Position numbers and translations under genes: made by a program | Source: Octopus vulgaris | Taxonomy: Eukaryota | Direction: 5' to 3' | NCBI GenBank assembly: GCA_951406725.2 | Contig: OX597832.1 | Coordinates: forward strand, 17,608,001 to 17,672,000 | DNA: 64,000 nucleotides | Part shown: positions 1 to 64,000 of the stretch, one piece after another | Layout: each line of letters begins with the position of its first letter | Position numbering within the stretch: position 1 is the stretch's first letter | The notes under the pieces: generated by a model | The model's input: the letters and a program-made list of their open reading frames with translations, nothing else | Databases searched by the model: none | Told to the model about the DNA's origin: nothing

Positions 1-105
1 CTTTTGGGGTTGATAAATTAAGAACCAGTTGCGTACTGGGTCCGATCTAATCGACTGGTCCTCTCCCAAAATTTCGGGCCTTGTGCCTAGAGTAGAAAAG
101 AATAT
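1..105 (+). mobile_element. SINE family A, 3' part (tail type 1)
   Basis: Matches body and tail of fuller copies (ggggtcgataaattaagtaccagttgcgtactggggtcgatctaatcgactggcccc...ccttgtgcctagagtagaaaagaata), e.g. 19360-19570 and 8408-8623 (minus). Confidence 0.85.
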
Positions 106-1130
106 TTCTATAATAGTACCCGTTACTGCAAGTGTATAGTGTATACAATATAAATGCCTGTATATTTAGAAATTACAGAGAAATTATCATAAATAAAACA
201 GCAATTAATTTTTATAAAATAAGAAGAGAAGATTTGATAATGCAACCCTTGTGTGTGAAAAGCAGACAAAATGGTTATATCTGACAAGACTTTCATGAAA
301 TTTCTGTTCAATCAACTTTGTCATGAACCTTTTCAGCTATAGCAATAGACGAATATTAAGACGTTATTGACATAAAAATTATAATACATTTTGCCTAGTA
401 TTGTAACAAATATTCTAAACATTATAAATGGTTTAACCAACATTGAAATATAATAGGGTGAACAATATGTGCTTATGCGACAATGGAATTATTCCATTTC
501 CAAGAATATTATAGAACAGATTACCAACAACTGATCAACAATCCTTATGCTTGTTAAAAGAAAGTACAAGAGATTTCTGTTAGTTTATGATGATTTCGGG
601 AGGAAAATATCAAGAAGTAACAAGGCAACAAGACTGCTAGTACGCGATTGCTTAAACGTCGTTATATAGAAACTAAATCTTCCTTAAGTGACATCTATTG
701 TCTTAAAAAATCAATCAGCTGCTAGAATACATCTGCAGAGGAAAAAGGTGGAGAGTTCATTAGTGGAGAATATTTGATCAAAGGTGAGAATACTGAGGGG
801 TGAATGGGGGCGAAATAACTATAGCCGAGGAATGAGATCTTTCTATTCATCTGTGTTTTTTTTATTCTAAAATAATAGAAAGAAACAGAAAGCAGAAAAT
901 ATAATCATTAGTCACATTTAATTAACCGTGGTCCGCCTGTGACAGAAATCATCCGTTGCGTCATCATACGTTCTTTTGCTGTAAGTGTTTACCTACATTT
1001 TAAGCGTTGGTTTGCGATTTGGCTGCTATTGCAAACACATATGAAGGATACATTCCTGTCTCAAAGGTAGACAACAGTCAGAAACAAAAATAAAAAGAAA
1101 CCAAAATAGACATAACAAAATTAATAAGGA

Positions 1131-1342
1131 TTTCGAATTGCAGCACAAGACCAGCAATTTCAAGGAAAGGTGCTAAGACTATTACATCGATCCCAGTGCA
1201 CATCTGATACTTATTTCTTCGACTTCCTGAGGAAGAAAGGCAGAGTCGACCCTGTGAAGGACTTGAACTCAGAACGTAAAGACGGACGAAATGCTACTTA
1301 GCATTTATCCCGGCGTGCTAATGACTCTTTCAACTCGACGCC
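1131..1342 (-). mobile_element. SINE family A, diverged copy
   Basis: Reverse complement of the family A head and body (gaactcagaacgtaaagacggacgaaatg...cggcgtgctaa). Confidence 0.75.
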
Positions 1343-1817
1343 TATATAATAATAGTAATTAATCACATAAGATTAAAGCAGTAATGCGCAATAAACAAGT
1401 GTAAAGTGCAATTATTTCTTAATCCATTCGTAAGTATTTAAACTGTTCAAAGAATACTTGCGATTAATACAAAAGATTTCAAACGACATATGCGTGGACT
1501 TTATCCAAAGAAATGATGCGCCTCTCCCGTTTCATAGAAAAAAAAAAGACTTGAATGCAGTAGCTAAACCTACTAACGAACCTCAAATATTCATGTGGAT
1601 GACCTCTATATCTCTCTTTTTCCATTCCATTGCTAGCTATTAAGAATTTGTTAAAAATTCTGGCGATTAGAGCGAAAACATATACTTATTATATTGGTAT
1701 AATTAAAGGCCATTTTAAAAACAGTTTTTACAATCACAAGTCCCACAAACTGAAAGAGAAAGAGCAAATCTCCAACTTTCATCGTTACATGAAATGCCAT
1801 ACATAACTGAATGTGGT

Positions 1818-1897
1818 TCTATATTTAACAGATGAGGAATTATGTACATTATTTACATTATTTGGATTCGATAATAATAATAATAAAAATGATAATG

Positions 1898-1972
<75 letters not shown>

Positions 1973-2117
1973 TCGAAAAATGCCTTAGGAATGAGAACCC
2001 GGGTTCGAAATTTCCGCAGGACACCTGAAGAAGGCTGGTGGGTATATGAGCAGAAACCTTGTGTTAACAACAAACAAGATGAGGACAAATATCCGTCGAA
2101 TGTAAATAATGTAAATA
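1818..2117 (+). mobile_element. HHR-bearing SINE-like element, 5'-truncated, preceded by an inverted copy of its 3' end
   Basis: 1971-2117 aligns by eye with the copies at 36675-36826 and 62120-62299; 1818-1860 is the reverse complement of the family tail. Confidence 0.75.
2020..2065 (+). ncRNA. Degenerate minimal hammerhead ribozyme motif
   Basis: gacac-CTGAAGA-a-ggctggtgggtatatgagca-GAAAC-ctt-gtgtt; stems II and III are mutated relative to the 36725 and 62170 copies. Confidence 0.45.
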
Positions 2118-2639
2118 GTAGAATTGGATGTGCTTCTTTATTTCTTCTTTAAGTAATCATTCTTCAGAAAGGGAGAGACCCTCCTGAAACTGATATAAAG
2201 TTAAATCAGGCTAGCAGATAGGAAAAACACCGTGTATTAAAAACAATGTGACTTGGAAAAAAACAGGGAAATATTAACCAAACTGGCGTCAAGAAAAGAA
2301 GCACATTTCATCTAGTAAATTACCCATAGTGAGATAAAACTTATTTGAACTAAGGAACGATACAAGAAAAACCAACTGGATGTTAAAAAGAAAATGTCTC
2401 GTAGTAGGAGGCGCCAACGATAAATACGATAGTACTGCAAATATTTCCACATTAATATACAATAAAATAATTTCCTCTTCGGTATGAGATTCGAAATAAT
2501 GAAAAAGTAGTCAAATTCCTCTATAATATAATAAAATATTTAATCAACTGGAGTCATTGTATGTGCGTTACCTTGTTACTGCCATCACTCTCCACACACA
2601 CAAAAGCACACACACATACACACACACATACGTATGCAT

Positions 2640-3114
2640 CTATGTATGAATGCATATATATATATATTGATATATGTTTTGCGTCTCTGAAGATATGTGT
2701 ATATATGTATATGTATATGATTATTGATATGTATATATGTATATGTATATATACATATGTATATATGTATATGATTGTTGATATGTATATATGTATATTT
2801 ATATGTATATATTTATTTGTATATTTATATGTATGTATTTATATGTATATATTTATATGTATCTTTATATGTATATTTATATGTGTATTTATATGTATAT
2901 TTATATGTATATATTTATATGTTTGTGGCTGTGTAGGCTAATATAAGTATATATAAACATATATGCATATAATGGTGTGTTATATGCATATATGTGTATA
3001 TGCGATCATTGATATCAGGACGTCCATGTGAACGTGCGTGTGTATATGCATGTACATGTGTGAGAACGTATGCACATATGGGAGCCTATGTGCATATCTG
3101 TGAGTGCATATAGG

Positions 3115-3154
<40 letters not shown>

Positions 3155-4087
3155 TGTGTGGTGAATGTGAAGAGGTGTAACTATTTCCACTGTAATACAT
3201 ATTCAGTAAAACGCCAACTTACACGCTCTTCCATATATTCTAAGCGTCACTGATTTTCCCCGTTAATTCAACTATTGTGTTCCGTTATATTGAATCTTAT
3301 CAAATATAACTGTAGCATTCTCTCCTCCAGTAATTTACAAATAATTCACTGTTAATCATTGCTCAGATGCATTATTCGCATCCCTAACGCATAGTTATTT
3401 AAACTGAATAGCATAGTTCGACACGAACACATATATGCAGGAACATGTATGTGTGCCATGTATATGCACGTGTGTGTATGGATGTGTGTGCTTGTATTTG
3501 TATATCGTATATACTTCCTTACAAAGATACAAGCCTCTTTCCTGTAGTACATATATGAATGTATATCTATACACACATAATCTATCTCACACACGCGCAT
3601 ACACATATATACACACAAATGTATATCTATACGTGGATATATATGTGTGTGTGTGTCTAGAGAGAGAGAGAGAGAGAGAGAGCGAGAAAGAGATGGATAG
3701 ATAGATAGATAGATAGGTAGATAATCAGAAAGACAGATGTGTGTATATGTACATACATGCACTTTAGCTCGTATTTATATAAAGACATTTCAGTTTTATA
3801 TAAAGAGATAAGCCGTTATATACACTTATTTAGAAATCCATGTTTCTTTGTTAGGTAGACACATAAGTATATAGGTATAGAGGTGGGTATATACATGTAA
3901 ACAAGCACGCACATACACACACAAACATATACACAAACCCCCTCCACACACAACAACACATACGTACACGTACACACACATTTTATATATGTATATATAT
4001 ATAAATTTATATATATATATATATATGCATATATATATATATGTATATATATATATATGTATATATATGTATATATATATATGTATA

Positions 4088-4135
<48 letters not shown>

Positions 4136-4173
4136 TATACATATATATATATATACATATATATATATATGTA

Positions 4174-4233
<60 letters not shown>

Positions 4234-4707
4234 AAGAGAGAGACAGCGAGAATGGATCACTGGATAAATAGATAGATAGATAGATAGATAAAGAGGAAAG
4301 AGAAAGAAGAAGAAGGAACTTCAGGATTATCCGATCCTAATTATTCATCCTTTATCCCAGTTAAGTATATGATCGCCTCGGGTCTGCATGAAATTCGAGT
4401 ATTATTACCGTCGAAGTATTTAAAGAGTACAATTTTAATAATTCCCCCCTTCTCCCGCCATCATACCCGCTATCTATCAATCATCAACCCATCTGTCTGC
4501 TTGTCTATCTATTTTTCTATCTATCACCTCATCAGTCTCTCCTACCCAGTCAGCACCATTTGCTTCTTCCTCTATCTTGCATTATATATAAGTGTGTGTG
4601 TGCGTGTATACCTGAATACACAAACACACACACACATATACATAATATACATATATATATATATACATATATATAAGCATACATATATATATATGTACAT
4701 AGAGGCG

Positions 4708-4739
<32 letters not shown>

Positions 4740-4930
4740 CACACTCACACACACACACACATATATATATACATATAAATATATATAAGCATGCATACTT
4801 ACATATATATATATATATATATATGTACATAGGCACGCACAAACATACATAAACACACACACACACATATATATATATGCACATACAAAACTCAAGAATA
4901 CACTTATATATTCATTATATGTTTCAGCGT
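2640..4930. repeat. (TA)n/(TG)n/(TATG)n/(GA)n microsatellite field
   Basis: Directly visible simple repeats. Confidence 0.95.
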
Positions 4931-5014
4931 TATACATTTTTCGATTAAGAAATCTATCTAATAAAACAAAAAAACTGAGACACTTCTCTCACCATACATC
5001 CCTTTCTCTTTCTT

Positions 5015-5045
<31 letters not shown>

Positions 5046-5772
5046 TTCTTTCTCTCACTCACACACACAAACACACATACATCAACAGAACGACACCAAA
5101 CAGAATATAAAAATAAAAAAATAATTCAATAAATTAAAATAGCGAAACGTAACGAAATGAAACGAAACTTCACGTAATTTAACGTCACGAAGAGTTGAAG
5201 AAAACCATGTTATCAGTCAGGTTTGTAAATTGCCAAACTAACGTCGAATGGGCCTGAAATCTAATGAGAAGGAACTCAGCATTTTGTTAGCCTATTTTTC
5301 ACTCAACGGAATTCTTTTGTTCAACTTGGAGACTGCTTAAAGCGGAAAGCTAGCCTGTAATTCTAACACAATAGCGGAATGAGTCAGCGGGGATGGCAAA
5401 TCGTTGCCAGACGGTGTCAGCATTCTATAGAGATATTGCACGTAACTTTTGCAAGAAACTTGCCCTAAAACCGTATCATACAGGTGGTTGGTTTTCTTGT
5501 AAAGAACACCGCAGCCTTGATACGGTGGCAGAAGCGCATGCTCTACACTCGCAGGCAGTCACATTACGCATTCACAGACACAGAAACAGAATGACACTCA
5601 CACATTGCTACGAAACACACACACATACACACACATATATATAAATGCATGTATGTATGTATGCATATACATACATATATATATATACATATATATATAA
5701 ATATATACACATAGATATGTATGTATATACATATGTATATATACATATATATATATATGTATATACATATAT

Positions 5773-5843
<71 letters not shown>

Positions 5844-6231
5844 TATATACCATGCTTTTATTTATGTCTATATGTATTCTTAGTTTTACATACACGGATA
5901 CACAACTGATAGAAAATGCATGAATTACATCCACCAACGCATTAAGGTATATACAAGCGTACATATTCCTATAATAAGCGTTAAGAGCAGAGGATCTCCG
6001 TCGTTTGCAGATGCGGATTCATTTGCTCGAATAACTGAATCCCCTTCATATTGAATGATTATAAGAGTATTCTACTGACTCGTGTAAACCGAACCGTTTT
6101 CACGGGCTATGAGCGTGACACAGTGTGAGATATAACTGTGAATTTAGAATTTCCAGTACGATCCATTCACGGGCCAATAAACAGCTTCCGGCTACCCAAT
6201 TTCATTATCACTCTATAGGTCGATCAATGGA

Positions 6232-6412
6232 TGTGAGATGGCAGAGTTGTTAGAATGCCGTCAAAATGCTTAGCGGCATTTCTTCCATCTTTACGTTCTC
6301 AGGTTAAATTCCGCGGTGTCAGCTTTGCCTTTCATCTCTTCGGTGTCGATTAACTAAGTACCAGTTGATTATCTCCCTCAAACGAAATTGTTAGCTTTGT
6401 GTGAAACTTTGG
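6232..6412 (+). mobile_element. SINE family A, diverged copy
   Basis: ggcagagttgttagaatgccg...ctttacgttctcaggttaaattccgc...ctttgcctttcatc...gtaccagttg. Confidence 0.7.
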
Positions 6413-6594
6413 GTCGTTCATGGGCTAATAAGTGACATTTGCCGAAGTTGCTTCTCACTGTGATCGAACTCGGCAACTCTTGGTTACGAAGCGTTTTCCT
6501 ATTTATAACGGCTTGCTTTACATGCATGTAGGTAGATGTATATTGCTAGGCATAATTACATACAGATATAAGCAATCATACACACACACATACA

Positions 6595-6644
<50 letters not shown>

Positions 6645-6766
6645 TTGAATATGCGTATAAGTACATACATATAGACACCTATAACATCTCATACGCATAC
6701 ACATCATAGGTACACACACACCTACACGCACACGTATATATGCACTCATATATACATACTTGCATG

Positions 6767-6817
<51 letters not shown>

Positions 6818-7070
6818 TTGCTTTTGAAAACCGGCTTCATAATTTCTGTGCATATACACTTGTGCAGTGATACTGAAAGTGATGGCTCGTGGACCGGTGC
6901 CGGTCCTCGGGACATTAGCTGTCGGTACGCAGCGAGTTTCCAGAAAAGAAAGAAACCTTATAAAATGCATATGTCATATTGTATTATTTTTTTGTTAAAT
7001 AAATATAAGATGAAACAAATTGTGCACTTGTATTTTATTCATTATCTATATTGTTTCCGGTATAAACTGA

Positions 7071-7250
7071 TATTCTTTTCTACTCTAGGAACAAGGCGCG
7101 AAATTTTTGGGAAGGGGGCCAGTCGATTAGATCGACCCCAGAACACAAACGGTACTTAATTTATTGACTCCGAAGGGAGGAAAGGCAAAGTCGACCTCGA
7201 CGTAATTTGAACTAAGAATGTAAAGACAGACGAAATACCTATTTCTTTAC
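7071..7250 (-). mobile_element. SINE family A, body plus tail 1, starting at the recurrent tail2/head junction
   Basis: Minus strand reads gtaaagaaata|ggtatttcgtctgtc...cttgttcctagagtagaaaagaata. Confidence 0.8.
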
Positions 7251-7258
7251 ATACACAC

Positions 7259-7341
<83 letters not shown>

Positions 7342-7344
7342 CTT

Positions 7345-7722
7345 TCATTCTCTTTTACGTGTTTCAGTCATTTGACTGCGGCCATGCTGGAGCACCACCT
7401 TTAGTCGAGCAAATCGATCCCAGGACTTATTCTTTGCAAGCCTATTACTTATTCTATCGTCTTCTTTTGCCGAACCGGTACGTTACGGGGACGTAAACAC
7501 ACCACCATAGGTTATCAGGCGATGTTTGGGGGGACAAACACAAACACACAAACATATACACACACATACATATATATGACGGGCTTCTTTCAGTTTCTGC
7601 CTACCAAATTCACTCACAAAGCTTTGGTCGGCCCGACACTATAGTAGAAGACACTTGCCCGAGGTGCCACGCAGTGCGAATGAATCCGGAACCGTATGGT
7701 TGGTAACCAAGCTACTTACCAC
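7345..7722 (-). mobile_element. SINE family B (tRNA head with CORE-like segment)
   Basis: Minus strand has a tRNA-like head, then gtggcacctcgggcaagtgtcttctactatag and a tail ending ccagcatggccgcagtcaaatgactgaaac. Partial copies at about 16060-16125, 28090-28260 and 40500-40880. Confidence 0.75.
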
Positions 7723-8218
7723 ATGCATAGATATATATACATACACACACCTACATAATACACACATATATATATATGCACACACACACATATACGCATG
7801 GCGTACTCTAACGACTACACGCTCACATAACCACACGTAAACAGAAAGGAACAGAAAATCGGATAAAGAAATATATACGTATCTCTATTTACACACACAC
7901 TTCCTGCTTTGCGATTCAGTCTGAATCTGACCATGTTTTTGAAGAAACATGCTAAAAGCTGAGTCTGTGATTAAAGATATCAGCAACATGGCAGTTTTTA
8001 TGTTCTTCAATAGCTTTTTTCCGTACGACATCAACGAAACTTTGTTGTAATGTTTGCTCTCAACTTTCAAACCGATCGGGACAAGAGGGACTCATTTATG
8101 AAGTAGTTGTGAAAATACAGTATGAACTTTTATAAAAGAAAATGCAACTTTAAAAATGCAAACATCTTTATGTACATTTGTTTACACTCTATAGATATGT
8201 ATATATGTGTTTATTTAA

Positions 8219-8267
<49 letters not shown>

Positions 8268-8407
8268 TAAATTAGAGACAAAACCACTATTAGGCAAATC
8301 ATACAATGAAAAACTTAAGCCATTACATTACTATATATATATATATAGACATACATACGTATATACATACATACATTCTGTATGTATGTATGAAATTCTG
8401 TAAAGAA

Positions 8408-8623
8408 TATTCTTTTCTACTCTAGGCACAAGACCCGTGATTTTTGAAGAGGAGGGCCAGTCGATTAGATCGACCTAGCACGTAACAAATATTTAATTTA
8501 TCGATACAGAAAGGATGAAAGGCGAAGTCGACCTCGGCGGAATTTGAACTCAGAACATTACGACAGACGAAATATCGCTGAGCATTTCGCCCGGCGTGCT
8601 ACCGATTCTGCCATCTCGCCGCC
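8408..8623 (-). mobile_element. SINE family A, full-length monomer (tail 1)
   Basis: Head ggcggcgagatggcagaatcggtagcacgccgggcgaaatg, B-box-like gagttcaaattcc, central domain and tail 1. Confidence 0.9.
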
Positions 8624-8726
8624 TTAATTAGATTCAATATAATAGTAGAGAATTACAATTTTAATCCTTCCGAGAGGCTTCTAAAGTACGACTACGTCCA
8701 GTCACTATACAACACACTCCCTTCCT

Positions 8727-8815
<89 letters not shown>

Positions 8816-10241
8816 TTTGTGTGTGTGTGTGTATGTATTATATATATACCATATATATACATATATATATAAACATATATAATGTATATAATGTATATAT
8901 ATATGTGTGCGTGTGTGTGTATGTATGTAGGTATGTATGTGTGCATATTGTGCACTTATGATTGTGTTTTTAGAAAGACATATATGCATATAAATGCACA
9001 CATATATATTCAGATATATAAGAATATATTTATATACGTGTGTAGGTTTTGATGTTTACGGCTATGTATGTATGTATGTATGTATGACTGTATATATCTA
9101 TGTAGTCAAGTGAGACCCTCATCTGATTGTCCTACGAATTTCAAGTCTCCAATTTCCGTCTGATATATGGTGGAGGAAATACTTATTAAAAAGAAATATT
9201 TTACACAACAATCACTTCTCTTCAATCTGTTATTGCCAAAATTTGTCCCCTATTGTGGAGAAATGTTGAAACTCTTTAAAATTCCCTTTATATTTTTTAT
9301 GTCCAGCTTTTCTGCTCAAGTAGTAACTTCCGGTGTTTCTTCCTTCCGACAAAGCATTAAGTGATCATCAGTTTTTGGTTTGTTTCGGAGGATATCAAAC
9401 ACATTTGATATAAAATTGGATAAATTTCTTGTGTTGGTAATTTATTCTCTGTTCATTCTCTCTTCCTAGCATTACATATATTGAGAACGGAAAGCAACCA
9501 CGGGATTGCTTTAATATGTTGCCAAACCAGACAGAAATAAGGGCGTATTGAAATATAACGTCCTGACAGCAGGTCGTCTACAAAATCGTCTGCAACAAGA
9601 CGTTTATCTCAGTAACGTCTTCCATCATAAGTTTGCTCATTTACGCTCTGATCCGCTGCAGATTGAATAAAAAGTGGTTAATATTAAGATTATTGGAGGT
9701 CAACACTGCCTTCTATGGAATAAGTACCAGTTGAGCCACCCCAACTTGCCGGACTTGTGTCAAAAATATGAAACGAATGTCAAAAATGTCTCTTTACTTG
9801 GACTTTTGACTCAGTATTTCAAAACGTCATATAAGTTTCCTTTTTATTCATATATTTAATGTTACATGAGTTGTTTTATATGCCGTGGTATCAAATATCT
9901 TGCTTAGATGAACTGTCTCTCATATTATATATATATATATATATGTATGTATATATATATATATAATGCATGTATATAAATTAGAGAAGAACCACCATGT
10001 AAAGTTTCCTTACATATCTTCCTTGTTCCAAGTAAATTGAATTATTATTGGAGATACTGATTGATCGGCGATAGTGGTGGATCGGCGACAGTGAACTCTG
10101 TGAAAAAGACGAAAAAGAATATATTAAATAATACACAATATGAATTCGGAATTTATTGAAACTACCTACGTTCCAGGGAGAGGGTACCGATCTCAATCTT
10201 ACCCTCGCATTTACATATATATATATAAATATTATATTAAA

Positions 10242-10627
10242 TCTCTCTCTATATAAACGGCAGTTTGTCTGTGCGTGTTTCTGTGTGTCTGTTTGCTTGT
10301 ACCCTCACCCTGACCACGGCTTTCAACCGATTCTGATGAAACTTGACACACACATAGCCCAATGTCATAATTCAAAACTAACGCAGCGAAAATTTTGAAA
10401 AGTTCCCCCAGTTCTGAAAAAAAATCGATAAATTCGACATGGGGTCGAGAATCAGGAACACAAACCACAAACTGTGTAGGGGACGCAACTCCACCTTTTC
10501 TAACTATCAAAAAAAAATTTAGCATAATTTTTTTCCATTTTTTTGCTATTTTTTGGCTATAACTCTCTAAAAATGCTTTATAGTTATTTCCCTTACAAAC
10601 CTGAGCAACGCCGGGCGATACTGCTAG
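10242..10627 (+). mobile_element. Non-autonomous Helitron
   Basis: 5' TC, subterminal hairpin cctgagcaacgccggg, 3' CTAG, inserted between A and T with no TSD. The empty site attatattaaa|ttagaga is present at 8261-8278. Confidence 0.85.
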
Positions 10628-10628
10628 T

Positions 10629-10757
10629 TAGAGATAAAACCACTATTAGGCAAATCAAACAATGAAAATCATAAGCCAATACAATATAAATTAATTAATT
10701 TTACGTATTGGCTTATGTTTTTCATTGTTTGATTTGCCTAATAGTGGTTTTATCTCT
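10629..10757. repeat. Palindromic (foldback) repeat with ~53-bp arms
   Basis: agagataaaaccactattaggcaaatcaaacaatgaaaatcataagccaatac pairs with 10705-10757; a single arm also occurs at about 8271-8325. Confidence 0.85.
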
Positions 10758-10848
10758 TATTTAATATAATATAATATAATATATTTATACTATAAAATTG
10801 GATTTAATCCTAAATCTGATTTTTCCCTGTAATTTTGGATTTATTCCC

Positions 10849-10944
<96 letters not shown>

Positions 10945-11949
10945 AGTAGATAGAGAGAAACAAACAGATAGATAGACGGATATACAAACATATTTTGCAT
11001 GTGCTTCTCTCTTTATGCTTCTATATATATGCGTATGAATGTGTTTAAAAGTAAAATGAGCAGGACCATTCCAGAAATGGAAATACTTTAAAAAGTTCTT
11101 TTTAAGAATCTTCATTTACAACTGGGGCCAATTGCTAAAAATATGATAATGTTCGGTAGAGAAACTTCTCCGTCAGCTGCGATTCGTGGTGAGGTTGTCA
11201 CAAAATACCGCTAAGATCCGATGATTCTATCGTTTTTAGTTCATAATCTATTTCTTCTATCGACAACAGCTACTGGCTCTCAGAGTTGTCACAGAGTTCA
11301 CTATCACCAATAAATCACTATCGCCGATCAACCACTATCGCCGATCAATCACTATCTCCAATAATAATTCAATTTACTTGGAATAAGAACATAATGTAAT
11401 GAAACTTTACGTATGCAATTTTAAGAATATGTATAAATTTAGACTCAAATCGAATAAAGACAAAACGAAAAAAGATGTAGCACGGAATTTGTAAGTGAAC
11501 ACGTCGCGGTTTCAAAGCGACGAAAATATTTTAACAAGTTAAGATCGATCAAATATTTTACCAAACAGAGGTCGATCGTATCGACTAGCCCCACCTCGCA
11601 AAATTTCAGGACTTGTGCCTACAGCAGAAAAAACTATTGATTTCTAATCTTGGCACAAAGTGAGCAGGTTCGTAGGAAGTGGTAAGAGGACTATAGGGCC
11701 ATCAGTGCACTGCTGAGTCTTATATTATCGACCCCGAAGTGATGAAAGACAAATTCGACTTCGGCAGGATTTGAACTGTGCATTTTGCCCAGCCTGTGAA
11801 GGATTTTGTTAGCTTTCCGCTCTTTTAAAATAAAACATATTAATCTCTATTACGGCATTCAGTATTCTTTTTTAGTCAGATAGTCAGCACTAAGAGCACG
11901 CGCATTTACACACATTTACACACATTTACGCACACTTTTACACACATTT

Positions 11950-12019
<70 letters not shown>

Positions 12020-12076
12020 GTGTATATAGATATATGAATATATATATATGCATCCATACATGTATATGTCTCAATA

Positions 12077-12112
<36 letters not shown>

Positions 12113-12131
12113 TCCATACGTGTATATGTCT

Positions 12132-12246
<115 letters not shown>

Positions 12247-13794
12247 GTATTATAATATATAGATTTATATATTATATATTATATATATTATAACATATAC
12301 ATATTTATAATCACACGTACATATATACTCCTACATTCTTATACACATATATATACTTGTATATAAATATATATATATACGCACATGCACACGCACATCT
12401 CTCACACACACATAAACAGTTACACACACATGCACACATGCACACACGTACAAACAACTATGAATGGATCTAGGTTTAATCAGTATAAATTATCTCGGTG
12501 CGATGAATCCCCATTTATAGAAGGGTTTAATATACAGAATTCTAGCCCAGTTCCTGCTTTCTATTTTAAGACTTCCTAATCTCAATGAAATTACCAGCAT
12601 CTTGTAGAACGGTCGTAATCTTCTATTTCTGTGGCTCATCTTCTCTTGAAGAACATCCGTTGTGCGGACGTCTTTCCTTATCTGAAATTGTCTTCACCAC
12701 AATTTGATGTCTTGACTTTGGTGAACATGTGACCAGACATGAATACGTACTGACTGGATGTATGTACGCAATTGTGTGTGTGAGTGTATGCGTATAAACA
12801 TGACTCAGAATAGTAATAAATGTATATATGTATTCATATGATTCCAGAAACACACATGCATTCACGCAAATTCAGACTCACACACATACACGCACATACA
12901 CACACACACATACATACACACACAAAATACACACAATATCATATAAACATAGATACATGCATCATTATATACATATATCTTAAGTAAATGTGAGGTAAAT
13001 ATTTTCATATATGCATGTATTTGTGTGTATATGTATAGTATACATATGTGTGTAAGCATGTGTGTGTGTGAGTGTGTGTGTACATAATGTATATACGTAT
13101 ATATATGCATACATACATACACACACTCACACACACACACACATATATATATATATGTATGTATATACATACGTACTGACTCGATGGATATATATATGCA
13201 TGCATACATACATACACACACATATATATATATATACACATATATATATACATTCATAAATACATAAGTAGATAGATATATAGATTTATTAAACGAATGA
13301 TACATAGATACATTCATATATATATATGCGTGTCTTTAGTTACGATTACGCATATGCACATATACACACACACGGAGGAACACACACACAGAGGCACACA
13401 CGCACACACACAGAATCACACAAGAAATTCACTCTAAGTTTCACTTTTAGTACAAACAAACAACAGGTAGTACAAGCCTCATGTACTAATGTGTAAGAGA
13501 CACCAACCTCGGCTATTCTGCATGATTTACAAGTACGAAGTAATAAACCTAAACTTAGGATTGTCTACGTTCATACAAGTACAATTATAGAAGTGCAATG
13601 TAGTTTAGCCTTTATCGGAAATTTATTTGCTAAAATATTCTGATCAAATTACTTGGAAAAATCGATAATTAATAACTATTCAGACATCTTGACATTGGCA
13701 ACTCTTTCCTTCTTTAGGAAAAAAAATATAAAAGAATCTTGTTATTATTGTTGATGATATCATTGGCAACGATGATAATGATGGTGGTGATATA

Positions 13795-14495
<701 letters not shown>

Positions 14496-14498
14496 ATA

Positions 14499-14640
14499 CT
14501 TTCTTTATTGGCCACTAGGGCCGAACGCAATGCATAGAGGACTATACACAGACAAGGTACAGTGAGATAAAACGCATAAACAGCCAACAAACACAACGAT
14601 TAACAAAAAGATTAAATTGGCAATATGCTTCCCCAAAAGG
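14499..14640 (-). mobile_element. 3' end of a Tx1/L1-like LINE
   Basis: Minus strand ends cggccctagtggccaataaagaaag then (TTA)n, similar to the plus-strand end at 15753-15780. Confidence 0.5.
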
Positions 14641-14660
14641 GGTGAGTTTCACTGTAAGGT

Positions 14661-15780
<1,120 letters not shown>

Positions 15781-16237
15781 TTATTATTATAATTATTATC
15801 ATTATTATTATTATTATCATTATTATTATTATTATTATCTTCATTAACATCTTCTTTCAATCCTGTTTCCATACCTTGCCGAGTGTTTTCCTGACACCCA
15901 GGGCAGAGAAACGTACTGTATACTTTTGGTAGGCCATTAAAACAAACACACCATATTGTTCATTAACAGAGGCATATAATAGAGAAAAAGGGTAAGTCAG
16001 AGAGAAAAAGGAAAAAAAATACAAAAGAAAAAAAGACAAAAAATAGGCGCAGGGGTTGCTCTAGGTGCAGGAGTATTTGTGTAGTAAGAAGCTTGCTTGC
16101 CAACCACATGATTCTGGGTTCAGCCTATGCACTTATTTCAAATTACGTGTAAGTCAGAATTACATTTCGAATGTTTGGTGTAGTAACCTAATTTTTCTCG
16201 TAATCGAGTGTAAGCTAGTGATAGAGCAGAATCATTC

Positions 16238-16602
16238 TTATTTATGCCCCATATATTTGTTTAAATCGAGCGAAAACTGTAGGAAAATCCATTTAATTGG
16301 GTGCCAATGGATTAAACTTCAGCACTAGGTATTCCTTGTTCAAATTTAGTTCTTCTCATCCCTATTTATGCCCAAATATTTGTTTATATCGAGCGAAAAC
16401 TGTAGGAAAATCCATTTAATTGGGTGCCAATGGATTAAACTTCAGCACAAGGTATCCCTTGTTCAAATTTAGTTCTTCTCATCCTTATTTATGCCCAAAT
16501 ATTTGTTTATATCGAGCCAAAACTGTAGGAAAATCCATTTAATTGGGTGCCAATGGATTAAACTTTAGCATTAGATATCCCTTGTTCAAATGTAGTTCTT
16601 CT
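16238..16602. repeat. Tandem repeat, 3 x 123 bp
   Basis: ctgtaggaaaatccatttaattgggtgccaatggattaaac recurs at 16277, 16400 and 16523. Confidence 0.92.
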
Positions 16603-19124
16603 CTAAGGAATGAACAACTGGGATAAAATTCGAGAACCGCTAATGCAAAGACTATTGTTTTCATAAATGTCACTATATTAAGAAAGAACGCCCACATGAA
16701 AATGCATTTCTGTTCTATATTACGAGTTAATGTCTTCATAATTTACGAATCTATCATACGAGAATAAATGCATGGGTTAATTAGCATAGGAAAATAAGAA
16801 CGAAAGAAAGAAAGAAAGAAAGAATGACATATGGAAAGGAAGCAAAAATGAAGCAATCACAAACAGAAGAAAGGAATGAATGAAGGAAGGCAAGAGAAGA
16901 GAAGAAAATTATATAAACGAAACAGAACAACATAATTTTGAACAATTTTCTTGTTAACCGACGTAAGATTTTTCTGAAAAAAAAATGAAGAACAAAAATG
17001 AAAAATGACGAAATACTCAAAATCTTCATCTGCCCATATATTCGAAAAGCACCAGAATCTTCTCTAACCCGAAACTAAAATGAAAATTAAAGAAATACAT
17101 AAATATAATGCATAGAAAATATTGCAGTGTAATATTACAACAAACAAGGAAAATTTTACCGGAAGTTCGATCAATTTCTGGAAAAAAATACTTCCATACT
17201 AGACATTTCCGGACAAGTCACTTAGCATACATTTATGGCCATTAATATAAACTGACGCTGAAGGATTCGATGTTTTGTTGAGATGGCGGTATTAGTGGAA
17301 ATTCAGAACGAAATATTTAGCGGTATGGAAGCCATATACATCATCAGCGATATATACGAAGGCTGTACATTATAGGATTAGATTTGTAGAGGAAATATAT
17401 CAGATATGAATTTTGCTGACTTTGCAGAACGGATGAAGTAAAAATCTACTTACACGTATGTAAGCATTCACATACAAATTTACACATATATACACATATG
17501 TACACTCAAGGACACAAGCAAAGCCGTACTCATATATACATATCTTAAACACATACACTTCGATACAACTACACGTACACAAACACACACAGATATAGAC
17601 ATATACACACAAATATAAACATATGCTTTGAGACAACCATTCATATACACATACATGTGTACACGTACATCGTGTATGTGTATGTGAGTATATATGTGTG
17701 TGTGTTTATACGTCCGCAAAATACATGTAATGCAAAAATGAAATAGATGAACGGAAGTTTGTATTTCATTGTTAATTAGGCCTTGTGTGCTGTGATTAAT
17801 TTTATGGAATTTTGGTTAGTGGGTCAATAACATTGGAGACCTTCATGGCTTTATGAAATGTATTATATTTCCTTCAAACATTATATATTTGGAAACTGGA
17901 ATTTATCAATTGAAATATAATGATAAAATCGTTAATGAGAATTAAACAATATGATAATTCATTAGCAAGCATAGGCCTTACACATTATATATCCTTTCCT
18001 TATTAGCATCACTCTCTAACTCAATCACTTTCTCTCTCTCTCTCAGTCTGTTTCTCGGTTCCCTCCCCTCTACGGCTCTCTCTCTTTCTTTCTCTCTTCA
18101 CCGTTCTCTCCCTCTCTATTTCAATCTCTCTGACTCTCTCTATCACTCTCGCTCCCCCTCTGTCGATCTCCTCTCTTTGTATCTTTCTGTCACTTAAACT
18201 CTAGCACTTCTTTTTCCATGCTCTCTCTTCCGTATATATATCTCTTTCTAGGTTTTCTCCTCTCTCTCCTCTCTTCCTCGTTCTCCTCCACTTTCTCTCG
18301 TTCTCTTCCTCTGTCCTTCGTTCTTTTCCTCTCCTCCTCCTCCTTCTCCTCCTCTTGACCTTCTTTATGTCTTATTCTTTTGTCTTTCTGTCGCATAATC
18401 TAACTTTCACTTTCATTTTCTCTTCCTCTCTCTCTTCTTTCTATCTCTCGGTTCTCTCCCCCCTCTCTCTCTCTCTCTCTGACAATATTTTCTTTTTTCT
18501 TTCTTTCACATATAATCTACCTTAATCTTTCCTTTTCACTTTCCTTTTATCTTTGTTTATCTTTTAAATTACCCCCTCACATTCTTCCTTCATTGATAAG
18601 CGGAGAGATAAAGGAAAGCGGAAAATGAGAATAACAAAATCAAAAAATAAATTAGTAAATACAATAGTCAGACATAAGACATGAAGTCGCATAAAACAAT
18701 GGAAATTCAACCGGAAGTTCGATCGTTATCGTTCAGGAAACATACAAAGTCAATTGCATTACTAGTTATTTACCTCAGCTCGAACCCGTAGCCACTCGAT
18801 CAAAGAAAGCTTAATGCAGCTATATATTACCCGTCTTGATTAAGTGTAGAATGTACATTAAAAGCAATATACGGGCAAATACAGCGACTTCGAAGACTCT
18901 ACTCACTAGTTTCTCTCTTTCATAGATTGCATAAAATTGAAATATAAAGTGGGTCTGGGTAGAATTCGAGCCCACGACACAGAAGGACATGAACGATGCA
19001 ATGTAATATGTCTTTCGCGTTACTGTTACTGCCAAACAATCTCCACTTTCAGCTTTAATGAACTAACAATAGTTCTTCCTTGAGCCGCAGGTCAGCAGTT
19101 TGAAAGGGAATGGTTGGTGTTAGA

Positions 19125-19570
19125 GTGGCGAGCTGGAATATTCGTTAGCTCGCCGGACGAAATGCTTTGCAGTATTTCGTCTGTCTTTACGTTCTGAGTT
19201 CAAATTCTACCGCGGTCGACATTGCATTTCATCCTTTCGGTATCGATGAATTATGTACTAGTTGCGTACTGAGGTCGATCTAATCAACTTACCCTCTACC
19301 TCAAAATTTCGGGCCTTTTGCCTTGAGTAGAAAAGAATATTTTGATTGGTTAAGTTGGTTAGATAGCAGAAACCTTCGCATGCCGCACGAAATGTGAAAA
19401 GCTATTTCGTCTGTCTTTATGTTCTGAGTTCAAATTCTGACGAGGTCGAGTTTGCCTTTCATCCTTTCGGTATCGATGAATTATGTACTAGTTGCGTACT
19501 GGGGTCGATCTAATCGACTGGCCCCCTCCTCCCAAAATATCGGGCCTTATGCCTAGAGTAGAAAATAATA
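19125..19570 (+). mobile_element. Two adjacent SINE family A copies (tail 1)
   Basis: Head-body-tail at about 19125-19339 and 19360-19570; both share the variant tatcgatgaattatgtactagttgcgtact. Confidence 0.85.
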
Positions 19571-19689
19571 TTGATTGGTTCTCTATTTTTTTTTACTCCG
19601 AAATGGGGATCTGCTAAGGTGACTTGGGTGTGATTTTGATCGAAAACTAAAACATCCTTAAACTTAGGTGAAATAATAATATCCGAAAA

Positions 19690-20473
19690 CTGAGGAAAGG
19701 AGCTAGTCGATGACATTGGCTGTAGTACCTGACTGGTCTTTATTTCATCGAGTTGAGAAAGATTAAAGGCAAGTTAACTTCGTTGTATTTCAATACTGAA
19801 TACAATGGCAAATGAAGTACAGCTATGCATTTAACCCAGCATGCTAAAAACGCTGCTAATTCACCGCCTTAAATGATCTAATAATCCCGTTTTTAACATA
19901 GGCACAAGCCCTGACGTGTTGGAGTGCAAAGCTCAACAGGAACATATTTCATATATTGCAAAAAGACAAAAGCAAAATCACTTCCGGTAGAATATGAATT
20001 CAGAAAATAAAGATGGCCGAAATGTCACTAAGCTTTTCATTCATCCTACTAACGTGTCTACTAGCTCACCGTCTTCAAAAGGAAATGATAATGATTTCAA
20101 ATTTTAGCACAAGGCCAGCAATTTGGAGGTAAGAGGGAGTTATGTAGCACGTTCGGATGCCTTCTACTCATATCTAACCACTACTCAACTGTTCTCTCTG
20201 CTACTCTATTCTAGTCTGATCTCTGACGTCTAGGCTTCTCCCACTATATCTACGTATTGGGCTAACCTACTTCATCTTCTGGGCGCATCCACAAAACAGA
20301 GAGAGAAGTCGATTACATCGACCCCAGTCGCTAACTTGTAGTTCTTTTGTCGACCCCGAAAGCATAAAATACAAAGTCAACATCGGCAGAATTTGAACTC
20401 GGAACTCTAAGTCAGACGAAGTGCCGCTAAGCTTTTCGTCTATGGTGCAAACGATTCTGTCAGTTCGTTGCCT
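19690..20473 (-). mobile_element. Cluster of old, diverged SINE family A copies
   Basis: Three degenerate reverse-strand matches; the last is interrupted by 20143-20293. Confidence 0.6.
20143..20293. mobile_element. 151-bp TGT...ACA insertion inside a SINE (possible short solo LTR)
   Basis: Interrupts the SINE tail; begins tgtagc and ends tccaca; no clear TSD. Confidence 0.35.
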
Positions 20474-20689
20474 TAAAAAGGGAATAAATATAAAAATAAT
20501 TGTTCAAAAAATAATAATTAATGAAAATGATTTTAATATAAACAAGAACCGACTTTTACCTTTGGCGAATGTAAGAAATGTGGAATAGATGGGAGAAAAT
20601 GTTTAATCAAACATAGAAGGTGATTGGATCCTGTTTTGCGGAGAATGATTCAAGGCAATATTGTGGCTGTCATTGCTGTGGTTCCTTTC

Positions 20690-21715
20690 GCTGTTCTTGT
20701 TGTTGGTAGTGGTGTTGGTGGTGGCGGTGGTGATGGTGGTGATGATGGGGATGATGATGATGGTGATGATGACGTGGATGTTGATGATGATGATAATGAG
20801 GAGGAGGATGGTGATGTTGGTATTGGTACTGCTAGTAGCGATGAGAACGATGATGGAGATTATGATGTGAATGGTAATGATGAGATATGATAATTATGAT
20901 GATGATAATGATGATGGTTATGATAATGATAATGGTAATCGTGGTGGTGGCAGTAGTATTTGTAGTAGTAACAGTAGTAGTGGTGGTGGTTGTGGTGGTG
21001 GTGGTGGTGGTGGGTATAGTAGTAGTTGTAGTTGTAATAGTAGTGAGAATGATAATAATAATGACGTTGATGATGATGATGATGATGATGATGATTTGAA
21101 CATTTGGGAAAATGAAGCAGAAAAGATGGTGATTATAGGATGCCACCATCGTAATCATTATCATAATTATCACCACTATCACCACTACCATCATCATCAT
21201 CATCATTATCATCATCATCATAATTATCATCATTTTCACCCTTATTATAATCAACTTGATAACCATGATCGCCAAGATCATCAACGTCACCACCACCACC
21301 ACCACCACCACCACCACCACAACTACCACCACCAACACCACCACTACCATCATCACCACTACCATCATCACCACCATCATGATTGTCATCAACGGCATGA
21401 GCAATAGCAGAGCAACCATCATTATCATCATCACCATTATCATCGACCACCGTCTTCGCCACGTTCTGCTTCATCGGTGTCGTCACCATGATGAAGCTAA
21501 TAATAAAAACAGCAGTGGTAGTAGCAAAAGCAGCAGCAGTAGCAACTGCAACAACGACAACAACAAGAGTAATCCCTAGTGTGGTGCCATTAAAATGTGA
21601 GAAGAGAATAATTGAAAACATTAGCGGGTCCCAAGGGGAAGCAATTTGTTGAGCTGAAAGAATTTTACGATTCACTGAGTAGGAAAATAAATTGAAAGAA
21701 CGCGGACATGAACAC

Positions 21716-21757
<42 letters not shown>

Positions 21758-21765
21758 CCTCAACG

Positions 21766-21827
<62 letters not shown>

Positions 21828-21844
21828 GTCATCATCATCATCAT

Positions 21845-21875
<31 letters not shown>

Positions 21876-21893
21876 ATCATCATCATCATCATT

Positions 21894-21930
<37 letters not shown>

Positions 21931-22084
21931 ACGACATCGTCGTCTTCGCCATCATCATCATCATCATCATCAAATTCATCATCATGAACATAATCGTCTT
22001 GGGCATGATCGATCTCATGATGATGATGATGATCAAATTCATCATATTGATCATAATCATGTTCGTCATCACAATTGTCGTTGC

Positions 22085-22140
<56 letters not shown>

Positions 22141-22659
22141 CATCATCATCAGCTCCATAACTAATCCCACCCCGAACAGCATCATCATTATCATCACCTC
22201 CACCACCTGCACCAATACTGCCACCAAGAACAGCATCATAACCTATTGTTCATCATCATCATCATTATCATCACCATCATCTTCATCGTCATCATCATCA
22301 TCACCATCATCAGCTCCATCACTAACACATCATCATTATCATCATCACCACTACCACCGTCACCAATGCTACTACCAACAACAGCATCACAACCCATCAT
22401 CATCATCATCATCATTATCATCATCACCATCATAAGCTCCATCAGTAATACCACTCCCAACAGAATCCTCATCATCGTCCATCACTTGTCCTCCTCATCA
22501 TCATCATCATCAACAATATCATAGGCATTATCACTCAGGAATTAACATCGTCAACAATTGCAGATATCGTCCATTAACAATAACAATAACATCGACTAAC
22601 AAACAGTAAAGAGCTTGTCTGTTTCTTTACTAAATTTTTTATTGTACCCTGGAAATATC

Positions 22660-22724
<65 letters not shown>

Positions 22725-22747
22725 TAATAATGATAATAATAATAATG

Positions 22748-22781
<34 letters not shown>

Positions 22782-22843
22782 TAATAATAATAATAATAAT
22801 GATAATAATAATAATAATAATAATGATAATAATAACGATGATG

Positions 22844-22883
<40 letters not shown>

Positions 22884-23107
22884 TAATAATGATAATAATA
22901 ATAATGATGATAATAATAATAATTATAATAATAATAATAATAATGATAATAATGATAATAATAATAATAATAATAACAATAATAATAATAATAATAATAA
23001 TGATAATAATAATAATGATACTAATAATAATAATAATAATAATGATAATAATGATAATAATGATAATAATAATAATAATAATAATAACGATGATGATAAT
23101 AATAATA

Positions 23108-23138
<31 letters not shown>

Positions 23139-23410
23139 TGATAACAATGATGATGATGATGATAATAATAATAGTAATAATGATAGAAGAAGTAGTCGTA
23201 GTAGTAGTAGTAGTAGTAGCAGTAGTAGTAGTAGTAGTAGTAGTTGTTGTTGTAGTAGTAGTAGTTGTTGTTGTAGTAGTAGTAGTGATGCTAATAGTAG
23301 TAGTAGTCATAAGAGTAGAAATAATGAAAATCATAATAATAATAATGATGATGATGATGATGATGATGATAATTATAATAACAACAACAACAATAATTAT
23401 AATAATAATG
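20690..23410. repeat. Trinucleotide low-complexity field: (GAT/GGT)n, (CAT/CAC)n, (AAT)n, (AGT)n
   Basis: Directly visible. Confidence 0.95.
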
Positions 23411-23808
23411 ATTTCATTTATTTCTCTGAAGGGCGAGGTATGAGGAGGAGAATACAGGAGCCGACATAAAGTGTGAGGGTTTACATATAATGAAACGATT
23501 TAAATAATCTAAGTATATACGGTATATGCTGAAATAGAAGGGGCAAATGCTTAGCATGCAAAGGTAAAAAATGAAAAGGGCGGGGAGGATTATAGAGATG
23601 TGGCCCTCCGGATAGAGAAAGGCGTCTAGGAATAATGGAAGAACACAATGTCCGAGATTTCCCTCAAACCCCAAGTGCCAGTGCCCTTTCCAATTATTTC
23701 TCTCGGAATCCCAGTTCTACACTTAGAGAGGTACCATCCACTCTTGCCATTTTCGCAACTTTCACCCACCTTTCAAAAACCTCACTCGAGGACAGCACTT
23801 CCCTTCTG
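23410..23808 (-). mobile_element. Tx1/L1-like LINE 3' fragment
   Basis: Minus strand encodes RREVLSSSEVFERWVKVAKMARVDGTSLSV, homologous to about 14895-14978; it ends cgcccttcagagaaataaatgaaat next to (TTA)n. Confidence 0.6.
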
Positions 23809-23899
23809 CCACAAGGGCAGATTGGAGGAGGGTATTAAGTCGATTACATCGACTCCAGTGCGTGACTGGTACCTCTTTAATCGATCCGGAAAGAAATAG

Positions 23900-24236
23900 T
23901 GGGGAGCATCATAGTCATGTGCTGAGAGGAATTCTTTGGGACTTGGATAATTCACCTTCGGAAACATGGGCGTTTCGTTCAACATCCTTAAACAACCCTT
24001 ATTCAGGGACCGTTAGAGCGGGATGGGTTACTCGACCAGAAGAAAATTCTAACTAGGCCCCCACCTGCAAGGTCATGTGCTGTTTATCTTGATATGAGAT
24101 CACCATGTTGCGCACATATGGTTGTGATGCATGTGCCTTGTGTACCCTTATCAGACGGGTAGTCATGATGGGTATGCTGGGCTTCGTATATTTTACCCCA
24201 GTGTCACTGTGATGGCATGCACTGCTCTCTCACTCA
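23900..24236 (+). mobile_element. Unclassified repeat ending in (AAT)n (probable non-LTR 3' UTR)
   Basis: GC-richer block ending abruptly in an (AAT)n tail. No second copy in the window, so support is weak. Confidence 0.35.
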
Positions 24237-24241
24237 ATAAT

Positions 24242-24294
<53 letters not shown>

Positions 24295-25691
24295 TAATAA
24301 TAATAATCATAATAATAATAATAAGGAGACATGCCCAACTGGTTACGGTCGAACAGCTGACAAGCCAAACTGTTGTATTGAGCAGAATATTTGATGTAGC
24401 CCATTATTTATACGAAAACAAAACAATGTACATAACACTTTCAATCAGTTAAGATCAAAAGCCATGAAAGCCTCTGTCTAGTACGGCATTTGTAATAATA
24501 ATAATAATAATAATAATTATAATAGAAATATACAGAAGAAATAAGTAAATAAATATAAGTACAATTCAGTGAGATTTGAACTCAGAACATAAAGTCAGAA
24601 TACTAAACACTGCAACCTAGTTTATCTGATGTTCTACTGTTTATGCTAATATGGGTTTTTTAAAAGATTAATCACAGTATTTTCCCAGGTTCGTGAAATT
24701 CTAGGTTCTCCGTGTGTTTTGACTATGAGAATTCAGTGTATTGGCCAACTGAATGTCTACATTTGAAATTAACGCGTAAATGGCTGAGTATTCCATGGAG
24801 GCTAGTACGTTTAATTTAATTCTTAGACTGAATCGGTGTGAATTGATGTGGTAAAGCTAGGCCCTCGTCTTACGGGTAAAATGCAGAGACATGGACTGAG
24901 AGAGTGAGGGAGAGAGAGGGAGAGAGAGGAGGTGAATGCGAAAGGATTTAGAGGAAGAAGGATTTGACCCAAGTGCCTATCTAACGGCGGAAGACCACAA
25001 TTTTGTGGAGAAAATAAATTTGATTAAGATGACTCCAGTCTTTGACTTGTGCTTACTTTGTCGACCCCTGGTAACTATAAACAGCTCAGTTGACTCAACA
25101 GCGCTTTAAATACAGGACAACATTAGCAAAAATCATTTCTAACAGATCTCAAATGATGTGGGAGGGGTATAGTCAATATAATCGATCCCAGTAATTGGTT
25201 GGTAATTGTATTTTTTTACGCCCACTGAACAATAAAAATATGCAAAGCCCCCCCCCCCCCCCACACGTCAGCATCGCTTGGCAAAGAAATAATAGCAATT
25301 TATGACTCTGGTATTGCTACACATTTTTAGAATGGTGGGATTTCATGATGGGTTTAGTCGACTCGGAGGGGAGAAAGGAATTTTATATTCGATTAAATCA
25401 ATGTCATCACATAAATGGAAATCTATTAAATGAATGAATACGGCGAACTTCTCATTACATCGTCGAATAGTAATACGTTTCGGTATAAGTCTGGTGAATT
25501 TGGGTTCTATTTCAAATCTTGCAGAGATCAGCTTCCATTCTTGCGGTCAATAGAAAATCAAGCCAGTGCAAGGATCGGTTCCGCTTTTATTCTCTGAATT
25601 ATAAATGTTATTCAAAACGACAGCCTTGTCATCCGCTTCATGCTGCTTTTGCACGCGCGTTGCAATAAAGGTAACCGTATTTAAAGAATAA

Positions 25692-25921
25692 GGCGTCGGG
25701 CTGGCAGAACCGTTAGCACGCCGGGCGAAATGCGTAGCCGTATTTTGTCTGCCGTTACGTTCTGGGTTCAAATTCCGCCGAGGTCAACTTTGCCTTTCAT
25801 TCTTTCGGGGTCGATAAATTAAGAACCAGTTACGCACTGGGGTCGATGTAATCGACTTAATCCGTTTGTCTGTCCTTGTTTGTCCCCTCTGTGTTTAGCC
25901 CCTTGTGGGTAGTAAAAAATA
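25692..25921 (+). mobile_element. SINE family A monomer with tail type 2
   Basis: Head and body, then ttaatccgtttgtctgtccttgtttgtcccctctgtgtttagccccttgtgggtagtaaa. Confidence 0.9.
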
Positions 25922-26722
25922 TACGTATTAATAGAATAAGAACTTTCTGCGCGTTAATATTCTGTGTAAAAGTCCAGTTGGTTGAACCACTGAATAAACC
26001 TTGTCGACAGAGTTGGAGACCTCAGTAATTTCCAGTAATTTATGGACCTGCCCCAGTAATTTTTGACCGTGGTAAAATAAATTGCATATTTGAGATCGAG
26101 TTAATTTGATCTAAGAACAACGTTTACTTTCGCATGAATAATTGTTTCCAATTCAAGTTGTAGCCATCCTTGTTGATGTGAGATGGTAAGTCGATTCTTA
26201 AATTGAAGTATATTTTCTCAATCTCGAAATACAGAAATGCTAGCATGACCATGGGAATGAAATCAGACGCTAAACTGCCACAACAAACTCCACAAGACAC
26301 TCTAGAAATTCGACACTCCAGGAATTCTGACAAACTACCCTCCCTCTCACTGATCCATTTTCAAGAGCTGTGCTACATGCTAAAAATGTGCAAACCTAAT
26401 TCCGTATTTTAATTAGCTGGTAGCACTTATTTACATTAATTATTGGACTACATGAAACGCTGTAAAGTGAAGAGCACCGTACTTTAATTTGCTTCCTATA
26501 TTGTGTTAAATTATTTCTTGAACATACGGGAACGCTCTATGTTTCAGGTGAGTTTTAATTAGCCTACGATGCAATATTCAACTCGACAAAGAAGTGTAAT
26601 CGTGAGTGGTAGATAACGTACACAAAGACAACAGGAAATACTAAAATTTTGTTCTGCTCTTTCTCTTCGATATATAACATTTAAATAGTTGCTTAAATGG
26701 ACAATATTATCTCAGAGAACAA

Positions 26723-27305
26723 GGCGGCGGTCTGGTAAAAATGTTGCTGTGTCGGGCAAAATGTTTAGCGGTATTTCGTCTGCTGTTACGTTCTGAGGTC
26801 AAATTCCGGCTCCGAGGTCGACTTTGCCTTTTATCCTTTCGGGGTCGATTAAATAAATACCAGTTACGTATTGGGATCGATATAATCGACTTAATCCGTC
26901 TGTCTATCCTTGTTTTTCTCCTCTGTGTTTAGCCCCTTGTGGGTAGTAAAGAAATAGGTATTTCGTCTGCTGCTACGTTCTGAGTTCAAATTCCGCCGAG
27001 GTCGACTTTGCCTTTCGTCCTTTCGGGGTCGATTAAATAAGCACCAGTTACGCATTGCGATCGATATAATCAACTTAATCCGTTTGTCTGTCTATGTTTG
27101 TCCTCTCTGTGTTTAGCCCCTTGTGGGTAGTAAAGAAATGGGTATTTCATCCAATTTACGCTCTGATTTCAAATGTCAGCCTGGCCGACTTTGCTTTTCA
27201 TCCTATCGGGGACGATAAAATAAGTAACAGTTGAGCGTTGAGATCGATGCAATCGACTTACTCTGCCCATACATTGCTGGCCTTGCGCCAAAAATTGAAA
27301 CCAAT
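26723..27305 (+). mobile_element. SINE family A trimer (tail2-tail2-tail1)
   Basis: Single head; units rejoin at 26956|26957 and 27140|27141. Confidence 0.88.
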
Positions 27306-28265
27306 ATTATCTCATTGAATGAACGACAGAAGTTGAATTGATTCAAATAGAAAGAATCCCTGTGATATTATTTCTCATCTGTTACTTACAATTGTTCTGC
27401 ATCAAAGCTAAACGATTGATTCCCTCTTTTACCGGTGCTACAAAGGATCTGCTCTTCGGGAACAGTTACCTGTGTATCCTATCATTTGTCTTCATGCGAG
27501 CAGCTCATTTCCATTATAATTCTCCTCTGAGTTATAGCCAGTGAAGATTTTCTCCGATCCCGTAATTCTTGTCTTGCAATACTTACACCATATATGTACA
27601 ACCTGAATATCAACCATATCCTTCGACCAAGATTTTGGGCGCTTTCCTCTCAATATAATGTAAGAAGGGAACGGAGATATATCTCTAGCATAAAATTTTA
27701 CAGCAACAGGAATAACAATCGCATTCTTCGTGTGGTGTTCCGCCTTTTAGCATTTCCGAATTCATAAATCCCCGGATTTTGAATAGAAAGTAAACTTCGA
27801 GTTGCTACCAATTCTTATCCAGAGGAATAGGTGTCTGACATCAACAGAATGATACATGGAACAATTAATGATTAAGACAGGTGAGGAGCCATCTCCTAGG
27901 GGAAACAAAAGATTATCAGAATATATCCAAAAAGGTAAATAGCAGAAAAATTACTCTTTAATAACAATACACACACTTTGTATCTTTTGAATAAGCTTGT
28001 GTGTGTGTGTGCGTATCTATGTGTGTGTGTGCGTATCTATGTGTGTGTGTGCGTATCTATGTGTGTGTGTGCGTATCTATGTGTGTGTGTCTTTGTGTCT
28101 GTGTTTGTTGGTTTGTTTACCTTCATGTAACTGAAGGGGTCGGCCAAAGAGATCGATAAAATAAGTATCTGGCTTACAAAAGTTGATTCATTGGACTAAG
28201 ATACTTCAAGACGATGCCCCAGCATGACCGGAGTCTGACGACTGAAACATGTAAAAGATAAAATA

Positions 28266-28297
<32 letters not shown>

Positions 28298-28563
28298 GCA
28301 CAAACACATATATAATACGGAGTAGTCGAAGCAGGGGCAACTGAAGAAGGGGAATATTCCTTGTGTTGTATGTCTTGTACTCTGATATTTCGTTGTTTGA
28401 AAAAAGCCTGTTTCCATGTTTTTGTTTTTATGTTTTCGTTTCTCATTGTGTTCAACGTTTTATTTTGTGTCCTGTACCCATATATGCATGTATATATACA
28501 TGTAGATGTAGGTACGTACATATATGTGTGTATATATTCATATGTTTTATTTATTATTTTGTT

Positions 28564-28604
<41 letters not shown>

Positions 28605-29029
28605 TAATGTATATATGCAATTTTCGTTTTTCTTTTGAGAGACCGTTGTATCTCATCCTCGGTACACTTTCTGTTCGTTAGAAGCTTATACACAGACACA
28701 AAAAACACGGTTAGACACATGCACATACATGCACAAGTATACATAAGCTGAATATGAAAAACACTTCAATTCAATTACGGAAAGTACTCAATCATCCACG
28801 ACCACAAATATAAATTTACAAGTGTTATTTATTTCCAGTATCCCAACCGTCGATAAATTACAAGATATTTTTTACGAATCTCAAAGAGGAAAATGTCGTA
28901 AATGATGGTAAGGTGGCATATATATACTCATCTCGGTATAACTGGATTTCGTCAGTGTAATGCAAAATTCTGAAGACTTGTCTGATTTGCAGACTGGAGA
29001 TTTTACGCATAGAAAAATAATTACGTATC

Positions 29030-29550
29030 CCGTAAATCCTCGAGTATAGTCCGCCCTTGAGTATAATATGCAGGGAATTTTTAGGGGGCTGTACCTCTGA
29101 AAAACCTAAACCTTGTGTATAATACGTACCCCTTCTCTAACTTGTGTCAAGGAGGTCTATATAACGTTCTTGGTTTGTAAAAATGTAAACGGTAATGTCC
29201 TTTATTATTATTTTTCATATAACTTAATGCAAACGAGTAGATTTTTTTGTGCATTTTGTTTGCAGAAAATAAAGAAATGACAGTAATAACAGTAATAACG
29301 TTTAATAAATGTTGCTTACTGCAAGTTATGGGTGATTATTTTATGACTTCATTGCTTTCAGGCTTAGCTTAAGGTATTTTCGCGCCAGACATCACAAAAT
29401 GCGTCTGAATAAACATTGCGGGACAGCAAATAGAGACTCGGATATTGCTTAGAAAATAATTTGCATTTTTAACCTCGTATATAGTACGCTCTTGGGATTT
29501 TGACCTTTAGATTTTGGGAAAAAATGCAGATTATACTCGAGGATTTACGG
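29030..29550. mobile_element. Tc1/mariner-pogo-type MITE
   Basis: 25-bp TIRs (ccgtaaatcctcgagtatagtccgc / gcagattatactcgaggatttacgg, 2 mismatches); TA on the right flank; no ORF. Confidence 0.8.
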
Positions 29551-29883
29551 TAAATGTGGCCATGATTTGTTGCCCAGTTATAATAAATGAAGGAGTTAAA
29601 ATATTAAAACCGAGTGGAATTAGGTATGAATTAATATAGAAAATTCGGGTAGTAATGTATTCTTATTAAGCACACAGAATGTGTCAGTTAATTGGAATTT
29701 TACTGTAAAGTGGAGAGAGAAAAAAAAATTAGCTAGGAGTAATTGTGTGCGACTCTCAATGAAAAGGAAGATAATTTCGTGAAATTAAAAATCAATTTCC
29801 CCAAATTTATTTACATGCTTAGGTGGATTGCAATTGTAATGAGACATAATACGGTATGTGAGGATGATGATGATGACTTTCAT

Positions 29884-29955
<72 letters not shown>

Positions 29956-30191
29956 TTGATACTACTACTACCACCACCACCACCAACATCACAACCTCTA
30001 CTACTACTACTACTACTACTACTAACACCACCACTTCCACCATCACCATCACCACCACTACTACTACTGCTGTTGCTGCTGCTGTTGCCACTACTATCAC
30101 CACCACCATCACCACCACTAAAACTACTACTACTACTAATACTAATACTTTGCTGCTGCTACTGCTACTATTACTACTACTGCTGCTGTTG

Positions 30192-30230
<39 letters not shown>

Positions 30231-30364
30231 TCATTATTATCAAAATTATCATTGTCGTCGACATCTTCATCATCATCATTATTATTACAATTGGTGGTTT
30301 TTATTCCTAGTAGAATTTGCGTAAATAGCGGATTACTTAGATATTCCCAAGTTTTCAATAATCT

Positions 30365-30950
30365 TTCAAGTCTTGAAAACTCTTCTAATACTCTTTCTTG
30401 TTCCTAAGAGGCAAACTTTTCTGAAGAAGCTCCACAGGGCACTCCACTCCAATCTCCTTCAGCTATTTGTTTTTAACATTACTCACAGTTTCTGATGCTC
30501 CATTTATTAAAGGCACAACCTTTACAGTTTTCATATTGCCAAACTCTCGCTATTTCAAATTACGAGGGTTAATATTGTTTTTAATCGTTCATTTTCTTTG
30601 CTTACAATTCTGGAATCAAATGGACATGATGGCTGAATTAGCAAGAAGCTTCGCTTTTCTTTGTTTACAATGGGAGCGAGACCCGGACTTCTGGCTTCTT
30701 TGGATACCTAGAAACTTCCACAGGATCATACCGTTCATTAGTGCTATTGAGTGATGGGATAGGGATCTTGGACGCACGAAAGGATTAGCTGTTAGAAGAG
30801 TTGGGTGCAAAAGCTTCGCAAAAATTCTCAGATATTTCTAAATTTTGAAATGTTTTGCCTCAATGTTTCTAATGTGACAATGTCACCTTTGTCATATTGG
30901 TGTGGATCGTCCACATCATATATTGATAGGGTTTTCGTATAAGCTGTTCA
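30365..30950 (-). pseudogene. Degraded R4/Dong-clade LINE, restriction-like endonuclease region
   Basis: Frameshifted MILW...EARSPGL..V.KEKR..LIQPSCPFDSRIVSKENE...EIARVW..VVPLING...LKEIGVECPVELLQK..LGT..IRRV resembles the RPD...D...KE.EK...QK..LGT signature. Confidence 0.65.
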
Positions 30951-31229
30951 CAGTTGCTCGTAGTTGGCTAGTGAGATCACAAATTTGTGCCCTGTACTAT
31001 CAAATTAGAAAATATGAAAAAGCAATGAAATGGTTACTGTAAGGTGGATATGACCTTCCTTGAACGAGAAAATTTCAGGGATCAACTAAGGGTTGAAGTT
31101 CAGTGGAAATCGACAGGATCAAACATCATCACAGGGTGTGGGTTTCACTAAAAAAAAATTTTTAATAACGAAAGCATTTGTTGATTTTAGAAGAGATAGC
31201 TATAAAGAACAATAGGTGAGAAGAAAAAA

Positions 31230-31620
31230 GTAGTTTGTCCCTTAGAAACGGCATCACAATTGTTGTCTTAGCGGGGAGAATGTGCCTTGACAGCTTCTCC
31301 GACGTGAAAGTCAATGCTTGCATTGTACGATCAAGGCCACGTGCTCTGAATCATTAGACACAAAAGCCATCCGTTGGGCTCGGGTAGAGGAGGCGCAGCA
31401 TGGCAACAAAGCTAAAATCCTTTGTGTGACAACAACAGCGGGTGTGTGCTCTCCAACAGTGAACAAATTATTGCGGTGTCTCAAACGCATTTCACCTAAC
31501 CATTTACGAGGATTAACCTCGACGATTTGCCGCGACTGACAGATCCTGCGAAGGGCGGAGTCCAAATGATGAACTTGAAATGAGCAAAACTGTTCTAGAG
31601 AAAAGCAAAATGCACTATTA
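31230..31620 (-). pseudogene. Possible highly degraded L1/Tx1 ORF2 segment
   Basis: GC-richer block; LRRICQ...KWL.EMRLRH...GEH resembles, from recall, the post-RT region of Tx1-like elements. Confidence 0.3.
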
Positions 31621-32075
31621 CCTATATTTTCCTGTATTGTTTATTCTGCTCATGACAGCAGCTAGCGGAAAATAATAACATTCCCAGTCGAGTAAACAGT
31701 GACGACTTGGTAGAGTTCGGGAACTAACAATGTTGAATGATAGTAATGACCCTGCCCAGCATAGAGTTTAAAAGTTTTGGGTCACGGGAAAACCGAGTCA
31801 CATATTTTCAAACGTCGCTATAATGGTGACGTATTGAGGATATAGAAGTAATAAGCATTACAAAGTATTAGGTATGCACAGCTGGTCTTGAGCCAAAGTA
31901 ACCAGATTTGAGACGATTACCATCACCATAGTCGTTACGATTGGAAGCGTGGAAAAAGTCGTATTGTACTTCTTGTTTATATTTATTCAATTCTTTAATT
32001 GCCAAATGAAGCCGAGGTCAACTTTGCCAGACAAGTACTTGGGACGATAGCCTAATACCTACATTTGAATATATA

Positions 32076-32983
32076 TGGGGTCATCCCGTAACTAATACGG
32101 TTATCTTATACTTTATATTTTTCAAAATTAATATAAAGTTCTTTTTTAATCTCAAATATATTCTCTCTTTCCATTTCTACAATGCTCTTCCATCTATCTG
32201 GTAGATTTGCAAGGCCCCTCCTCCAAAATTCACTTGTCCGTGACGAAAAATACTCCTCCAGTACTTTTCTGACCTCGTCTCGAGAATTCATAATTTTTCG
32301 TCCAAATGATTTTGAAGACTGCAGAATAAATGATAATCAGATGGGGCAATATCTGGCGAATATGCTAGGTGGGGCATCGTTTCCCTCTCAAATTGTTCCA
32401 GCCTTTGGAATGTCATCCTCGCTGTATGTTACCACGCGATTAAACTCAGAAAGTTTGTGAAGAACTCATTGACCCAATTTGCTGACTTTTCCGATGACAT
32501 GCTGTTGTTGACGAATAGTTGAATGACCAAATCCAAGCTTCTCTGCTAGTTCCTCAACAGTTACGACGGCATTTTATTCCACCAGGTTTTACAGGACGTC
32601 CTCGTCGAGTTCTACAGATCTTCTAGGACGAATCTCGTCATCTAAACTGTAGTTTCCGGCTCGGAATTTCTGGAACCACCGTTGACACTTGCTTACACTT
32701 ATTGTCCAATCCCTTTATACTGCATTAATATTCCTCACACTTTCCGTTGCTTTGTTGCCTTTATTGAAATCATAAAGCAAAATATGCCGAATATGCTCCT
32801 TTGTCACTTCCATTATAGCTTTGAAAAAATGACTGTTAAAATTGAACTTCACTCTTCAAAACTTGCACAAAGAATAAGGACAAGGTAAAATTGCAACCTG
32901 CTTTTATAGCAAATTTATCTCGTCGTTGTCCACCTTTTAGTTTATGCAACTGAGAAAACCACATATTTTATGAGATGACCCGG
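32076..32983 (-). mobile_element. Internally deleted mariner element (transposase pseudogene 32813 to ~32146)
   Basis: TA-flanked imperfect TIRs; MEVTKEHIRHILLYDF...QRWFQKFRAGNYSLDDE..., a degenerate WVPHEL (*VLHKL), PHLAYSPDIAPSDYHLF and FWRRGLANLPDRWKSIVE; several stops; catalytic middle missing. Confidence 0.92.
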
Positions 32984-33142
32984 TATATTATTACTGTGTT
33001 GCATTATTGGCGACAGTGAGGCGGCGGTAGTGGCGAGTTGATAATCAAGATGACACTGAGGGGGAGGACGAAGAGGTAGAGAGGGTGCAGCTGGAGGGAG
33101 AGAATGTAGGAGGAAGAGGAAAATCAGGAATATGTTGCTGTA

Positions 33143-33236
<94 letters not shown>

Positions 33237-34774
33237 CTGATGATGATGACGACGACGACGACGACGATGACGACGATGATAATGATGATGATGATGATGA
33301 TGATGACAGATGATGATGACAGATGATGATGATGATGATGATGGTGGTGGTGGAGGTGGTGGTGGTGGTGGCGATGTTGATGATGACGATGGCGGGGTAG
33401 TAGCAGCGGGATGTTGGTGATGGTGTCGGTCGTGTTGAAGCTGTTGATGATGAAAAGAAATGTTATGACGTTGACGGTGACGATTCAGTTACGATGCTGA
33501 TGATGATGCTGATGCTGATGACGACGACGACGATGATGATGATGGAAATAATGATAGTGATGGAAGTGGCGATGGTGGCGATAGTTTGTTATACATGCAA
33601 TTTACATTTGTGTGTGTTTGTATATGTCTGACTGATCATGTGTGTGTGTGTGAATATGTGTGAGTCTGAGCATATCTAAGACATGAGAGAGGGTGTGTGA
33701 AGACAGAAGCAGAGAGAGAGGGAGAAATATCATTAAATAGATGAAGCCAGGGGAAAATAGAAAGAAAGGAAAGGAAAAGAGGGAGAGAGACAGAGAGAAG
33801 AACGTATTTATGGAGTAGAAAATGAGGGTGTGGGGTTTGTAAAGTAAGGGGGAAAGGGTAAGGGACAGCGTAATACAAGAGGGATATAGAGGTTGATAGA
33901 GAAAGAGGGGAAGGGAACGAGAGAGGGTGAGAGATAAAGAGAGAGAGAGAAAGAGATGAGGGAGTTGTGGAGAGAGTAGGAGGGAGTAGGAGGGAGTAGG
34001 AGGGAGTTGTAGAGGGTAGGAGGAGATAATGAGGGCGAATAATAATAATAATAACGGGAAATGAGACAGCTCGAACGTACGTCGACTTGACAAAAGGTTA
34101 ACAATAGAAATGGAACGATACAAAAGAAAGAAGGAGGAAGAAGGAAGGAAGAGAGTGCGAAGGAAACGAATGAATGAAAGACGGAAAGAGCGGGTGGAAG
34201 TGGAGGAAGAAGGGTGGGGGGGTGAGATGTGGAATGATGAGAGAAAGGGGAAAAAAATGGTGAAATAAATTAAACAGAAATAAGAAAATGTGGAATGATG
34301 GGGAAAGCTTTGAGGGGAGGGGGGAGAGAAAAAAAAGGAAGACGTAAGTTGGAAAGGGAAGAAGAAGCAAGTTGAAGAAACGACGAGGAAGAAAATGAAG
34401 AAGGAACCGGTGAATGAAAAATAAGTAGACAGAATAAAAAAGTAAAAGAGAAAACGAAAACAAGGTGGGAAGAAGAAGAAGAAGAAGAAGAAGAAGAAGA
34501 AGAAGAAGAAGAAGAAGAAGAAGAAGAAGAAGAAGAAGAAGAAGAAGGATGTTGAAGAAGGAGGGAGGTGAAAAAGAATGGCGTAAGTGGGAGAGGAGAA
34601 AAAGAGAGAAGATGAAGGGGTGGGGAATGGTAAGACGATGATGAAGAAGCAGGAACGAGGAGGGGTGGGTGGAGAAAACGAAGAAGAAGAAAAAGAAGAC
34701 GAAGAAACATGGGGACAGTGTCGAAGGGAATTGTGGGATAGGGAATGCAAAGTAAACAAAAAAATAAAAACATA

Positions 34775-34810
<36 letters not shown>

Positions 34811-34903
34811 GTATGTATATATGCATCTCTCTCTCTCAGTCAATCTATCAATTTATCTTTCTATGTGCGTGTACACACACGCACACAAATACCCCTCACT
34901 CAC

Positions 34904-34934
<31 letters not shown>

Positions 34935-34986
34935 AAATAATGGAATAAGATGCAAACGACATCAACTGAGATGATGATGATGATGG

Positions 34987-35044
<58 letters not shown>

Positions 35045-35089
35045 AGTGATGATGATGATAGTGATGATGATGATAGTGATGATGCTGAA

Positions 35090-35130
<41 letters not shown>

Positions 35131-35279
35131 CTACGGAGGTGTAGTGTGACGGCAGTTGTGGCTGTGTTGCTGCTGGTATTAATAATACCAGCAGACTAAT
35201 TTCAGCGAAAAAGTGAAAAAAGATGTCAACAGGAAACCACCGAGAAAGTAGCGTCAACAACGCATTCGTATTAGTAGTT

Positions 35280-35363
<84 letters not shown>

Positions 35364-35365
35364 AC
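33143..35365. repeat. (GAT)n, purine-rich (GA/GAA)n and (GTA)n low-complexity field
   Basis: Directly visible. Confidence 0.9.
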
Positions 35366-35517
35366 TGTAATCATTCAGCTAGTATAATTTACTCGTTAGA
35401 GAAATAAAAAAAAGTTTTTTGACAGAAATAAAAGAAGCATGAACATCACAGCACATCATTTGTCCTTTATCTAAAGTCACTCTATTAGAATTAACCTTCT
35501 ACTTACTCAGGGATGGT

Positions 35518-35962
35518 TTAAGTAAAGTTAAGTTAAGTTAATTTTGGGGCTCAAAAAGCAAAAAGCAAGGCCATGTAGGGGGACATGGAGTTATGTACAG
35601 GGAAGGTGTTCATGCAAAGAGTTCAGGCCATTTCTGGTCATGGGAGACTTTGAACCGAGCGGTCGTCGGCATCTTCACTGTTTCGTCCGGCGGCTTATTC
35701 CACGGATCCGCAAACCGGACGGAGAAAGCCTCTCTCTTTCGATTGAGATGAAATCGTCGCAGATAGAGGTTTTTGGAGTGACCCCGTACCCGACACTCTG
35801 GAGCAGGAGTGAAGGATAGATCTTTCGAGAGGTTACACTTTCCGCTTGTTGTGAGCAGGAATGACATCACCACGGCGTCGTCGTTTTTCTAGAGAATAAA
35901 GGTCGAGCGTCTTCAGTATTTCTTCACAAGACAAATGCTTGAGACAAAGAACCATGCGGGTA
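35518..35962 (-). mobile_element. CR1-clade LINE 3' fragment
   Basis: LKHLSCEEILKTLDLYSLEKRRRRGDVI...RGHSKNLYLRRFHLNRKREAFSVRFADPWNKPP...FK matches the CR1 ORF2 C-terminal pattern; short 3' UTR ending in (TAACT)n. Confidence 0.88.
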
Positions 35963-36445
35963 GTCCATCCCACTATGTGACAATCACCACCTTTCCATTT
36001 TAAAGATAAATACTATTTGCATATGATGTTCAAGAATGCGAGGTATCAAGGTCCTGCACAAGACCTGAGGTTGTGGATTGGAACTGGTTTAGAGACGAGT
36101 GAAGTTTCTTTTGCTATCTGTGCCGGTTCTTTTGTAATCTGACAGCTTTCATTGTCATTTCGGGGTCGATAAATTAAGTCCCAGTTGCGTACTGGAGTCG
36201 ATCTAATTGAGAGGTCCCTTCCCCCAAAATTTTGGGCCTTGTGCCTAGAGTAGAAAAGAATCTGACAGAAATACACTCGATAACACGAAAGCAAAGGTGT
36301 GGCTTCCCGAGTCGGTGGGTTTTCTCTTTAATAGATATTGATGGATGACTTGAAGGCATCGTAAATGCACTTGATTTGTATATAATCCCTAAATGTTTTC
36401 TCAACAATATATATGTGTGTGTGTGTGTGTGTGCGTATACACAGA

Positions 36446-36579
36446 TCTATATTTAAGAGATGAGGAATTATGTACATTATTTGTCCTCATATTGCTTGTT
36501 GTTAACACGAGCATATGGCGCAGTGGTTAAGAACGCAGGCTACTAAACCCAAGATTCCAAGTTCGATTCCAGGCAGTGA

Positions 36580-36615
<36 letters not shown>

Positions 36616-36618
36616 TAC

Positions 36619-36666
<48 letters not shown>

Positions 36667-36826
36667 CAACAATATCATCGAAAAATACCTTAGGAACGAA
36701 ACACAGGTTTGAAATTTTCATCAAGACACCTGATGAAGGCTGGAGGGTATATCAGACGAAACGTTGTGTTAATAACGAACAAGATGAGGACAAATATCCA
36801 TCAAATGTAAATAATGTAAATAATGA
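36446..36826 (+). mobile_element. tRNA-headed, HHR-bearing SINE-like element with an inverted 3'-end copy at its 5' side
   Basis: Inverted tail 36446-36508; A box tggcgcagtgg from 36516; B box agttcgattcc; (AAT)n spacer; HHR; tail. Confidence 0.85.
36725..36770 (+). ncRNA. Minimal type I hammerhead ribozyme motif
   Basis: gacac-CTGATGA-a-ggctg(gagggtatat)cagac-GAAAC-GTT-gtgtt; loopless palindromic stem III (aacgtt). Confidence 0.65.
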
Positions 36827-36847
36827 ATATACATACATATGAGCGTG

Positions 36848-37226
36848 GCACTCCGTCGGTTACCACGACGAGGGTGCCAGCTGATCAGATCGACGGAACG
36901 GCCTGCTCGAAAATGAACGTGCAAGTGGCTGAGCACTCCAAAGACACGTGTACCCTTAATGTAATTCTCAAGGAGAATGAGCGTGACACAGAGTGTGATA
37001 AAGCTGGCAGCTTTGAAATACAAGTACAACAGAAACAGGAAGAAAAGGTGAAAGAAAACTGTAGTGAAATAGTACAGCAGGGTTCGCCCTCCCCCCACTG
37101 CCGAGCTTCAGGGAGCTCTAGGTATTTTCGCCCAATAAACACTCACAACGCTCTGTCTGGGAATCGAAACTTCGATCCTACGACTGCGAGTCCGCTGCCC
37201 TAAACACTGAGCCATTGCGCCTCCAC
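36848..37226 (-). mobile_element. SINE family C
   Basis: Reverse complement of 15307-15697 over its full length. Confidence 0.88.
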
Positions 37227-37454
37227 ACATACATATACATCTATACACAACGCCCATGTTTATATTTACAACCACAGACTAAACTAAATTAAACTATGAT
37301 GTTTCGGCCCCCCAAAACCAAAAACCAAGTCTAGCTTTCTAGAAGTACCTGATACAGTGTGTTCAGCCATGTTTAATTCAAGACTCATTTAATCCAAGCC
37401 CTCAGTGCCCATTCAAGCAGAGATGTAGGTGTTGACTGAGATATAAAATAATAA

Positions 37455-37703
37455 ATGCGCTCTTTCGAAGCCTAACCAGGCTCATGGGCCCGCTTTCCCG
37501 GTTTCAATGGCGTATGCGTTCCCCAGCTGGACGAGACGCCTGTCCATCGCAGAGTTACTCATTTTTGCCAGCTGAGTGGTCTGGAGCAACGTGAAATGGA
37601 GTGTTTTGCTCAAGAACACAACGTGTGGCCCGGTCCAGGAATCGAAACCACAATCTTACGATCATGATGCTGACACCCTAACCACTAATCCACGCGTCTC
37701 CAC
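37455..37703 (-). mobile_element. SINE family D (tRNA head with CORE-like segment)
   Basis: Minus strand: tagtggttagggtg...ggtttcgattcctgg...tgtgttcttgagcaaaacac...cactcagctggcaaaaatgagta; related partial copy at 45503-45655 (+). Confidence 0.75.
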
Positions 37704-38797
37704 TATTGACTGAGTTATAATCAGGTATAAATGATTTTCTTGCTACCCTTTTGATGGAGGTTGTAATGATGGATTATAACTCCTGGACATGAAGATGATG
37801 GCGGCAGCGATGGTAAGTTGATAGAAAAAGCTTTGGCGGAGTTGATGTTGTAGTTCATAGTTGTGATGGTAGCCGTGATGGTGGTACTGATGATGGTGTT
37901 GGTAGTAGTAGTAGTCGTGTTCTTGTTAGTGATGTTGTCGCTGGTGGTGGTGGTAGTGGTGGGGTGGTGGTGTCTGTTTTAATGTCGGTACAGGTAATCT
38001 TTCGTGTTAGTATTTGTTGTTGTTGTTGCAGCTCAAGTACGTAGTAGCTGTAGTGATATTGTTGTTGTTGTTGGTGGTGGTGATTGTAGTAGCAGCAGTT
38101 GTAGTAGAACCAACCCGAGTCAGTGAAGTATTACGAGACGGCTGAGGCGGCAGTGGTGATGGTGGCGGTGGTAGTGGTGGTGACGGTGGCGGCGACGGAG
38201 GCAGCAGTGGTGGCATTGGTTGTGGCGGTGGTAGTGGTGTTTTCGACGGTGGCGGTGATGGTGGTTGTGATGGCAACGGTGGCGGAGGTGGTTGTGGCGG
38301 CGGCGGCTGTAGTGGAGGTGGTTTGTCGTGGTGTCGGCGGCGGCGGTGATGGAGGGGCGATGGTGGTGGTGACGGTGTTGGCGACGGAGGCAGCAGTGGT
38401 AACGTTGGTTGTGGTGGCGGTGGTGGTGGCGACGGCGGCGGTGATGGGGGTGATGGTCTCTTAGCGACGATCTAATTGTTTGATATCATTTAAAACGCAG
38501 TTCAATTACTTAATTGCTATTCGAAATGTTGTTGTAGTTGCTCTCTACCGTTGTTGTTGTTGTTGCTGCTGTTTATGCAAGTTGTGTGGGTACGACGGTA
38601 AAGTTGATTCCACTGATGTGGGTGGGCGCGTGTATGTGTATGTATGTTGTGGTGGCGTTGGTGTTGTTATTATTGTTAGTGGTGGTGGTGGTGGTAGTGA
38701 CAGTCTTGGCAGTGGTGGTGGTGGTGGTGGTGTTAGCAATGGTTTAAAATGTTAGCATAGTCGATGCTCTTAGAGGTAATATATGCATGGATATATT

Positions 38798-39633
38798 TGA
38801 AGGAGACACTGAAAAGTTGCTGGCATTAAGAGTGTCGCGAAAGGCCGGGTTGGAGACCCAAACTTCCGGGATCTTTTACAGAGATTCGAAAACCTGAAGG
38901 ATCGCTGCAATGAAATGAATGTGAGATGGGGATATGTTGAATAGAATCGTGATTAACTAATCCTCTTGTATTTTCTTTTACCCAAAACCAAGTTTTCAGC
39001 ACCCTGTTGTGTATACATATGTACACACACACATAAACATACACACAAACACAAACACACACACACAAACACAAACACAAACAAAAACACACACACACAT
39101 ACACACACGCACACACACACAAGCACACACACACAAGCACACACACACACATGGATTAGAAAGTTCTGTAAAGTCCCTGGAATTAAGGGTGTCTCCTGGT
39201 TGAAGACCCAAAATTGCGAGTTCTTTTATAGAGCTTAGAAAATCTTAAGGACGGCTGCAATAAGTGTATGAATCTGAGAACTAAAATCATAATTAACTGA
39301 CACTCCTGTATTTTCTTATTAACCGAATCCGGGACGTTTTCAGCACCTTGTGAATATATATATATATGTACACTCAGACAAATACACACACACGCATGCA
39401 CGCACGAGAAAGTGCTGAAAAGATCCTAGCTTTAAGGGTGTCGCAAAAGGTCTGGTTGGAGATCCAAATTTCTGACCACTTTTACATGACTAAGAAAAAC
39501 TTAAGTACCGCTGCGATAAGTGTGTGAATCTGAGAGGGGAATATGTTAAATAAAATCATAATTAACTGACCCTCCTCTATTTTCTTTATACCAAAGCCAG
39601 GAAGATTTCAGCACCTTGTGTGTACATATATGT

Positions 39634-39705
<72 letters not shown>

Positions 39706-39964
39706 AAACACACATATATATACACACACATACACATACACACATGCACGCACGAGGGAGTGCAGGAAAGATGCTGGCTTTTAGGGTATCACAAAAGGGC
39801 CTGTTTGGAGACCCAAACATCTGAGGTCTTTTACAGGGCTGAGAAAAACTTAAGGACCGTCGCAATAAGTGATTGAATCTGATAGGGAGATATGTTGGAT
39901 AAAGTCATAATCAATCAATCCTCCTGTATTATCTTTTACACAAAGTCAGGAACGTCTCAATACG
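38798..39964 (+). mobile_element. Four co-oriented ~200-215 bp mariner-derived MITEs separated by (CA)n
   Basis: Copies at about 38798-39007, 39150-39350, 39403-39620 and 39751-39964; ends gtgctgaaaag.tcct.gcttt / aaagccaggaa..tttcagcac; internal EKLKYRCDKCVNLRGEYVK* resembles a mariner C-terminus. Confidence 0.8.
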
Positions 39965-40401
39965 TTCTAATATTGGAGTAGTAATGATGTTGATAGCTAT
40001 AGAGTTCGTGTGTTGGTGGTGGCTGATAAGGTTTGTGTGGTGCCGAAGTTTTTCGACAGTGGTTTATAGGCAATGTGAAAGAGAAATGTCGTCAGGAATG
40101 TATTAGAAGCTGCATTGATCGAATGCGGTAGTGGTCGTGGGGGTGTGGGTGGCGGTGGGTGTAGAGAATAGCGATCTATGAATGTTATCCGAGGTAATCT
40201 GGACAGGGTTATGTGTAGTTGGTTCGATTCGCAATCATGAGGTTCCAAATTGGAACCCGTTACACGGAATCTTCATCAGATATTTTCTAATATAGATCCG
40301 GGCCGATCAAATCTTGTGAGATAATTTGGTAGGTGGAAATCCCTTCGGTTATATATATGTGTATGTGTCTACACAAACACAGCACGCACGTGCGCACATG
40401 C

Positions 40402-40448
<47 letters not shown>

Positions 40449-41029
40449 TTACTATATATATCACTTGACCGATGATTATACTAAGTTGTGGGGTCGATTT
40501 GTTTTTATTTGTTTCAGTCATTTGACTGCGGCCATACTTGAGCCCTGCCTTTATTAGAACAAATCGACCCCACAACTTATTCTATCCGTCTCTTATATCC
40601 CCATCATCGGTCAAGTGATGGTAGTCAACCTGTGGCTATAGTAGAAGACACTGGCCGAAAGTGCCACGCAATGAGATTGCTGCTTACCACACACACACAC
40701 ATATATATGTGCATTTGTCCCATGCCACTATTTGGCAACCGGTGTTGGTCTATTCACATCCCGTAACTTAGTAGTTCTGCAAGGACCCGACTTGAAGTCA
40801 AAAAGTACTGATCTGTATTTATTCGATTAAACTGTATAAGGTGCTCCAGCATGGGGGAAGTCTAGTGACTGAAAGAAGTAAAATAATAAAGAAAAAAACT
40901 AAGTGAAATTCGGGGTCGTTAAATTAAGTACCAGTTGCGAACTACTGTCGATCTAATCGACTTCCCTGCACCTCCGAAAAAATTCGGGCTTTGTGTCTAG
41001 AGTAGAAAAGCATTTTTGTAATGTTCTAA

Positions 41030-41427
41030 GGCTGTGAGCTGGCAGTAACGTTAGAACGCCGGGGGAAATGCTTAGCTGTATTTCGTCTGCCGTTACGTTC
41101 TGAGTTCAAATTCCGCCGAGGTCGACTTTGCTTTTCATCCTTTCGGGGTCGATAAATTAAGTACCAGTTACGCACTGGTGTCGATGTAATCGACTTAATC
41201 CATTTTTCTGTCCTTGCTTGTCCTCTCTGTATTTAGCCCCTTATGTGTAGTAAAGAAATAGGTATTTCGTCTGTCTTTACGTTCCGAGTTCAAATTCCGC
41301 CGAGGTCGACTTTGCCATTCATCCTTTCGGGTCCGATAAATTAAGTACCAGTTGCGTAGAGATCGATCTAATCGACTGTCCCCCTCCCCCAAAATTTCGA
41401 TCCTTGTGCCTAGAATAGAAAATAATA
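41030..41427 (+). mobile_element. SINE family A dimer (tail2-tail1)
   Basis: Junction taaagaaata|ggtatttcgtctg at 41260|41261; another partial copy lies at about 40905-41010. Confidence 0.9.
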
Positions 41428-41816
41428 TTTGCGACGTCCTCTATCCCTCTAGTTGTTACATCCTGAGTTTTGCACTGGGTTATGTGTAAGAGGGCTAAGA
41501 AGGGCCAACGTTTGCACGAGACTATATAGTTACCTAAAACAATAAGCAAAACAGAAACAGCAAAAACACACGGCACGTAATACTCGTTTCAGACTGATTC
41601 ATTCGTTATAAATCCAAGAAAACATGGTAGTGTTACGCTTTTCACGAAATGATTTGTGATAACACGGGTTTAGTGACGGACGATTACTCAAATGTTCTAT
41701 ATTGACTGCAAAAAGCGTGTCCCTGCAAAAGCATGTCCCTGCAAAAATCGACAATATTCAAGTGAACTTGGTGTCTTGGAAGAAAAAAATGTACTTGCAT
41801 AGCAAGTGCTCTGATC

Positions 41817-42083
41817 TGCAGTATGGAGGCTGCTTATAAGCCATTTTAGAAAAAACACAAAAATGCGTTAGATTTACGTCAGCATCTAAATTTAATTTGC
41901 TAAAATATTTTCGTCGCTTTGAGACCTTGACCTGTTCACTGACCATGGAATTTTATCAGTGAAAATCTCACGGTCTCAAAGCGACGAAAATATTTTGGCA
42001 AATTAAATTTAAATGTTGAAGCGAATCTAACGGGTTTTTTTAATGTATTTCTTAAATGGCTTATAAACACCTTCCACGCTGCA
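41817..42083. repeat. Foldback inverted repeat with ~110-bp arms
   Basis: 41817-41926 pairs with 41972-42083; a single-arm homolog is at 11488-11538. Confidence 0.88.
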
Positions 42084-42485
42084 ATTGTTCTGTTATTAAT
42101 TTAACATTCATTCAATAACAACAGTGATGAATGAGGATAGATGTGAATATTTTCGAACCGTACTATCTCGCGAGTGACGGTCATGGTTTCGGCCAGTAGT
42201 TCACGTGATCAAACACTTGAGTAATCATCATTGCAACCGATGCAGGATCCTTCATCATAGTGATGGCTGGCAATGACAATGGTGAATGGAAAGGTACGGT
42301 TAGTGCTAATAGTATGTGAGTGTGTCTGTGCTTGTGCGTATGTGTGGGAGCGTGTGTGCGCGTTTGTGAAAGCTTACATGTGGGAGTGTTATTGTAGTGG
42401 TACAAACATGGTTGATGATGATGATGATGATGGTGATGATGATAGCGACGGTGAGGTTATAAACGGAAGCGTGGTGGTTGTGCTG

Positions 42486-42532
<47 letters not shown>

Positions 42533-42633
42533 GTTATTATTATTATTATTAGTGTTGTTGTTGTTGTTGTTGTTGTGGTTATTGTTATAACCAGTGGTAG
42601 TAGTAGTAGTAGCAGCAGCAGCAGCAGCAGTAA

Positions 42634-42672
<39 letters not shown>

Positions 42673-43014
42673 CAGCAGCAGAAGCAACGTCGGTGATTCA
42701 GATTGTTGGTGTTAGTAGTAGTGGTGGTGGTGTGGTGGTGGAGGTGATAGTGGTTTTGTAGTGCGCCTGTGTGCTCTGGCGGGGGATACAGTGAGTGGTA
42801 GTGGTGGCGGTGGGAGGTTTGCTGAGCAATTGTTCGTCGGACTTGTTAATTGCAAAAGACGTCGTGAGCAACAATAAAAATAAAATAGGGATCGAGCAAC
42901 AACAAGAACAAAAACAACAACCATAATAATAATAATAATAATGATAATAATAATAATAAAAATAATAATAATAATAATGATAATAATAATAATAATAATA
43001 ATATAATAATAATG

Positions 43015-43082
<68 letters not shown>

Positions 43083-43113
43083 AAAAATAATAATGATGAT
43101 GATGATGATGATG

Positions 43114-43165
<52 letters not shown>

Positions 43166-43191
43166 TAATAAAAATAATAATGATGATGATG

Positions 43192-43222
<31 letters not shown>

Positions 43223-43229
43223 TAATAAA

Positions 43230-43309
<80 letters not shown>

Positions 43310-43737
43310 TGATGATAATAATAATATTGATAATAATAATAAAAACATCAACAGCAGCTTCACAACTACAACCAACAACAGCTACAACAACAGCAATAAC
43401 AATTTCGCAGGAACTGCAGATTCGGCAACATTAATATATTAACAACAACAACATCAACAACAATAACGGCTGTTTCAAATCAAGTAGCAATTCCAATAAC
43501 AACAACAGCAGCAGCAACCCTAGGAATATTAGAAACAAAAATACAAAAAAAGTAAATAAAATGAAATATTAGCTGTGCTGCTGCGGCTACTATTACTACT
43601 ACTACTATTATTACTACAACCACCACCACCACCACCACTAAACTACCACCACCACCAACGCCAACACTACCGCCACCATTACTACTACAACCACTACCAC
43701 CGTGACCACAGCCACACTCTGATACTACTATAACTAT

Positions 43738-43775
<38 letters not shown>

Positions 43776-44345
43776 TTACCACCACCACCATCACCAAACC
43801 ACCACCAACGCCACCATTAACGCCAACACTACCGCCACCACTACTACAATAACCACTACCACCGTGACCACAGCCACACCCTGATACTACAACAACTACT
43901 ACTAGTAGCACAGCCACCACCACCACTATCACCACCACCAGCAACACCATTACAATGACTACGGGCTGCGCCATCACCACCACTTCACTACTACTAAAAT
44001 TATTATTGCTATTAGAACTACCACCACCGGCATCAGCACCGCCACCGCCAGCACTACCATCACCACTACCACTAGTACAACACAACACTAATAGTAGTAG
44101 TAATGGTAACTAAAATACATCAGTAACGCTAACGTTTAGTAAGTAAACTGCCACGAAGAGAAGGGCTCAAATTTCGGGCAAGGTTGAAACGATTTAAATC
44201 AACCCCAGGAAATATATTCCATTTCACTTTTCACCGAAATTACCTTCTCTGGGAACTTTTCTCTATGAATGTCAATATTCCACAGATTGTTTTGCTTTCT
44301 TATTAGAATCATAGTAAAAAAAAAATGACCGAAAAATATCACTTT

Positions 44346-44395
<50 letters not shown>

Positions 44396-44552
44396 TGACG
44401 TATTTTTGCCATTTCAATATGGCTAACCCCTAAGGGTGGATGCTACTGTAGTTTTTAGCCCCAGGAGGACACACTCCTCCAGCTGGCCATAGACACACTA
44501 TCTGTGTCCTGTCAGTATTTGCAAAGGGAAGTCATCCTTCCCGTCTTCAACT

Positions 44553-44613
44553 TATGATACACACGGACTCGAGTTTCGAGGTATTGACCTCTCGTCAGCG
44601 TGTGACAATCATA
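44553..44613 (-). ncRNA. Type I hammerhead ribozyme, copy 1
   Basis: Minus strand: tatgat-tgt-cacacg-CTGACGA-gaggt(caat)acctc-GAAAC-tcga-GTC-cgtgtg-t-atcata; canonical core with all three stems; predicted cut at 44566|44565. Confidence 0.88.
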
Positions 44614-44733
44614 GTTTGTGTTTATATATATATATATATATATAGGAGGACACACTCCTCCAGCTGGCCATAGACACACTATCTGTGTCCTGTCAGTATT
44701 TGCAAAGGGAAGTCATCCTTCCCGTCTTCAACT

Positions 44734-44794
44734 TATGATACGCACGGACTCGAGTTTCGAGGTATTGACCTCTCGTCAGCGTGTGACAATCATA
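44734..44794 (-). ncRNA. Type I hammerhead ribozyme, copy 2
   Basis: Same as copy 1 except one stem I substitution (44742); predicted cut at 44747|44746. Confidence 0.85.
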
Positions 44795-44950
44795 GTTGTC
44801 GCCGAGAATTAGATTTCCTTCACAAATACTTATACTTTTTCCAGCGCCCACTGTCGCTGATATTGAAAAAGTGAAATCAGGGGTTAGCCATATTGAAATG
44901 GCAAAAATACGTCACGATGTGTTACCGCTACTGTATATAACTCACTTTGA

Positions 44951-45009
<59 letters not shown>

Positions 45010-45122
45010 ATATATATATGTAGGTATATATATATATGTATATATATCACGTGATATATATATACTTTATATATATACACAGACACACACACGTATATAT
45101 ATATATTTATATATATATACCT

Positions 45123-45154
<32 letters not shown>

Positions 45155-45226
45155 GTGTAGGTATATATATATATATATAAATATACGTGTGTGTGTCTGT
45201 GTATATATAAATGTATATATATAAAG

Positions 45227-45252
<26 letters not shown>

Positions 45253-45257
<5 letters not shown>

Positions 45258-45483
45258 CTTTACTACCCACAAGGGGCTAAACACAGAGGAGACAAACAAG
45301 GACAGACAAAGGGATTAAGTCGACTACATCGACCCCAGTGCGTAACTGGTACTTAATTTATCGACCCCGAAAGGATGAAAGGCAAAGTCGACCTCGGCGG
45401 AATTTGAACTCGGAACGTAACGACAGACGAAATACGGCTACGAATTTCGCCCGGCGTGCTAACGTTTCTACCAGCTCGCCGCC
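45253..45483 (-). mobile_element. SINE family A monomer (tail 2)
   Basis: Near-consensus reverse-strand copy flanked by TA repeats. Confidence 0.9.
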
Positions 45484-45751
45484 TTGTATATATATATATA
45501 TAGTGATGGCGCATGGGTTAATGGTTAGGGCATTCAGTTCACGATCGTATGTTCGTGAGTTCAATTCCCGGCGAGGCGTTGTGTCCGTGAGCAAGACACT
45601 TTGTTTCACATTGCACTAGTTCATACAGCTGGCAAAAAAAAAATGAGTAGTACCTGTTATTAAAGTAGTTATGAGGAATTTACATCCAAAAGGCACAAGT
45701 ACAATCGTCATTAAAATGACTAAGTGTACAATATGTATTTTTGTACATATA

Positions 45752-46270
45752 TTCTCAAACGCAAATATGAGCAGCGAAAGCAGAAATTTTATTTACTGCA
45801 TCAAATGCCCGAATTGTGAAGGACTATATGTTTCTTATTTCTTTATTGCCCACAAGAGGCTAAACATAGATAGGACAAAGACAGGCAAAGGGATCAAGTT
45901 GATTTCATCAACCCCGGTACGCAACTGGTACTTAATTTATCGACCCCGAAAGGATGAAAGGCAAAGTCGACCTCGGCGGAATTTGATCTCAGAACGTAAC
46001 GGCAGACGCAATACCACTAAGCATCTCGCCCGGTGTGCTAACGGTTCTGCCAGCTCGCCGCCTTATGTGAAAAACTATATGTTGCTCATATTGGAAATGC
46101 ACTATCAGAATATTCTCGTGTGCACTGACAGCAAATTTGAGATCATCTAGCAACATGTTGTAGTAAAATATTTATATTTCCATTCTACAAACAACACACC
46201 CTAAGTGAAATTGAGAGAAAAATCATAGAAAAGAACTTTATTAATACATTCCAACCCAAGTTAAATAAAC
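45752..46270 (+). pseudogene. Penelope-like GIY-YIG endonuclease remnant interrupted by a SINE A copy (about 45833-46062, minus)
   Basis: NANMSSESRNFIYCIKCPNCEGLYV [SINE] ...H.QNI...FIFPFYK...ERKIIEKNFINTFQPKLN: IY-x-CxxC-YV and E..I..F.P.LN motifs. Confidence 0.75.
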
Positions 46271-46536
46271 AATAATACTAATACTTAGAGATACTATTTC
46301 TACTGCTACGACCACTACCACTAACAACAACAATAGCAACAAAAGCGATACTAAAGGTGCTCATGATGACGGTAGCAGGAAAATACTAGCTAAGTCAAGA
46401 GAAAAGTCAGTAAAATAATCTCATATTAATGTTTTATGTTATATTGCCATATCTACCCCTTCTCCTACGACGACGGCGACGACGATCACCACGATCATCA
46501 CGAACACCATCACTACGATTCCTTCCACCACCATCG

Positions 46537-46567
<31 letters not shown>

Positions 46568-47054
46568 AAATTAAGGAGACGATAATGGTGATGATGATAA
46601 TTAAAATGTAAAAATCCCTGAGAAATATTGCTTAGAATATTTTTAAAAATAATCCAACAAATCATGCTTTGGCCAGGGTCAAAATGCAGTTCTCTTGACA
46701 ACCAAACACCTAAAAACTTAAGTAATTTAGTAAGGCCACACCCTAATTGGTCAACATACAGTTTGCAAAAATTAACATTCTGGAACCTATACAAATGTAT
46801 TTAAGGCACACAGTTGCTCCATTTCACTACAGTTGTAAATTGTAAAACATAACTGTCACCACTACTTCAAGAACCTGAAGTTTGCATAGGTTAATTCATG
46901 AAAGTACTAGTTCTATCAGAATGGACATTTAATATTCTATGATTTCATTATATTATATTATATTATATTATTATAAGATTGTAAATAAAATGTGAAAATC
47001 AGACCAATTTGGAATTTCTTTTGGTGATTCTGACCTATTTACGTCCGGCCATTC

Positions 47055-47525
47055 ACATACATCCAGCAAGATGGGGCAACTGTTCATATCGCAAGAGAAA
47101 TAATGCAGTTGCTACGGCAGTGCTTTGAAGAGAGAATAATCTCCAGCTACTGGCAATGTCAATTGGCCTTCACGTTTCACTGACTTGACTAGCCCTGATT
47201 GTTTCTTGTGGGTATACCTGAAAGACAGGGTTTATGTCAACAAAACGGAAACCCTGGTGCAACTGAAGGAGAACACGAACAGAGAAATGAGAGAAATGAG
47301 GTCTGAAACTCTTGAGTGCGTTATGGTGCAAGTTTTGCGAAGCCGAAAATAGATGCCATTTAAGCGATGTCATTTTCTATATGTGATATTGTAGCTTTGC
47401 AAAATTTGACGCATACACAGTAATTTCCTTATGTCCTTTATATTGTATTAAAATTTCATGCATTTAATTGTAAAGTAAAAGGAGTTATTAAAAATTAAAA
47501 CACATCAGTGACATTTGGGACAGTA
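47055..47525 (+). pseudogene. Tc1/mariner-superfamily (rosa/maT-like) transposase 3' remnant with probable right TIR
   Basis: QQDGATVH.AREIMQLLRQCFEERIIS...NWPSRFTDLTSPDCFLWVYLKDRVY; ends gtgacatttgggacagTA. Confidence 0.82.
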
Positions 47526-47530
47526 TATAT

Positions 47531-47597
<67 letters not shown>

Positions 47598-47603
47598 AAT
47601 ATA

Positions 47604-47639
<36 letters not shown>

Positions 47640-48537
47640 TGTACATATACATATATATACGCATAAATACACGCACATATACACAAGCTCACTAACACAT
47701 AGAATGTGACATTTTGTTCGAGATAGAATGATTTTTGATCGAATATTAGAAAAATGCTTTAGGTACCATCTTTTGTGAAGCAAACGATCACCTTGCAAGC
47801 AATAGTAAAACAAAAAGAATGTAATGCCCTTTAAAAAACAGAATATTGCAATATGCGATTATATGTTCAAAAATCCCAAACAATGCATTGTCACGTTACT
47901 ATCAAAACAAATCAGGCGCTTAAAAGATAATATAAAAAATAATATAATCGTTCTTTGCAATAAGTAACATATTACTGGCAAGCATTCTCTCTTGAAAGCA
48001 AAGCTTAATTTTGCAGCTTTCTGCAATTCTGAAAAGCGATGAAAATTCGTGAATTTTTGCAGATATATCCTTCGATGTGTATTGATGTATTTTCAGATAC
48101 AATGGAGAAAAAATGCTTCTAACACAACATGATGGTTTTGTTAGTTATACTTTAACCAACAGACGTGAGTTATTCGTTAACAATAAAACTACAGCAATAA
48201 AAGGCATTGCCATTTGATTTGTATGCTTTACACTTATTATCGAGGTCTTGATCATATCACGAAGTTTTTTTTGTGTGAAAACGTGAGCATAGCATTCGCT
48301 CTGCGGATGAGAAACTAATCCATGAAAGCGTGGCATGTTTTGTAACATATTTTCTGTTAGTTTTTAAAATCTTGGTTTATAATCTTGTTTCACTAAACTT
48401 TCAATATATATTTGATTTTATATATATTTTACATGACATAACGCTGACCTTCTTCAGTCGTATGCATGATCGGCAAAGTGAGACTATATTAAACCATCGA
48501 TTGTATTTCAGCTACTAATACATAGCTATATATGTAC

Positions 48538-48576
<39 letters not shown>

Positions 48577-48639
48577 TATTATATATATATGTATATATGC
48601 ATATATCTCTATATGTTTATATATATATGTATATATGTA

Positions 48640-48722
<83 letters not shown>

Positions 48723-48727
48723 CATAC

Positions 48728-49150
48728 AACATGGGACAAGAACGCAAAACATCCAGATAGACGATACAAAGAAAAAAATACGGGTTATTCGGAGTCTTCT
48801 TTCCTCAAGCATTTTCAGCTGGTTACACTCGAAATTGCTCCAATCTGGCCAGCTCCAATGAAAGATTAATCCAAGAGCATTAGAGTCTTTGGAAGGAAGA
48901 AGCGAATATACACAAATACATGGACGGGAAAAAAACGGAGAAGGTTACACAAATACAAATAACAGGACATAACAATAGATGTCTTTCGACTGAGAAAGAA
49001 TTGAATTAAGCTGGCGTGTGTGGATGTAAAGCCTTACAGCAGGGATACAAGATTTCACAAATACAGGGAAGATTATATAGAGGCTGTACGGACACCGGCC
49101 GAACAAAAAAAGAAAGGTCAGGCTTTGCCGAAAAGCGGTCACATGTGGAG
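48728..49150. mobile_element. Unclassified repeat adjoining (TA)n
   Basis: Complex block starting right after a TA array, like other TA-embedded elements here (28313-28480, 51060-51246, 56686-56840); no internal second copy. Confidence 0.3.
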
Positions 49151-49827
49151 AGAAGAGAGAGAGGTAGAGGCAGAAGGACAGAAGAAATAAGGAGGTGGTG
49201 GGGGGGAGAAAAAATGACAGGGACACAGTGAAGTGAAAAAAGGAGGGAAAGTGAGCATGAAGAGAAGGCAATGAAATGTAAGAAAGGGGGAACGATAAAA
49301 CGAAGAATGGAATGAACGACGTATGAAATGGCGGATAGAAAGAAAGAAAGAATAAAAGGAAAAAGAAGAAAAGAGGAAAAGAAGAAAAGAGGAAATGAAG
49401 AAAAGAAAAATTCATCAAGAAGGTGAATCTCAGTGACATTTTTGTAAGCACAGTTTGTGACGGACCATGTTTTACTTTTGCTGCGCTCAGATCTCATTCG
49501 ATGACCCATGAAAAAGGAAACTGCATTATCTAGTACTGCCTATATATCTGTGCACATTTTGCAATGCCGTATGTGCTAAAACGTCTGTGATTGGAACGAA
49601 GGTTTCACAAGACAATTTAAGATTCACGAAGTTAACCGAAGTTAACTGAAGGTCTTGGTGGTCCTAAGTGGATATGGAATGTATATTGATGACTTTTTAA
49701 TACATTGTCTAGTTTAAAAAGCCACATCAGACGCCATAATGGATCTAAGGTATAGGTATAAGAGGTACTCAAACTCTGCACAAGGAGTAGACAACTACCC
49801 CATACATACATTTATTCATACATACAT

Positions 49828-49859
<32 letters not shown>

Positions 49860-49861
49860 GT

Positions 49862-49894
<33 letters not shown>

Positions 49895-49992
49895 AACATA
49901 CAAACATATAAGACTATAGTACATAGGTACACAAATACATTTATCTATGCTTATACTAAATAACGTTCATATCTATATAAACGCATTTGTAC

Positions 49993-50099
<107 letters not shown>

Positions 50100-50435
50100 C
50101 ATATACATATATATATATGTATATCTGTATGTATTTATGTAATTATGTATGTATGCATGTATATGTTTATGTGCGTCTCTGTGGATGCGGATTCGTGTTT
50201 ACATTTGTATTCCCGTGAAAACGTTTCGTTAATCGATTTAGAATATCTTAATACAAACAGAAGACGGGACAAACCATGAAGAGGTTCATTGGAGGAGGTT
50301 TCGGGGGGCTGTGAATAAATGTTTAGATTAAAGAGTGCTTTTGTAATTAACGGTGTTGCTCAAATGTTTGTACAGTCCTCTGTTTGTTTAACCGTTGATG
50401 TGTGTATATTTGTGGACATATACATACACACACAT

Positions 50436-50499
<64 letters not shown>

Positions 50500-50635
50500 A
50501 TATATATATATATACATATATATTCGCGTTTCTGTCGATTTTTCGTTTCTGTGTATTATTATGATTTCTCTATTGTATACACGCATGTGTATGTGTGTCT
50601 ATAATTACTCTCACGCACAAACTCGCAAGCGTATG

Positions 50636-50691
<56 letters not shown>

Positions 50692-50859
50692 TACAGATTT
50701 ACGAATGAACGCATATGTACCCTTACAACGTACACGCACATATATTTATATTTATAATTATATGGGTAAGCACAAGAATGTACTTTGTATGTTCTACATG
50801 CCAACGGGTTCGAATTTAGATTTGGCTTTCTGTAATTAAATGGCATATGTATGCATATA

Positions 50860-50909
<50 letters not shown>

Positions 50910-51023
50910 AGTATGCATAGAGAGAGACGTAGATAGATACACAGACATACATATATACAAATATATATTTATTGACAAATAGATAGAGAGATTTATCCTC
51001 CAATATATATGTATATATACATT

Positions 51024-51059
<36 letters not shown>

Positions 51060-51060
<1 letters not shown>

Positions 51061-51246
51061 GTGAGAATTCACAAAAAAAAACAAAACAAAAGACGATGAC
51101 AGGTGGTGTGAACAATAAAGTGATGTATTAGTATAACGCTCGGGAAGTGAAAAAGTCTTTAACGTTTCGAGCCTACGCTCTTCCACAGAATGGAACACAG
51201 AACGAAACAAGGAGAGAAAATGAAGAATGTGTAGTGGCTAACGATC
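51060..51246 (-). mobile_element. TA-adjacent short repeat with an HHR-like motif (probable Penelope pLTR fragment)
   Basis: Minus 51157-51192: catt-CTGTGGA-a-gagc(gtag)gctc-GAAAC-GTT-aaag. Confidence 0.5.
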
Positions 51247-51284
51247 TCCCTCTCACTCTCTCTCACTCTCTCTCTCTATCTCTC

Positions 51285-51321
<37 letters not shown>

Positions 51322-52795
51322 AATAGTATATATAATTTTCAGTAGTTTTACGTGCTGAAAATATGCTGCGAGGATTAGATTGTGATATTCAAAGAAGTTT
51401 AAATAAACAATATGTATTGTTGTCTGATGTTCAGCTTTATCATTATATTCTTCCTTAGTTATATATAACATAGGAAACAGAAACACATCGCTTTCTTGCG
51501 TGTTATTTCCCAAAACTCTTTTGCAGAAGTGACACATGAATTATTAACCAGTCTTTTTCTTCCTTCATTGATTTGGGCTTTCGTTTCCTTCTTGTCCACC
51601 GAAGAAGACGTCGTGACGTTTATGAGATCGCAAAGAATTGCGACAGGATTTTGACAAACCTAAACAATTGTTTGATTAAATGGATGATTAACGATACATT
51701 TATTTAATTATCAAACGTGTGAGAAAATGGCGTTAGAAATGTTGCAGATTTACAATCTAAAACATTCTTGGTCAAAATCTGGACAACCAATTTTCATCTG
51801 ATGGGTTTAATCGTCCACCAGAGAACACAAATAAAGGATACTGAGCCAAATAAAGATCGAACGTGGTAATCGTATCTTATATTAGGAAAACGAGAAGTTT
51901 AACCACTCAACTATGTGGCCTTATAACAAATCATTAATAAATGAATATATGTATATAATTATACATGTGGATATATATATAAATATAAGTGTGTGTGTGA
52001 GTGTGTGCATATGCATGTATATATGCAGATAGTTATATATACATATGTATACATGTACGCATGAATATATATGTATGTATATGGGAACATCAAAATTTAT
52101 AGAGGTTGAGAAAAAGGGATTGGGCGAGAATTTATAAAGAATGAAATATATATATAATTAGACAAAAGTACGTTATTTTCAAAAAATTTTTACATACATA
52201 TATAAATACATATATGCATACATATATAATTCCATTATTTACATACTTATACATACACGCACACACACATTTGTACATATACATATACTTTTGTACATAT
52301 ATATTTATATACAAATACATACAGACATATATTTGAGGGCGTAATTTCCATAATCTAAAGTGAAGTGGCCTTACATAACGTGTACGCGTATTGTCCAAGA
52401 CCATCCACCCAGTTTAAACACACCGTCAATCCATAAAAATACAAGGGCATGCAACATATACAAACGCACATTAATGCGTGTGTACATGTGTGCTTATCTG
52501 TGTGAGTTAATGAGTTAGAGGTTTTAAGTAAGAATACTCGTATGTGTGTACGGCTACATATATGTACTGTTATGTATTTGGGAAGTACAATATTTTGCAA
52601 GGCTGAGCAAGAAATATAGGAAAAATACAGTAAAACTTTAAAAAGGCTTAAACAATGAACACCAAAGCTAAACTATTTAAGACATTTTAAAACACAAAGT
52701 TGGAAAAACATAGAATTATATATTACAAGGGCTCCGAACGGAAACGCTATCACGTCGAAAATAATTAAGAATTTTTGCATTATTGCACAACTCAT

Positions 52796-52834
<39 letters not shown>

Positions 52835-52977
52835 AACAATCACATACAGAGTATATACATACATATATTTCAGTACGTTTTGTTCATGTTGTGAATAGAT
52901 AATTATAAATAAATGTCCGGCTATATATATATCAAATATATATACATATATATATAAATCTACTAATATCAATCTTT

Positions 52978-53084
<107 letters not shown>

Positions 53085-53109
53085 AATATACAAACACCAA
53101 TGTATGTAT

Positions 53110-53146
<37 letters not shown>

Positions 53147-53934
53147 AGTATATATATAAATGTATATATGTATATATACATATATGTGTGTGTGTGTGTG
53201 TGCATATATACATATATATACAAACACATATAGAATCTTATATGTGTATGTATACACCTACGTGCAGTTGCATGCATACATCAGAGAACAATCACAAATA
53301 CTAATATAAAGAGACATACATGCTCACTTATACATAGATATATATATATATACATATATACAGCTCTGTGCCTACGCGCGAGCGTGCACGTTTGTTATGT
53401 GTGCACCTCTGTGTATGCGTGTGTTTGTGTGTGTGTGTGTGCACGTGTGATTGCATGGAACTCAGCGGCAACATAAATGAGAACCGGAAGTTGAAGTAAT
53501 ACTTAATGCAGTGGCTGTTTTGTATGATTTTAAGAATTCTATTCTAGTGTTTCGATGTGGAGACTGGGCAATTCATAAATGGCTTACTCAAAAGTTATGT
53601 TTGATAAATTCAACAATGCAAATCTATACAAATAATTCATTTCTCTATTAATGTACACAATGAGAAAATATGTATTATGTATAAAATGGACGTGTTCACA
53701 TATACAAGCATGCATATATAAATACATGCACATGTATATATATACACTCATATATATGTGTGTGTATATATATATGTATATACACATACATATATATACA
53801 TATATATATATATATGCATTCCTATATATAGATAGATTATATACCATATATTATATATATGTGCGTATATGTATACATATACACATATATATGCGAATAT
53901 GTATGCATATTTAGAGACTGGTATATACATACAT

Positions 53935-54014
<80 letters not shown>

Positions 54015-54150
54015 ATACATCTATCCCTGTGTAAGCACATTTGTATATGTATAAATTATAAACACGGTATATATATATATAACCTACATTGAAATACATA
54101 TATAGTTGCATACATATATACATTCATACATACATGCATGCATACATGCA

Positions 54151-54182
<32 letters not shown>

Positions 54183-55914
54183 CATGCATACATACATACA
54201 TACATACATACATACATACATACATACATACATACATACATACATACATACATACAAGCTTATTAAGTAGAAGAAAGGGCGAAACAGAAGAGGAAGTAGT
54301 AGAAGAGGAACAAATACAACAAAAATAATCAGTTCAATTCTGAAAAGGTGTATATTTTGCAAACAAAGAATTAAGCTCTTTAAATGAAAAATTAATTTGC
54401 TTCAAATTTTGGTTCATGTTGATGATGATGATGGTGATGTTGGTGTTGGTTTTTGTGGTGCACATGATAATATTTCCTATAAATATGTAAATTCACGATA
54501 GAATCTGATCCCTAAGATATTATATAACGTTTTGTTTACACAGTCATCCTTGCCCAGTTAAAAAAAAAAGAAAATCCCCCAAAATAAGGATCTTTGCTAT
54601 GTTGTGATGATTTCGTTACTTTTCAATGAAGGATTGTTTGAAATCATTTATACGGTTTCAACATAATCTGTCTTAATTTCCTACCCAATAATACTCCTCT
54701 CTTCATTATCATCATCATCGTCGTTTTCAGCATCATCGTCGTTTTCAGGATCATCGTTTTAATCGTAATCGTCATTGTCACCATCATCATCATCATCATC
54801 ATCATCATGGTCGTCATCATGGTCGTCATCATCAACGTCGTCATCATCATAATCATCATCATCATCATCAACATCTTCTCCATCATCTTATTCTCCATCT
54901 TCTTCTCCTTCTTCTTCGTCTTCTTCTTCTTCTTCTCTTCCCCTCCTCTCCTCATCCCCTTCTCTTCCTCTATCTCCTCTTCATCGTCATCATCATCGTC
55001 GTAATCAACATCATATTTTGATCGTCATTGTCACTGTCACCGTCAGCCTCCTCCTCCTCATCATCATTATCTTGGTCGTCATCATCATCATCATCTTCTC
55101 CTCCTTCTCCTTCTTCTTCTTCTTCTTCTTCTTCTTCTTCTTCTTTTTCTTCTTCTACTTCTTCTTTCCCAATCACCTATATTTTCTTCGAAGTAAAATG
55201 TTTTATGGAGTATTAAGCAAGATCGACAGATCGATTCAAAATAATAAAAATGAAAAAACTGACAGTTAGATATTGTACAAATTTAACGGAATTCGAACGC
55301 TGAATCCAGCCATACGAACAAAATATTTTTTTATCTCCAATACCAAAGAAACCTCTAAAATAATCTTTGTGCATCATCATATTGCACCTGTTACATTAAA
55401 GAATTCTATATTTCCACGCTAATAATTAGATGTAGTTCTTTCGAGTGAACTGCAACACTGTAGTTGGACGTTGTAGGAATAACAGCTTAATGTACATGAA
55501 AACAGAGCCCTTCGTCTTAGGGACAGAACATATTCGATAACGTATACTTGACTTCATCGCTTTTAGCTAAAATGACGAAGTTGTTGCGTTTAGTGTGTGT
55601 TCTCATAGATGCAACTGTTCGAGGTTAACTTCGGGCTACACAAGAAGATCAACAACAACGACATCAAAAGCTGTATAGAATAAAGTCTCGTTCACTTAAA
55701 TTAGTCATTCTGCTTTCACTAATTCGATATTTACACTAATTCTCACGTCAAGAGGGCATAATATCACCTTCTTGTGTCTCAAATTTATGAAAGCATATTT
55801 AGATTAGATTTCCTTATTCCTCAATTTTCTTTCTGTTTCCTTTATTCTATTTTATTTTATTTTATTATTCTTAGTTGCATACATATTTGTAATTATATGT
55901 GAGACAAAAAAACA

Positions 55915-56065
55915 ATCCTCCATACTCTACCAACATGCAAAGGACCAACATGGAGACAATCTTGACATCCGCGGGTTATTCAAGCCCCCAAAGGACCCAA
56001 CACTCAGACAAATACAGGAGTACGTCCTCATAAATGAAACTTCCCTAATACTAAATAGAAAATAT
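55915..56065 (+). pseudogene. Penelope-like GIY-YIG C-terminal remnant
   Basis: SILYQHAKDQHG...DPTLRQIQEYVLINETSLILNRK fits the S.L..H...H...RQI.E.V.I....LN.K pattern. Confidence 0.6.
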
Positions 56066-56571
56066 ACATAGTAGATATCTTACCCCCATACAAAACTATT
56101 GAAAAGGTTGGAAGACGCAACGAAAATTTTAGGAAAATAAAGAAGGAAATAAATGGAATTTTTATCGGTTAGTGTGTTGAATTATAAGGCACAAAAAGAG
56201 AATGACTCTCCTGAGACACAACAATATATGTAAAAAATAGTTCTCCATGAATTCCATAGTTTGGCTCTGAAATTTACTTGCTGTTTTCTGACTTTGATAC
56301 AAAGTTTCATATAAATTTAGTGTATATAATGGACGACTAATGTAATCCTGGAAAATAATTTGACAAATGTGGGTGGGATCAAATGTCAAACATGTCGATC
56401 CACAAGATATCCCTCATTTTTTGAAATTTAAAAGTGTGCAATGAACTACCAGCGTAGCAATGTATGTATGTATGTATGTATGTATGTATGTATGTATGTA
56501 TGAATGTATGTATGTATGTATGTATGTATGTATGTATGTACGTACGTATTCATGTATGTATGTATGAGTGA

Positions 56572-56636
<65 letters not shown>

Positions 56637-56637
56637 A

Positions 56638-56690
<53 letters not shown>

Positions 56691-57562
56691 TAATAAAAGG
56701 GTAAAATTAATTAATAAATTAACCAATTAATTAATAATTTTGACAAGTAGATCTCTACATAAAAAGTGTGTTACTGTCTGGGATATCTTTACGGTAGCAA
56801 AAAGGAATTTTAAATCATATATATGTATAAATTTAGAGAGAAACACAGAGAAAGCAGAGACACAGACCACTAACTATGTCTTACAGTATAATTTATTCCC
56901 AGAGAACACATATTACACTATATATTATAATATTCTTATGTCAGTGCTCAAACTGTTTATCAACTATGTGGCTATTAAAATATATTATCACAGATTATTG
57001 TTCCTTCGACTTGTATGTCAGGACATAGAATTGCTTTTTACTCGTTCTAATTTGGATAGACAGACTCAACTGAGTGTCAGGGAAAAATGATTTTCAATTA
57101 TCATTTTGTCTCAAGCCGGATAAAACAAAGTATAATGTAAGAACCAGGATCGAAGATATTGATTCACTCCCTTAAAACCTAAAACTGCTGGTGTCGTTAC
57201 TAAATGAAGTAATTATCACTCGGTGACATAAAAATGGCCTTGTATTTACTTGATCGGTTCTTTGATAATTTAGATATTTGATATTCAGGATATCACAAAA
57301 TGCTGTATATATTATGCAAATGAATAAATAGATGACGTTTGTTCAACATCAGATTGCATGCTGATAAATAAACAAGCTATCTATATATATATCTTAACAA
57401 GGAGCTGGAAGTAAATATTTCATATTTTCTGACGAATTGTTTGAAGCGCAAAAGTTATTTTTAAAAATCATCAAAAACAAAGTTGAAGCGAAGACTGCAT
57501 ACAGGATCATGTACTTTCATAGAAAAGATGTCTCCCTGCGATGAGCTTAGATGGGACGTATG

Positions 57563-57596
<34 letters not shown>

Positions 57597-57738
57597 TGTA
57601 TGTATGTATGTATGTATGTATGTATGTATGTATGTATGTAGGTATATATGTGTGTATGCATGTATGTATGTAGGTATATATGTATGTACGTGTAAATGTG
57701 CGTTTGCATACATAAATGTATATATCTATGTATGTATT

Positions 57739-57792
<54 letters not shown>

Positions 57793-58344
57793 CACATACA
57801 CATGTATGCTTGCATGCATGTTAGCGTATATATATATATATCATTTTTTGTATGTTTAGATAAATAAATAATTTATTTATACAATTTATATCACAATTTC
57901 TGTCTAATGTATTGTCTATATGAATAAAAGAAAAGGTGAAAAACGTGTTAAACAAATGAGATTCGTCACTTGCATTCGTATGTACGAGTTACGTTATGGT
58001 TGTAACGAAAAAAAACCTCCATGTTTATATATATGCCTATATATGTACGTATGGATGAATGGATGGATGTATGGATCTATATATAGGTTTGTGAGTCTGT
58101 ATATATCTATACATGTACATATATATATTCATATATACATCTATATATATACATAAATACGGATATAGACATATATACATACATTTATATGTATATATAC
58201 ATACATATATATCATATACGTAAGCATGTATATACGCACACATACATATATGTATATATCCATCTATGTAGCTAAGTATATATATGTATATGTATATACA
58301 TACATATTTATACATGTATATATACATATATATATATATGTATA

Positions 58345-58383
<39 letters not shown>

Positions 58384-58688
58384 ATATATATATATGTAGA
58401 TATATATAGAGAGAGGGACAGACAATATAACAGTCTCCACACCTGGTCAGGACAGATACCAACGCATACATAATTATATACACATATATATCTATATGTG
58501 TACATGAATATTTAATATATATAAATACATATATATATGTGTGTACATCTATAGATATATACCTATATATATATATATATGTACAGATATAGATACATAC
58601 CAATATATATGTGTGTGTGTGAGTAGGCGTCTAAACATAGTCATATCTATATTGGTAGATAGATAGACAGATAAGTGCGCATGTATAA

Positions 58689-58753
<65 letters not shown>

Positions 58754-59230
58754 CTGGAAACATAAACAAAAGAAAATTATGCAAAAAGAGATTATAAAGT
58801 TATAGAAAATTTCTGAAGGCGTCGATGATAGAAGCAGAGTTTGGAAGTGGTAGATAGAAACACATCTTCTAAGAAAACCGAATAAATTAGAGATTATAAA
58901 AAGAGTTTGCTGTTTAATTACATCAAAATAAAAATGAATAATAAAATAAAACGGAAAATGTAGAAGAGTAATAATATCCGATTTTATCAAGGGAATACAA
59001 AAATCCTTCAAAGACGAAGAATAATTTTAAAATCTAACTACATTTAAAGAAATCAAAAAAAGTAAAATGTTTGTAAATATTCTTAAAAATCTCAGTAAAT
59101 TATGAAATATTATGAAAGGAATATTGGAACAATTGATATGGAAAATTTTAAGAGAAAAAAATTTATGAATAACTAATTTTTCCTTCGCCTTCTTCCTTTC
59201 TTCCCTGGATGAAACTTCATATATATATGT

Positions 59231-59263
<33 letters not shown>

Positions 59264-59400
59264 CGTGTGTGTGTGTGTGTGTGTGTGTGTACGCACATAC
59301 TCACACACGTATATTTATATGTATATATGTGCGTGTGTGTGTACGTATATTCGTATACCCACGCGCACACGTATGTGAAGTATAGTGAGTATCTATCTAC

Positions 59401-59455
<55 letters not shown>

Positions 59456-59489
59456 ACTATCTATTTGTCTGTCTATCTATACATATACG

Positions 59490-59546
<57 letters not shown>

Positions 59547-59651
59547 CGCGTTTGTGAGTATATATATCGTTATTTTTATATTTCTCTATGTACATACATC
59601 TTTCAACATGTATATATGTATAGCTATATAGATAGATAAATACATTGATAC

Positions 59652-59828
<177 letters not shown>

Positions 59829-59997
59829 TATATACTTCTGTTAATATTCTGTGCCAATAATATCGATAATAATAATAAAAAAAATAGAATGTAAATTTGA
59901 AGAATAAGAGCACACTTGTATTTTAATTTATCATCATGATTGTCATCATCATGCTCATCATCATCATCATCATCATCGTCATCCTCATTACTAGTAA

Positions 59998-60077
<80 letters not shown>

Positions 60078-60110
60078 CGAAGAAGAACGAGGAGGAGAAG
60101 ACGAAGGAGA

Positions 60111-60212
<102 letters not shown>

Positions 60213-60386
60213 ATGATAATAGTACGAATAATAATAATCACAACCTTACAACCAACACGTCGATAGTTTTGTTGCTATTACGGTTGTTGGTTGTTTTGTT
60301 ATTGCTGTTGGTTTGTTGTAGAATAAACTTTCGGAGAGACATTCCCTTTATTATTATTGATAATATTATCAATATAATGTAAAGTG

Positions 60387-60457
60387 ATGATAAGGAACAT
60401 AAAACCAATAGTAAGTGTAGTAGCAATAGTAGTAGCATTCGTAACTGCAGCAGCAGC

Positions 60458-60513
<56 letters not shown>

Positions 60514-60664
60514 CTGCAGCAGTAGCAGGAGCAGGAGCAGCCGTTCAAGAATATGAACCTGGAGATCTCCATTTCCAGCAACTTCAAGGGCCACCTCCCA
60601 GTGGTGTCGGGCGTCAACGAAGAACCCTGGACTACAACAAGACGACCAAAGTTTTTATTCCAAG
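60387..60664 (+). CDS. Candidate first coding exon of a secreted or membrane proprotein
   Basis: MIRNIK, a hydrophobic stretch with a (GTA)n poly-Val expansion, AGAGA, then QEYEPGDLHFQQLQGPPPSGVGRQRR-TLDYNKTTKVFIP. RQRR fits a furin site and NKT is an N-glycosylation sequon. Possible weak donor AAG|GTCTGG; unspliced frame runs to 60905. Confidence 0.45.
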
Positions 60665-60762
60665 GTCTGGGGGGTCTCCCGAGACCCTAAGTCCTAGTCT
60701 ATCACCTAATCACCCTTACTCGTCTTGTTGCTTAACATCAGCAAGTAGCAACATCAGTAGTT

Positions 60763-60846
<84 letters not shown>

Positions 60847-61086
60847 TAACTACTACATCATCTCTGCTGCAGCATCATAATAAATTTCATTTCGCATTTC
60901 CCTAGAAATGTTTCGATTAGTTTTACTTTTTCTCCGGCAGCAAAAGTCATAAATTGTATACTAAAAAAAAAAACAAAGAACAAAACAAAAACACAAAAAT
61001 AAAATTGAAATACACTTTAGCCTGTTACTTTTATTTCACCTTTCCATCCATTACCGCCACACTCATCACCATCATCACCATCATCG

Positions 61087-61170
<84 letters not shown>

Positions 61171-61210
61171 CCATCATCATCAACATCACCATCATCACCA
61201 TCATCATCAC

Positions 61211-61255
<45 letters not shown>

Positions 61256-61334
61256 TGTCATCATTAGCATTGCCATCATCATCATTAGCATTGCCATCAT
61301 CGTCATCATCATCATCATCATCATCATCATCACC

Positions 61335-61368
<34 letters not shown>

Positions 61369-62030
61369 TCATCGTCGTCATCATCATCATCGTCATCATC
61401 ATCATCCTTCATCGTTGTGCTCGTCGTGATCATCATCATTCTTGTCGTCAGCATTATCATTGCAAATGTCATCATTCCCATCATAATGACCATTACCATT
61501 CTTATCACCTTCATCATTATCGTCGTCGTCGCCATTGTCGTCCTCCTCCCCCTCATCATCATGATCATTGTTTTTCTGTCAACATATCCCGTTGAGGTTC
61601 TTTTGTCTTTTCGTAATCTTCAAACAATCACATTCGTGTAAGCAAGGTGTTTCTGAAGACATATACGCCCCCTGTATTTTTCCCCCCACAACGATTTGTA
61701 CATGCAGTCGCACACGCATACACACTTGCATACATGTATATGCATGTGTATGAAAGCATTTATGGTCAGGGCTAGCAATCGTCTTCCACAATTTTCTGTT
61801 CTCAAAAATGCCTAATATATGTATATGAATTGATTCGCTTCCCGGGGGTTTTCGTTTCCACATTGCTGAGCGAATTCTGCTCTAAGTTACCCCGTTCTCT
61901 TTTCATCAAATTCCAAGTATTTGACAATCGTGTGGCACTCGGTGATGCAATCAATCTACTTAGATTTTTAAATTATGGATGACTTAACCCTAACATCTAG
62001 AAATAAATTGAAATTAGTCATATCTTCACA

Positions 62031-62299
62031 TATGGCGTAGTGGTTAAGAGCGCGGGATACTAACCCCAAGATTCTGAGTTCGATTCCAAGCAGTGACTTG
62101 AACAATAATAATAATAAATATATCGAAAAATGCTCTAGGAATGAGAAACCAGGTTCGAAATTTCTCCAAGACACCTGATGAAGGCTGGAGGGTATATCAA
62201 CCGAAACGTTGTGTTAACAACAAACAAGATGAGGATAAATATCCGTCAAATTTAAATAATGTAAATAATGTACGTAATTTCTCATCTCTTATAGTATAG
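62031..62299 (+). mobile_element. tRNA-headed, HHR-bearing SINE-like element
   Basis: A box tggcgtagtgg, B box gagttcgattcc, short (AAT)n, second B-box-like ggttcgaaat, HHR, tail aatgtaaataatgtacgtaatttctcatctct. Confidence 0.85.
62170..62215 (+). ncRNA. Minimal type I hammerhead ribozyme motif
   Basis: gacac-CTGATGA-a-ggctg(gagggtatat)caacc-GAAAC-GTT-gtgtt. Confidence 0.65.
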
Positions 62300-62324
62300 T
62301 CATTTCTTATTTAGACAAATAATG

Positions 62325-62776
62325 TAATTTGAACTCAGAACATAAAGACGGACAAAATACCTATTTCTTTACTATCCACAAAGGGCTAAGCACAGATAGG
62401 ACAAACAAGGACAGACAAACGGATTACGTCGATTATATCGACCCCAGTGCGTAACTGGTACTTATTTAATCGACCCCGAAAGGATGAAAGGCAAAGTCGA
62501 CCTCGGCGGAATTTGAACTCAGAACGTAAAGATAGACGAAATACCTATTTCTTTATTACCCAAAAGGGGCTAAACATAGAGGGCACAAACAAGGACAGAC
62601 ATAGGTATTAAGTCGATTACATCGACTCCAGTGCGTAACTGGTACTTATTTAATCGATCCCGAAAGGATGAGAGGCAAAGTCGACCTCGGCGGAATTTGA
62701 ACTCAGAACCTAAAGAGAGACGAAATAGCGCTAAGCATTTCGCCCGGCGTGCTAACGTTTCTGCCAGCTCACCTCC
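62325..62776 (-). mobile_element. SINE family A multimer (tail2-tail2-truncated unit)
   Basis: Junctions at 62546|62545 and 62362|62361. Confidence 0.88.
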
Positions 62777-62831
62777 TTAATAAAACACCAAGTATTAATA
62801 CTAGAATACTAAAAGATACGATTAAACTAAA

Positions 62832-63245
62832 TCTATACATATAAATCTGAAGTTGTCAGTCTGAGTGTGGCAGGTTTGGTAGCCTTCAACTAACTCTATC
62901 TCCTCCGAGACCCTGCGGCGCAAGTTACCAAAACTGAAAATATGATAGAAGAAGGCTTGCTCTTCATTCTGTAGAAGAAAAAATTAAAATCGGACCATGT
63001 TAACACCAAACATTATTTACATAAATAAAGTGCTTTTTTTCTATGAAAATCCCAATTTTTTACGACTTTTTGACTGCTGTGTCACAAATTTTCGGTGTAT
63101 TTCAACCAGAAAAATGTTCACTTAAAGAGAATAACAAGCTAAAAGAACTGAAACTATGTCAAAACTTTGTTAACGCGTCACCAAAGTCTGCTGTTTTAAG
63201 CGCAACTAAAAAGCAAACCCGAGCAACGCCGCGCTATACTGCTAG
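62832..63245 (+). mobile_element. Non-autonomous Helitron
   Basis: A|TC start; 3' end aaacccgagcaacgccgcgctatactgCTAG|T shared with 10242-10627. Confidence 0.82.
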
Positions 63246-63872
63246 TATTTTATAAACATAATAATTGCAATCGTTAATAGTGAAACTCATGAAATGCTCA
63301 GTAACCGGTTAAAAATAAATAACAGAATTTCAAAGTTTACTGCAGAACATGGAGACAATGATGCGTGGAATATTTCATTGAGTGACCTGTAATTTTCAAG
63401 ATTCAATAGAGAGTAACAAGTGAAAATGGAAATCAAGAACAGGGCTTAGATCAGATATGAATGGTCTGGCATTAGGGGTAAGAATATTATAAGCTTAGCG
63501 GCAAATAATTATGTGATGAATATAACGACAGTAGAGGGATATTTTCTATGCACTGTAACAGCACAGTTGAAGAAATGAGTTCAAACTTCCTATCACTTGC
63601 AGAGTCAACAGATGAAACATCGACGTGCTCAAAAGAAACTGGCTTAAGATCGTACCAAACTGGATAAATGAATTGGTCATCATAATCTCAGATACGCCAG
63701 TCCAGTTTGACAAGAAACTCGAAGCAAACTTTCCATTCATGACCATCATACACAGGATCGAATGTCTGTGCTATGACAACCATCTTGGTTCATTCAGAAT
63801 AAATCATAGCATGACAGCAGATCGGGAATCTAACAAAGTAGAATGACGGTTAAAATATAAAGTTGGATATCG

Positions 63873-63945
63873 TATAAACAATAAATATAAACAATAAGTA
63901 TAAACAATACGTATAAACAATAAATGTAAACAATAGCTATAAATA
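63873..63945. repeat. ~13-bp minisatellite (tataaacaataaN-like)
   Basis: taaacaata recurs five times. Confidence 0.75.
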
Positions 63946-64000
63946 ATAGTAATATTAATTAGTGTATAAGACATGGTGCCTCTCATAATGTCTAAAACAA

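Follow-up and report, generated by a model that had tools for sequence, protein, structure and literature searches.

What kind of element places two hammerhead ribozymes 181 nt apart in one AT-rich microsatellite of a probable octopus, and which enzyme copied it there? An earlier note had described a cassette with 40-bp inverted ends and a possible 181-nt circle-forming unit, and had offered two origins: a young, non-autonomous retroelement tied to (TA)n and moved by the enzyme of a Penelope-like element (PLE), or a MITE that had captured a ribozyme. Analysis of the locus in its window (the whole 64,000-nucleotide stretch of DNA) and of related contigs in sequencing runs points to a modified form of the first. 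On sequence grounds, the locus probably consists of truncated fragments of a high-copy, non-coding hammerhead repeat, likely a 353-nt non-LTR retrozyme, which was likely copied into (AT)n by a PLE RT/GIY-YIG protein acting in trans.

Layout of the locus

The two repeats that first drew attention to the locus are both present. The inverted match between 44392-44431 and 44879-44918 is exact over 40 bp, and the 154-bp direct repeat (44463-44616 and 44644-44797) has a single mismatch, at 44742. What do these repeats delimit? Read on the hammerhead strand, the order is (AT)18; an inverted arm running from monomer position 213 back to 135; the junction at 44879; the direct part of fragment B (221→353→103); (AT)11 with a short AAAC-type stretch; fragment A (~303→353→174); (AT)22; and a flank beginning AAAC(A) (Table 1). 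The three (AT)n tracts that bound the fragments measure 44, 22 and 36 bp. Fragment A is truncated at its 5' end just upstream of the hammerhead and has no tail at its 3' end, and 7 nt of the monomer lie between position 213, where the inverted arm has its outer end, and position 221, where the direct part starts.

Table 1. Features of the locus and of the surrounding window; monomer positions are numbered from the ribozyme cut
Feature	Positions	Strand	Remarks
(AT)22 tract	44349-44392		3' of fragment A; the hammerhead strand then reads AAAC(A), host flank
Fragment A	44392-44616	-	Monomer ~303→353→174
Hammerhead 1, canonical type I	44549-44616	-	All pairs standard; predicted cut between 44566 and 44565
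Linker	44617-44644	-	(AT)11 and short AAAC-type stretch; outside the monomer
Fragment B, direct part	44644-44879	-	Monomer 221→353→103; crosses the ribozyme cut site uncut
Hammerhead 2, canonical type I	44730-44797	-	A·C mismatch in helix I (44742); predicted cut between 44747 and 44746
Inverted arm	44879-44957	+	Monomer 135-213, 79 bp; head-to-head with fragment B, 1-nt overlap
Overlap of inverted arm with fragment A, 40 bp	44879-44918	+	Monomer 135-174
Tail, 39 bp	44919-44957	+	On the inverted arm only; X4 contig 19 joins 44392 to 44919
(AT)18 tract	44955-44990		Outer end of the inverted arm
A-box-like motif	44479-44489, 44660-44670	-	Monomer position 77; no well-placed B box
GIY-YIG remnant	45647-46269	+	Decayed, PLE type
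SINE-like copies	45253-45501, 45836-46080		Two copies, 86% alike
Second repeat family	1965-2130, 36670-36835, 62115-62280	+	Three copies, about 86% alike, each just 3' of (AAT)n
LINE-like stretch	~35850-35930	-	Resembles the end of a CR1/L2-type reading frame

The 40-bp inverted ends are merely positions 135-174 of the monomer, because these are common to the arm and to fragment A. Nor does the element stop at 44918: the stretch 44919-44957, previously taken for flank, is element sequence, and the arm is 79 bp long. A MITE with 40-bp terminal inverted repeats would account for the perfect inverted match and the AT-rich flanks. Against it, the element extends 39 bp past one supposed end, and in run X4 this extension directly continues the other end (174→175). 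In addition, there is no symmetric TA duplication and the inversion points vary among copies (see below). Because the 40-bp ends are an overlap of two fragments and other copies invert elsewhere, the MITE reading is largely refuted, and we give it next to no weight.

What, then, separates the two hammerheads? The AAAC-type stretch of the linker matches the start of the locus's own 3' flank, so that (AT)n followed by AAAC(A) is found on both sides of fragment A. Judged by its sequence, the linker is likely to be a target-site duplication of fragment A, whose length is blurred by the microsatellite. Since the linker is target-like DNA, the 181-nt spacing of the cut sites is probably an accident of this locus and specific to it. 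The two fragments could have arisen either by two insertions or by one template-switching or duplication event.

The hammerhead motifs

The presence of two type I hammerheads on the minus strand, with cuts 181 nt apart, was borne out by a paired type I descriptor, which picks out these two motifs and no others in the 64-kb window; 20 shuffled versions of a 10-kb part gave none. The cores begin at 44598 and 44779, each with a GUC cut site. Helix I has 6 bp, helix II has 4-5 bp and loop III is palindromic. The 5-bp stem II with a CAAU loop proposed earlier is one of two readings; 4 bp with a UCAAUA hexaloop, the canonical metazoan size, is the other. By the definitions in the cited sections of PMC4209133, the motif is canonical and not of the minimal type carried by metazoan PLE repeats. 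Each unit does contain a canonical hammerhead, as claimed, but helix I of the upstream motif is disturbed by an A·C mismatch, which would be expected to slow its cleavage. The Rfam Hammerhead_1 model, suggested as a check, matches both motifs with 32.2 bits (E 6.5e-5) and 28.5 bits (E 1.1e-3), each under the gathering score of 34.

Covariation among copies gives a divided answer. In the variants listed, changes at 44771 and 44760 turn an A-U pair of stem II into G-C, their co-occurrence being deduced from equal depth in X4, but others, at 44772 and 44759, disrupt the first helix II pair. Core position 7 varies between C and U in the listed variants, and a change of core U4 is found in a minority of contigs (at least 6, at least 24 and at least 7 in three runs).

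Are the ribozymes likely to be active? In the isolated motifs, the minimum-energy fold mispairs the core, and the active fold is less stable by 4-7 kcal/mol. Li, Clavereau and Pollet (2026, bioRxiv 10.64898/2026.07.22.740005) report, in the portion of the preprint used here, that eight of nine Xenopus retrozyme dimers did not cleave in vitro. In principle, a 181-nt RNA could be cut from the present locus alone, if transcribed.

A likely family unit of 353 nt

The earlier note had taken 181 nt as the monomer. Three dominant contigs of run X4 argue for a longer unit. Contigs 19, 20 and 23 (126, 118 and 199 nt; depths 162, 180 and 197) differ from the window by 0, 0 and 1 letters, respectively. 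Contig 23 covers 44694-44879 and has 13 loose letters; contig 20 covers 44425-44542; contig 19 runs from 44454 down to 44392, then through 44919-44954, and ends in 27 letters beyond the reference stretch. Contig 23 overlaps contig 20, and contig 20 overlaps contig 19, by exactly 30 nt. An equal overlap between 19 and 23 requires the loose end of contig 23 to start at 44952, and it matches 44952-44957 at six of six letters (chance about 5e-4). The contigs would then form a cycle of 126 + 118 + 199 - 90 = 353 nt. Closure of the cycle is inferred, because the last 27 letters of contig 19 are unseen. It comes from X4, which is labelled RNA by guess (no run with the stretch is recorded as RNA), and a contig cycle looks alike for a circle and a tandem array. 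On this evidence, the family unit is likely 353 nt, as an RNA circle or a tandem unit, and not 181 nt. The cycle takes in 44919-44957, and the dominant X4 path runs 174→175 and 103→104.

The 353-nt model (seven letters of which are N) has 43% GC and a longest ATG frame of 38 codons. It lacks poly(A), a simple-repeat tail and a polypurine tract (all purine runs are shorter than 12), and the one primer-binding motif that was tried, a narrow test, had no match. Two shuffle runs gave the modelled circle folding z-scores of -7.2 and -5.4, compared with -0.8 and -0.4 for SINE and flank controls; the antisense circle also folds (z -4.6). In the predicted fold, the tail at 44919-44957 pairs with monomer positions 116-124 (9 bp). 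The active hammerhead within the modelled circle costs 6.8 kcal/mol. An A-box-like motif is found in both fragments (Table 1).

Could the 181-nt unit with its (AT)n linker nevertheless be spreading as a mini-retrozyme family? A circle of 181 nt would still contain a complete hammerhead and has a folding z of -3.3, X1 and X3 show another short junction (54→330), and reads that span the linker were skipped as repeats, so the alignments are blind to the linker elsewhere. However, the linker copies the 3' flank of the present locus, the dominant X4 path continues 103→104, and a 181-nt unit would lack positions 104-220, where the ends of the family lie. A 181-nt family is thus very improbable in our judgement, and the 353-nt unit is used in what follows.

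Copies in sequencing runs

The stretch was found in 20 of 24 listed runs, from seven organisms. Four runs were aligned to 44382-44954 at 80% likeness, giving 4286 matching contigs among 52.2 million records in X1, 3447 among 35.8 million in X3, 2043 among 28.3 million in X5 and 35 among 380,771 in X4. With thousands of matching contigs each in X1, X3 and X5, the family must be very abundant in at least three organisms. The locus copies are probably young, as had been proposed, because they differ from the dominant X4 contigs by 0-1 letters. The linker (44611-44655) was skipped as repeat in the alignment and its zero depth is uninformative. Exact-pattern scans of metagenome contigs, viral contigs and prokaryote genomes gave no loci.

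Do other copies invert at the same point? The earlier note had suggested that inverted ends of fixed length would indicate a MITE and ends of variable length a PLE. The ends are variable: the 17 joints listed comprise five that cross the inversion point on the same strand and are head-to-head inversions, all at points other than that of the locus (direct/inverted starts 112/155, 27/137, 10/152, 105/171 and 70/193), one tail joint, six opposite-strand joints and five internal skips. Each joint is represented by one contig at 80% likeness, except for one skip found in two runs; some sides are shorter than 30 letters, and joints at this likeness can arise from repeats. The orientation of the six opposite-strand joints is unreadable and they were left out of the head-to-head count, as were the internal skips.

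Five of the opposite-strand joints have both sides at 20-41 or one side at 95-112, and the sixth is 112/18. Four near-symmetric fold-back joints (44525-44546 / 44722-44727) lie 20-41 nt downstream of the cut site and may mark palindromic inversion junctions close to where the cleaved RNA has its 5' end. The joint 44589→44693 (monomer 54→330), seen in X1 and X3, which are two organisms, joins parts of the ribozyme region into a further, very short partial tandem. The joint 44454→44685 removes about 50 nt of the unit; its depth of 913 in X3 suggests a shorter subfamily with many copies.

In three runs, contigs (at least 20, at least 35 and at least 22) diverge from the reference at 44395 into mixed AT-rich letters. 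These loose ends agree only at about 0.5, and the letters nearest to the break recur in all three runs; some of them may belong to a subfamily with another continuation and not be true ends. Summed depth is 4-12 times higher over positions 104-170 than over 221-300 in X1, X3 and X5, and 2-3 times higher in X4. This gradient weakly fits 5' truncation and is confounded by contig overlaps.

The GIY-YIG remnant and other features of the window

A nearby Penelope GIY-YIG remnant had been cited in connection with mobilisation. The remnant is real: a decayed PLE-type endonuclease that contains stops and is interrupted by a SINE with a duplication of some 13 bp. Its best informative relative, P0003 (85 aa, Pfam GIY-YIG above cut-off), matches both halves. 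Atlas clusters also point to GIY-YIG, which is found on 10% of the members of one cluster. A match to the NLR-like protein P0002 was taken as chance. Searches of the remnant against Pfam, a 90% protein set and PDB sequences gave no match. The connection with the cassette fails: the remnant is on the other strand, old and shares no DNA similarity with the cassette, and is therefore not a copy of the partner. As read from its sequence, it does show that PLEs once lived in the host genome.

A second repeat family in the window carries a minimal PLE-type hammerhead, with a short helix I, an extra A before a long helix II and a palindrome in place of helix III; the motif is decayed in two of the three copies. 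The two SINE-like copies are presumably an octopus repeat, and the LINE-like stretch is probably part of a CR1/L2-type reading frame. SINEs and microsatellites are also what makes an octopus the probable host. No tRNA genes were found in the 64-kb window, and the Rfam microRNA matches there were dismissed as microsatellite artefacts.

Which enzyme moved the element?

Published PLE insertions, as described in the parts of Craig et al. (2021, PMC8557442) and Arkhipova et al. (2013, PMC3846280) considered here, include an inverted 5'-truncated copy, a tail of 30-40 bp at one end and (TA)n targets. A PLE protein studied in vitro cleaves AT-rich DNA on both strands, initiates cDNA at a pair of internal positions in the RNA, which delimit the tail, and works from RNA that has not been cut (Frangieh et al. 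2024, PMC11167929, sections cited). The present family shows a variable-length, head-to-head inverted truncated copy, a 39-bp tail on one arm, (AT)n bounds at the locus and AT-rich loose ends in other copies. Movement in trans of a retrozyme by a PLE is favoured because the locus fits the published inversion, tail, (TA)n targets, internal starts and uncut template. The earlier proposal of PLE mobilisation is thus judged probable, given the variable inversion, the one-arm tail and the (TA)n targets. The view of the element as a non-autonomous hammerhead retroelement tied to (TA)n also holds: (AT)n tracts bound the fragments and the unit has no reading frame.

How might the locus have formed? 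A tandem or circular RNA of the unit would be made and would self-cleave, as expected from the family. A PLE protein would then nick AT-rich DNA and start cDNA inside the RNA at about 174 or 213, the choice suggested by the two observed ends, so that a 39-nt tail is optional. As both fragments run across the ribozyme cut site, the template would have been either circular or a multimer left uncut. Priming on the second DNA strand may have produced the inverted arm, whose geometry is observed. Finally, two near-identical fragments in one microsatellite, from two insertions or one complex event, would have left the hammerheads 181 nt apart by accident. Use of both ends (174 and 213) across the family is weakly suggested, and the end of fragment B at 103, away from both, speaks against the start-site model.

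Would a LINE enzyme do as well? The unit could be a 353-nt retrozyme moved by such an enzyme, its inversion being ordinary twin priming. The gap of 7 nt between the outer end of the inverted arm and the direct part has the geometry of L1 twin priming (PMC12016303, in the part used), which needs no PLE and so counts against the PLE mechanism; short AT microhomologies at the ends also agree with a LINE. On the other hand, the unit has no poly(A) or simple-repeat tail, the inverted arms of other copies start at 137-193 whatever the direct start, and cDNA starts internally, as with the PLE protein of Frangieh et al. (2024, PMC11167929, sections cited). In addition, Alu, which is moved by LINEs, is nearly without 5' inversions (0.02%; PMC12016303, same part). 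We consider a LINE enzyme quite unlikely.

If PLE machinery is involved, is an independent retrozyme needed at all? The fragments could be stumps of the pLTR of an autonomous PLE, and the 353-nt cycle no more than pLTR copies in tandem. The sources excerpted above describe inversion, tail and (TA)n targets as hallmarks of PLEs, and some diverged contigs, among the loose ends listed, depart from the reference at 44872 and continue for another 222-293 unassigned letters. Yet the dominant X4 path likely closes without a reading frame. The hammerhead of the locus is canonical, whereas metazoan PLE pLTRs carry minimal variants, at least in the literature excerpted, and a separate family of the minimal type is present in the same window. 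An origin from a pLTR is therefore unlikely in our view, and a retrozyme moved in trans by a PLE is the reading carried forward.

Comparison with known systems

Non-LTR retrozymes are known from corals, mussels (350-390 nt), axolotl and many vertebrates, according to the sections cited of Cervera and de la Pena (2020, PMC7229834) and bioRxiv 10.64898/2026.07.22.740005. The present family shares with them a canonical type I hammerhead, a non-coding unit of 150-450 nt, GC below 50%, a self-paired fold, high copy number and a proposed PLE mobilisation. In contrast to the regular tandems of metazoan retrozymes in those sections, the present locus consists of truncated, inverted fragments with only a partial tandem, and is known here from its sequence alone. 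A PLE origin of retrozymes has already been proposed from ribozyme type, co-occurrence and pLTR phylogeny (bioRxiv 10.64898/2026.07.22.740005, part considered); in the parts of the two retrozyme papers considered, this case is made without inversion and tail footprints.

With endonuclease-bearing PLE insertions, the locus shares the head-to-head inverted truncated copy, the tail on one arm, (TA)n, partial tandems, internal RT starts and an uncut template (PMC3846280, PMC8557442 and PMC11167929, in the parts used). It differs from these in having no RT/GIY-YIG frame, in its canonical, not minimal, hammerhead and in a unit that is likely self-closing. The Chlamydomonas element MRC1 is likewise non-coding, with PLE-type insertions and head-to-tail copies (PMC8557442, sections cited). 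Its clade is mostly without hammerheads, whereas the present element has a full one. The hammerhead SINE/satellite repeats of schistosomes are likewise short, occur dispersed and in tandem, and contain a canonical type I hammerhead; those repeats have a promoter before the ribozyme, according to the portion of PMC6765202 used, whereas the present unit has only an A-box-like motif.

The present family has sequence-level features of retrozymes, so the kind of element appears to be known and the family itself new. A literature search found no description of it (Dfam, Repbase and the supplements of the retrozyme papers being outside its scope), and the cephalopod repeat literature checked does not contain the words 'hammerhead' or 'ribozyme' in its main text.

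Implications

The enzyme that moves animal retrozymes has so far been argued for indirectly, and a 2020 review, in the part considered, describes retrozyme repeats without a motif that names the mobilising partner (PMC7761336). A retrozyme with a canonical hammerhead and PLE-type tails and inversions would make that partner testable: starts at about 174 and 213 are predicted, on a template that is uncut or circular. More tentatively, and with the odds against the full scheme, a 353-nt hammerhead RNA circle of a probable octopus may be reverse-transcribed by a Penelope-like protein from fixed internal starts; its copies would carry the tail, the variable inversion and the TA targeting that name the enzyme, and repeated landing in one microsatellite might build shorter circle-forming units such as the 181-nt one. 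If the host is an octopus, the family would also add a high-copy ribozyme repeat to a host group for which the repeat papers checked mention no ribozymes.
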